A stretch of 32,544 bases of DNA from Erysipelotrichaceae bacterium (GTDB taxonomy: Bacteria > Bacillota_I > Bacilli_A > RFN20 > CAG-449). The first letter of the stretch is position 1. Each line of letters starts with the position of its first letter. Of this stretch, positions 1 through 32,544 are shown piece after piece. A program made the position numbers and the translations under genes. The notes under the pieces are model-generated. The model was not told the origin of the DNA. It did not search any database and saw only the letters and a program-made list of their open reading frames with translations. The stretch covers positions 1 through 32,544 of the forward strand of contig JALFBO010000106.1 of the NCBI GenBank assembly GCA_022772105.1, given 5' to 3'.

Positions 1-1377
1 TTAGATATATCATCTAAATCATCTTGTAAAGTATCAGGTAGATCTGTTTCTATAGGTGTTTTACGTTCTCTTATGGAAGAAATTGTCGATATTCATTCTC
101 AACATAAAGATAATTCATATTTTGATGAAACAAAGCAAATAGAATTTTTAGATGATTATATTAATAAAAGAGAGAATAATAATTCAATTTGGTATTCATT
201 AATAAATGAATATAAAGATAAGTATGCTTGCCTTGAATCTAGAAAAAAGAAACTTCAAAACATGAAAGAAGAATATGAAGCTATTGATGATATTGAATAC
301 TTGCGTTTCCAATATGATGAAATTGAGAAAGCAAATATTAAGGAAAATGAATTAGAGGAAATAGAAGAAGAAATACAAGTGTTAAGCTCATTTGAAAAAT
401 TAGCTTCTGCATTTAAAGAATTTTCTTCTTATTATGAAGACGCCTCTTCCCTTCTATACCAAGCTAAAAAAGCCTCTAATGCCATTAAAGATGAAGATAT
501 TCTTCTTGATATTAACCGCTTTAATGAAAGTTATTATGAAATGGATGATGCATATGAAAGTGCAAAAAGCAAGTTTGAAAAATATCAAGATAATCTTCAA
601 AAAATGGATTATTTAATTCAAAGAAGGTCATCTTTAAGAGCGTTAGCAAGAAAATATGGTTCTTCTACATCGTTGATTTTAGAGCGTTTTGAAGATATTA
701 AAGAAAAAATTGAACTAATTTCATCTTATGATTATTTAATTGAAAAAGAGGAAAAAGCTATTTTTGATTTAAACAAGGATCTAGAAGAAATAGGAAATAA
801 GATTTCATCTCTAAGAAGAAAATACAAAGAAGTAGTAGAATGTCAAATCAATAAAGAACTTAAAGATCTTTTATTAGAAAATGCATCTTTTAAAGTAGAA
901 ATAACCCCTTCAAATATTAATAAAAAGGGAATAGATGATGTTAAATTTTTATTATGCGCAAATGCAGGTGGCAAATATATGCCTTTATCTTCAACTGCTT
1001 CTTTAGGAGAAACTAGTCGTATTAATCTAGCTATCAAAACTATTTTTAATGAATTAAAGCCTAAAGGAACCATTATATTTGATGAAATTGATACTGGAAT
1101 CTCTGGAAGAGTTGGAGTAGCGGTTAGTAAGAAACTTCATAAAATTTCTCAAAATAGCCAAACAATAGTTATTTCTCACTTACCTCAAGTTGCTTCTAAT
1201 GGAGAACACACATTCTTCGTTAAAAAGATAGTTAAAGATGGTTCAACACAAACTTTAATTAGTGAGATTAATTATGAACAAAAAGTAGAAGAAATTGCAA
1301 AAATGTTATCATCTTCTATTGTTAGTCAAGATTCTTTAAAAGCCGCGAAAGAATTGATAGATACTATAAATAAATAA
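1..1377 (+). CDS. recN: DNA repair protein RecN, C-terminal 458 codons (5' end outside window)
   Basis: The frame is open from base 1 (LDISSKSSCKVSGRSVSIGVLRSL precedes the tracked Met at 73). A long coiled-coil is followed by an SMC-type C-terminal ATPase (LSSTASLGETSRINLAIK, IIFDEIDTGISG, VISHLPQVA). The recN-spoIVB-spo0A order is the conserved Firmicute arrangement. Confidence 0.9.
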   Translation, partial: LDISSKSSCKVSGRSVSIGVLRSLMEEIVDIHSQHKDNSYFDETKQIEFLDDYINKRENNNSIWYSLINEYKDKYACLESRKKKLQNMKEEYEAIDDIEYLRFQYDEIEKANIKENELEEIEEEIQVLSSFEKLASAFKEFSSYYEDASSLLYQAKKASNAIKDEDILLDINRFNESYYEMDDAYESAKSKFEKYQDNLQKMDYLIQRRSSLRALARKYGSSTSLILERFEDIKEKIELISSYDYLIEKEEKAIFDLNKDLEEIGNKISSLRRKYKEVVECQINKELKDLLLENASFKVEITPSNINKKGIDDVKFLLCANAGGKYMPLSSTASLGETSRINLAIKTIFNELKPKGTIIFDEIDTGISGRVGVAVSKKLHKISQNSQTIVISHLPQVASNGEHTFFVKKIVKDGSTQTLISEINYEQKVEEIAKMLSSSIVSQDSLKAAKELIDTINK

Positions 1378-1392
1378 GCAAAATGGAAGAAA

Positions 1393-1399
1393 TGTCGAA
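1393..1399 (+). promoter_or_regulatory. exact Spo0A-box heptamer TGTCGAA, 35 nt upstream of spoIVB start
   Basis: TGTCGAA read directly in the 56-nt recN-spoIVB spacer. A single 7-mer could be chance. Confidence 0.3.
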
Positions 1400-1433
1400 T
1401 TTTGGTAATACTATACATTGAAAGAGGTGGAGT

Positions 1434-2414
1434 ATGACCAAATTAATGATATTAGCTTCCATTTTTTTATCTTCTAATATAGGTATAAAACCTGTCGAGG
1501 TATATATTGGAGGGGAAAATATAGTATTTGAATTAAATGATGTAGGAATTACAGTAACTGGAGGATATGACATCAACTATAATAATACTAAATATAATCC
1601 CATTGATAGTAAAGATATTAACGTGGGTGATGTAATCGTGGGTGTAAATGGAGAAAAAATCAAAGGAATAAATGATTTTGTAAAAAAAATATCATCCTTT
1701 AATGAATACGTAATCTTAAATATTGATAATGGAAGTGATAAAAAGATAAATATTTGTAAAGAAAATGGAATGATTAAGACAGGATTATATGTTAAGGATA
1801 AAACGTTAGGAAGTGGAACATTAACTTTTATTGATCCAAAATCATCTTATTATGTTGCTTTAGGCCATCCCATTTTTGATATAGAAAGGAAAAAGAAAGT
1901 AGAATTTGAAGAAGGAGCCATATATGATACTTCGGTAGAAGGAATAAAAAAAGGCTGTAATGGAAATCCTGGAGAAAAAATAACTAGTACTAGACTTGAT
2001 AACAAGATAGGAAATATAATTAAAAATGATAGTTTTGGTCTATTTGGCAAAATCATTGGTGAATTTATAAATAATAAACAAAAATATCAAATATGTCCAA
2101 AGAATAATGTTAAACTTGGGACAGCTTACATCTATACCGTAATAAAAGGTGTAAATAAAGAAAAATTCCTCATTGAAATTACATCATTACATAAACAAGA
2201 TGAAAATGGTCAAAAAGGCATTGAATTTGAAATAAAGGATAAATATCTTCTTTCTGTTGCAGGAGGAGTGTATTCAGGAATGTCAGGATCACCTATCATT
2301 CAAGATAATAAGATTATCGGGGCAGTTACTCATGTCAAAGTTGATAATATAAAACAAGGATATGGATTATATGCTTCTAATATGTATCAAAGATTAGAAT
2401 CGTTCACCAAATAA
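1434..2414 (+). CDS. spoIVB: SpoIVB-type S55 serine peptidase (sporulation sigma-K checkpoint protease)
   Basis: It has an N-terminal hydrophobic anchor and a PDZ-like segment (GDVIVGVNGEKIKGINDF). The His motif is VALGHPIFD and the Ser motif is GMSGSPIIQDNKIIGAVTHV. A purine-rich SD (GAGGTGGAG) lies immediately upstream. It is about 100 aa shorter than B. subtilis SpoIVB as I remember it. Confidence 0.85.
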   Translation: MTKLMILASIFLSSNIGIKPVEVYIGGENIVFELNDVGITVTGGYDINYNNTKYNPIDSKDINVGDVIVGVNGEKIKGINDFVKKISSFNEYVILNIDNGSDKKINICKENGMIKTGLYVKDKTLGSGTLTFIDPKSSYYVALGHPIFDIERKKKVEFEEGAIYDTSVEGIKKGCNGNPGEKITSTRLDNKIGNIIKNDSFGLFGKIIGEFINNKQKYQICPKNNVKLGTAYIYTVIKGVNKEKFLIEITSLHKQDENGQKGIEFEIKDKYLLSVAGGVYSGMSGSPIIQDNKIIGAVTHVKVDNIKQGYGLYASNMYQRLESFTK

Positions 2415-2560
2415 GCGAATATATAAAAAAATAGTCTCAAAAAATGAGATTTACACAAAAAAATGGAAAAAAACATTATATCAAGTATTTTTTCCTATAA
2501 TAATAAGATAAATCAAGGAAACTTGATGAAGTAATGATAATAGCTACAGGAGGGGCATAT

Positions 2561-3334
2561 ATGAAGAAAAAAAGCATTTTTATCATTAATGAATCACAAA
2601 AATTAATTGAAGATATTAAGGAGGAAGTACAAAGAAGAGACGATATAGAAATATGTGGGGCGTATACATCCTCAAAAGAAGCATTACTAAGAATTAAACA
2701 ATTGAATCATATTGATATGTTAGTAGTAGAACTTGTTTTACCAGATTTAGATGGATATGAAATAATAAGGGAAATAAAAGAAAATAAGGACTCATATCCA
2801 AAAATTGAAATAATTGTTGCTCAATCGGCATTAGTGAATGCTTCAGTTTTAGAAATGGTAAACAAAAGCGGAGCAAATCTATTCTTACAAAAACCATATA
2901 AGATTCAATCTTTATTTAATATGTTCAATTCACTAAATGAGGATAGTAAATCAAATAAAGAAGAAATAGATTTAGAAAAAAGGATTACCAAGATTCTGCA
3001 TGATGTAGGAATACCTGCACATATAAAAGGGTATTCTTATCTAAGAACCGCGATATATTGTTCATATAATAATAATGACTATATTGGACAAGTTACAAAA
3101 GTACTTTATCCAGAAATTGCCAAAAAATATAAAACTACTGGATCACGAGTAGAAAGAGCAATTCGCCATGCAATTGAAGTAGCGTGGAATAGAGGAAATG
3201 TTGATACCATAGATGATATTTTTGGCTATACTATATCAGCATCAAAAGCAAAACCAACTAACAGTGAGTTTATTGCGATGATATCTGACTATATTTCTGT
3301 TGAAAATGAAAGATTAATGTCTAAATTAGCATAA
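2561..3334 (+). CDS. spo0A: Spo0A, master sporulation response regulator, with non-canonical receiver pocket
   Basis: The C-terminal domain is almost identical to the Spo0A signature ([68 protein letters not shown]). I chose the start at ATG 2561 because AGGAGGGG lies at 2548-2555. The tracked Met at 2534 has no SD. Confidence 0.95.
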
Positions 3335-3364
3335 TAAGTATATAATTAGTATAATTATAGTAAT
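3335..3364 (+). repeat. three 11-nt-phased TTAGTATA-like octamers (TAAGTATA taa TTAGTATA att ATAGTAAT) directly after the spo0A stop
   Basis: Read directly. The units start at 3335, 3346 and 3357. The 17-mer AGTATATAATTAGTATA (3337-3353) is identical to 18410-18426. Confidence 0.5.
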
Positions 3365-3366
3365 AA

Positions 3367-3396
3367 AATGGTAAATAGAAATATTTGCCATTTTTT
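3367..3396 (+). terminator. rho-independent terminator of spo0A
   Basis: AATGGTAAATA (3367-3377), loop GAAA, TATTTGCCATT (3382-3392). This is an 11-bp stem with one G-U pair, running into TTTTTTATTTT. Confidence 0.7.
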
Positions 3397-3426
3397 ATTT
3401 TAATAATTATTATGTAAACAATTTAT

Positions 3427-3434
3427 TGTATAAT
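3427..3434 (+). promoter_or_regulatory. extended -10 element TGTATAAT upstream of dinB
   Basis: TGnTATAAT-type box 22 nt before ATG 3456. The -35 is weak (ATTATT). No GAAC-N4-GTTC LexA box was seen. Confidence 0.35.
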
Positions 3435-3455
3435 TAAATAGGTGGAGGATAGACT

Positions 3456-4640
3456 ATGGCAAAAATTATTATGCATATAGATTTAAATGCTTTTTTTGCA
3501 ACTGCAGAGACAATTAAAGATCCTTCACTAGAAGGAAAGCCTTTAATAATCGCTGGATCATCACGAAGGGGAATAGTGTCCACAGCTTCTTATGAGGCGA
3601 GGAAATTTGGAATACATTCGGCAATGCCAACCTACATGGCGCAGCGATTATGTCCCTCTGTTATTATTAGAAACGTAGATTTTGAATTATATCATCGTTT
3701 ATCACAAGAATTTTTTGCATTTGTGAGAGAATATACTTCAATTATTGAAATTGCTTCTGTAGATGAATGTTACGCTGATATGAGCGAATGTATGAAAGAT
3801 TGTAAGAATCCCCAAAAGTTTTTGGAAGATTTACGTGATAATCTATATAAAAAGACAAAATTAAAATGTTCCATTGGGCTTGCACCTAATAAATTTTTGG
3901 CAAAAATGGCTTCCGATTTCAAAAAACCTCTTGGAGTGACCATTATTAGAAAAAAGGATATTCCATCTATTTTATGGCCGCTTCCAATTAAAGATATGTA
4001 TGGAGTTGGAAAAAAGACGTATCCACGTCTAGAAGCCCTTGGTATCAAGACAATTGGTGATTTGGCAAAATGTGAAGATATAGAAGTAAAAAAAACTTTA
4101 GGGAAAGGTTTTACCGTTTTAAAAGGATGGGCAAATGGAGATGGTGATGACACTGTATCGACTGAGGAAATGGATCCAAAATCTATAGGACATTCTTCGA
4201 CATTTTTATTCGATACAGATGATTATGAAGAAATTAAGAAAAAGCTTTATGAACTAAGCTTAGAGGTTTCAGAAGACGCGAAAAAGAAGGATAAAGTGGG
4301 AACTACAATTTCAATCGTGATGAAAACTCCTGATTTTATAACCACTAATAGATCTATATCAATAAGTATTCCTACAAATGAAGGTGAAATTATCTATAAT
4401 AATGCAATGAAACTATTTGATAGTAATTATAAAGGTAATCCCATTAGATTAATTGGAGTCACATTATCAAATTTAAAAGAAAAAGAAAACTTTTTTGTGC
4501 AAATGAATTTGTTTGATATGGAAAAAGTAAGAGAAGAAAATGCTACAAAATTATTATTGAATGAATTAAATGCTAAATTTAAAAATAAAAAAATATTTAT
4601 TGCCGCAAGTGAATTGGAGAAAAAACATGAAAAAAGATGA
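3456..4640 (+). CDS. dinB: DNA polymerase IV (Y-family translesion polymerase)
   Basis: Motifs MHIDLNAFFATAE, SVDECYADM and LAPNKFLAKMASDFKKP are present, and the SD is GGTGGAGG. An internal clamp-binding-like QMNLF lies at 4500-4514. Confidence 0.9.
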   Translation: MAKIIMHIDLNAFFATAETIKDPSLEGKPLIIAGSSRRGIVSTASYEARKFGIHSAMPTYMAQRLCPSVIIRNVDFELYHRLSQEFFAFVREYTSIIEIASVDECYADMSECMKDCKNPQKFLEDLRDNLYKKTKLKCSIGLAPNKFLAKMASDFKKPLGVTIIRKKDIPSILWPLPIKDMYGVGKKTYPRLEALGIKTIGDLAKCEDIEVKKTLGKGFTVLKGWANGDGDDTVSTEEMDPKSIGHSSTFLFDTDDYEEIKKKLYELSLEVSEDAKKKDKVGTTISIVMKTPDFITTNRSISISIPTNEGEIIYNNAMKLFDSNYKGNPIRLIGVTLSNLKEKENFFVQMNLFDMEKVREENATKLLLNELNAKFKNKKIFIAASELEKKHEKR

Positions 4641-5505
4641 AGCAATTGACGAATTTATCCGTTACATGGTCGGTGAACGGGGGATTTCTAAGAATACCAT
4701 TATTACCTATAAAGAAGATTTGATGATTTTTTCTTCATCCACTACAAAAGAAGAAGCAAATGATTTTAATAATAATGATATATATGAATTTATTACCGCT
4801 ATGTCAAATGAGGGGAAATCAAGTTCAACAATTATTAGAAGAGTGACAACTATTAGACAGTTTTATAAATTTCTTCAAAAAGAAAAAATAATTATCAATC
4901 AATCTAAAAACGTGGAATTACCAAAATTAAATGAACATTTGCCTACTGTTTTGTCTTTAGATGAGGTGGAAGAACTATTTAAAATGCCAAATATGGAGAA
5001 AAAAGAAGGAATACGAGATAGGGCAATGTTAGAAATTATGTATTCATCTGGTCTAAGAGTATCAGAATTGCTAAACTTAGAACTAAGTTCAATTGATCGA
5101 AATTATGATTGCATAATCATAAATGGTAAAGGAAATAAACAAAGAATGGTTCCTATTGGTGATTTTGCTCGTGATTATTTAATAAAATACATAAATGAAG
5201 TTAGAAATAAAAGTAAATATAAAAATTCCAAATATGTCTTTTTAAATAATCAAGGGGGAATTTTATCTAGGCAATATTTTTGGAGACAAATAAAAAAATA
5301 TGCTCAGGAAGCAGGAATATTTCAAAATGTAACGCCTCATACTCTTCGTCACAGTTTTGCTACTCATCTTCTTGAAAATGGGGCTGAACTTCGATTTGTA
5401 CAAGCTATGTTAGGACATGAAAATATAGCAACAACACAGATATATACTCACGTTTCTAGCAAACGGATTCTTTCAGCATATGAATTGTATATGAATAAGA
5501 ATTAA
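4627..5505 (+). CDS. xerD: site-specific tyrosine recombinase XerD
   Basis: SD GGAGA lies 7 nt before ATG 4627, and the CDS overlaps the dinB end by 14 nt. The catalytic set is in LRVSEL, HTLRHSFATHLL and LGHENIATTQIYTHV. Adjacency to deoB matches B. subtilis ripX-drm. Confidence 0.85.
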   Translation: MKKDEAIDEFIRYMVGERGISKNTIITYKEDLMIFSSSTTKEEANDFNNNDIYEFITAMSNEGKSSSTIIRRVTTIRQFYKFLQKEKIIINQSKNVELPKLNEHLPTVLSLDEVEELFKMPNMEKKEGIRDRAMLEIMYSSGLRVSELLNLELSSIDRNYDCIIINGKGNKQRMVPIGDFARDYLIKYINEVRNKSKYKNSKYVFLNNQGGILSRQYFWRQIKKYAQEAGIFQNVTPHTLRHSFATHLLENGAELRFVQAMLGHENIATTQIYTHVSSKRILSAYELYMNKN

Positions 5506-5535
5506 TATATAATATTAATTGAGGAGAAAAAAAGT

Positions 5536-6732
5536 ATGAATAAAAGATATAAACGTGTATTTATGATTGTTATGGATTCACTAGGAATTGGTGAAATGGA
5601 AGATGCATCTAAATATGGAGATAAAGGAACAAATACATTTGTTCACATTTCCGAAAAAGTTAATGGACTTAATATACCAAATTTAAATAGTCTAGGAATT
5701 GCTGATTTAGGACCGATTAAAGGGACTTACAAAGTATCTCATCCCCATTCTTATGTTTTTAAATCAAAAGAAGCATCAAATGGAAAAGATACAATGACTG
5801 GACACTGGGAAATGATGGGAATATTTACCCAAAAACCATTTAAAACTTTTACAGATACGGGATTTCCTAAAGAATTGATAGATGAATTAGAAGAGAAAAC
5901 GGGAAGACATATTGTTGGTAATTGTTCAGCTTCAGGAACTGAAATTATTAAATTATGGGGAGAACACCAACTTAAAACAGGAGATTTAATTGTCTATACT
6001 TCCGCAGATTCAGTTCTTCAAATCGCAGCACATGAAGAAATTATACCTGTGCAAGAACTTTATAAATATTGTCAAATTGCTCGAACAATTTGCCTTAGAG
6101 AAGAATATTTGTTAGGAAGAATTATCGCTCGTCCATTTATTGGAACTTCAAAAGATAACTTTAAGCGTACTTCTAACCGCCATGATTATGCTTTATCACC
6201 ATCTGGCATTACATATATGGATTTATTGAAAGAAAAAGGGTATACAGTATCTTGTATTGGTAAAATTAATGATATTTTTAATGGTCAAGGCGTTACAAAA
6301 ACCCAACGAACAATTTCAAATAATGATGGAATGGATAAAACTATATTAGAAACCAAAGAAGAATTTGAAGGATTATGTTTTGTTAATCTAGTTGAATTTG
6401 ATTCTGAATTCGGTCATAGAAGAGATCCAAAGGGGTATGGACACTGCATAGAAGAATTCGATGCTAAATTAGGAGAATTACTACCTTTATTACATGATGA
6501 TGACCTTTTAATTATTACCGCAGACCATGGAAATGATCCTACATGGACAGGAAGTGATCATACTAGAGAAAAAGTCCCAACTATTTTCTATAGTAAATCA
6601 ATCCAAAATGGTCGTTTATTGGAGGAAAGATCCTCTTTTGCGGATATGGGAAGAACCATATGTGAGAATTTTGGTATTGAAAAAGAAAATACCCAAATAG
6701 GAGATGTTATTAATGAAATATTTGAAAAATAA
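5536..6732 (+). CDS. deoB: phosphopentomutase
   Basis: Motifs MDSLGIGE, NLVEFDSEFGHRRD and TADHGNDPT are present. The SD is GAGGAG. Confidence 0.9.
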   Translation: MNKRYKRVFMIVMDSLGIGEMEDASKYGDKGTNTFVHISEKVNGLNIPNLNSLGIADLGPIKGTYKVSHPHSYVFKSKEASNGKDTMTGHWEMMGIFTQKPFKTFTDTGFPKELIDELEEKTGRHIVGNCSASGTEIIKLWGEHQLKTGDLIVYTSADSVLQIAAHEEIIPVQELYKYCQIARTICLREEYLLGRIIARPFIGTSKDNFKRTSNRHDYALSPSGITYMDLLKEKGYTVSCIGKINDIFNGQGVTKTQRTISNNDGMDKTILETKEEFEGLCFVNLVEFDSEFGHRRDPKGYGHCIEEFDAKLGELLPLLHDDDLLIITADHGNDPTWTGSDHTREKVPTIFYSKSIQNGRLLEERSSFADMGRTICENFGIEKENTQIGDVINEIFEK

Positions 6733-7732
6733 ATTGTCTGTAGGGGGATGTTTACTTATAACATCCCTTTGTGCTACTTCTTGTTTACAAATTCATACAT
6801 ATGATCCATTAGAATTTAAAATTATTTGTAATCGTGGCCCAATAGCTTACGTTTTATGTGGATATTTTGATGATGATAATTTGAATGTTTCTAAAGATGA
6901 ATCACAAATTGAGAAAGCTTTTGAAACAAATGAATATGGCATTATTGGCTATGACACAATAAAAGGATTAGAACTTTGTGAAAAATATGATAATTATGTC
7001 CTTTTACAAAACTATTGTGGCGGTAGTTATACTCTTATTTCCACTAATCCAGAGGTCAGTAAAACTTTTGAAGGATGTAAAATCTTAGCAAATAACGAAA
7101 AAGGGACCTTAGGAGCGATTTTAAACTTCGTTAAGGGTAATTTCAATATCGATGACGTTTCTTTCGTAGAGAGCCCTTCTTATGAGTTTTATAGCGATAT
7201 AAGAAGTGGAAGATATTTATCTGATTATGATTTTATTGCATTAAAAGCACCTTATGCTCAAAGACTTATATCTAATGACCAAGAGGATAACAAAGCTTTT
7301 GGAAATGTTTGTCAGTCTTTTAGATTATATAATATCTATGGACAAATGATGGATCCAAATACGCTAAATTATGACAAATATTATTATGCTGAGGACTCAT
7401 TGTTCGTAAGCAAAGATCTATTAAACAATAATTCGTTAAATAAGAATTATCAATCATTTATTGATACAACAAATATAATAACAGATAAAGCAATTAATGA
7501 TCCATATCAAACCATGACTCAATTCAATCGAAAAACTAACAAGAGGGATGTTCAATTTGAAAATTACGGTTATTCCATTGATGAAATTGGAGAACTACAA
7601 AATTGGGAACAACATAACAATGTAAAAATTCCTTATAATTATACTAGATTTTCAACAACATTTAGCAATTCAGACTTACAAGATTATCTAAATTTAATTG
7701 GAAAAAGTTTTGATGAGAAATTATTTTATTAA
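6713..7732 (+). CDS. hypothetical exported protein, possible lipoprotein (Cys-containing signal peptide)
   Basis: AGGAG at 6699-6703 sits 9 nt before ATG 6713, and the CDS overlaps the deoB end. The N-terminus MKYLKNKLSVGGCLLITSLCATSC is signal-peptide-like, but neither Cys fits the lipobox perfectly. I recognised no family. Confidence 0.6.
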   Translation: MKYLKNKLSVGGCLLITSLCATSCLQIHTYDPLEFKIICNRGPIAYVLCGYFDDDNLNVSKDESQIEKAFETNEYGIIGYDTIKGLELCEKYDNYVLLQNYCGGSYTLISTNPEVSKTFEGCKILANNEKGTLGAILNFVKGNFNIDDVSFVESPSYEFYSDIRSGRYLSDYDFIALKAPYAQRLISNDQEDNKAFGNVCQSFRLYNIYGQMMDPNTLNYDKYYYAEDSLFVSKDLLNNNSLNKNYQSFIDTTNIITDKAINDPYQTMTQFNRKTNKRDVQFENYGYSIDEIGELQNWEQHNNVKIPYNYTRFSTTFSNSDLQDYLNLIGKSFDEKLFY

Positions 7733-7745
7733 TAAATTAGGCAAA

Positions 7746-7801
7746 TTAGTATAAATAATAATATAATATTAGTAATTATTTAGTATATAAATTATAGTAT
7801 C
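7746..7801 (+). repeat. cluster of TTAGTATA-like octamers downstream of the lipoprotein gene (7746, 7769, 7780, 7794; another at 7831)
   Basis: Read directly. The 14-mer CAAATTAGTATAAA occurs at 7742-7755 and again at 7827-7840, flanking the terminator. Confidence 0.45.
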
Positions 7802-7825
7802 TTTAGTAAAGGTACTATTTTTTTT
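7796..7825 (+). terminator. rho-independent terminator of the dinB-xerD-deoB-lipoprotein unit
   Basis: AGTATCTTT / AAAGGTACT stem (one G-U pair), loop AGT, followed by T8 (7818-7825). Confidence 0.65.
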
Positions 7826-8056
7826 ACAAATTAGTATAAAATGTGTCAAAACAAGATATATATCTAAAATCTTAATACTAAAATTCAATAATTTACGACA
7901 TGAAAATACCATTTATTTATATAAAAGTTTACATAATATGTATTATGCGAAGTAAATAATATAAAGGATTCTGCCTTTATTTTGTCGAATTTCACAATAT
8001 TATGTCTAGTAATTATATAAGAAAATGCCTTACCCTACCTATTTATAGATACCCAT

Positions 8057-8088
8057 AAAAAAAGATCTATCTAAAATCTGTTTTAGAT
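8057..8088 (-). terminator. probable terminator of the yqeG...mtnN operon
   Basis: Perfect 8-bp stem ATCTAAAA (8069-8076) / TTTTAGAT (8081-8088) with loop TCTG. On the minus strand it is followed after 5 nt by U7 (A7 at 8057-8063 on the plus strand). Confidence 0.5.
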
Positions 8089-8110
8089 TATTGATAGACC
8101 ATATTTCTAT

Positions 8111-8812
8111 TTAATTTAAATTTTGTTTCATGCCAATTAATGATAAGAATACTAATGCAGAATTCGTGGTGGAAGATTCAACATTATCATTATGAGTTTG
8201 GAAATTTTCATTTTCAAAGACAAAATCGGAAATTGAACGAATTACAATAAAAGGAACTTTTAATAAATAACATACTTGCCCTACTGCCCCAGATTCCATT
8301 TCAATACATTGCATTTCAGGCTCAATTAAGCCTTTTATATCAACGAAATTATTTTTATTGACAAATTTATCGCCTGAGACGACAATTCCTCGTCTATAAG
8401 GCAATAAAACGTTTTTAAGATGACTTTCAATATAATCTTCATCACATTCATAATATTTTGGACAACCTGGAACTTGACCGTATGCATATCCAAAACTAGT
8501 TACATCTACATCATAATATCCAACTTTAGAAGCGATAATTACTTCATCTAAAGATAAGTCTTTATTTAATCCACCTGAAGTACCTAAATTGAAGACTCTT
8601 TTAATGTTGACACATTTAGATAATTGTCCTAAGAAAAACGCAGTATGAACTTTACCAATTTTCCCCATCATTATGAGATATTTTTCTTTTTCAAATGTGA
8701 ATTCATATCCTTTTTCATTATTCACATTAGTAACTTTATATTCTTTTATAGTATGAAGTAAAGCGTCTAACTCACTATCCATAGCTACTAAGACAAGATT
8801 TATTGTTTCCAT
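8111..8812 (-). CDS. mtnN: 5'-methylthioadenosine/S-adenosylhomocysteine nucleosidase
   Basis: Motifs IEMESGAVGQVC, VIRSISD and GTSGGL are present. Confidence 0.85.
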   Translation of the reverse strand: METINLVLVAMDSELDALLHTIKEYKVTNVNNEKGYEFTFEKEKYLIMMGKIGKVHTAFFLGQLSKCVNIKRVFNLGTSGGLNKDLSLDEVIIASKVGYYDVDVTSFGYAYGQVPGCPKYYECDEDYIESHLKNVLLPYRRGIVVSGDKFVNKNNFVDIKGLIEPEMQCIEMESGAVGQVCYLLKVPFIVIRSISDFVFENENFQTHNDNVESSTTNSALVFLSLIGMKQNLN

Positions 8813-8815
8813 AAT

Positions 8816-9145
8816 TTATTTAGCCTTTTTTGATAATAATTCGTCTAAATTTACCCTGCTTCTTTCTTCAGGAGTAAAAATATGGACAACGATGTCATAA
8901 CAATCCACTAAAACCCAAGAAGAAGATGTATTTACTCCATCAACTCTTCTAACTTCTTCATTAATTAACGATAAATTCTTTTGAATTTCATCAACTATAG
9001 AACTAGCCATTTTACAGTTTCTCATCGTGGCTATTACTGCATATGACCAAAATGGTGACTTTTCTTCGATATTTATTGTGACAATATCTTCACCCTTTTT
9101 TTCTTCGATTGCTTTTTCAATCACATTTAATTTTGTTTGCTTCAT
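8816..9145 (-). CDS. rsfS: ribosome silencing factor RsfS
   Basis: Iojap/RsfS pattern (KKGEDIVTINI, WVLVDCYDIVVHIFTPEERSRVNLDELL). SD is GGAGA. The start overlaps the nadD-yqeK stop by 4 nt. Confidence 0.85.
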   Translation of the reverse strand: MKQTKLNVIEKAIEEKKGEDIVTINIEEKSPFWSYAVIATMRNCKMASSIVDEIQKNLSLINEEVRRVDGVNTSSSWVLVDCYDIVVHIFTPEERSRVNLDELLSKKAK

Positions 9146-10236
9146 TTTAAATTCTCCAAATAAGAGGCGATACAGGAGTTTGTTAAAGGATTTTGATATT
9201 CTTTATGAGTTTCCTCTAAAAACTCGATATTCGCCTTTAAAACGGCTTTAAAGCCTTGATAATAATCTTGATAACATGCTTCTATCAATTTACTTGAATC
9301 ATACCCTCTTGTTGGTTCGATTTTATCTGCGCTATAAACAATCATTGCTAAAGGAGTCATATTGGAACAACCAGTCGCGTGAAATTTTATAGCATTTAAT
9401 ATTTCTTCATCTTGAATTTTAAATCTGTCTCTTGCTATTGCTTCGGATACAAATTGATGATAAAGAGCTTTATTTAAATGATCGTACAGATTTAAAAAGT
9501 ATTCTTTTACATAATTTTCTTGCTCTTTTTGAGGAATTTCTTTACCAATATCGTGTAGTAGTGCCGCTAAAAAGGCCTTGGAAGGATTTATATTGTTTTT
9601 TAGAGCAATCTCATAAGCTAGGTTAGCAACTGATAAAGTATGATTGTATCTTTTAGAAGACATATACTCTTTTAATGTTGGGACAAAATATAATTCATTT
9701 TCTATGATATAGTCCAATACTTTCTTAGGACAATCCAAATTGTTGAACTGTCTTAATGATGATGAAGACATTGAAGAAATTTCTTCATCAATTAACAAAA
9801 CACCGTATTTTTCAACGTTTTTCGATACAATTTGATAATTTGGTCGAGCTATAGAAACAATTTTTACCATCTTTGATAGTTTATCGATTTCATACCATTT
9901 ATCCAAAACATCAAGTTGATCATACCCGATAAGAAAATATAATTCTTCTCTTTCATCGTGGTTATAATGAGAAATTGTGTTGTAAGTATAATTAATCTCA
10001 TCTGAAGAATTCATTTCATCATAACATATGGAATAATTACTCTTTCCTTCAATTGCTAGTTTGATCATATCAATTCTTTGCTCATCGCTAGTTGAAGATA
10101 ATTTTTTCCATCTAGGAGCTCGAGCTGGGATTAAAACCACCCTATCAATTTGTAGATGTGTGCATGCTTTTTCTAAAATTTGTAGATGACCATTATGAAT
10201 TGGGTCGAAAGAGCCACCAAAAAGGAGTGTTTTCAT
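9142..10236 (-). CDS. nadD: fused nicotinate-nucleotide adenylyltransferase NadD / YqeK HD-domain phosphohydrolase
   Basis: The N-terminal half has GGSFDPIHNGHL and SSSSLR. The C-terminal half has RYNHTLSVANLA, LLHDIGK and FHATG (YqeK-type HD). It is a single uninterrupted frame. I chose the start at ATG 10236 (MKTLLFGG) because of SD AAGGAGA. Confidence 0.85.
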   Translation of the reverse strand: MKTLLFGGSFDPIHNGHLQILEKACTHLQIDRVVLIPARAPRWKKLSSTSDEQRIDMIKLAIEGKSNYSICYDEMNSSDEINYTYNTISHYNHDEREELYFLIGYDQLDVLDKWYEIDKLSKMVKIVSIARPNYQIVSKNVEKYGVLLIDEEISSMSSSSLRQFNNLDCPKKVLDYIIENELYFVPTLKEYMSSKRYNHTLSVANLAYEIALKNNINPSKAFLAALLHDIGKEIPQKEQENYVKEYFLNLYDHLNKALYHQFVSEAIARDRFKIQDEEILNAIKFHATGCSNMTPLAMIVYSADKIEPTRGYDSSKLIEACYQDYYQGFKAVLKANIEFLEETHKEYQNPLTNSCIASYLENLK

Positions 10237-10246
10237 CTTAATCTCC

Positions 10247-10540
10247 TTATCTTGGAAGATGAATCTTACCATCTTTTAGATTTTTTCTAAACAAGATGAT
10301 GACCCCACCAATGATTTGGACTACTTCGCAATGTAATTCTTCTTCTAGAATAGAAGCAATTTCATTTTTATCTTCCATAACCGATTTTTGAAGACTTACT
10401 TTAATTAATTCATGAGCGGTTAAAGCTTGATCTAACATGGAAATAGTTTGCTTAGAAATCTCATTCTTTCCGATTTGATATTTAGCTTCTATAGGATTCG
10501 CAAGTGAACGAAGATACTTAATTTGTTTATTATTTAGCAT
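10247..10540 (-). CDS. yhbY: YhbY/CRM-domain RNA-binding protein
   Basis: Motifs LNNKQIKYLRSLANPIEAKYQIGKNEIS, HELIKV and QIIGGVIILFR are present. SD AGGGGA lies before ATG 10540. Confidence 0.8.
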   Translation of the reverse strand: MLNNKQIKYLRSLANPIEAKYQIGKNEISKQTISMLDQALTAHELIKVSLQKSVMEDKNEIASILEEELHCEVVQIIGGVIILFRKNLKDGKIHLPR

Positions 10541-10557
10541 AATTAATCCCCTATTTT

Positions 10558-11682
10558 TTAAATTTTGCATTGTCTAACGACGACATCAACGCCACTTGGT
10601 GCCCAAATTACGATAGTTTGATTCTTTCCTTCTAAAGATAACCAACAATAGCCAGATATGTAGATATCTACTTTTGTTTCTGGAAGGACTACTTCATGTC
10701 TTTCAAGCTTTTCGATGCTATTGATGCTAGCACTTATTGGATGAATGTTTTCTTTTGAGACTAAAGATTCAAATACACTGTTTGCTTTAGATAATTTGCA
10801 TCTATGGACATCTACTTCATTAGAAACATAAAGCGTACAATTAGTTTTCCCAGTTTTTTCAAAATCAAAGCGAGCAATTCCTCCTACAATAAGCGATTGT
10901 TTCGAATTTAATTGGAATGTTTTTGGTTTAATTTCCGTTCTTGGAATGATATATTTCATTGCGTTTGTTTCAACTGAAGCAAAAATTGAAGATGGAACGA
11001 TAACGCCTGGAGTATCGAATAATTTAGTCTTATTATCAAGTGGAACTGAGATAGTATCTACAGTTGTTCCAGGGTATGGAGAAGTAGAAATCATCGTTTT
11101 TGTCTCATTTTTGTATATTTTTAATAGTGCGTTGATCAATGAAGATTTTCCAACTGATGATGCACCGATAATATAGACATCTTTTCCATCGCGATTATCA
11201 AGAACAAATTGAAGAATTTCTTCTATATTGTAATTTTTATAAGCTGAGCCAATTGCTACTTCTTTTGGATGAATTCCCTCTTCCGCTAAACGATCGAAAA
11301 CGAATTGTTTTAATTTATTATCATCGACTGATTTTGGAAGTACGTCTCTTTTATTAGCGACCACTAGGATTGGATTATCTTTAATAAAAGGATGAACATC
11401 TCTTACAATACTTGATTCAAAAGCAAATAAATCGACAACATAGATGATTAAATTGTGTTTTTTCATCGATTTGGAGAATATTTCCTTATAATTTGGCATG
11501 ACAACAGCTTCTTCTTTTGTCTCTCCATAATGTTGAAGTCTATAGCATCTTTGGCAAAGAACTGTTCCATCTTTTCCAATAGGTTTAGGTGTGTACCCTG
11601 TTAATGATGGATTGGTATTTTGAAGTTCACAACCACATCCAAAACAGGTTAATTTTACTTCTTTTGTTTCTTTTGAATTCAT
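10558..11682 (-). CDS. yqeH: ribosome biogenesis GTPase YqeH (circularly permuted, N-terminal zinc ribbon)
   Basis: The zinc ribbon is CFGCGC...CQRC. GTPase motifs appear in the order NKRDVLP (G4), GASSVGKSSLINAL (G1), DTPGV (G3). SD is GGAGGT. Confidence 0.85.
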   Translation of the reverse strand: MNSKETKEVKLTCFGCGCELQNTNPSLTGYTPKPIGKDGTVLCQRCYRLQHYGETKEEAVVMPNYKEIFSKSMKKHNLIIYVVDLFAFESSIVRDVHPFIKDNPILVVANKRDVLPKSVDDNKLKQFVFDRLAEEGIHPKEVAIGSAYKNYNIEEILQFVLDNRDGKDVYIIGASSVGKSSLINALLKIYKNETKTMISTSPYPGTTVDTISVPLDNKTKLFDTPGVIVPSSIFASVETNAMKYIIPRTEIKPKTFQLNSKQSLIVGGIARFDFEKTGKTNCTLYVSNEVDVHRCKLSKANSVFESLVSKENIHPISASINSIEKLERHEVVLPETKVDIYISGYCWLSLEGKNQTIVIWAPSGVDVVVRQCKI

Positions 11683-11683
11683 A

Positions 11684-12205
11684 TTATTTTACCTCCAAAT
11701 TTTGTAGAATTTGTCTTTTCTTTAATTTTTTTCTTACAAATTTATCTCTGATACGGTTTATTCTTGTACAAGGTTGATCTTCTTTAACAATGGGTTCAGT
11801 TAATAACATTTTGACCTTTACCCTCTTTGAAGCAAGAACATCTGTCATAAGTTGATCTCCCACCATTAAGATGTTTTCTTTAGAAAAACCATTCTTTTCA
11901 ATAAATTTAATTATTTTTTTTCCAAATGGCTTTCCAGAACTATAAAGATACTTAACACCTAATCTTGTTGCATAAGGTTTAATTCTTTTCTCTTTATTGT
12001 TAGAAATTAATACTAACTCAATATTGTTTTCGCTCAATTTATTTTTTAATTCAACCACTCGCGAAGACGGAATAAGAATTTTATAACTATCTAAAGTGTT
12101 GTCTAAATCTGATAAAATGATTTTTATATTATGTTCTTTAAAAAAAGAAACTGGTACGTCAAAAATGTTTTGAGCATAAAAATCAGGTATATATCGTGTC
12201 AGCAT
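11684..12205 (-). CDS. yqeG: YqeG-family HAD-IIIA phosphatase
   Basis: Motifs DLDNTL, ISNN and VGDQLMTD are present. The tracked start at 12214 is the GTG inside the SD GAGGTG, so ATG 12205 is the likely start. Confidence 0.8.
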   Translation of the reverse strand: MLTRYIPDFYAQNIFDVPVSFFKEHNIKIILSDLDNTLDSYKILIPSSRVVELKNKLSENNIELVLISNNKEKRIKPYATRLGVKYLYSSGKPFGKKIIKFIEKNGFSKENILMVGDQLMTDVLASKRVKVKMLLTEPIVKEDQPCTRINRIRDKFVRKKLKKRQILQNLEVK

Positions 12206-12297
12206 CTTATTCACCTCAAAATTTATTATATTATAAAAAATATAATAATTAAATATAAACTTAAAAATGCACTTAATTTACATATTGATTGTTTGTA

Positions 12298-12324
12298 ATA
12301 AGATAAAATAGTAATTCATATAAT
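12298..12324 (+). promoter_or_regulatory. candidate mother-cell-type promoter of sigK (ATA-N16-CATATAAT)
   Basis: CATATAAT at 12317-12324 differs by one base from my remembered sigma-E -10 (CATACAAT). ATA lies at 12298-12300. The box ends 6 nt before ATG 12331. In AT-rich DNA this is weak evidence. Confidence 0.35.
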
Positions 12325-12330
12325 TGCTTG

Positions 12331-13029
12331 ATGATAAATTTAATAAGTGCTTTTCTTTCTCTTTTTAATGTTAATTATTTCTTAGGTTTTATTAAAAATG
12401 GTGTCTTCCCTCTAAAACTTGATGAAAATGAAGAAAATGAATATGTAAAAAAACTGTTTATAAAAGAAGAACATGATGAAGCAAGAGAAAAATTGATTGT
12501 TCACAATCTTCGTTTAGTGGCCCATATTGCAAATAAATATGAGTCAAAAGATGAGAATGTTGAGGACCTAATATCGATTGGAACAATAGGTTTAATTAAA
12601 GCGATTGATACATTTTCGCCTGAAAAAGATGTAAAAATTGCAACTTATGCCGCTAAATGTATTGAAAATGAAATACTGATGGTTTTAAGGTCAAATAAAA
12701 AATTATCAAAAAATGTTTCTTTACTAGATAGTATTGGTTCTGATAAGGATGGGTCTGACATTACCCTACTTGATGTTATCCCAAGCTCAGAACGCTTAGT
12801 AGAAGAAGAATATGAGCATAATCTTGATTTAAATAAATTAAAATCATACCTTCATGTCTTAGATGAACGAGAAACTATGATCATTAATCTTAGATATGGG
12901 TTAAATGGAAATAAAGAATTAACTCAAAAAGAAATCTCAAAACTTTATAAAATTTCTAGAAGCTATGTTTCAAGAATAGAAAAAAGAGCTCTTGTGAAGC
13001 TCCTTTCTGAATTTAAAAGAAATTCCTAG
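12331..13029 (+). CDS. sigK: sporulation sigma factor SigK (pro-sigma-K, uninterrupted)
   Basis: A hydrophobic pro-sequence (MINLISAFLSLFNVNYFLG) is followed by FIKNGVFPLKL. Motifs IVHNLRLVAHIANKY, DLISIGTIGLIKAI, ATYAAKCIENEILM and ISRSYVSRIEKRALVKL match my memory of B. subtilis SigK more closely than SigE. There is no skin-like insertion and no visible SD. Confidence 0.85.
   Translation: MINLISAFLSLFNVNYFLGFIKNGVFPLKLDENEENEYVKKLFIKEEHDEAREKLIVHNLRLVAHIANKYESKDENVEDLISIGTIGLIKAIDTFSPEKDVKIATYAAKCIENEILMVLRSNKKLSKNVSLLDSIGSDKDGSDITLLDVIPSSERLVEEEYEHNLDLNKLKSYLHVLDERETMIINLRYGLNGNKELTQKEISKLYKISRSYVSRIEKRALVKLLSEFKRNS
12980..13004 (-). terminator. candidate parC terminator embedded in the last codons of sigK
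   Basis: The minus strand reads AGGAGCTT-CACAA-GAGCTCTT followed by UUUU (A-run 12980-12985 on the plus strand). It begins about 22 nt past the parC stop. Confidence 0.45.
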
Positions 13030-15641
13030 TCATCGTCATCAACAAAATCAAATAGCGATAGTTTTTCATGTTCTTCTTCCTTCTCTTCTTCAACTGGTTC
13101 GAAGGTTTTTTGTTGAATTTTATTTGATTTAGACTCGTTTTTAGTAACTTTTGTGTTTTCATTTACATATGGAATATCAAAGTTAAATGCATCGATAACA
13201 TCAAAAGTATAATTGATTTGAGGTAAATTCTCTTTTAGATAATTACCCATTGGTTGAACTTTTATAGCGCTTAAATCTAGTTCCATTGTGACATTATTAT
13301 CTAAAGTAATATTTATCTTATTGTTCTCACTCTTATATGGAAGTTTACCAACATATACCGCTTTTTGAATATCAGACTTAAATGTTTTAAATATTTGTTG
13401 TTTTGGTCCAAGTCTAATTGAAAGTTCTAATTGGTGAGAATCGACAATACGTGCTGCATGACGATCAGTAAGAACTAGTATTTGACATCTTTCATCATCT
13501 TCAAATGATAATAATCCGGCAATTTGAGTTTTTTCTTTTGAAGTTGGGGTTATAGATTTTACTCCACCCGCTCTTATGCCTATTGGTTCGATTGAAGTTT
13601 CACTAAATAATGATGAATAGCCAGATTGAGTTACTACTAGTATTTTGGTTCTTCCAGTAGCAATTGTTACATATGCAAGCTCATCATCATCTCCTAAACG
13701 GAAGCATTTTATGGTTTTAGCTACTTTTGATGTTTCAAATTCAGTTATGTCAGTACGTTTAATTTGACCAGATTTTGATATCAAAACAATCGAAACGCCT
13801 TCTTTTAATTGACTATAAATTACACCACCTATGATCTTTTCATTAGGAGCTATAGAACCAGATTCATTAATATGTGCCCCTTCTTCTTTCCATTTTGTAT
13901 CAGTTAATTGGTATACAGGAATAGAAAGGTAGTTACCAAAATTAGTAAATGCTAAAAGTGTATCGGTTGTATAACATTTTATGATACCTTTAATTACATC
14001 ACCTTGTTTGAAACCTGGAAGTTGACCATTAGAAGATGTGTAGGAACGCATTTGAGTTCTTTTAAAGTATCCATCTTTTGTAAATACAACCATAACTTCA
14101 TCTTTTGAAATTAAAGCTTTCTTGTCTACTTCAAATGATGTTGTTCCCTCTTGAATTAATGTTCTTCTTTCATCTTTATATTTAGATTTTACAGCATTTA
14201 AATCGTTTTTAATAAGACGATTCATTTTTTCTGGATCTTCTAATAATTCTGTTAATTCTTTAATTGTTTCTCTTAAAGAATTACCCTCATTGATTAAAGT
14301 GGTAACATCAGTATTAGATAAACGATATAGTTGCATCGTTAATAATGCTTCTGCTTGTTCTTCGCTAAAATCAAGTTCACTAACAAGGCGCATTCTAGCA
14401 TCTTGCTTATCTTTAGAGGAACGAATTAAAGCGACTACCTTATCAATCATAGATAAGGCTTTAATTAATCCTTCGACAATATGAAGGCGAGCTTTAGCTT
14501 TATCTAAGTCATATCTAGATCTTCTTGTTAAAACATCTACTTGATGTTCAATGTAGCAATCCACTACTTCAAGTAACGAACAGACTTTAGGACGATTATG
14601 GTCAATAACAAGCATATTAAATTTCACAGAATTGCTTAAAACATTCTTAGAATATAAGAAATTTAAAATATTTTCGGGATCAGAATCTTTCTTAATATCA
14701 ATACAAATTCTTATTCCCTCACGATCTGTTTCATCTCTAACTTCCAAAATTGCATCTAATTTATTGGCAAAACGTACTTTATCAATATTATTAACAAAAT
14801 CAGATTTATCTTTTCCAAATGGAATATCTTTTATGATAATTTGATTTACATATTTATCTTCACATGATGTTTCCGCAGTTGCATAAAGCTTGATTAAACC
14901 TTTGCCAGTACGATATAAATCAGGTAAAGATTTAGTATCTCTTATAATACCACCCGTTGGAAAATCAGGACCTTTTATAAATTCTAGCAAATCATCTGTA
15001 GTACATTTTTTATGAGAAATTCGATAGCAAATTGCGTCAATTACTTCTTGAAGATTATGTGGAGGTATATCAGTTGAAGCACCGACTGCAACACCTGAAG
15101 AACCATTAACTAATAGATTTGGGAAACGACCAGGCAAAACAATAGGTTCATATTCTAAATCATCAAAGTTCAGCTGCATATCAACTGTTTTTTTATTTAA
15201 ATCTTGAACTAATAGTTCACTCATTTCTGAAAGACGTGCTTCTGTATAACGATAAGCAGCAGGTCCATCACCATCAATTGAACCATTATTACCTTGGAAT
15301 TCAATAAGAGGATATCTCATTTTCCAATCTTGTGATAAACGTACCATAGCTTCATAAACAGAAGTATCACCGTGTGGATGGAAACGACCGATAACCGCTC
15401 CTACGGTTCTTGCACATTTTCTGGTTGGTTTTGAAGATGTATTACCCTCGATAATCATTGTATAAAGAATTCTTCTTTGAACTGGCTTTAAGCCATCACG
15501 AACATCTGGGACAGCTCTTTCTTGTAAAACATACTTAGAATATCTTCCAAATCCTTGTGACAAAACATCCTCTACAGGAGTGGATTCAATCCATTCATTG
15601 ACTAGTTCTTCTTGTTCATTTTCAATCTTTTTTCTAGCCAT
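13026..15641 (-). CDS. parC: DNA topoisomerase IV subunit A with extended acidic C-terminal tail
   Basis: FGRYSKYVLQERAVPDVRDGLKPVQRRILY is ParC-like (GyrA has a different N-terminal motif). The active-site segment is AAYRYTEARL. The CDS follows parE with an 8-nt overlap, and plsY-parE-parC synteny matches B. subtilis. Confidence 0.9.
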   Translation of the reverse strand: MARKKIENEQEELVNEWIESTPVEDVLSQGFGRYSKYVLQERAVPDVRDGLKPVQRRILYTMIIEGNTSSKPTRKCARTVGAVIGRFHPHGDTSVYEAMVRLSQDWKMRYPLIEFQGNNGSIDGDGPAAYRYTEARLSEMSELLVQDLNKKTVDMQLNFDDLEYEPIVLPGRFPNLLVNGSSGVAVGASTDIPPHNLQEVIDAICYRISHKKCTTDDLLEFIKGPDFPTGGIIRDTKSLPDLYRTGKGLIKLYATAETSCEDKYVNQIIIKDIPFGKDKSDFVNNIDKVRFANKLDAILEVRDETDREGIRICIDIKKDSDPENILNFLYSKNVLSNSVKFNMLVIDHNRPKVCSLLEVVDCYIEHQVDVLTRRSRYDLDKAKARLHIVEGLIKALSMIDKVVALIRSSKDKQDARMRLVSELDFSEEQAEALLTMQLYRLSNTDVTTLINEGNSLRETIKELTELLEDPEKMNRLIKNDLNAVKSKYKDERRTLIQEGTTSFEVDKKALISKDEVMVVFTKDGYFKRTQMRSYTSSNGQLPGFKQGDVIKGIIKCYTTDTLLAFTNFGNYLSIPVYQLTDTKWKEEGAHINESGSIAPNEKIIGGVIYSQLKEGVSIVLISKSGQIKRTDITEFETSKVAKTIKCFRLGDDDELAYVTIATGRTKILVVTQSGYSSLFSETSIEPIGIRAGGVKSITPTSKEKTQIAGLLSFEDDERCQILVLTDRHAARIVDSHQLELSIRLGPKQQIFKTFKSDIQKAVYVGKLPYKSENNKINITLDNNVTMELDLSAIKVQPMGNYLKENLPQINYTFDVIDAFNFDIPYVNENTKVTKNESKSNKIQQKTFEPVEEEKEEEHEKLSLFDFVDDDD

Positions 15642-17595
15642 GTTGTTTTACCTCCTCAATGAAAAAGTCACTTTTATCGGAAAAATCAATATTTTCGTTG
15701 ATCCATTGATATCTTGGTCCAGCATCTTTACCCATGAATAAATTAATCATTTCATTAGCTTTATTATCATCAGTAATAACAACTTGAAGTAATTTTCGAT
15801 ATTTTGGGTCCATTGTGGTCTTCCATAATTGCTCGGCATCCATTTCACCCAAACCTTTGTAACGATTAATGACATAGCCAGATCCAATTTTTTTCTTAGC
15901 TTCTTCTAACTCGAAATTATTCCAAGCATAAATCTCTGTCGTCTTCTTCCCTACCATTTTCATAACACGATATAAAGGTGGACAAGCAACATAAACGTGA
16001 CCTTCTTCAATAAGTGGTTTCATCTTTAAATAAAAGAAATTGATTAATAAATTTTGAATATGGGCTCCATCTGTATCAGCATCGGTCATAATTATTACTT
16101 TATCATAACGTAAATTCTTAATATTGAAATCTTTTCCCGTTCCAGTACCAATCGTATAAGCAAGGGTTGATAATTCCTCATTTTTCATAAATGCATCTTC
16201 TGCATCAGCTGATACATTTTTAGGTTTACCTCTTAAAGGTAAAAGACCTTGATAGCGTTTATCACGGCACTTTTTAGCGGATCCACCAGCAGAATCACCC
16301 TCAACGATAAATAATTCACATTTCTTATAATCTTTAGATTGAGGAGGAACTAGTTTACCACTTAACATCAATGTAGTTTTTTCATTGTCTTTAGGTGTTT
16401 GTTTTCTTACTTCCTCTTTAGCGCTTCTTGCAGCAAGGCGAGCTTTTTGTGATTCTAAGATTTTGGTGAAGATTTTAGAAGCATATTGCTTGTTTTCAAT
16501 CAAATATCTTGTTACTGAATTATATACAAGATTTTCCACGACATTTGCAGCTTCTGGAGTACCTAATTTTTCTTTAGTTTGTCCTTCAAATTGTATTTTT
16601 CCTTCTGGTATACGAACAGAAACCACACCTGTGATTCCTTCTCTTATGTCATTACCATCTAATTTTGTGCCATTTTTTATAATATTGTTTCTTGTAGCAT
16701 ATTCGTTAAATGCTTTGGTAATACCAGATCTATATCCTCTTACGTGAGACCCTTCTAAAACAGTAAAAATACTATTAGCAAAAGAATAAATCTTTTCTTC
16801 ATATTGATCTTCTAAGAATTGAAATGCAAATTCTGCTTTGATTTCACTAGAATAATCAGAAAACATTGCAATTGGATGTAAGCCTTTCTTTTTCTCATTT
16901 TTCTTTTGTAAGTATTCTTTAATCCCCTCTTGATAGAAGAATTCTTGTTTTTCTTTAGTTCTTTCATCATATAGATAAAAGTGAACACCATTTGCTTGAC
17001 AAGCAGAATTGTTTAATCTTTCAGCAATAATGTCAAACTTAAATTCTGGTTCAGGTAAATATCTTGAATCAGGTTTAAATCTGATGATAGACCCTCTTTT
17101 TGTAGTAGGACCAATCACTTTTGTACCGCTTCTTTTATCACCATTATTTTTATAAGAGGCATGATATTCAGTTCCATCTTTATAAACTGTAACCTCTAAC
17201 CATTCAGATAAAGCGTTGACACAGGCAGAACCAACTCCATGTAAACCAGCAGAAGATTTATAAGATGAAGAATCGAATTTTCCTCCTCCGTGAAGTGTAC
17301 AGAAAACGATGTCTAGACCATCCATTTTTTCTTGCTCATTATAATCACAAGGAATACCTCTACCTTCATCTTGAACTGAAATAGAACCATCTTTATATAT
17401 ATTTATATATATCTTTTTACCCCATCCAGATAATGCCTCATCGATTGCATTATCAATAGTTTCCCAGACTAAATGATGAGTACCACGCCAATCTGTGGAA
17501 CCAATATACATACCAGGTCTTTTTTTAACTGGTTCAAGACCTTTTAATATTTTAAGGGATGATGCGGTATATTTATTTTCTCTTAATTCGCTCAT
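15634..17595 (-). CDS. parE: DNA topoisomerase IV subunit B
   Basis: Motifs GLEPVKKRPGMYIGST, EGDSAGGSAKK, PLRGK and DADTDGAHI are present. SD is GAGAGGAGA. Confidence 0.9.
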   Translation of the reverse strand: MSELRENKYTASSLKILKGLEPVKKRPGMYIGSTDWRGTHHLVWETIDNAIDEALSGWGKKIYINIYKDGSISVQDEGRGIPCDYNEQEKMDGLDIVFCTLHGGGKFDSSSYKSSAGLHGVGSACVNALSEWLEVTVYKDGTEYHASYKNNGDKRSGTKVIGPTTKRGSIIRFKPDSRYLPEPEFKFDIIAERLNNSACQANGVHFYLYDERTKEKQEFFYQEGIKEYLQKKNEKKKGLHPIAMFSDYSSEIKAEFAFQFLEDQYEEKIYSFANSIFTVLEGSHVRGYRSGITKAFNEYATRNNIIKNGTKLDGNDIREGITGVVSVRIPEGKIQFEGQTKEKLGTPEAANVVENLVYNSVTRYLIENKQYASKIFTKILESQKARLAARSAKEEVRKQTPKDNEKTTLMLSGKLVPPQSKDYKKCELFIVEGDSAGGSAKKCRDKRYQGLLPLRGKPKNVSADAEDAFMKNEELSTLAYTIGTGTGKDFNIKNLRYDKVIIMTDADTDGAHIQNLLINFFYLKMKPLIEEGHVYVACPPLYRVMKMVGKKTTEIYAWNNFELEEAKKKIGSGYVINRYKGLGEMDAEQLWKTTMDPKYRKLLQVVITDDNKANEMINLFMGKDAGPRYQWINENIDFSDKSDFFIEEVKQHG

Positions 17596-17627
17596 ATCGT
17601 ATCTCCTCTCTCTTTTTTAACTTAATT

Positions 17628-17656
17628 ATTATACTCTTTTTTTCTTTTATTATCTA
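17628..17656 (-). promoter_or_regulatory. candidate sigma-A promoter of parE-parC (TAGATA-N17-TATAAT)
   Basis: The reverse complement of 17628-17633 is TATAAT, and that of 17651-17656 is TAGATA. The -10 lies 33 nt upstream of the parE ATG. Confidence 0.4.
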
Positions 17657-17702
17657 TATTAATAATGTATTATTAGTATAGTTTTTGGAGGAATTATATA
17701 AG

Positions 17703-18392
17703 ATGATGACTACTATTTTAAGGATAACATATTTATTATTACCAATTCTTATTGGATATTTTCTTGGATCAGTTAATAATGCAATTATTATCGGAAAAGT
17801 GTTTTTTAAAAAAGATCCACGAGATTATGGATCTAAAAATTCAGGTGGAACAAATGCTGGAAGAGTTTTTGGATATAAAATTGGTCTACTCGTCATCATT
17901 TTAGATATGATAAAAACTTTTGCACCAATGATTGTTCTTTATTTTGTTTATAAGAATACTATATGTTTGGAAGAAGCAGCTCGTTTTGTTGATTTTGATC
18001 AATACGCTATATATTTAGCAGGTATTGGTTCAACGCTTGGCCATTGTTTCCCTATTTATTATGGTTTTAAAGGCGGTAAAGCTGTTTCTACTCTAGGAGG
18101 AATATGCTTATTCACTTCTTGGTTTGTTACTTTAATTGGACTTGTTTCCTTTTTCCTTATACTAAAACTTAAAAAGTATGTTTCATTAGCATCAATATGT
18201 ACATCTATTGTCGTTGTTTTAGCGTCTATTGGAGCGATTTTCCTTCCTATTGGCATGAACTTTGGCATTAAAGCCAATTGGATGTATTCCCTATTTTTAG
18301 CGGTTATTTCCACATTATTAATCATTAGACATATTCCAAATATCAAAAGATTATTAAATCATTCTGAATCAAAGATTAAATGGATGAAGTAA
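17703..18392 (+). CDS. plsY: glycerol-3-phosphate acyltransferase PlsY
   Basis: Motifs GSKNSGGTNAGRVFG and HCFPIYYGFKGGKAVST are present in a polytopic membrane protein. GGAGG at 17687-17691 points to ATG 17703 rather than the tracked TTG 17685. Confidence 0.85.
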   Translation: MMTTILRITYLLLPILIGYFLGSVNNAIIIGKVFFKKDPRDYGSKNSGGTNAGRVFGYKIGLLVIILDMIKTFAPMIVLYFVYKNTICLEEAARFVDFDQYAIYLAGIGSTLGHCFPIYYGFKGGKAVSTLGGICLFTSWFVTLIGLVSFFLILKLKKYVSLASICTSIVVVLASIGAIFLPIGMNFGIKANWMYSLFLAVISTLLIIRHIPNIKRLLNHSESKIKWMK

Positions 18393-18396
18393 ATAA

Positions 18397-18426
18397 ATAG
18401 TATAATATTAGTATATAATTAGTATA
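18397..18426 (+). repeat. three 11-nt-phased octamers ATAGTATA ata TTAGTATA taa TTAGTATA starting 5 nt after the plsY stop
   Basis: Read directly. The units start at 18397, 18408 and 18419. The 17-mer TTAGTATATAATTAGTA (18408-18424) is identical to the minus strand of 25224-25240. Confidence 0.5.
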
Positions 18427-18440
18427 TATGAACTAATAAA

Positions 18441-18462
18441 AAATAAGTCCTAAGACTTATTT
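18441..18462. terminator. shared (bidirectional) terminator between convergent plsY and yneF
   Basis: Perfect 9-bp stem AAATAAGTC / GACTTATTT with loop CTAA. It has an A-run upstream and a T-rich run downstream, and it overlaps the yneF stop codon. Confidence 0.7.
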
Positions 18463-18666
18463 ATATTGGTTCATATTTTTCATTACTTGCTTAATTTGAG
18501 CTTCAGATGGCTTTCTACCCATTGATAGGAACATAGCTCTAATCATTTTTTCATTAATTGGAGGATTTTTTTGTAATTCTCTCTTCATTAACCATCTTGC
18601 TAATAAAAAACCTAATACTAATCCACCAATGAAGCCAAGACAAATATATAGAATTGTCCAACCCAT
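18457..18666 (-). CDS. yneF: UPF0154 family small membrane protein YneF
   Basis: A single N-terminal TM is followed by NPPINEKMIRAMFLSMGRKPSEAQIKQVMKNMN. SD GAGGTGAT lies before ATG 18666, so the tracked start at 18717 is too long. Confidence 0.75.
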   Translation of the reverse strand: MGWTILYICLGFIGGLVLGFLLARWLMKRELQKNPPINEKMIRAMFLSMGRKPSEAQIKQVMKNMNQYK

Positions 18667-18724
18667 AAAAATCACCTCATCGATATATATATTATATAAA
18701 AAAATATAATATTTCAAGGTTTTT

Positions 18725-19207
18725 TTATGAGTTAAATTCTACAAATATCATAGGCTCTTCTCCAAGAGTTTCTTGTACTGTATATATAATATCCACTACA
18801 TCATATTTTGTTGGATTTTGTTTGTGAACTAATACATTTATATTTACTTCTTGAATTTGAACAAAACAATGAGAATATCCTTTACTAATAATCGTATTTT
18901 CTAAGAGAAGCTCATTTTTCATCGTTTTTTCAATGTTATAAATAGAAGTTAAGGCGACTTCTTTTTCAGTATTTGTATAAGATGAGCAGCTTATTTCTCC
19001 TTGAAGTTCGGAAATAAGAAAATAATATCCTTCATCTCTATCGGTTTTGAGAGTATCAAAATATGCACTTGTTGGATCTGACACAACTTGTGCCACAGGT
19101 TCAGTTTTATTGGAAGAAGATGAAGCAAAAGGAATTAATACATAATATACAGACAGAAGAAGAACGATACTAAATAAGGATAAAAAAGCAACTAGTTGAC
19201 GATTCAT
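18725..19207 (-). CDS. spoIIIAH: SpoIIIAH-like protein (N-terminal TM plus ring-building-motif-like domain)
   Basis: I compared it with my remembered B. subtilis SpoIIIAH. FLSLFSIVLLLSVYYVLIP corresponds to LLTMLSLVVVLSVYYIMSP. YFDTLKTDRDEGY corresponds to FTTYRLDLEDARSKE. LENTIISKGYSHCFVQIQEVNINVLVHKQN corresponds to LETLIKTQGYEDALVNAEGDKINITVKSDK. The end IFVEFNS corresponds to VAVTFEPS. SD is GAGGGGA. Confidence 0.6.
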   Translation of the reverse strand: MNRQLVAFLSLFSIVLLLSVYYVLIPFASSSSNKTEPVAQVVSDPTSAYFDTLKTDRDEGYYFLISELQGEISCSSYTNTEKEVALTSIYNIEKTMKNELLLENTIISKGYSHCFVQIQEVNINVLVHKQNPTKYDVVDIIYTVQETLGEEPMIFVEFNS

Positions 19208-19257
19208 AATTAAAATCCCCTCTTCTAATATATATTAATTAACAAATCAAAATATGT

Positions 19258-19279
19258 AAAAAAAAAGGCCCAAAGGCCT
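19258..19279 (-). terminator. rho-independent terminator of efp
   Basis: The minus strand reads AGGCC-UUUG-GGCCU followed by U9 (A9 at 19258-19266 on the plus strand), starting 5 nt after the efp stop. Confidence 0.6.
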
Positions 19280-19284
19280 AATAT

Positions 19285-19845
19285 TTATTTTGCTCTAGAA
19301 TCATATGATCCATCGCTTGTACAAACGATGATTTCTTCATTATTCTCAACAAATAAAGGTACACGGACTTTAAGTCCTGTTTCAAGATACGCATCTTTTA
19401 ATGCTTTATTTACTGTGTCTCCTCTAACAGCTGGTTCACATTTTGTAATTAATAGAGTTACTTTTGCAGGTAATTCAACACCAAGAATTTCCCCATTTAA
19501 CATAGTAATTGTAACGATTGATTCTGGTTTTAAGAAATTTAATTCCCATTCAAGTCTCTCTTTTGGAATAGATACTTGGTCGTAAGTTTCAGTATCCATA
19601 AATACTAAACCATCACCATCATCATAAAGATATTGCATTTGTTTTTTGTCTAAATGAATTACTTCTACTTTATCTCCTCCGATAAAAGACATATCTAATG
19701 TAGCGCCTGTTTTTAAGTTTTTGGATTTAACTTTGACTTTCATTTTTGCCATAGCGGTCTTATTTAAATCAATATCAAGACAAGTATATGGTGTACCTTC
19801 CCAAACATAAGTGTTTCCTGGTCTTAATTCTGTTACGTTAATCAT
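19285..19845 (-). CDS. efp: elongation factor P with atypical beta3-beta4 loop
   Basis: It is collinear at full length with B. subtilis EF-P (MINVTELRPGN, MQYLYDDGDGLVFMD, VPLFVENNEEIIVCTSDGSYDSRAK). SD is AGGAGGA. Confidence 0.9.
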   Translation of the reverse strand: MINVTELRPGNTYVWEGTPYTCLDIDLNKTAMAKMKVKVKSKNLKTGATLDMSFIGGDKVEVIHLDKKQMQYLYDDGDGLVFMDTETYDQVSIPKERLEWELNFLKPESIVTITMLNGEILGVELPAKVTLLITKCEPAVRGDTVNKALKDAYLETGLKVRVPLFVENNEEIIVCTSDGSYDSRAK

Positions 19846-19854
19846 AAAATCCTC

Positions 19855-20259
19855 CTATTTTCTTTTGTATTTTACACAATTTTTGTAGAAGATGGAATAG
19901 AAATATAAGTAAGAAGTAAAAATTATGATTGAAAACAGGCAGATTTCTCCTTCTAAAAATAGAATATCATTAAATATAAGTTTTCTAATTGATGTTATTA
20001 AAATATAGATTATGATTCCAATTATGAAATAACTGTATAAAGACGATATATTATTAACTATTTTAATGAAAGATAGAAGAAATAAAAAAAGAAAAATCAC
20101 TAAAATTAATGCTATCATATTTTGAAAATATGAAGAATATAACTTGATGTTATGTGAGTAATATGGGCAAAAATTTAATAGATATGAAAGATCTAATAAT
20201 AGAACAAAAAAAGAGCTTGTAACTAGACAGATGATGATTCGATCTAAAATAATTATCAC
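19855..20259 (-). CDS. hypothetical polytopic membrane protein
   Basis: This is a 405-nt open frame in AT-rich DNA where stops are frequent, with about 4 hydrophobic segments. The only start is GTG 20259, which itself lies in a GAGGTG string. I recognised no family. Confidence 0.45.
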   Translation of the reverse strand: MIIILDRIIICLVTSSFFVLLLDLSYLLNFCPYYSHNIKLYSSYFQNMIALILVIFLFLFLLSFIKIVNNISSLYSYFIIGIIIYILITSIRKLIFNDILFLEGEICLFSIIIFTSYLYFYSIFYKNCVKYKRK

Positions 20260-20284
20260 CTCATCTATATTATGCCCTTTTTGC

Positions 20285-20908
20285 CTATTTTAAATATGGA
20301 TTCATTTCTTTTAATTGTTTGTAACTTAATGCTTTTTCATGACCAAAATAACATCTTGTATTATCATTAAAAGGATAAGACTTTATTTTTATTAAGGAAA
20401 GATACAATTCATTTTCATTACCCGTAGGAAGATCGCTTCTTCCAATACTTTCTCCAATTAATGTATCACCCGTAAAAAGTAGATTTTCTTCTTTAAAATA
20501 ATACATACAAGATCCTTTAGTATGACCGGGAGTATATATTACTTCAACTTGATATCCTTCAATTTGATATTTCCCTTCTTGTAATGGCTCTATAGTACAT
20601 GATGGAATATATGGATTTGATATAAAAGAAGAACAATTTAAAGATGGTTTAAAAAATAGTCTCTCTTCCAAAGCAAAAATATATACCTTACAAGATGGAA
20701 AATCTTTAATTAAATCATTTATTCCCATAATATGGTCAAAATGTCCATGAGTTATTAGGATAGAAGATATTCCGCCTATTTTTACTATATAATTATGAAT
20801 TGATTCATCGTAATATCCAGGATCAATTAATATATTTCCCTTTTCTCCACTTAGTATATATAAATTGCAAGAAAAAGCCTTAGCATTTACAAATTTTTGA
20901 ACAATCAT
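20285..20908 (-). CDS. MBL-fold metallo-hydrolase (YqgX/glyoxalase II-like)
   Basis: Motifs THGHFDH, TPGHTKGS and FTGDTL are present. Confidence 0.8.
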   Translation of the reverse strand: MIVQKFVNAKAFSCNLYILSGEKGNILIDPGYYDESIHNYIVKIGGISSILITHGHFDHIMGINDLIKDFPSCKVYIFALEERLFFKPSLNCSSFISNPYIPSCTIEPLQEGKYQIEGYQVEVIYTPGHTKGSCMYYFKEENLLFTGDTLIGESIGRSDLPTGNENELYLSLIKIKSYPFNDNTRCYFGHEKALSYKQLKEMNPYLK

Positions 20909-20940
20909 ATTTATAACCTACAAAAAAAAGAGCCGAAGCC

Positions 20941-21093
20941 CTATTTCTTTTCTTTGTGAACAGTCATTTTGTTACATTTACTACAGAATTTTTTAATTTC
21001 GAATTTTTCTGGATGATTACGTTTATTTTTTGTAGTAATGTAATTTTCATTGCTACATTCTGTACATCTTAGAATAATGTTATCACGTGGCAT
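20941..21093 (-). CDS. rpmG: 50S ribosomal protein L33, zinc-ribbon (C4) form; absent from the supplied ORF track
   Basis: My translation is [59 protein letters not shown] lies 7 nt upstream. It has CxxC...CxxC. Confidence 0.85.
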
Positions 21094-21166
21094 AATGACA
21101 CCTCCATCTCAACCTTTTGTATATTATCATAAAGACTTTAAAAATACTATAATTTTTTTTAATTAT

Positions 21167-21194
21167 TTTACATATTTTCTACTTTTGATATAAT
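21167..21194 (+). promoter_or_regulatory. candidate sigma-A promoter of ispG (TTTACA-N16-TATAAT)
   Basis: TTTACA at 21167-21172 and TATAAT at 21189-21194, 24 nt before ATG 21219. Confidence 0.45.
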
Positions 21195-21218
21195 AAATAT
21201 GATTCGAGGATGGTTAAT

Positions 21219-22274
21219 ATGGATAGAACAAATACAAAAAGAGTTAAAATAGGAAATGTTGTCATCGGTGGACAAAATAAAGTTTATATCCAATCAATGT
21301 GCAATATTAAGACTTCAAAAGTAAAATCTGTGGTAAAACAAATATTGGAATTAGAAGAACTTGGCTGCGATATTATTAGAGTATCTGTCTTAGATGAAAA
21401 AGATGCAAAAGCAATTAAAAAAATTAAAGAACAAATACATATTCCTCTTGTTGCTGATATTCATTTTTCTAGTAAACTTGCCCTTCTTGCTATTGATAGT
21501 GGCGCTTCTAAAATACGTTTAAACCCTGGAAATATCGAAAATGAGGCAGATATTGCCCGTATTATTACTAAATGTAAAGAAAAGGATATTGCAATAAGAA
21601 TAGGTGTTAATTCGGGTTCTTTACCAAAAAATAAATTTAAAGAAGCTGATTATAAAGTTACTTCATCATTAATGATTGATACATTAGATTCTTATATCAA
21701 AATTTTTGAAAAATATGATTTTGATAATCTAGTTCTCGCTTTAAAATCTTCTCATCCTTTAGTGTGTTTAGAAGCATATCGCATGGCATCTAAAAAATAT
21801 TCATACCCTCTTCATATAGGTGTTACAGAATCAAGTATTAAGGATGTGGGACTAATTAGATCAACTGTAGGACTTGCTCCTTTACTTTTAGAAGGTATTG
21901 GTGATACTATTAGAATTTCTTTATCAGATGATCCTCGTGAAGAAGTAATAGCTGCGAAAAGATTATTACATGATGTTGGATTATATGATGATTACTATAC
22001 TTTAATATCTTGCCCTACTTGTGGCCGCACGCAAGCCAATACTAAAAAAATTGCCACTAGTGTTATGAATTTGCTTGAAAAATATAATAAAAACATAACT
22101 GTTGCGGTAATGGGTTGTGTTGTTAATGGTGTTGGAGAAGGAAAAGCTGCTGATATTGGCATTGCTTGTTGTGGTAATAAGAAATATGTCATATTTAAGG
22201 ATGGCGAAATATTAAAAAGAACCGATTTAAATAATCTTCTTATTGATTTTGAAGAAGAAATCAAAAAAATGTAA
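21219..22274 (+). CDS. ispG: 4-hydroxy-3-methylbut-2-en-1-yl diphosphate synthase (flavodoxin) IspG/GcpE
   Basis: The core is VKIGNVVIGGQNKVYIQSM, IRVSV and PLVADIHF. The Fe-S cysteines are in CPTCGR and GCVVNGVGE. GAGGA at 21205-21209 favours ATG 21219 over 21210. Confidence 0.9.
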   Translation: MDRTNTKRVKIGNVVIGGQNKVYIQSMCNIKTSKVKSVVKQILELEELGCDIIRVSVLDEKDAKAIKKIKEQIHIPLVADIHFSSKLALLAIDSGASKIRLNPGNIENEADIARIITKCKEKDIAIRIGVNSGSLPKNKFKEADYKVTSSLMIDTLDSYIKIFEKYDFDNLVLALKSSHPLVCLEAYRMASKKYSYPLHIGVTESSIKDVGLIRSTVGLAPLLLEGIGDTIRISLSDDPREEVIAAKRLLHDVGLYDDYYTLISCPTCGRTQANTKKIATSVMNLLEKYNKNITVAVMGCVVNGVGEGKAADIGIACCGNKKYVIFKDGEILKRTDLNNLLIDFEEEIKKM

Positions 22275-22279
22275 ACCAA

Positions 22280-22561
22280 ATGAAAGTCACTCATAAAATA
22301 TTATGGGTGATTTTTTTAATGGATATTCTTACTTTTCTTTTTATCAAAAATTTAAATATTAATAAAGGAATCAAATTAGCCAAAGAAAATGGTGTTGATT
22401 TTTCTTTAAAAGAAGCAGAAATTATTGTTCCCTTTTTGAAAAATAATGCTCATCTAGTTTCATTAGAACATAAAAAAGAGTTATTAGACAAAATAAAACC
22501 AAATGTAAACGAAATTACATTTGGTAAAATACAACAATTACTTAAAAATTTACACTTTTAA
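22280..22561 (+). CDS. small protein, possibly DUF2624/YqfT-like
   Basis: It has an N-terminal hydrophobic segment and then a helical region (GVDFSLKEAEIIVPFLKNN...LLDKIKPNVNEITFGKIQQLLKNL) resembling my memory of B. subtilis YqfT. Its position between ispG (yqfY) and cshB (yqfR) fits that synteny. There is no clear SD, and its 3' end carries the cshB terminator. Confidence 0.5.
   Translation: MKVTHKILWVIFLMDILTFLFIKNLNINKGIKLAKENGVDFSLKEAEIIVPFLKNNAHLVSLEHKKELLDKIKPNVNEITFGKIQQLLKNLHF
22490..22525 (-). terminator. terminator of the apt...cshB operon, embedded in the convergent small CDS
   Basis: Perfect 11-bp stem ACCAAATGTAA (22498-22508) / TTACATTTGGT (22515-22525) with loop ACGAAA. On the minus strand it is followed by UUUAUUUU (22490-22497). 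Confidence 0.65.
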
Positions 22562-23904
22562 AAGAGTTTTTCTTGAGCCTTCTTTTTCTCTTTTATATTT
22601 TTCTTAATTATTTTTTCTTTGTGTTCTTTTTTGGCTTTTTCAACAGCTTTTTTGATTTTCTTCTTATATCCTGGTTTGACTTTTGTTGTCCTAACTTTTG
22701 CTATTTCTTTTTTGATTTGTGCTTTTAAGACATCACTTTCTTTTTTAGGCTTAGATGAAGGATTAAATGATGAAACTTGTTTTAAAGTATCGTTTCTTAA
22801 TACAAAATAATCAAAATTTAGGCCATTTTGTATCAATTTATTGATTTTATTCATATCTTCATCATTATAGAAAATATAAGAATCACCTGTATTTTGGTTT
22901 CTGCCAGTTCTTCCTGCACGATGATAATAGTAGTCTAAATCATAAGGTAGATCTAAGGAAATAACTGTAGATACATGTTCTAAGTCTATACCTCTTGAAG
23001 CAATATCGGAACAAATAACTAGATTGAATTCCCCATTGTTGATTCTTCGCATCATAATTTTACGTTCACGCGATTCCATGTTTCCATTAATTATTGAACA
23101 AGGAATTCCTTCTTCATTTAATTTTTTATAAACCATTTCTACACGTGTCTTTTCGGAAGCAAAAACCATTGTAAAATAAGGTTGTTTTATTTTTAGAAAA
23201 GATATTAATTGTTCAATAATATCTTTATGTTTTATGTTAACTAAATGATGAGAAACATTACGATTTACCTTAATTTTTCTATCAATATCAATTATTTCTT
23301 CCGCTTTTACAAATTTGTATGTGTCGGCGATTAAATGCTCTTTCATCGTCGCTGTAAATACAAGGCGTTGACTTGGTGAAATGGTTGAAATAAGCGCATC
23401 AATTTCTTCAATATATGAATTATCAATTAACATATCGGCTTCATCTAAAACGATTGTTTTTATCGCGGAACAATCTTTTCTCTCTTTAATAAATAAATCA
23501 AAGAGACGTCCTGGTGTACCGATTAATAGTTTGGGAAGAGTACCACCAAAAGCTAATTGCTCTAAATTGATGTTTTTATCAGATGAAGAAGATATTTCTT
23601 TACATGATAATCCTTCGATTTTATCGCAAATTTTTTTTACAAATTCATATGTTTGATGAGCAAGTTCAACAGTTGGTGAGATAACTAATGCCTGCACTTT
23701 ATTTAATGTTTTATCGATATTATTTAAAATAGGAATTAAAAAAGCATGAGTTTTTCCAGATCCGGTTTCACTTTTACAAATTAAAGATTTCCCTTTTAAT
23801 GCTTTGGCTAATACTTTTTCTTGAATAGGTGTCGCTTCAACATATCCGAGTGTAGTTAAAGCATCCACTAATTCTTTATTTAAGTTATACGATCCAAATC
23901 TCAT
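22558..23904 (-). CDS. cshB: DEAD-box ATP-dependent RNA helicase with Lys-rich C-terminal tail
   Basis: Motifs SETGSGKTHAF, PTVELA, TPGR, DEAD, FTAT and HRAGRTGR are present. SD is AGGAGGT. Calling it cshB rests on yqfR-like synteny only. Confidence 0.85.
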   Translation of the reverse strand: MRFGSYNLNKELVDALTTLGYVEATPIQEKVLAKALKGKSLICKSETGSGKTHAFLIPILNNIDKTLNKVQALVISPTVELAHQTYEFVKKICDKIEGLSCKEISSSSDKNINLEQLAFGGTLPKLLIGTPGRLFDLFIKERKDCSAIKTIVLDEADMLIDNSYIEEIDALISTISPSQRLVFTATMKEHLIADTYKFVKAEEIIDIDRKIKVNRNVSHHLVNIKHKDIIEQLISFLKIKQPYFTMVFASEKTRVEMVYKKLNEEGIPCSIINGNMESRERKIMMRRINNGEFNLVICSDIASRGIDLEHVSTVISLDLPYDLDYYYHRAGRTGRNQNTGDSYIFYNDEDMNKINKLIQNGLNFDYFVLRNDTLKQVSSFNPSSKPKKESDVLKAQIKKEIAKVRTTKVKPGYKKKIKKAVEKAKKEHKEKIIKKNIKEKKKAQEKLF

Positions 23905-23916
23905 GGAAATTACCTC

Positions 23917-25200
23917 CTATTCTTCTTCGATGCATAGTTCATCTAATTTTGTGATTAATTCATCTTTTGTAACTGTAATTTGTTCTTGATTTAAAAGATT
24001 TTTAAGACCAAAAGCATTATTTTTCACTTCATCTTCTCCGATGATCAAGATAAATTTTGCTTGTTTTCTTAATGCTATTTTTATTTGACTTTTAAAGCTT
24101 TTTTCTTCAAAATTCATATCGGCTTTGAATCCATTTAAACGTAAATTTTGTAAAGTGTCATAGGCATATGATTCTACATCTTTACCAAGCCATACAACAA
24201 ATACATCTAAAAAGCATTTGCTATATGTTTCTGGAGAAATCTCTTTTAATAAAGTATTTAATCTTTCAATACCAAAAGCAAATCCAACAGAACTTAATTT
24301 AGGTCCTCCAACTTCCTCTACAAGGTTGTCATAATGACCACCTGCGCCAATTGCGCCTAGATTAGTACCTTCTTTAGAGATGAAGTGGAATTCAAAAACA
24401 ACGTGTGAATAATAATCAAGTCCTCTAACTAAAGAATCATCAATTTCATATTCGACTCCTTGATTATCTAATAATGTTAATATCTCTTGAAAATATTTTT
24501 TGCTGTTTTCATTCAAAAAATCGCCCATTTTTGGTGCATCTTTAATTATTTCTTGATCGTCTTTGTCCTTACAATCTAATATTCTTAATGGATTTATCTT
24601 ATATCTTCTTTGGCAATCTGGACACATCGTGTCAATTTTTGAAGAAAAATATTCCTTTAAAGCTTCTTTATAGGCGTTACGACTTTCTTCATCACCAATA
24701 GAATTAATCTTTAAAATAACATGAGAAAAACCAATCATCTTTAAAGAATTATATCCTAATGTAATTGTTTCCGCATCAGAATAAGGAGATGAAACTCCAA
24801 CATTCTCTACCCCCATTTGATTAAATTGACGATAGCGACCTGCTTGTGGCCTTTCATAACGGAAAGTAGGACCATAATAAGACAATTTTAAAGGTAAATC
24901 TTTAGTTGCATATAGTTTATTAGTTACTATAGCTCTCATTACTCCTGCTGTCCATTCCGGACGTAAAGTTATGGAGCGTCCACCTTTATCTAAAAATGTA
25001 AACATTTCCTTAGTAACAATGTCACTACTTTCTCCAGCAGAACGAGCAAATAATTCAGTAGTTTCATATACTGGAACTGAAATAGGATTATAACCATAGA
25101 TAGAAGCGATTTGTTTTAGTAATGAAGCAATTTTTTCAATATTTTCTTGATCTTCATAAAATGCATCATATGTACCTCTTTGTGGTTGATAGATAGGCAT
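23917..25200 (-). CDS. hisS: histidine--tRNA ligase
   Basis: Class II motifs are present (FRYERPQAGRYRQFNQ, GGHYDNL, GFAFGIERL). SD is AAGGAGA. Confidence 0.9.
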   Translation of the reverse strand: MPIYQPQRGTYDAFYEDQENIEKIASLLKQIASIYGYNPISVPVYETTELFARSAGESSDIVTKEMFTFLDKGGRSITLRPEWTAGVMRAIVTNKLYATKDLPLKLSYYGPTFRYERPQAGRYRQFNQMGVENVGVSSPYSDAETITLGYNSLKMIGFSHVILKINSIGDEESRNAYKEALKEYFSSKIDTMCPDCQRRYKINPLRILDCKDKDDQEIIKDAPKMGDFLNENSKKYFQEILTLLDNQGVEYEIDDSLVRGLDYYSHVVFEFHFISKEGTNLGAIGAGGHYDNLVEEVGGPKLSSVGFAFGIERLNTLLKEISPETYSKCFLDVFVVWLGKDVESYAYDTLQNLRLNGFKADMNFEEKSFKSQIKIALRKQAKFILIIGEDEVKNNAFGLKNLLNQEQITVTKDELITKLDELCIEEE

Positions 25201-25221
25201 ATTTGTTCTCCTTTCTAATTA

Positions 25222-25251
25222 TGTACTAATTATATACTAAATAAATACTAA
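25222..25251 (-). repeat. three 11-nt-phased octamers on the minus strand (TTAGTATT tat TTAGTATA taa TTAGTACA) between the pseudouridine synthase stop and hisS
   Basis: Read directly. The TAG of the first unit is the stop codon of the upstream gene (25248-25250). Confidence 0.5.
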
Positions 25252-26219
25252 CTTATCTTTTTTATATTAAAAAAGTTTAAAAATTCTTTTGGAACAGGGG
25301 CGATAAACTTGTAGTGTTTATCTTTCTTTAGTGGATGATCAAATTCTAAAATACGACAATGAAGTCCTAAACGATGTAATGGATCATTAAGCGAATCATA
25401 TTTATCGTCTCCAACAACTTGGTGTCCTAGATCCTTCATATGAACTCTAATTTGATTTTTTCTACCAGTATCAATATTAATTTTTACTAAAGAATAGATA
25501 TCTTTTTCATGAAGAACTTGATAGTGAGTAATGGCTTTTTGTCCTTCTTTATCATGAGTTGAATACATTAAATTTGTTTTCGTGGACATTAAATATGAAG
25601 TATAATTTCCCTCTTTTTTACTAAAAGGGCCTCCCTCACAAACAGCAATATATTCCCTTTTTTGAATTTGATTATTCCAATCCTTTTGCATCGCATCTTT
25701 GAATGCTTCATTCTTGGCAAACATCAAGATACCACTTGTTTCTTTATCAAGTCGATGAAGTACAAAAATACGATTCTTTGGATCATCTAAACGGACATAT
25801 TCGTTTACATAACGATATGCTGTATCTTCCTTTTCTTTGTCAGTAGCAATGCTTAAAAGTCCTGCTTGTTTATTAATTACTACTAGATCTTCATCCTCGT
25901 AGATTATTTTTATTTTATCTTTTATAGAAGGTGCTCCTTTAGCGGAAGAAGTTTTAGAAATACTAACAATATCTCCAATAACCAGTTGATAATCAAACTT
26001 GCTTGTTGGAATATCATTAACAAGTATTTGTTTTCTAGCAAGAAGAGCTTTGATATTATTACGTGAAAATTGCTTATAATTTCTTAATAAGAATTCCATT
26101 AAAGGAAGAGGATAATTAACTTTAATCTCTTTTCCTATTTTTATATCATTTTTAAATTTGTAATCCTTTTTTAAAGTAGTGGAAGGTTTTTTATTTATTT
26201 TCTTACTATTTTTTTTCAT
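25248..26219 (-). CDS. RluA-family 23S rRNA pseudouridine synthase with N-terminal S4 domain
   Basis: Motifs HRLDKETSGILMFAKN and GRKNQIRVH are present, with an S4-like LLARKQILVNDIP. The start ATG overlaps the relA stop (TAATG). Confidence 0.8.
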   Translation of the reverse strand: MKKNSKKINKKPSTTLKKDYKFKNDIKIGKEIKVNYPLPLMEFLLRNYKQFSRNNIKALLARKQILVNDIPTSKFDYQLVIGDIVSISKTSSAKGAPSIKDKIKIIYEDEDLVVINKQAGLLSIATDKEKEDTAYRYVNEYVRLDDPKNRIFVLHRLDKETSGILMFAKNEAFKDAMQKDWNNQIQKREYIAVCEGGPFSKKEGNYTSYLMSTKTNLMYSTHDKEGQKAITHYQVLHEKDIYSLVKINIDTGRKNQIRVHMKDLGHQVVGDDKYDSLNDPLHRLGLHCRILEFDHPLKKDKHYKFIAPVPKEFLNFFNIKKIS

Positions 26220-28408
26220 TAATGAGTCGCCCTTTCAATACTATATACCCCATCAACATTCACAAGACTACTAATTATATTTCTTAACCTAATAGCGTCA
26301 CTAACTAAGATGGTTACATTAATTGTGGAAGTTAATGTTTGAGGGTGAGATTTAGCGTTAATCTTTGTACTTACTACTTTTAATTGAGACAACGTGTTTA
26401 GAATATCCATTAATAGATTTTCTCTATCCGATGCTTTAATTTGTAATTCGACAGGACAATTAATAAATGTCGCAGAGGGATTCCACTCTACATCGATTGT
26501 TCGTGAAGGTTGTTTTAAAACATTTTTACAATCCGCTCTATGAATTTTTACGCCTTTTCCTTTAGAAATATAACCAATGATATTATCTCCTGGAATTGGT
26601 GAACAACAAGAAGATAAAGAACATAAAATATTTGGTGTTCCTTTAACTAATACAGCTTGGTTAGATATAGGTCCAATTTCTCTATTTGTATTTTTCTTTA
26701 CTAAAGTTTCAATATAATCTTCTTTCTTTAAACCTAATTCTTTAGTTACATCAGATGGTTGCGTATTTTTTGTAGCTACACTTATGTATAAATCTTCCAA
26801 AGTCGTACAATCAAAATGATTTAGGATTTCTTGTGTAATAAGTGTTTCCATTTTTTGCTCGTTAATATCGAAATCTTTAAAATGCTCACAAAGAGATTCT
26901 TTTCCCTTTGTAATATTAGTTTCTCTTAAAAAATCGGCATTTTTCTTTAATAAATATTTTCTAATATGCGATTTGGCTTGATTGGTCTTAACAATTTTAA
27001 GCCATCCTTCATTTGGACCATTAGATGTTTTTGATGTTTTAATTTCAACAACATCTCCAGTTTTTAACTCGGTAGAAAGAGGAACTAAAGTATTATTTAC
27101 TATTGCTCCAACTGCGGAATCTCCTACTTTAGTATGCACTTTATATGCAAAATCTAATGGTGTAGAACCTGTTGGTAAATCAATTACTTTGCCATGTGGA
27201 GTAAAACAATATATGTTAGCTTCGAAGATATCCTTCATTAAAGTATTCATATATTCAGTTGCATCATCTTCTTTATTGGACATAGATACAAATTCTGAGA
27301 ACCAATGAAGTTTTTCCATAACTTCTTTTTGTTCCTTTTTAGGATCGTATTTTTCTCCTTCTTTATATCTCCAGTGGGCAGCAACACCACCTTCGGCAAT
27401 TTCATCCATATGTTTAGTTCTAATTTGAACTTCTAAAATAATGCCATCATTATCGATAATAGTCGTATGAAGCGATTGATACATATTTGGCTTTGGAACC
27501 GCGATATAATCTTTAAATCTACCTGGTAAAGGCTTAAATTCAGTATGAATAATTCCAAGAATTTCATAGCAATTTAGTTCCGTTTCCGTTATAATTCTAA
27601 GCGCCATAATATCGTAGATTTGGTCGAAAGTATACTCTTTTGATATTAATTTTTTATAGATGCTATATGGATGCTTTACCCTAGCAGAAATTTCAAAAGG
27701 AATATCAGTTTTTAAAATAATATCTGCGATTTTCTTTTGTAATTTTTTTATTTGAATTTCTCTATTACTTAAGTTTTTATTTAAATAATCTTGAATTTCA
27801 TTCCATTTTTCAGGATTTAAATACATTAAACATAAATCTTCCAATTCTCCTTTTATGGAGTTTAGACCTAGTCTATCTGCGATTGGGCAATAAACTTCTA
27901 ATGTTTCTTTAGCAATGCGTATTTTTTTCTCTGGTGTTTGAAATTCTAAAGTACGCATATTATGGAGTCGATCCGCAAGTTTAATTAAAATGACGCGGAT
28001 ATCTTTCGCCATACCTAAAAATATTTTTCTATGTCCTTCGGCGACAAAATCTTTATCCTGTCTTCTTTTATGTGATAAAGCTTTAATTTTGGTTAAGCAA
28101 AAGACCATTTCGGCAATATCATCGTTAAAAACAGAGCTTAATTCTTCTTTTGTTACTTCACAATCTTCAATAGTGTCATGTAATAATCCTGCGGCAATTG
28201 TGGAAGGACCAGCTTGAAGAGATGCAAGTATATAAGCAACTTCGATTAAATGGGTGATATAAGGATCCCCTGATTTTCTTAGTTGACCTGCATGTTTCTC
28301 ATCCGCGTATTTATATGCTTGATCAATTAATTCAATATCTTTTGTATTATGAATATAGTGAGAATATAGTTCCTTGACATCTTCATAAGAATGTCCAAGT
28401 TTATTCAT
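26219..28408 (-). CDS. relA: bifunctional (p)ppGpp synthetase/hydrolase Rel
   Basis: The HD hydrolase has HLIEVA and LHDTIED. The synthetase has RVKHPYSIYKK, DIMALRII and EVQIRT. C-terminal TGS and ACT-like regions are present. Confidence 0.9.
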   Translation of the reverse strand: MNKLGHSYEDVKELYSHYIHNTKDIELIDQAYKYADEKHAGQLRKSGDPYITHLIEVAYILASLQAGPSTIAAGLLHDTIEDCEVTKEELSSVFNDDIAEMVFCLTKIKALSHKRRQDKDFVAEGHRKIFLGMAKDIRVILIKLADRLHNMRTLEFQTPEKKIRIAKETLEVYCPIADRLGLNSIKGELEDLCLMYLNPEKWNEIQDYLNKNLSNREIQIKKLQKKIADIILKTDIPFEISARVKHPYSIYKKLISKEYTFDQIYDIMALRIITETELNCYEILGIIHTEFKPLPGRFKDYIAVPKPNMYQSLHTTIIDNDGIILEVQIRTKHMDEIAEGGVAAHWRYKEGEKYDPKKEQKEVMEKLHWFSEFVSMSNKEDDATEYMNTLMKDIFEANIYCFTPHGKVIDLPTGSTPLDFAYKVHTKVGDSAVGAIVNNTLVPLSTELKTGDVVEIKTSKTSNGPNEGWLKIVKTNQAKSHIRKYLLKKNADFLRETNITKGKESLCEHFKDFDINEQKMETLITQEILNHFDCTTLEDLYISVATKNTQPSDVTKELGLKKEDYIETLVKKNTNREIGPISNQAVLVKGTPNILCSLSSCCSPIPGDNIIGYISKGKGVKIHRADCKNVLKQPSRTIDVEWNPSATFINCPVELQIKASDRENLLMDILNTLSQLKVVSTKINAKSHPQTLTSTINVTILVSDAIRLRNIISSLVNVDGVYSIERATH

Positions 28409-28409
28409 A

Positions 28410-28937
28410 TTAATCTTCCTTTACATCATCAAGCATTAGGCAATGCAAATTGTAATCTTTTAATTTTTCAACACCAGGTAAAGCAGTTAGTCCAATAAGA
28501 GCAATTATTCCCACTACTTCTCCTCCAAGGCTTTGAACAAGATTAATCGCTGCTTCCATAGTGCCTCCTAGTGCAATAATGTCATCAATAATAACTACTT
28601 TTTGACCTTTCTTTACTGCATCTTTATGCATGCACAAAGTATCAATACCATATTCTAATTCATATGAATATTCGATGGTTTCTCTTGGTAACTTACCTTT
28701 TTTTCTAATTGGAGCAAATCCAACGCCAAGTTTTGTGGCAACTGGACACGCAAACATAAAGCCACGAGATTCAGGACCAACAACTAATTCTGCTCCCATT
28801 TCTAAAGCTAATTTTGCCATTTGTTCAACAGTATAAAGATAAGCTTTTCCATCTTGTAGTAATGGAGTTATATCTTTAAACATAACTCCTTTTTTAGGCC
28901 AATTTGGTTTTATTGCAATATATTCTTCTAAATTCAT
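28410..28937 (-). CDS. apt: adenine phosphoribosyltransferase
   Basis: The PRPP loop is VVIIDDIIALGGTMEAA. SD GGAG lies before ATG 28937, and the tracked TTG 28955 lies upstream of that SD. Confidence 0.9.
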   Translation of the reverse strand: MNLEEYIAIKPNWPKKGVMFKDITPLLQDGKAYLYTVEQMAKLALEMGAELVVGPESRGFMFACPVATKLGVGFAPIRKKGKLPRETIEYSYELEYGIDTLCMHKDAVKKGQKVVIIDDIIALGGTMEAAINLVQSLGGEVVGIIALIGLTALPGVEKLKDYNLHCLMLDDVKED

Positions 28938-29061
28938 AACAAAAATCTCCTTCAAGCAACAATAATATTATAATCTAAACTGTCTTTTATCTAAAGATAA
29001 ATTTTCTATTTTTCACTGTAACAATTAAAATATAGGCGCATAATCTAGTTTAGGTGATAAA

Positions 29062-29415
29062 ATGTATCGATCTTTCTTTTCCCCATTGTACGGATATGGG
29101 ATTAATAGGCAAGTAATGCCTTCTTTTTATAGAACATTTAGAAGTGTTGTTCCTCAACCTAGAGTCTCTTCCTTTTCTATAGAAAAAATCATATCTAGAA
29201 CGCAAAGAAGTATAAATACAATCAATCAAATAATTCCACTTTACAAACAAGTTAAGCCTATTTATAACCAAGGAAAAAATATGGTAAAAACAGTGGCTAC
29301 TTTTATCAATAAATCGTTTGGCCAAAACGCTACAAGTTCATCTTCATCATCAAAAAATGAAACTTCTTCTTCCTTCCGCTTTAACGATGAAAAAAATAAT
29401 CCATTTTTCCGTTAA
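29062..29415 (+). CDS. small protein, possibly VrrA/YqfQ family
   Basis: SD AGGTGA lies 5 nt before ATG 29062. The central TQRSINTINQIIPLYKQVKPIYNQ resembles the YqfQ motif T.QQ.GP.VQQYGP.V.N as I recall it. It has a Ser-rich tail, and its position near trmK/sigA/dnaG fits yqfQ synteny. Confidence 0.45.
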   Translation: MYRSFFSPLYGYGINRQVMPSFYRTFRSVVPQPRVSSFSIEKIISRTQRSINTINQIIPLYKQVKPIYNQGKNMVKTVATFINKSFGQNATSSSSSSKNETSSSFRFNDEKNNPFFR

Positions 29416-29417
29416 AA

Positions 29418-29439
29418 AAAGAGTAATTTCTTACTCTTT
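29418..29439 (-). terminator. terminator of dnaG-sigA-trmK (possibly also serving the convergent small gene)
   Basis: 9-bp stem AAAGAGTAA / TTACTCTTT with loop TTTC. The minus-strand transcript continues into a U-run (A7 at 29414-29420 on the plus strand). It overlaps the trmK stop. Confidence 0.6.
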
Positions 29440-30096
29440 AATTAGTTCATAATATTCTTCATTTTGCTTTAATAAAGATTCTCTTTTTTCTTGCACTAAG
29501 AGATTATTTGAAAGGATATGTTCATTTATTTTTATGAGTGAGATGTATTTTTCTTTAAATACATCACTCTTTTCTCTTCTTAAAAAATATCCATATTTTA
29601 AATCTAATTCACCTAATTCTTTTTTATTTTTAGAAAAAAGTAATATTTCATAAAAATGATCTTCAAAAACAATTTCTTCCTTTTCAGGATAAAAACCTAT
29701 AGATAATAAATACTCGCGTAATTGAAATTCACAACCTTGAGGTGATAAAAGTAGAAAAGTTGCATTTTTTGCTTTTTCTTCATCATTTTTGATAATATTT
29801 TTTATTAAATCTCCTCCCATGCCACATATGATTAAAGTCTTATATTTTTTGGTATCGCAATTAGATATACCGTCGCATAAAGAAGTTTCAATCTTGGAAG
29901 AAAGTTGTTCTTCTTTGATGCGAGAAGTTAAATTTTCATAAGGGCCTTTTTTATTATCTGATGCATATCCATAAGGGATAATATGATTTTTTATAAGATA
30001 TGAAATTAATAATCCATGATCTGCACCAATATCCGCAGCTGGAACATCTTTGGGAACTAAGGAGGCGATTTTTTGTAACCTATTAGATAAATTCAT
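29431..30096 (-). CDS. trmK: tRNA (adenine22-N1)-methyltransferase TrmK
   Basis: Motifs ADIGADHGLL and IICGMGG are present. Its position directly after sigA matches B. subtilis yqfN. Confidence 0.8.
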   Translation of the reverse strand: MNLSNRLQKIASLVPKDVPAADIGADHGLLISYLIKNHIIPYGYASDNKKGPYENLTSRIKEEQLSSKIETSLCDGISNCDTKKYKTLIICGMGGDLIKNIIKNDEEKAKNATFLLLSPQGCEFQLREYLLSIGFYPEKEEIVFEDHFYEILLFSKNKKELGELDLKYGYFLRREKSDVFKEKYISLIKINEHILSNNLLVQEKRESLLKQNEEYYELIKE

Positions 30097-30098
30097 CC

Positions 30099-31397
30099 TT
30101 ATTTATCTCTATAATCTCCAAAGCGTTTAGAGCGGACTGGATGTCTTAATTTTCTGATAGCTTTAGCTTCAATTTGTCTAATTCTTTCTCTTGTTACACC
30201 AAATTCTTTGCCTACTTCTTCTAAAGTGCGAGGTCTTCCATCATCTAAGCCATATCTTAAACGAAGAACTCTTTCTTCTCTATCAGTTAAATCTTTCATA
30301 ACTGAATAAAGTTCATCTTTTAATAATGATTTAGTGGTAAATTCAGAAGGAGATTGTGTTTCTTTATCTTCGATAAAATCACCAAGATGAGAATCATCTT
30401 CTTCACCGATTGGAGTTTCTAAAGAAACAGGATCTAAAGCGATTTTTTCAATTTCTCTAATTCTTTCTGGAGATAAACGTGAAGCAGGATCCATACGATC
30501 AGAAATTTCTTGAGCGGTTGGTTCTCTACCTAATTCTTGGATTAATGAACGTTTATAACGTGTAATCTTGTTAATTGTTTCGACCATATGAACTGGAATT
30601 CTAATAGTTCTCGCTTGATCAGCGATAGCTCTTGTGATAGCTTGACGAATCCACCATGTCGCATAAGTTGAGAATTTGAAACCTTTTGTGTAATCAAATT
30701 TTTCAACAGCCTTGATTAAGCCTAAATTACCTTCTTGAATTAAATCTAAGAAAAGCATACCTCTACCTACATAGTGTTTAGCGATGGAAACAACAAGTCT
30801 CAAGTTAGCTTGTGTTAATTCATTTTTTGCATCTTCATCACCAAGTAGAATCTTCTTTGCTAATTCAATTTCTTCTTCTGAAGAAAGAAGTCTAACTCTA
30901 CCAATTTCTTTTAAGTACATTTTGACAGGATCATTAACTTTAACAGTATCATCAACGATGTTATCATAGTCAAAATCGCTATAAGGAACTTCTTCTTCAT
31001 CTTCCATATTAAAATCAGAATCGTCATCTAGGAATGCTTCTGACATATCCTCATTTACTTTAGAAGCATCGAACTCTAAATCATCTAAATTTGAGACTTC
31101 ATCTTCATCAGACTCTACTTTGATATTTTTGTTCTTAAAAAACTCTATTAATGATTCAATATCTTCATCAGATAAATCTAGGTGAGCGGTTGCTTCTAAT
31201 AAATCTTCTTGTTGGATGCTTTTTTCTTTTTTTCCAATTTCTAAAAATCTTTTCTTAATTTGATCTAATGTTTCATCCTTTACCTCAAAATCATCGGCAT
31301 CGACCTTGATATTTGGAATATCAGAATATTCATCGGAATCAAAATCATCATCGTCTTCGTCAAATATTTCTTCTTCTTCTAATTCTCTTTTTTTCAT
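30099..31397 (-). CDS. sigA: primary RNA polymerase sigma factor (sigma-70/SigA) with long acidic N-terminal region
   Basis: Motifs [57 protein letters not shown] and [30 protein letters not shown] are present. Confidence 0.95.
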
Positions 31398-31442
31398 AAA
31401 ATTTTTCCTTTCCCATCTAGATTAATAATTCTTCTAATGTAA

Positions 31443-32544
31443 TTATCTTATTTGTTGTTTTTTATATTGATCATAAATTGAAGCTTTCTCACGGGGGCTT
31501 TTCCCAAAAGTATTTTGTGATAAAGTTTTATCCATGTTCTTTTTATTAACAGCGATTTCATAAGTTTGTAAAACTTCATCTAATGCTTCTTTTGAATAAG
31601 GGGCAAGATTTTGATTTTTTCCACTTATAGATAATTCTAAAATCGTATTTACTAGTATTTCTTCGTTTTTTGGATTTTGTTGTTGTATTTTTGTAATTAA
31701 ATCAGCAATATCAAATTTATTATTGCTTATTGTATCTTGTATATATTCCCAAATTTGACCATATACATCATCGATAAAATATTTATTTCTTCTTCGATAA
31801 TCTTCAATTGCTTCATCACTAGTTAAAAGAAAATGCATAATTTGCTTTTCAGCATTTTGAATACGGTTTAAGACTCTTTTAGTTTCTTTTTTCTCAAAGA
31901 ATGCTTTTTGAGTCATTTGATATTCTTCTTTGTCTATATTTTTTTTAACTAAAGAAAGAAGTGTGCTTTTTTCAATCCCTGTATATTGACTAATTTTATT
32001 GATGAAAATATCTTGTTCTAAATTATCATTAATGTTCGATACATAGGATATTAGTTCTGAAGCGAATTTTTTTCTATCTTCAATTGTCTTCAATGGATTT
32101 TCTTTTTTGTAATATTCAAAAACAAAATCATATTTTGAAAATAAATTATTTAATAATTCTTTTAATGCGATAGGACCTTTTCTTCGTAGAATCTCATCTG
32201 GATCATCTTTTATTTCATCATAATTAACAATACGATAATTTAATTGTTCTTTATCAAGTATATCACACATTTTAATCATCGCGTGTTGCCCTGCATCATC
32301 CCCGTCAAGACATAAGCGAATTTCTACATTTAATTTACGTAATAACTTGGCATGAAATGGTGTAAAAGCAGTACCCATCAATGCTACACATGATTTAATA
32401 CCAACCTGATAAAGAGCAAATACATCCATAAATCCTTCTACTACATAGACATATCCCTCTTTTTTTGCTTCGTTTTTAGCATTTTGATAATTATATAATA
32501 TTTTTGATTTATTAAATAAAACTGTATTTGGAGAATTGACATAT
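31443..32544 (-). CDS. dnaG: DNA primase DnaG, C-terminal part (5' end outside window)
   Basis: The frame stays open to the window edge (...YVNSPNTVLFNKSKILYNYQNAKNEAKKEGYVYVVEGFMDV). Toprim motifs EGFMDV and DGDDAGQ are present. The dnaG-sigA operon order is conserved. Confidence 0.9.
   Translation of the reverse strand, partial: YVNSPNTVLFNKSKILYNYQNAKNEAKKEGYVYVVEGFMDVFALYQVGIKSCVALMGTAFTPFHAKLLRKLNVEIRLCLDGDDAGQHAMIKMCDILDKEQLNYRIVNYDEIKDDPDEILRRKGPIALKELLNNLFSKYDFVFEYYKKENPLKTIEDRKKFASELISYVSNINDNLEQDIFINKISQYTGIEKSTLLSLVKKNIDKEEYQMTQKAFFEKKETKRVLNRIQNAEKQIMHFLLTSDEAIEDYRRRNKYFIDDVYGQIWEYIQDTISNNKFDIADLITKIQQQNPKNEEILVNTILELSISGKNQNLAPYSKEALDEVLQTYEIAVNKKNMDKTLSQNTFGKSPREKASIYDQYKKQQIR

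Follow-up and report, generated by a model that had tools for sequence, protein, structure and literature searches.

In endospore formation, Spo0A acts as the universal gatekeeper. Most gut anaerobes lack the Bacillus phosphorelay, and what triggers sporulation in the majority of these organisms is, to our knowledge, an open question. In sporulation reviews, Spo0A is described as being activated in all spore-formers via phosphorylation of a conserved aspartate, and the residues D10, D11, D56 and K108 of the canonical protein are all required for sporulation and phosphorylation. The locus analyzed here raises the question of how such a regulator can operate once this aspartate has been replaced. 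In the window (the whole analyzed stretch of DNA, 32,544 nucleotides in length, with a G+C content of 29%), a spo0A gene encodes a protein with glutamate at the phospho-acceptor position, which an earlier note on this DNA, based on an alignment by eye, suggested to be uncoupled from any phosphorelay or kinase input. The window Spo0A is a real, selected, lineage-wide variant and represents one case of a wider, hardly described pattern; it is probably controlled without phosphorylation and may be uncoupled from kinases, and the mechanism proposed below is plausible.

The spo0A locus and its receiver pocket

The spo0A coding sequence occupies positions 2561..3334 of the forward strand and, according to the list of open reading frames and the sequence itself, encodes 257 amino acids followed by a stop codon. 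The likely start is the ATG at 2561, located 7 nt past GGAGG (2549-2553); the upstream in-frame ATG at 2534 is probably not the start codon of the gene, and the homologues begin with MKKKSIF/MEKK. The CheY-like receiver, an aspartate-less pseudo-receiver, spans residues 1-125 (2561..2935, forward strand) and is recognized in Pfam as Response_reg (PF00072, residues 6-121, 49.5 bits, above the cut-off). It is followed by the DNA-binding/transactivation domain Spo0A_C (residues 142-245; 2984..3295, forward strand; Pfam PF08769, 148.2 bits), which matches the structures 1LQ1 and 1FC3 in phmmer with E=2e-47. The whole protein scores 219.9 bits with the NCBI equivalog model for Spo0A, TIGR02875 (cut-off 200). 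The gene is embedded in the order recN-spoIVB-spo0A followed by a dinB-type polymerase gene and xerD, that is, the classical spoIVB-spo0A arrangement, in which the intact spoIVB gene (peptidase S55; 1434..2414, forward strand; Pfam 212 bits) is the canonical upstream neighbour. The synteny asp23-nusB-xseAB-recN-spoIVB-spo0A-dinB-xerD is common to the window and the loci L081, L083, L084, L085 and L086. Given that the TIGR02875 score exceeds the cut-off, that the Response_reg and Spo0A_C domains are both present and that spoIVB lies upstream, the protein is a genuine Spo0A orthologue. Among the GTDB species-level genomes, the closest ones, labeled ‘Bacillales bacterium’ and ‘uncultured Bacilli bacterium’, encode Spo0A with 57% and 54% identity, and Erysipelotrichales is the next closest group. 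The best explanation is that the window spo0A is a single-locus orthologue in an uncultured, gut-type, low-G+C Bacilli lineage related to Erysipelotrichales.

The two domains differ strongly in their similarity to the B. subtilis protein, with 65% identity in the DNA-binding domain and only 22% in the receiver. The recognition-helix residues of the C-domain are invariant in 70 homologues, with V197-E206 and K231-I238 among the invariant residues. In the receiver, phmmer comparison with PDB receivers pairs the B. subtilis segment ‘vcvaDDnre’ with ‘ifiiNEsqk’ of the window protein, and ‘dvlvlDiimPhldG’ with a 14-residue window segment that places Glu57 at the acceptor; MAFFT alignments of 120 and then about 200 homologues assign N10, E11, E57 and K111 to the same columns. 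The Asp-Asp metal-binding pair accordingly corresponds to codons 10-11 (2588..2593, forward strand), AAT (2588-2590) and GAA (2591-2593), which encode Asn-Glu. Codon 57, GAA, for Glu (2729..2731, forward strand) takes the phospho-acceptor position, which corresponds to D56 of B. subtilis and lies where strand beta3 ends C-terminally, and the conserved Thr/Ser position (B. subtilis T86) is occupied by codon 89, TCG, for Ser (2825..2827, forward strand). Phe108 (the aromatic switch, TTC) and Lys111 (the conserved Lys, AAA), which delimit positions 2882..2893 of the forward strand, are both kept. Both phmmer and MAFFT align T86-A87 of B. subtilis with S89-A90 of ‘IIVAQSA’ (‘vimlTAfg’ versus ‘iivaqSAlv’). 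Ser is the usual residue at this position throughout the window's clade in the MAFFT alignment, and C. difficile Spo0A has a native Ser there as well (S86); Ser89 for Thr is a conservative change that is normal in the clade.

The window pocket as a whole thus reads N-E / E / S / F / K. The canonical set of five active-site residues (the DD pair, D, T/S and K) is not matched by N10, E11, E57, S89 and K111: two of these residues are of a different kind, and an Asp-to-Glu replacement accounts for one. With a Pfam match, a confident (beta-alpha)5 model and Glu at the acceptor, the protein has the features by which aspartate-less receivers are defined (PMC4395418, PMC12632262). Because Glu57 falls in the acceptor column in every alignment, the protein descends from Spo0A as an orthologue but is without the hallmark by which the family is regulated. 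The open reading frame, the frame and the codon coordinates 2588-2593 and 2729-2731 given in the earlier note agree with the sequence, and its placement of Glu57 at the acceptor is borne out by phmmer and MAFFT, neither of which places an Asp there. Its description of the acidic pair as DD replaced by NE is correct in that N10-E11 occupy the columns of the pair, but with Glu at position 11 one of the two acidic residues remains, and the loss of the pair is only half complete. The replacement of the conserved Thr by Ala, which was also claimed, resulted from a register off by two, the position being that of Ser89 according to phmmer, MAFFT and the end of beta4 in the AlphaFold model; nor is Lys the only conserved residue kept, as Ser89, Phe108 and Lys111 are all retained and position 11 is acidic. 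The pocket is less degraded than the earlier note had it.

A structure prediction of the receiver, advised in the earlier note, yields a confident CheY fold with E57, S89 and K111 at strand ends. The AlphaFold2 model, based on 70 homologues, has a mean pLDDT of 89.7 (90-96 in the receiver) and displays the canonical five-strand/helix order (b1 4-9, b3 50-57, b4 81-89, b5 107-110), in which E57 ends beta3, S89 ends beta4, K111 comes after beta5 and N10/E11 come after beta1. In the Foldseek comparison, the receiver model is 1.6 A rmsd from the phosphorylated Spo0A receiver 1QMP, and the C-domain model is 1.1-1.7 A rmsd from 1FC3/1LQ1. Compared to canonical Spo0A (B. subtilis, C. difficile; 1QMP, 1LQ1, 1FC3), the window protein shares the two-domain architecture, the place after spoIVB, the receiver fold, the invariant recognition helix and the Ser/Thr, Phe and Lys residues, and differs in the acceptor, which is Glu instead of Asp, and in the first residue of the pair, which is Asn.

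Conservation, selection and sporulation context

A single base separates GAT (Asp) from GAA (Glu), which speaks for a sequencing, assembly or alignment artefact at 2729-2731, an error that would have undermined the earlier note's reading. The probability of such an artefact is nevertheless close to nil: the exact 257-aa protein is present on 129 public contigs from independent sources (NCBI, ENA, Logan), strain variants and relatives carry the same residue, three alignment methods agree, and the structure model sets E57 at the end of beta3. In the 90% cluster, every listed member that covers the positions retains N10, E11, E57, S89 and K111, and Glu occupies the acceptor position in the syntenic relatives L083 (88% identity), L081 (85%) and L084 (63%), so that it is common to four diverged lineages. 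Codon 57 is GAA in the window, L081, L082 and L083 and GAG in L084, and Glu has therefore been preserved across a synonymous change. As to whether the full combination proposed in the earlier note (NE at the pair, Glu at the acceptor, Ala for Thr) is lineage-wide, Glu57 indeed extends across the four related lineages, whereas the acidic pair varies among the signatures N-D, N-E and E-D, codon 10 being AAT or GAG and codon 11 being GAA, GAG, GAT or GAC. The substitutions are real, fixed in the species and shared with relatives.

The strength of selection was estimated from dN/dS, the values of which are rough because dS is near saturation (dS about 0.9-1.3, with pS at synonymous sites about 0.6). 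The receiver shows dN/dS of 0.09-0.15 between the window and close relatives, and the DNA-binding C-domain about 0.01, as compared to 0.03-0.12 for the housekeeping neighbours and 0.18-0.25 for spoIVB among close relatives. The receiver is under purifying selection, and the assertion of the earlier note that the gene is under selection is supported by the values for both domains. The contrast between the domains is the same in pairs of Asp-type Spo0A of similar divergence, in which identity amounts to 75-88% in the receiver and 98-100% in the C-domain, and the receiver/C-domain divergence ratio is 2.7 in the larger Glu clade versus 2.55-2.58 in two Asp clades. Relaxed selection on the receiver was rejected on the basis of dN/dS and of this comparison of divergence between the receiver and the C-domain.

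These results bear on the possibility that spo0A is a relic in a lineage without sporulation, and that the receiver changes reflect relaxed constraint. This explanation is favored by the persistence of spo0A in many non-spore-formers, by the loss of many sporulation genes in Erysipelotrichia, and by the scarcity of such genes beyond efp, 3' of which the window contains only a lone SpoIIIAH-like gene (18725..19207, reverse strand; Pfam PF12685, 52.5 bits versus the cut-off of 30.6). It is very improbable, however, given the low dN/dS of the receiver and the C-domain, the synonymous codon change that retains Glu, and the divergence ratio that resembles that of Asp-type Spo0A. Furthermore, sigK, which encodes the late mother-cell sporulation sigma factor (12328..13029, forward strand; NF004471, 284.8 bits versus the cut-off of 252), is uninterrupted and has a dN/dS of 0.05-0.06, and spoIVB is free of internal stops in four lineages. 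Both genes are maintained, being intact and under purifying selection. The presence in the window of intact sigK, intact spoIVB and the SpoIIIAH-like gene argues that the sporulation program is still in use.

Distribution of Spo0A without the acceptor aspartate

A second clade of Spo0A with glutamate at the acceptor, comprising 17-19 clusters (P0012-P0036), was identified in the same broad lineage, with the gene order from asp23 through sigK shared. The acceptor is Glu in every member, with Ser, Asn, Gly or Cys in place of the second acidic residue. In a bootstrapped neighbour-joining tree of this short protein, constructed with the pocket columns masked, the second Glu clade and the group of the window with P0002 are each supported at 100%, and the two Glu groups as a single clade at only 3%; Asp-type proteins with the complete D-D-D set fall between and outside the two groups. 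Given this placement of the Asp-type proteins and the 3% joint support, two origins of Glu are most likely.

About 20 of the best 80 GTDB loci have a non-Asp acceptor. Glu-type spo0A is located directly 3' of spoIVB in six Oscillospiraceae loci (L018, L032, L033, L040, L047 and L048, of which L040 is Flavonifractor sp. An100) and also in a Coprobacillus metagenome-assembled genome (L067). Among the 120 clusters nearest to the Spo0A of Flavonifractor sp. An100, Glu is found at the acceptor in 103 and Asp in 17, and the second residue of the pair is non-acidic in all 120; the named members of the An100-like clusters carry the annotation Spo0A only. In one subclade of Erysipelotrichaceae, the acceptor position holds Asn, Ser or His. 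When the C-domain alone served as the query against 1.8 billion representatives, 68 of the best 150 matches were proteins of full-length size; at the acceptor, about 50 of these carry Asp, 6 carry Glu, 6 carry Asn, 3 carry Ser and 5 carry another residue, a few of the proteins being misaligned. Some Clostridiales are known to carry two spo0A copies, and the Glu-type proteins could have been paralogues; this is ruled out by synteny for the window lineage and several Oscillospiraceae, the rejection covering the loci with spoIVB (L019, L021, L035, L042, L051, L059, L062 and L075 are without it). Comparison of the loci revealed no extra conserved neighbour gene alongside Glu-type spo0A.

Across Glu-type Spo0A in general, the Thr/Ser is always kept, the Lys is kept in all but three proteins, in which it is replaced by Leu (one) or Arg (two), and most of the proteins are without the second acidic residue. 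The Oscillospiraceae Glu-type proteins (Flavonifractor sp. An100, WP_087393638.1) and P0012-P0036 resemble the window protein in the Glu acceptor, the retained Ser/Thr and Lys and the adjoining spoIVB; however, they keep Asp or Glu at the first position of the pair, and it is the second that is replaced (by Ser, Asn, Gly, Cys, Thr, Ala or Val), which is the opposite of the window protein. Apparently, the Glu of the window lineage originated separately from the Oscillospiraceae and P0012-P0036 Glu types. Among gut Firmicutes, the Glu acceptor thus seems to have evolved more than once.

The window protein is similar to aspartate-less receivers and pseudo-receivers such as Chlamydia ChxR, plant PRR/TOC1 and fungal Rim15p in having a Response_reg domain without the acceptor Asp, and is distinguished from them by its output domain, Spo0A_C, and its role as sporulation master regulator. 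The earlier note considered loss of the acidic pair to be typical of atypical regulators and Asp-to-Glu to be a classic partial phosphomimic, and Glu together with a degraded pair is in fact the commonest signature of aspartate-less receivers: Glu is the most frequent acceptor replacement (26%), and degradation of the acidic pair goes along with a Lys that is mostly retained (PMC4395418, PMC12632262). The first acidic residue is kept in 65% of aspartate-less receivers and the second in 29% (PMC4395418), a pattern that is reversed in the window protein, in which the first is lost and the second kept. The same substitution at the same position has been engineered in NtrC (D54E), in other regulators and in B. 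subtilis Spo0A acceptor mutants; those are laboratory changes in phosphorylatable proteins, whereas the window substitution is naturally fixed and accompanied by further changes in the pocket.

Proposed activation of the aspartate-less receiver

The explanation favored here, with moderate confidence, is that the window Spo0A is an aspartate-less pseudo-receiver that works without His-Asp phosphotransfer, with Glu57 as a probable phosphomimic and with the output controlled by dosage and/or a partner. Because the acceptor Asp is gone and the metal site is damaged, His-Asp phosphotransfer is very unlikely, and activation would proceed without it. The Glu side chain is one methylene longer than that of Asp. 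The longer carboxylate of Glu57 would probably lie at the place of the acyl-phosphate, with predicted contacts to Ser89 and Lys111, and these contacts would bias the receiver to the active, dimer-prone state without a metal ion. The invariable retention of Thr/Ser and the near-invariable retention of Lys in Glu-type Spo0A, together with the usual loss of the second acidic residue, fit a metal-free phosphomimic. In several regulators, Glu imitates the acyl-phosphate in part, through interaction with the conserved Thr/Ser and Lys (PMC4395418, PMC12632262), and by analogy Glu57 may act as a partial phosphomimic. The output of Spo0A would then be set by the amount of the protein and/or a binding partner, rather than by a kinase or phosphorelay. 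Against this explanation, kinases, Spo0F/Spo0B or another spo0A of the canonical type may be encoded in the genome beyond the 32.5 kb analyzed here.

A candidate site for such dosage control would be the conserved spacer between spoIVB and spo0A (2415..2560, forward strand), which carries the GGAGG ribosome-binding site. Within it, a 31-nt stretch (2510-2540) that holds the palindrome ATCAAG-GAAA-CTTGAT (2512-2527) is identical in the alignment of three relatives, and because this identity coincides with saturation of synonymous sites, the stretch is a possible element of transcriptional control. A promoter scan of positions 2300-3500 gave 13 promoter-like sites versus 9.9 expected, and no terminator was found in the same interval. 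The window contains five matches to the 0A box (TGTCGAA) versus 2.4 expected, which is not above chance (as many in 7 of 100 shuffles), and none is found in the spoIVB-spo0A spacer at up to one mismatch. The predicted RNA fold of the spo0A leader (2480-2580) is not significant (z = -1.37), with pairing of the ribosome-binding site not conserved in L081, and an Rfam scan of the whole window gave no matches.

The main rival to the phosphomimic reading, less probable by far and still appreciable, holds that Glu57 does not mimic phosphorylation and that the pseudo-receiver is fixed in a state that is either inhibitory or neutral, Spo0A being switched on by another input, namely a protein that binds to it, a small ligand or some other modification (e.g., phosphorylation of Ser/Thr or methylation of Glu). 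It owes this rank to the behaviour of known Spo0A proteins: according to the account in PMC4395418, which cites Green et al. 1991, Asp-to-Glu alone is insufficient to render B. subtilis Spo0A constitutive, and in C. difficile Spo0A the D10A, D11A and K108A changes lower dimerisation and sporulation, so that Asn10 of the window protein might weaken, and not mimic, activation. ChxR, which has a Glu acceptor and is active without phosphorylation, remains active when the Glu is changed to Asp or Ala (PMC4395418), and Glu is therefore not necessarily the source of activity. The rival is favored by the other modifications of aspartate-less receivers that are listed in the same source, and by some proteins for which the phosphomimic interpretation has turned out to be wrong (PMC12632262). 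The strong full-length conservation of the receiver, as if it were still docking a partner, is equally compatible with a conserved partner, e.g., a kinase acting by binding. On the other hand, the maintenance of Thr/Ser in all and of Lys in nearly all Glu-type proteins, concurrent with the loss of a metal-binding residue, agrees more readily with a mimic than with a pocket that has become non-functional; the alignment contains no clade-specific new Asp, Ser or Thr near the pocket, with D62 not conserved among relatives, and Glu-type loci have no additional conserved neighbour gene that could point to such an input.

The part of the catalytic set that survives (the acidic position 11, Lys111 and Ser89) and the chemical capacity of Glu to be phosphorylated (PMC4395418) are compatible with yet another explanation, under which phosphotransfer still controls Spo0A, onto Glu57 as glutamyl phosphate or onto another residue, with the kinase encoded elsewhere in the genome. 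This is improbable: no bacterial example of phospho-Glu signaling is known (PMC4395418), Asn10 removes one of the metal ligands, and the pocket contains no alternative conserved Asp in the alignment. In addition, the second acidic position carries Ser, Asn, Gly or Cys in the sister Glu clades and Thr, Ala or Val in Oscillospiraceae, and both sets of residues are incompatible with Mg-dependent transfer.

In the 2015 survey of aspartate-less receivers, a supplementary table counts 7 aspartate-less receivers among 391 proteins of the architecture ‘Response_reg~Spo0A_C’, without comment (PMC4395418), and the 2025 pseudo-receiver review and its supplements contain no mention of Spo0A (PMC12632262). 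Within the full-text literature, mostly outside subscription journals, no discussion of naturally occurring Spo0A proteins that lack the acceptor Asp was found. It is possible, and suggested here tentatively, that gut Firmicutes have on several occasions freed the entry into sporulation from His-Asp phosphotransfer; candidates for this are the window Bacilli lineage, the sister Glu clade, many Oscillospiraceae (among them Flavonifractor, which is in culture) and the Erysipelotrichaceae variants with Asn, Ser or His. If this is true, the textbook rule that every Spo0A is activated via phosphorylation of a conserved Asp would fail, and the sporulation decision in such organisms would be made by Spo0A dosage or an unknown partner. 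The selected aspartate-less Spo0A, found at the orthologous locus next to intact sporulation genes, offers a concrete alternative, namely control by abundance or by a partner, and nature thereby supplies variants with which the gating of the DNA-binding domain by the receiver can be dissected. Spore formation in metagenome-assembled genomes is widely predicted from the presence of spo0A. Such spo0A-based predictions, as well as the search for sporulation kinases, may need to take into account the state of the acceptor residue.

Sequence elements flanking spoIVB and spo0A

Just 5′ of the ribosome-binding site of spo0A, a 31-nt stretch (2510-2540) is identical in the window and in L081 and L083, two syntenic loci with Spo0A proteins of 85% and 88% identity, and this sequence conservation persists despite the saturation of synonymous sites. 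It contains a perfect palindrome, ATCAAG-GAAA-CTTGAT (2512-2527), and its conservation is absent in the more distant syntenic locus L084. Immediately 3′ of the spoIVB stop codon there is a short hairpin, TCTCA-AAAAA-TGAGA (2435-2449), which is kept in L081 and L083; as it is not followed by a T-tract, it does not qualify as a typical terminator. On the other side of spoIVB, an exact sequence match to the 0A-box heptamer TGTCGAA is found 35 nt 5′ of the start codon (1393-1399). L081 and L083 share this match, whereas L084 lacks it. The total number of TGTCGAA-type heptamers in the whole window does not exceed that expected by chance.

Other sporulation genes and unassigned ORFs

The sigK gene (12328-13029, + strand) is a single uninterrupted gene without an intervening element, located between yqeG and parC, and it has the same placement in L081, L083 and the further syntenic locus L085. 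In the interval 18725-19845 (− strand), a gene for a SpoIIIAH-like protein directly follows efp, and no spoIIIAA-AG genes are found between the two, an arrangement consistent with the reduced complement of sporulation genes reported for Erysipelotrichaceae. Two ORFs, one of 342 aa (6704-7732, + strand) and one of 134 aa (19855-20259, − strand), have no Pfam or NCBIfam match; judged by size and position, the 342-aa ORF has a counterpart in each of L081, L082, L083 and L084, also without a Pfam match.

Divergence of Spo0A and its receiver pocket

In L084 (P0004/P0137 clade), the most distant member of the Glu clade to which the window belongs, the equivalent of the conserved Lys K111 is also changed, to Leu (TTG), so that in this branch pocket degradation is going further. 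Asn, Ser or His occupies the acceptor position in one subclade, in part Erysipelotrichaceae (protein clusters P0053, P0063-P0066, P0074, P0080, P0097 and P0104; loci L007 and L028), several members of which also have the conserved Lys replaced by Gln, Leu or Ser. With the C-domain alone as the query, the top scorers are proteins of 240-470 aa with two to four tandem Spo0A_C domains (P0148-P0155, P0159, P0163, P0171-P0173 and P0177).

In one species with a Glu-clade Spo0A, spo0A is separated from dinB by an island of ~7 kb (L086, 7998-14838; L087, 6651-13491), which has the appearance of an anti-phage defence insertion. Its products are an AAA ATPase, a Band_7/zinc-ribbon protein and a TIR-domain protein of 958 aa.

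Among Spo0A proteins of Oscillospiraceae (loci L013-L080; clusters P0296-P0415), an acidic residue is very rare at the second position of the acidic pair, which holds Ala, Thr, Val, Ser or Pro instead, also in the proteins with an Asp acceptor. The acceptor itself is Glu in 103 and Asp in 17 of the 120 clusters nearest to the Spo0A of Flavonifractor sp. An100 (P0296-P0415). In this Flavonifractor-like group it switches between Asp and Glu among close relatives, which suggests that the tight constraint on the Spo0A acceptor residue has been lost there.
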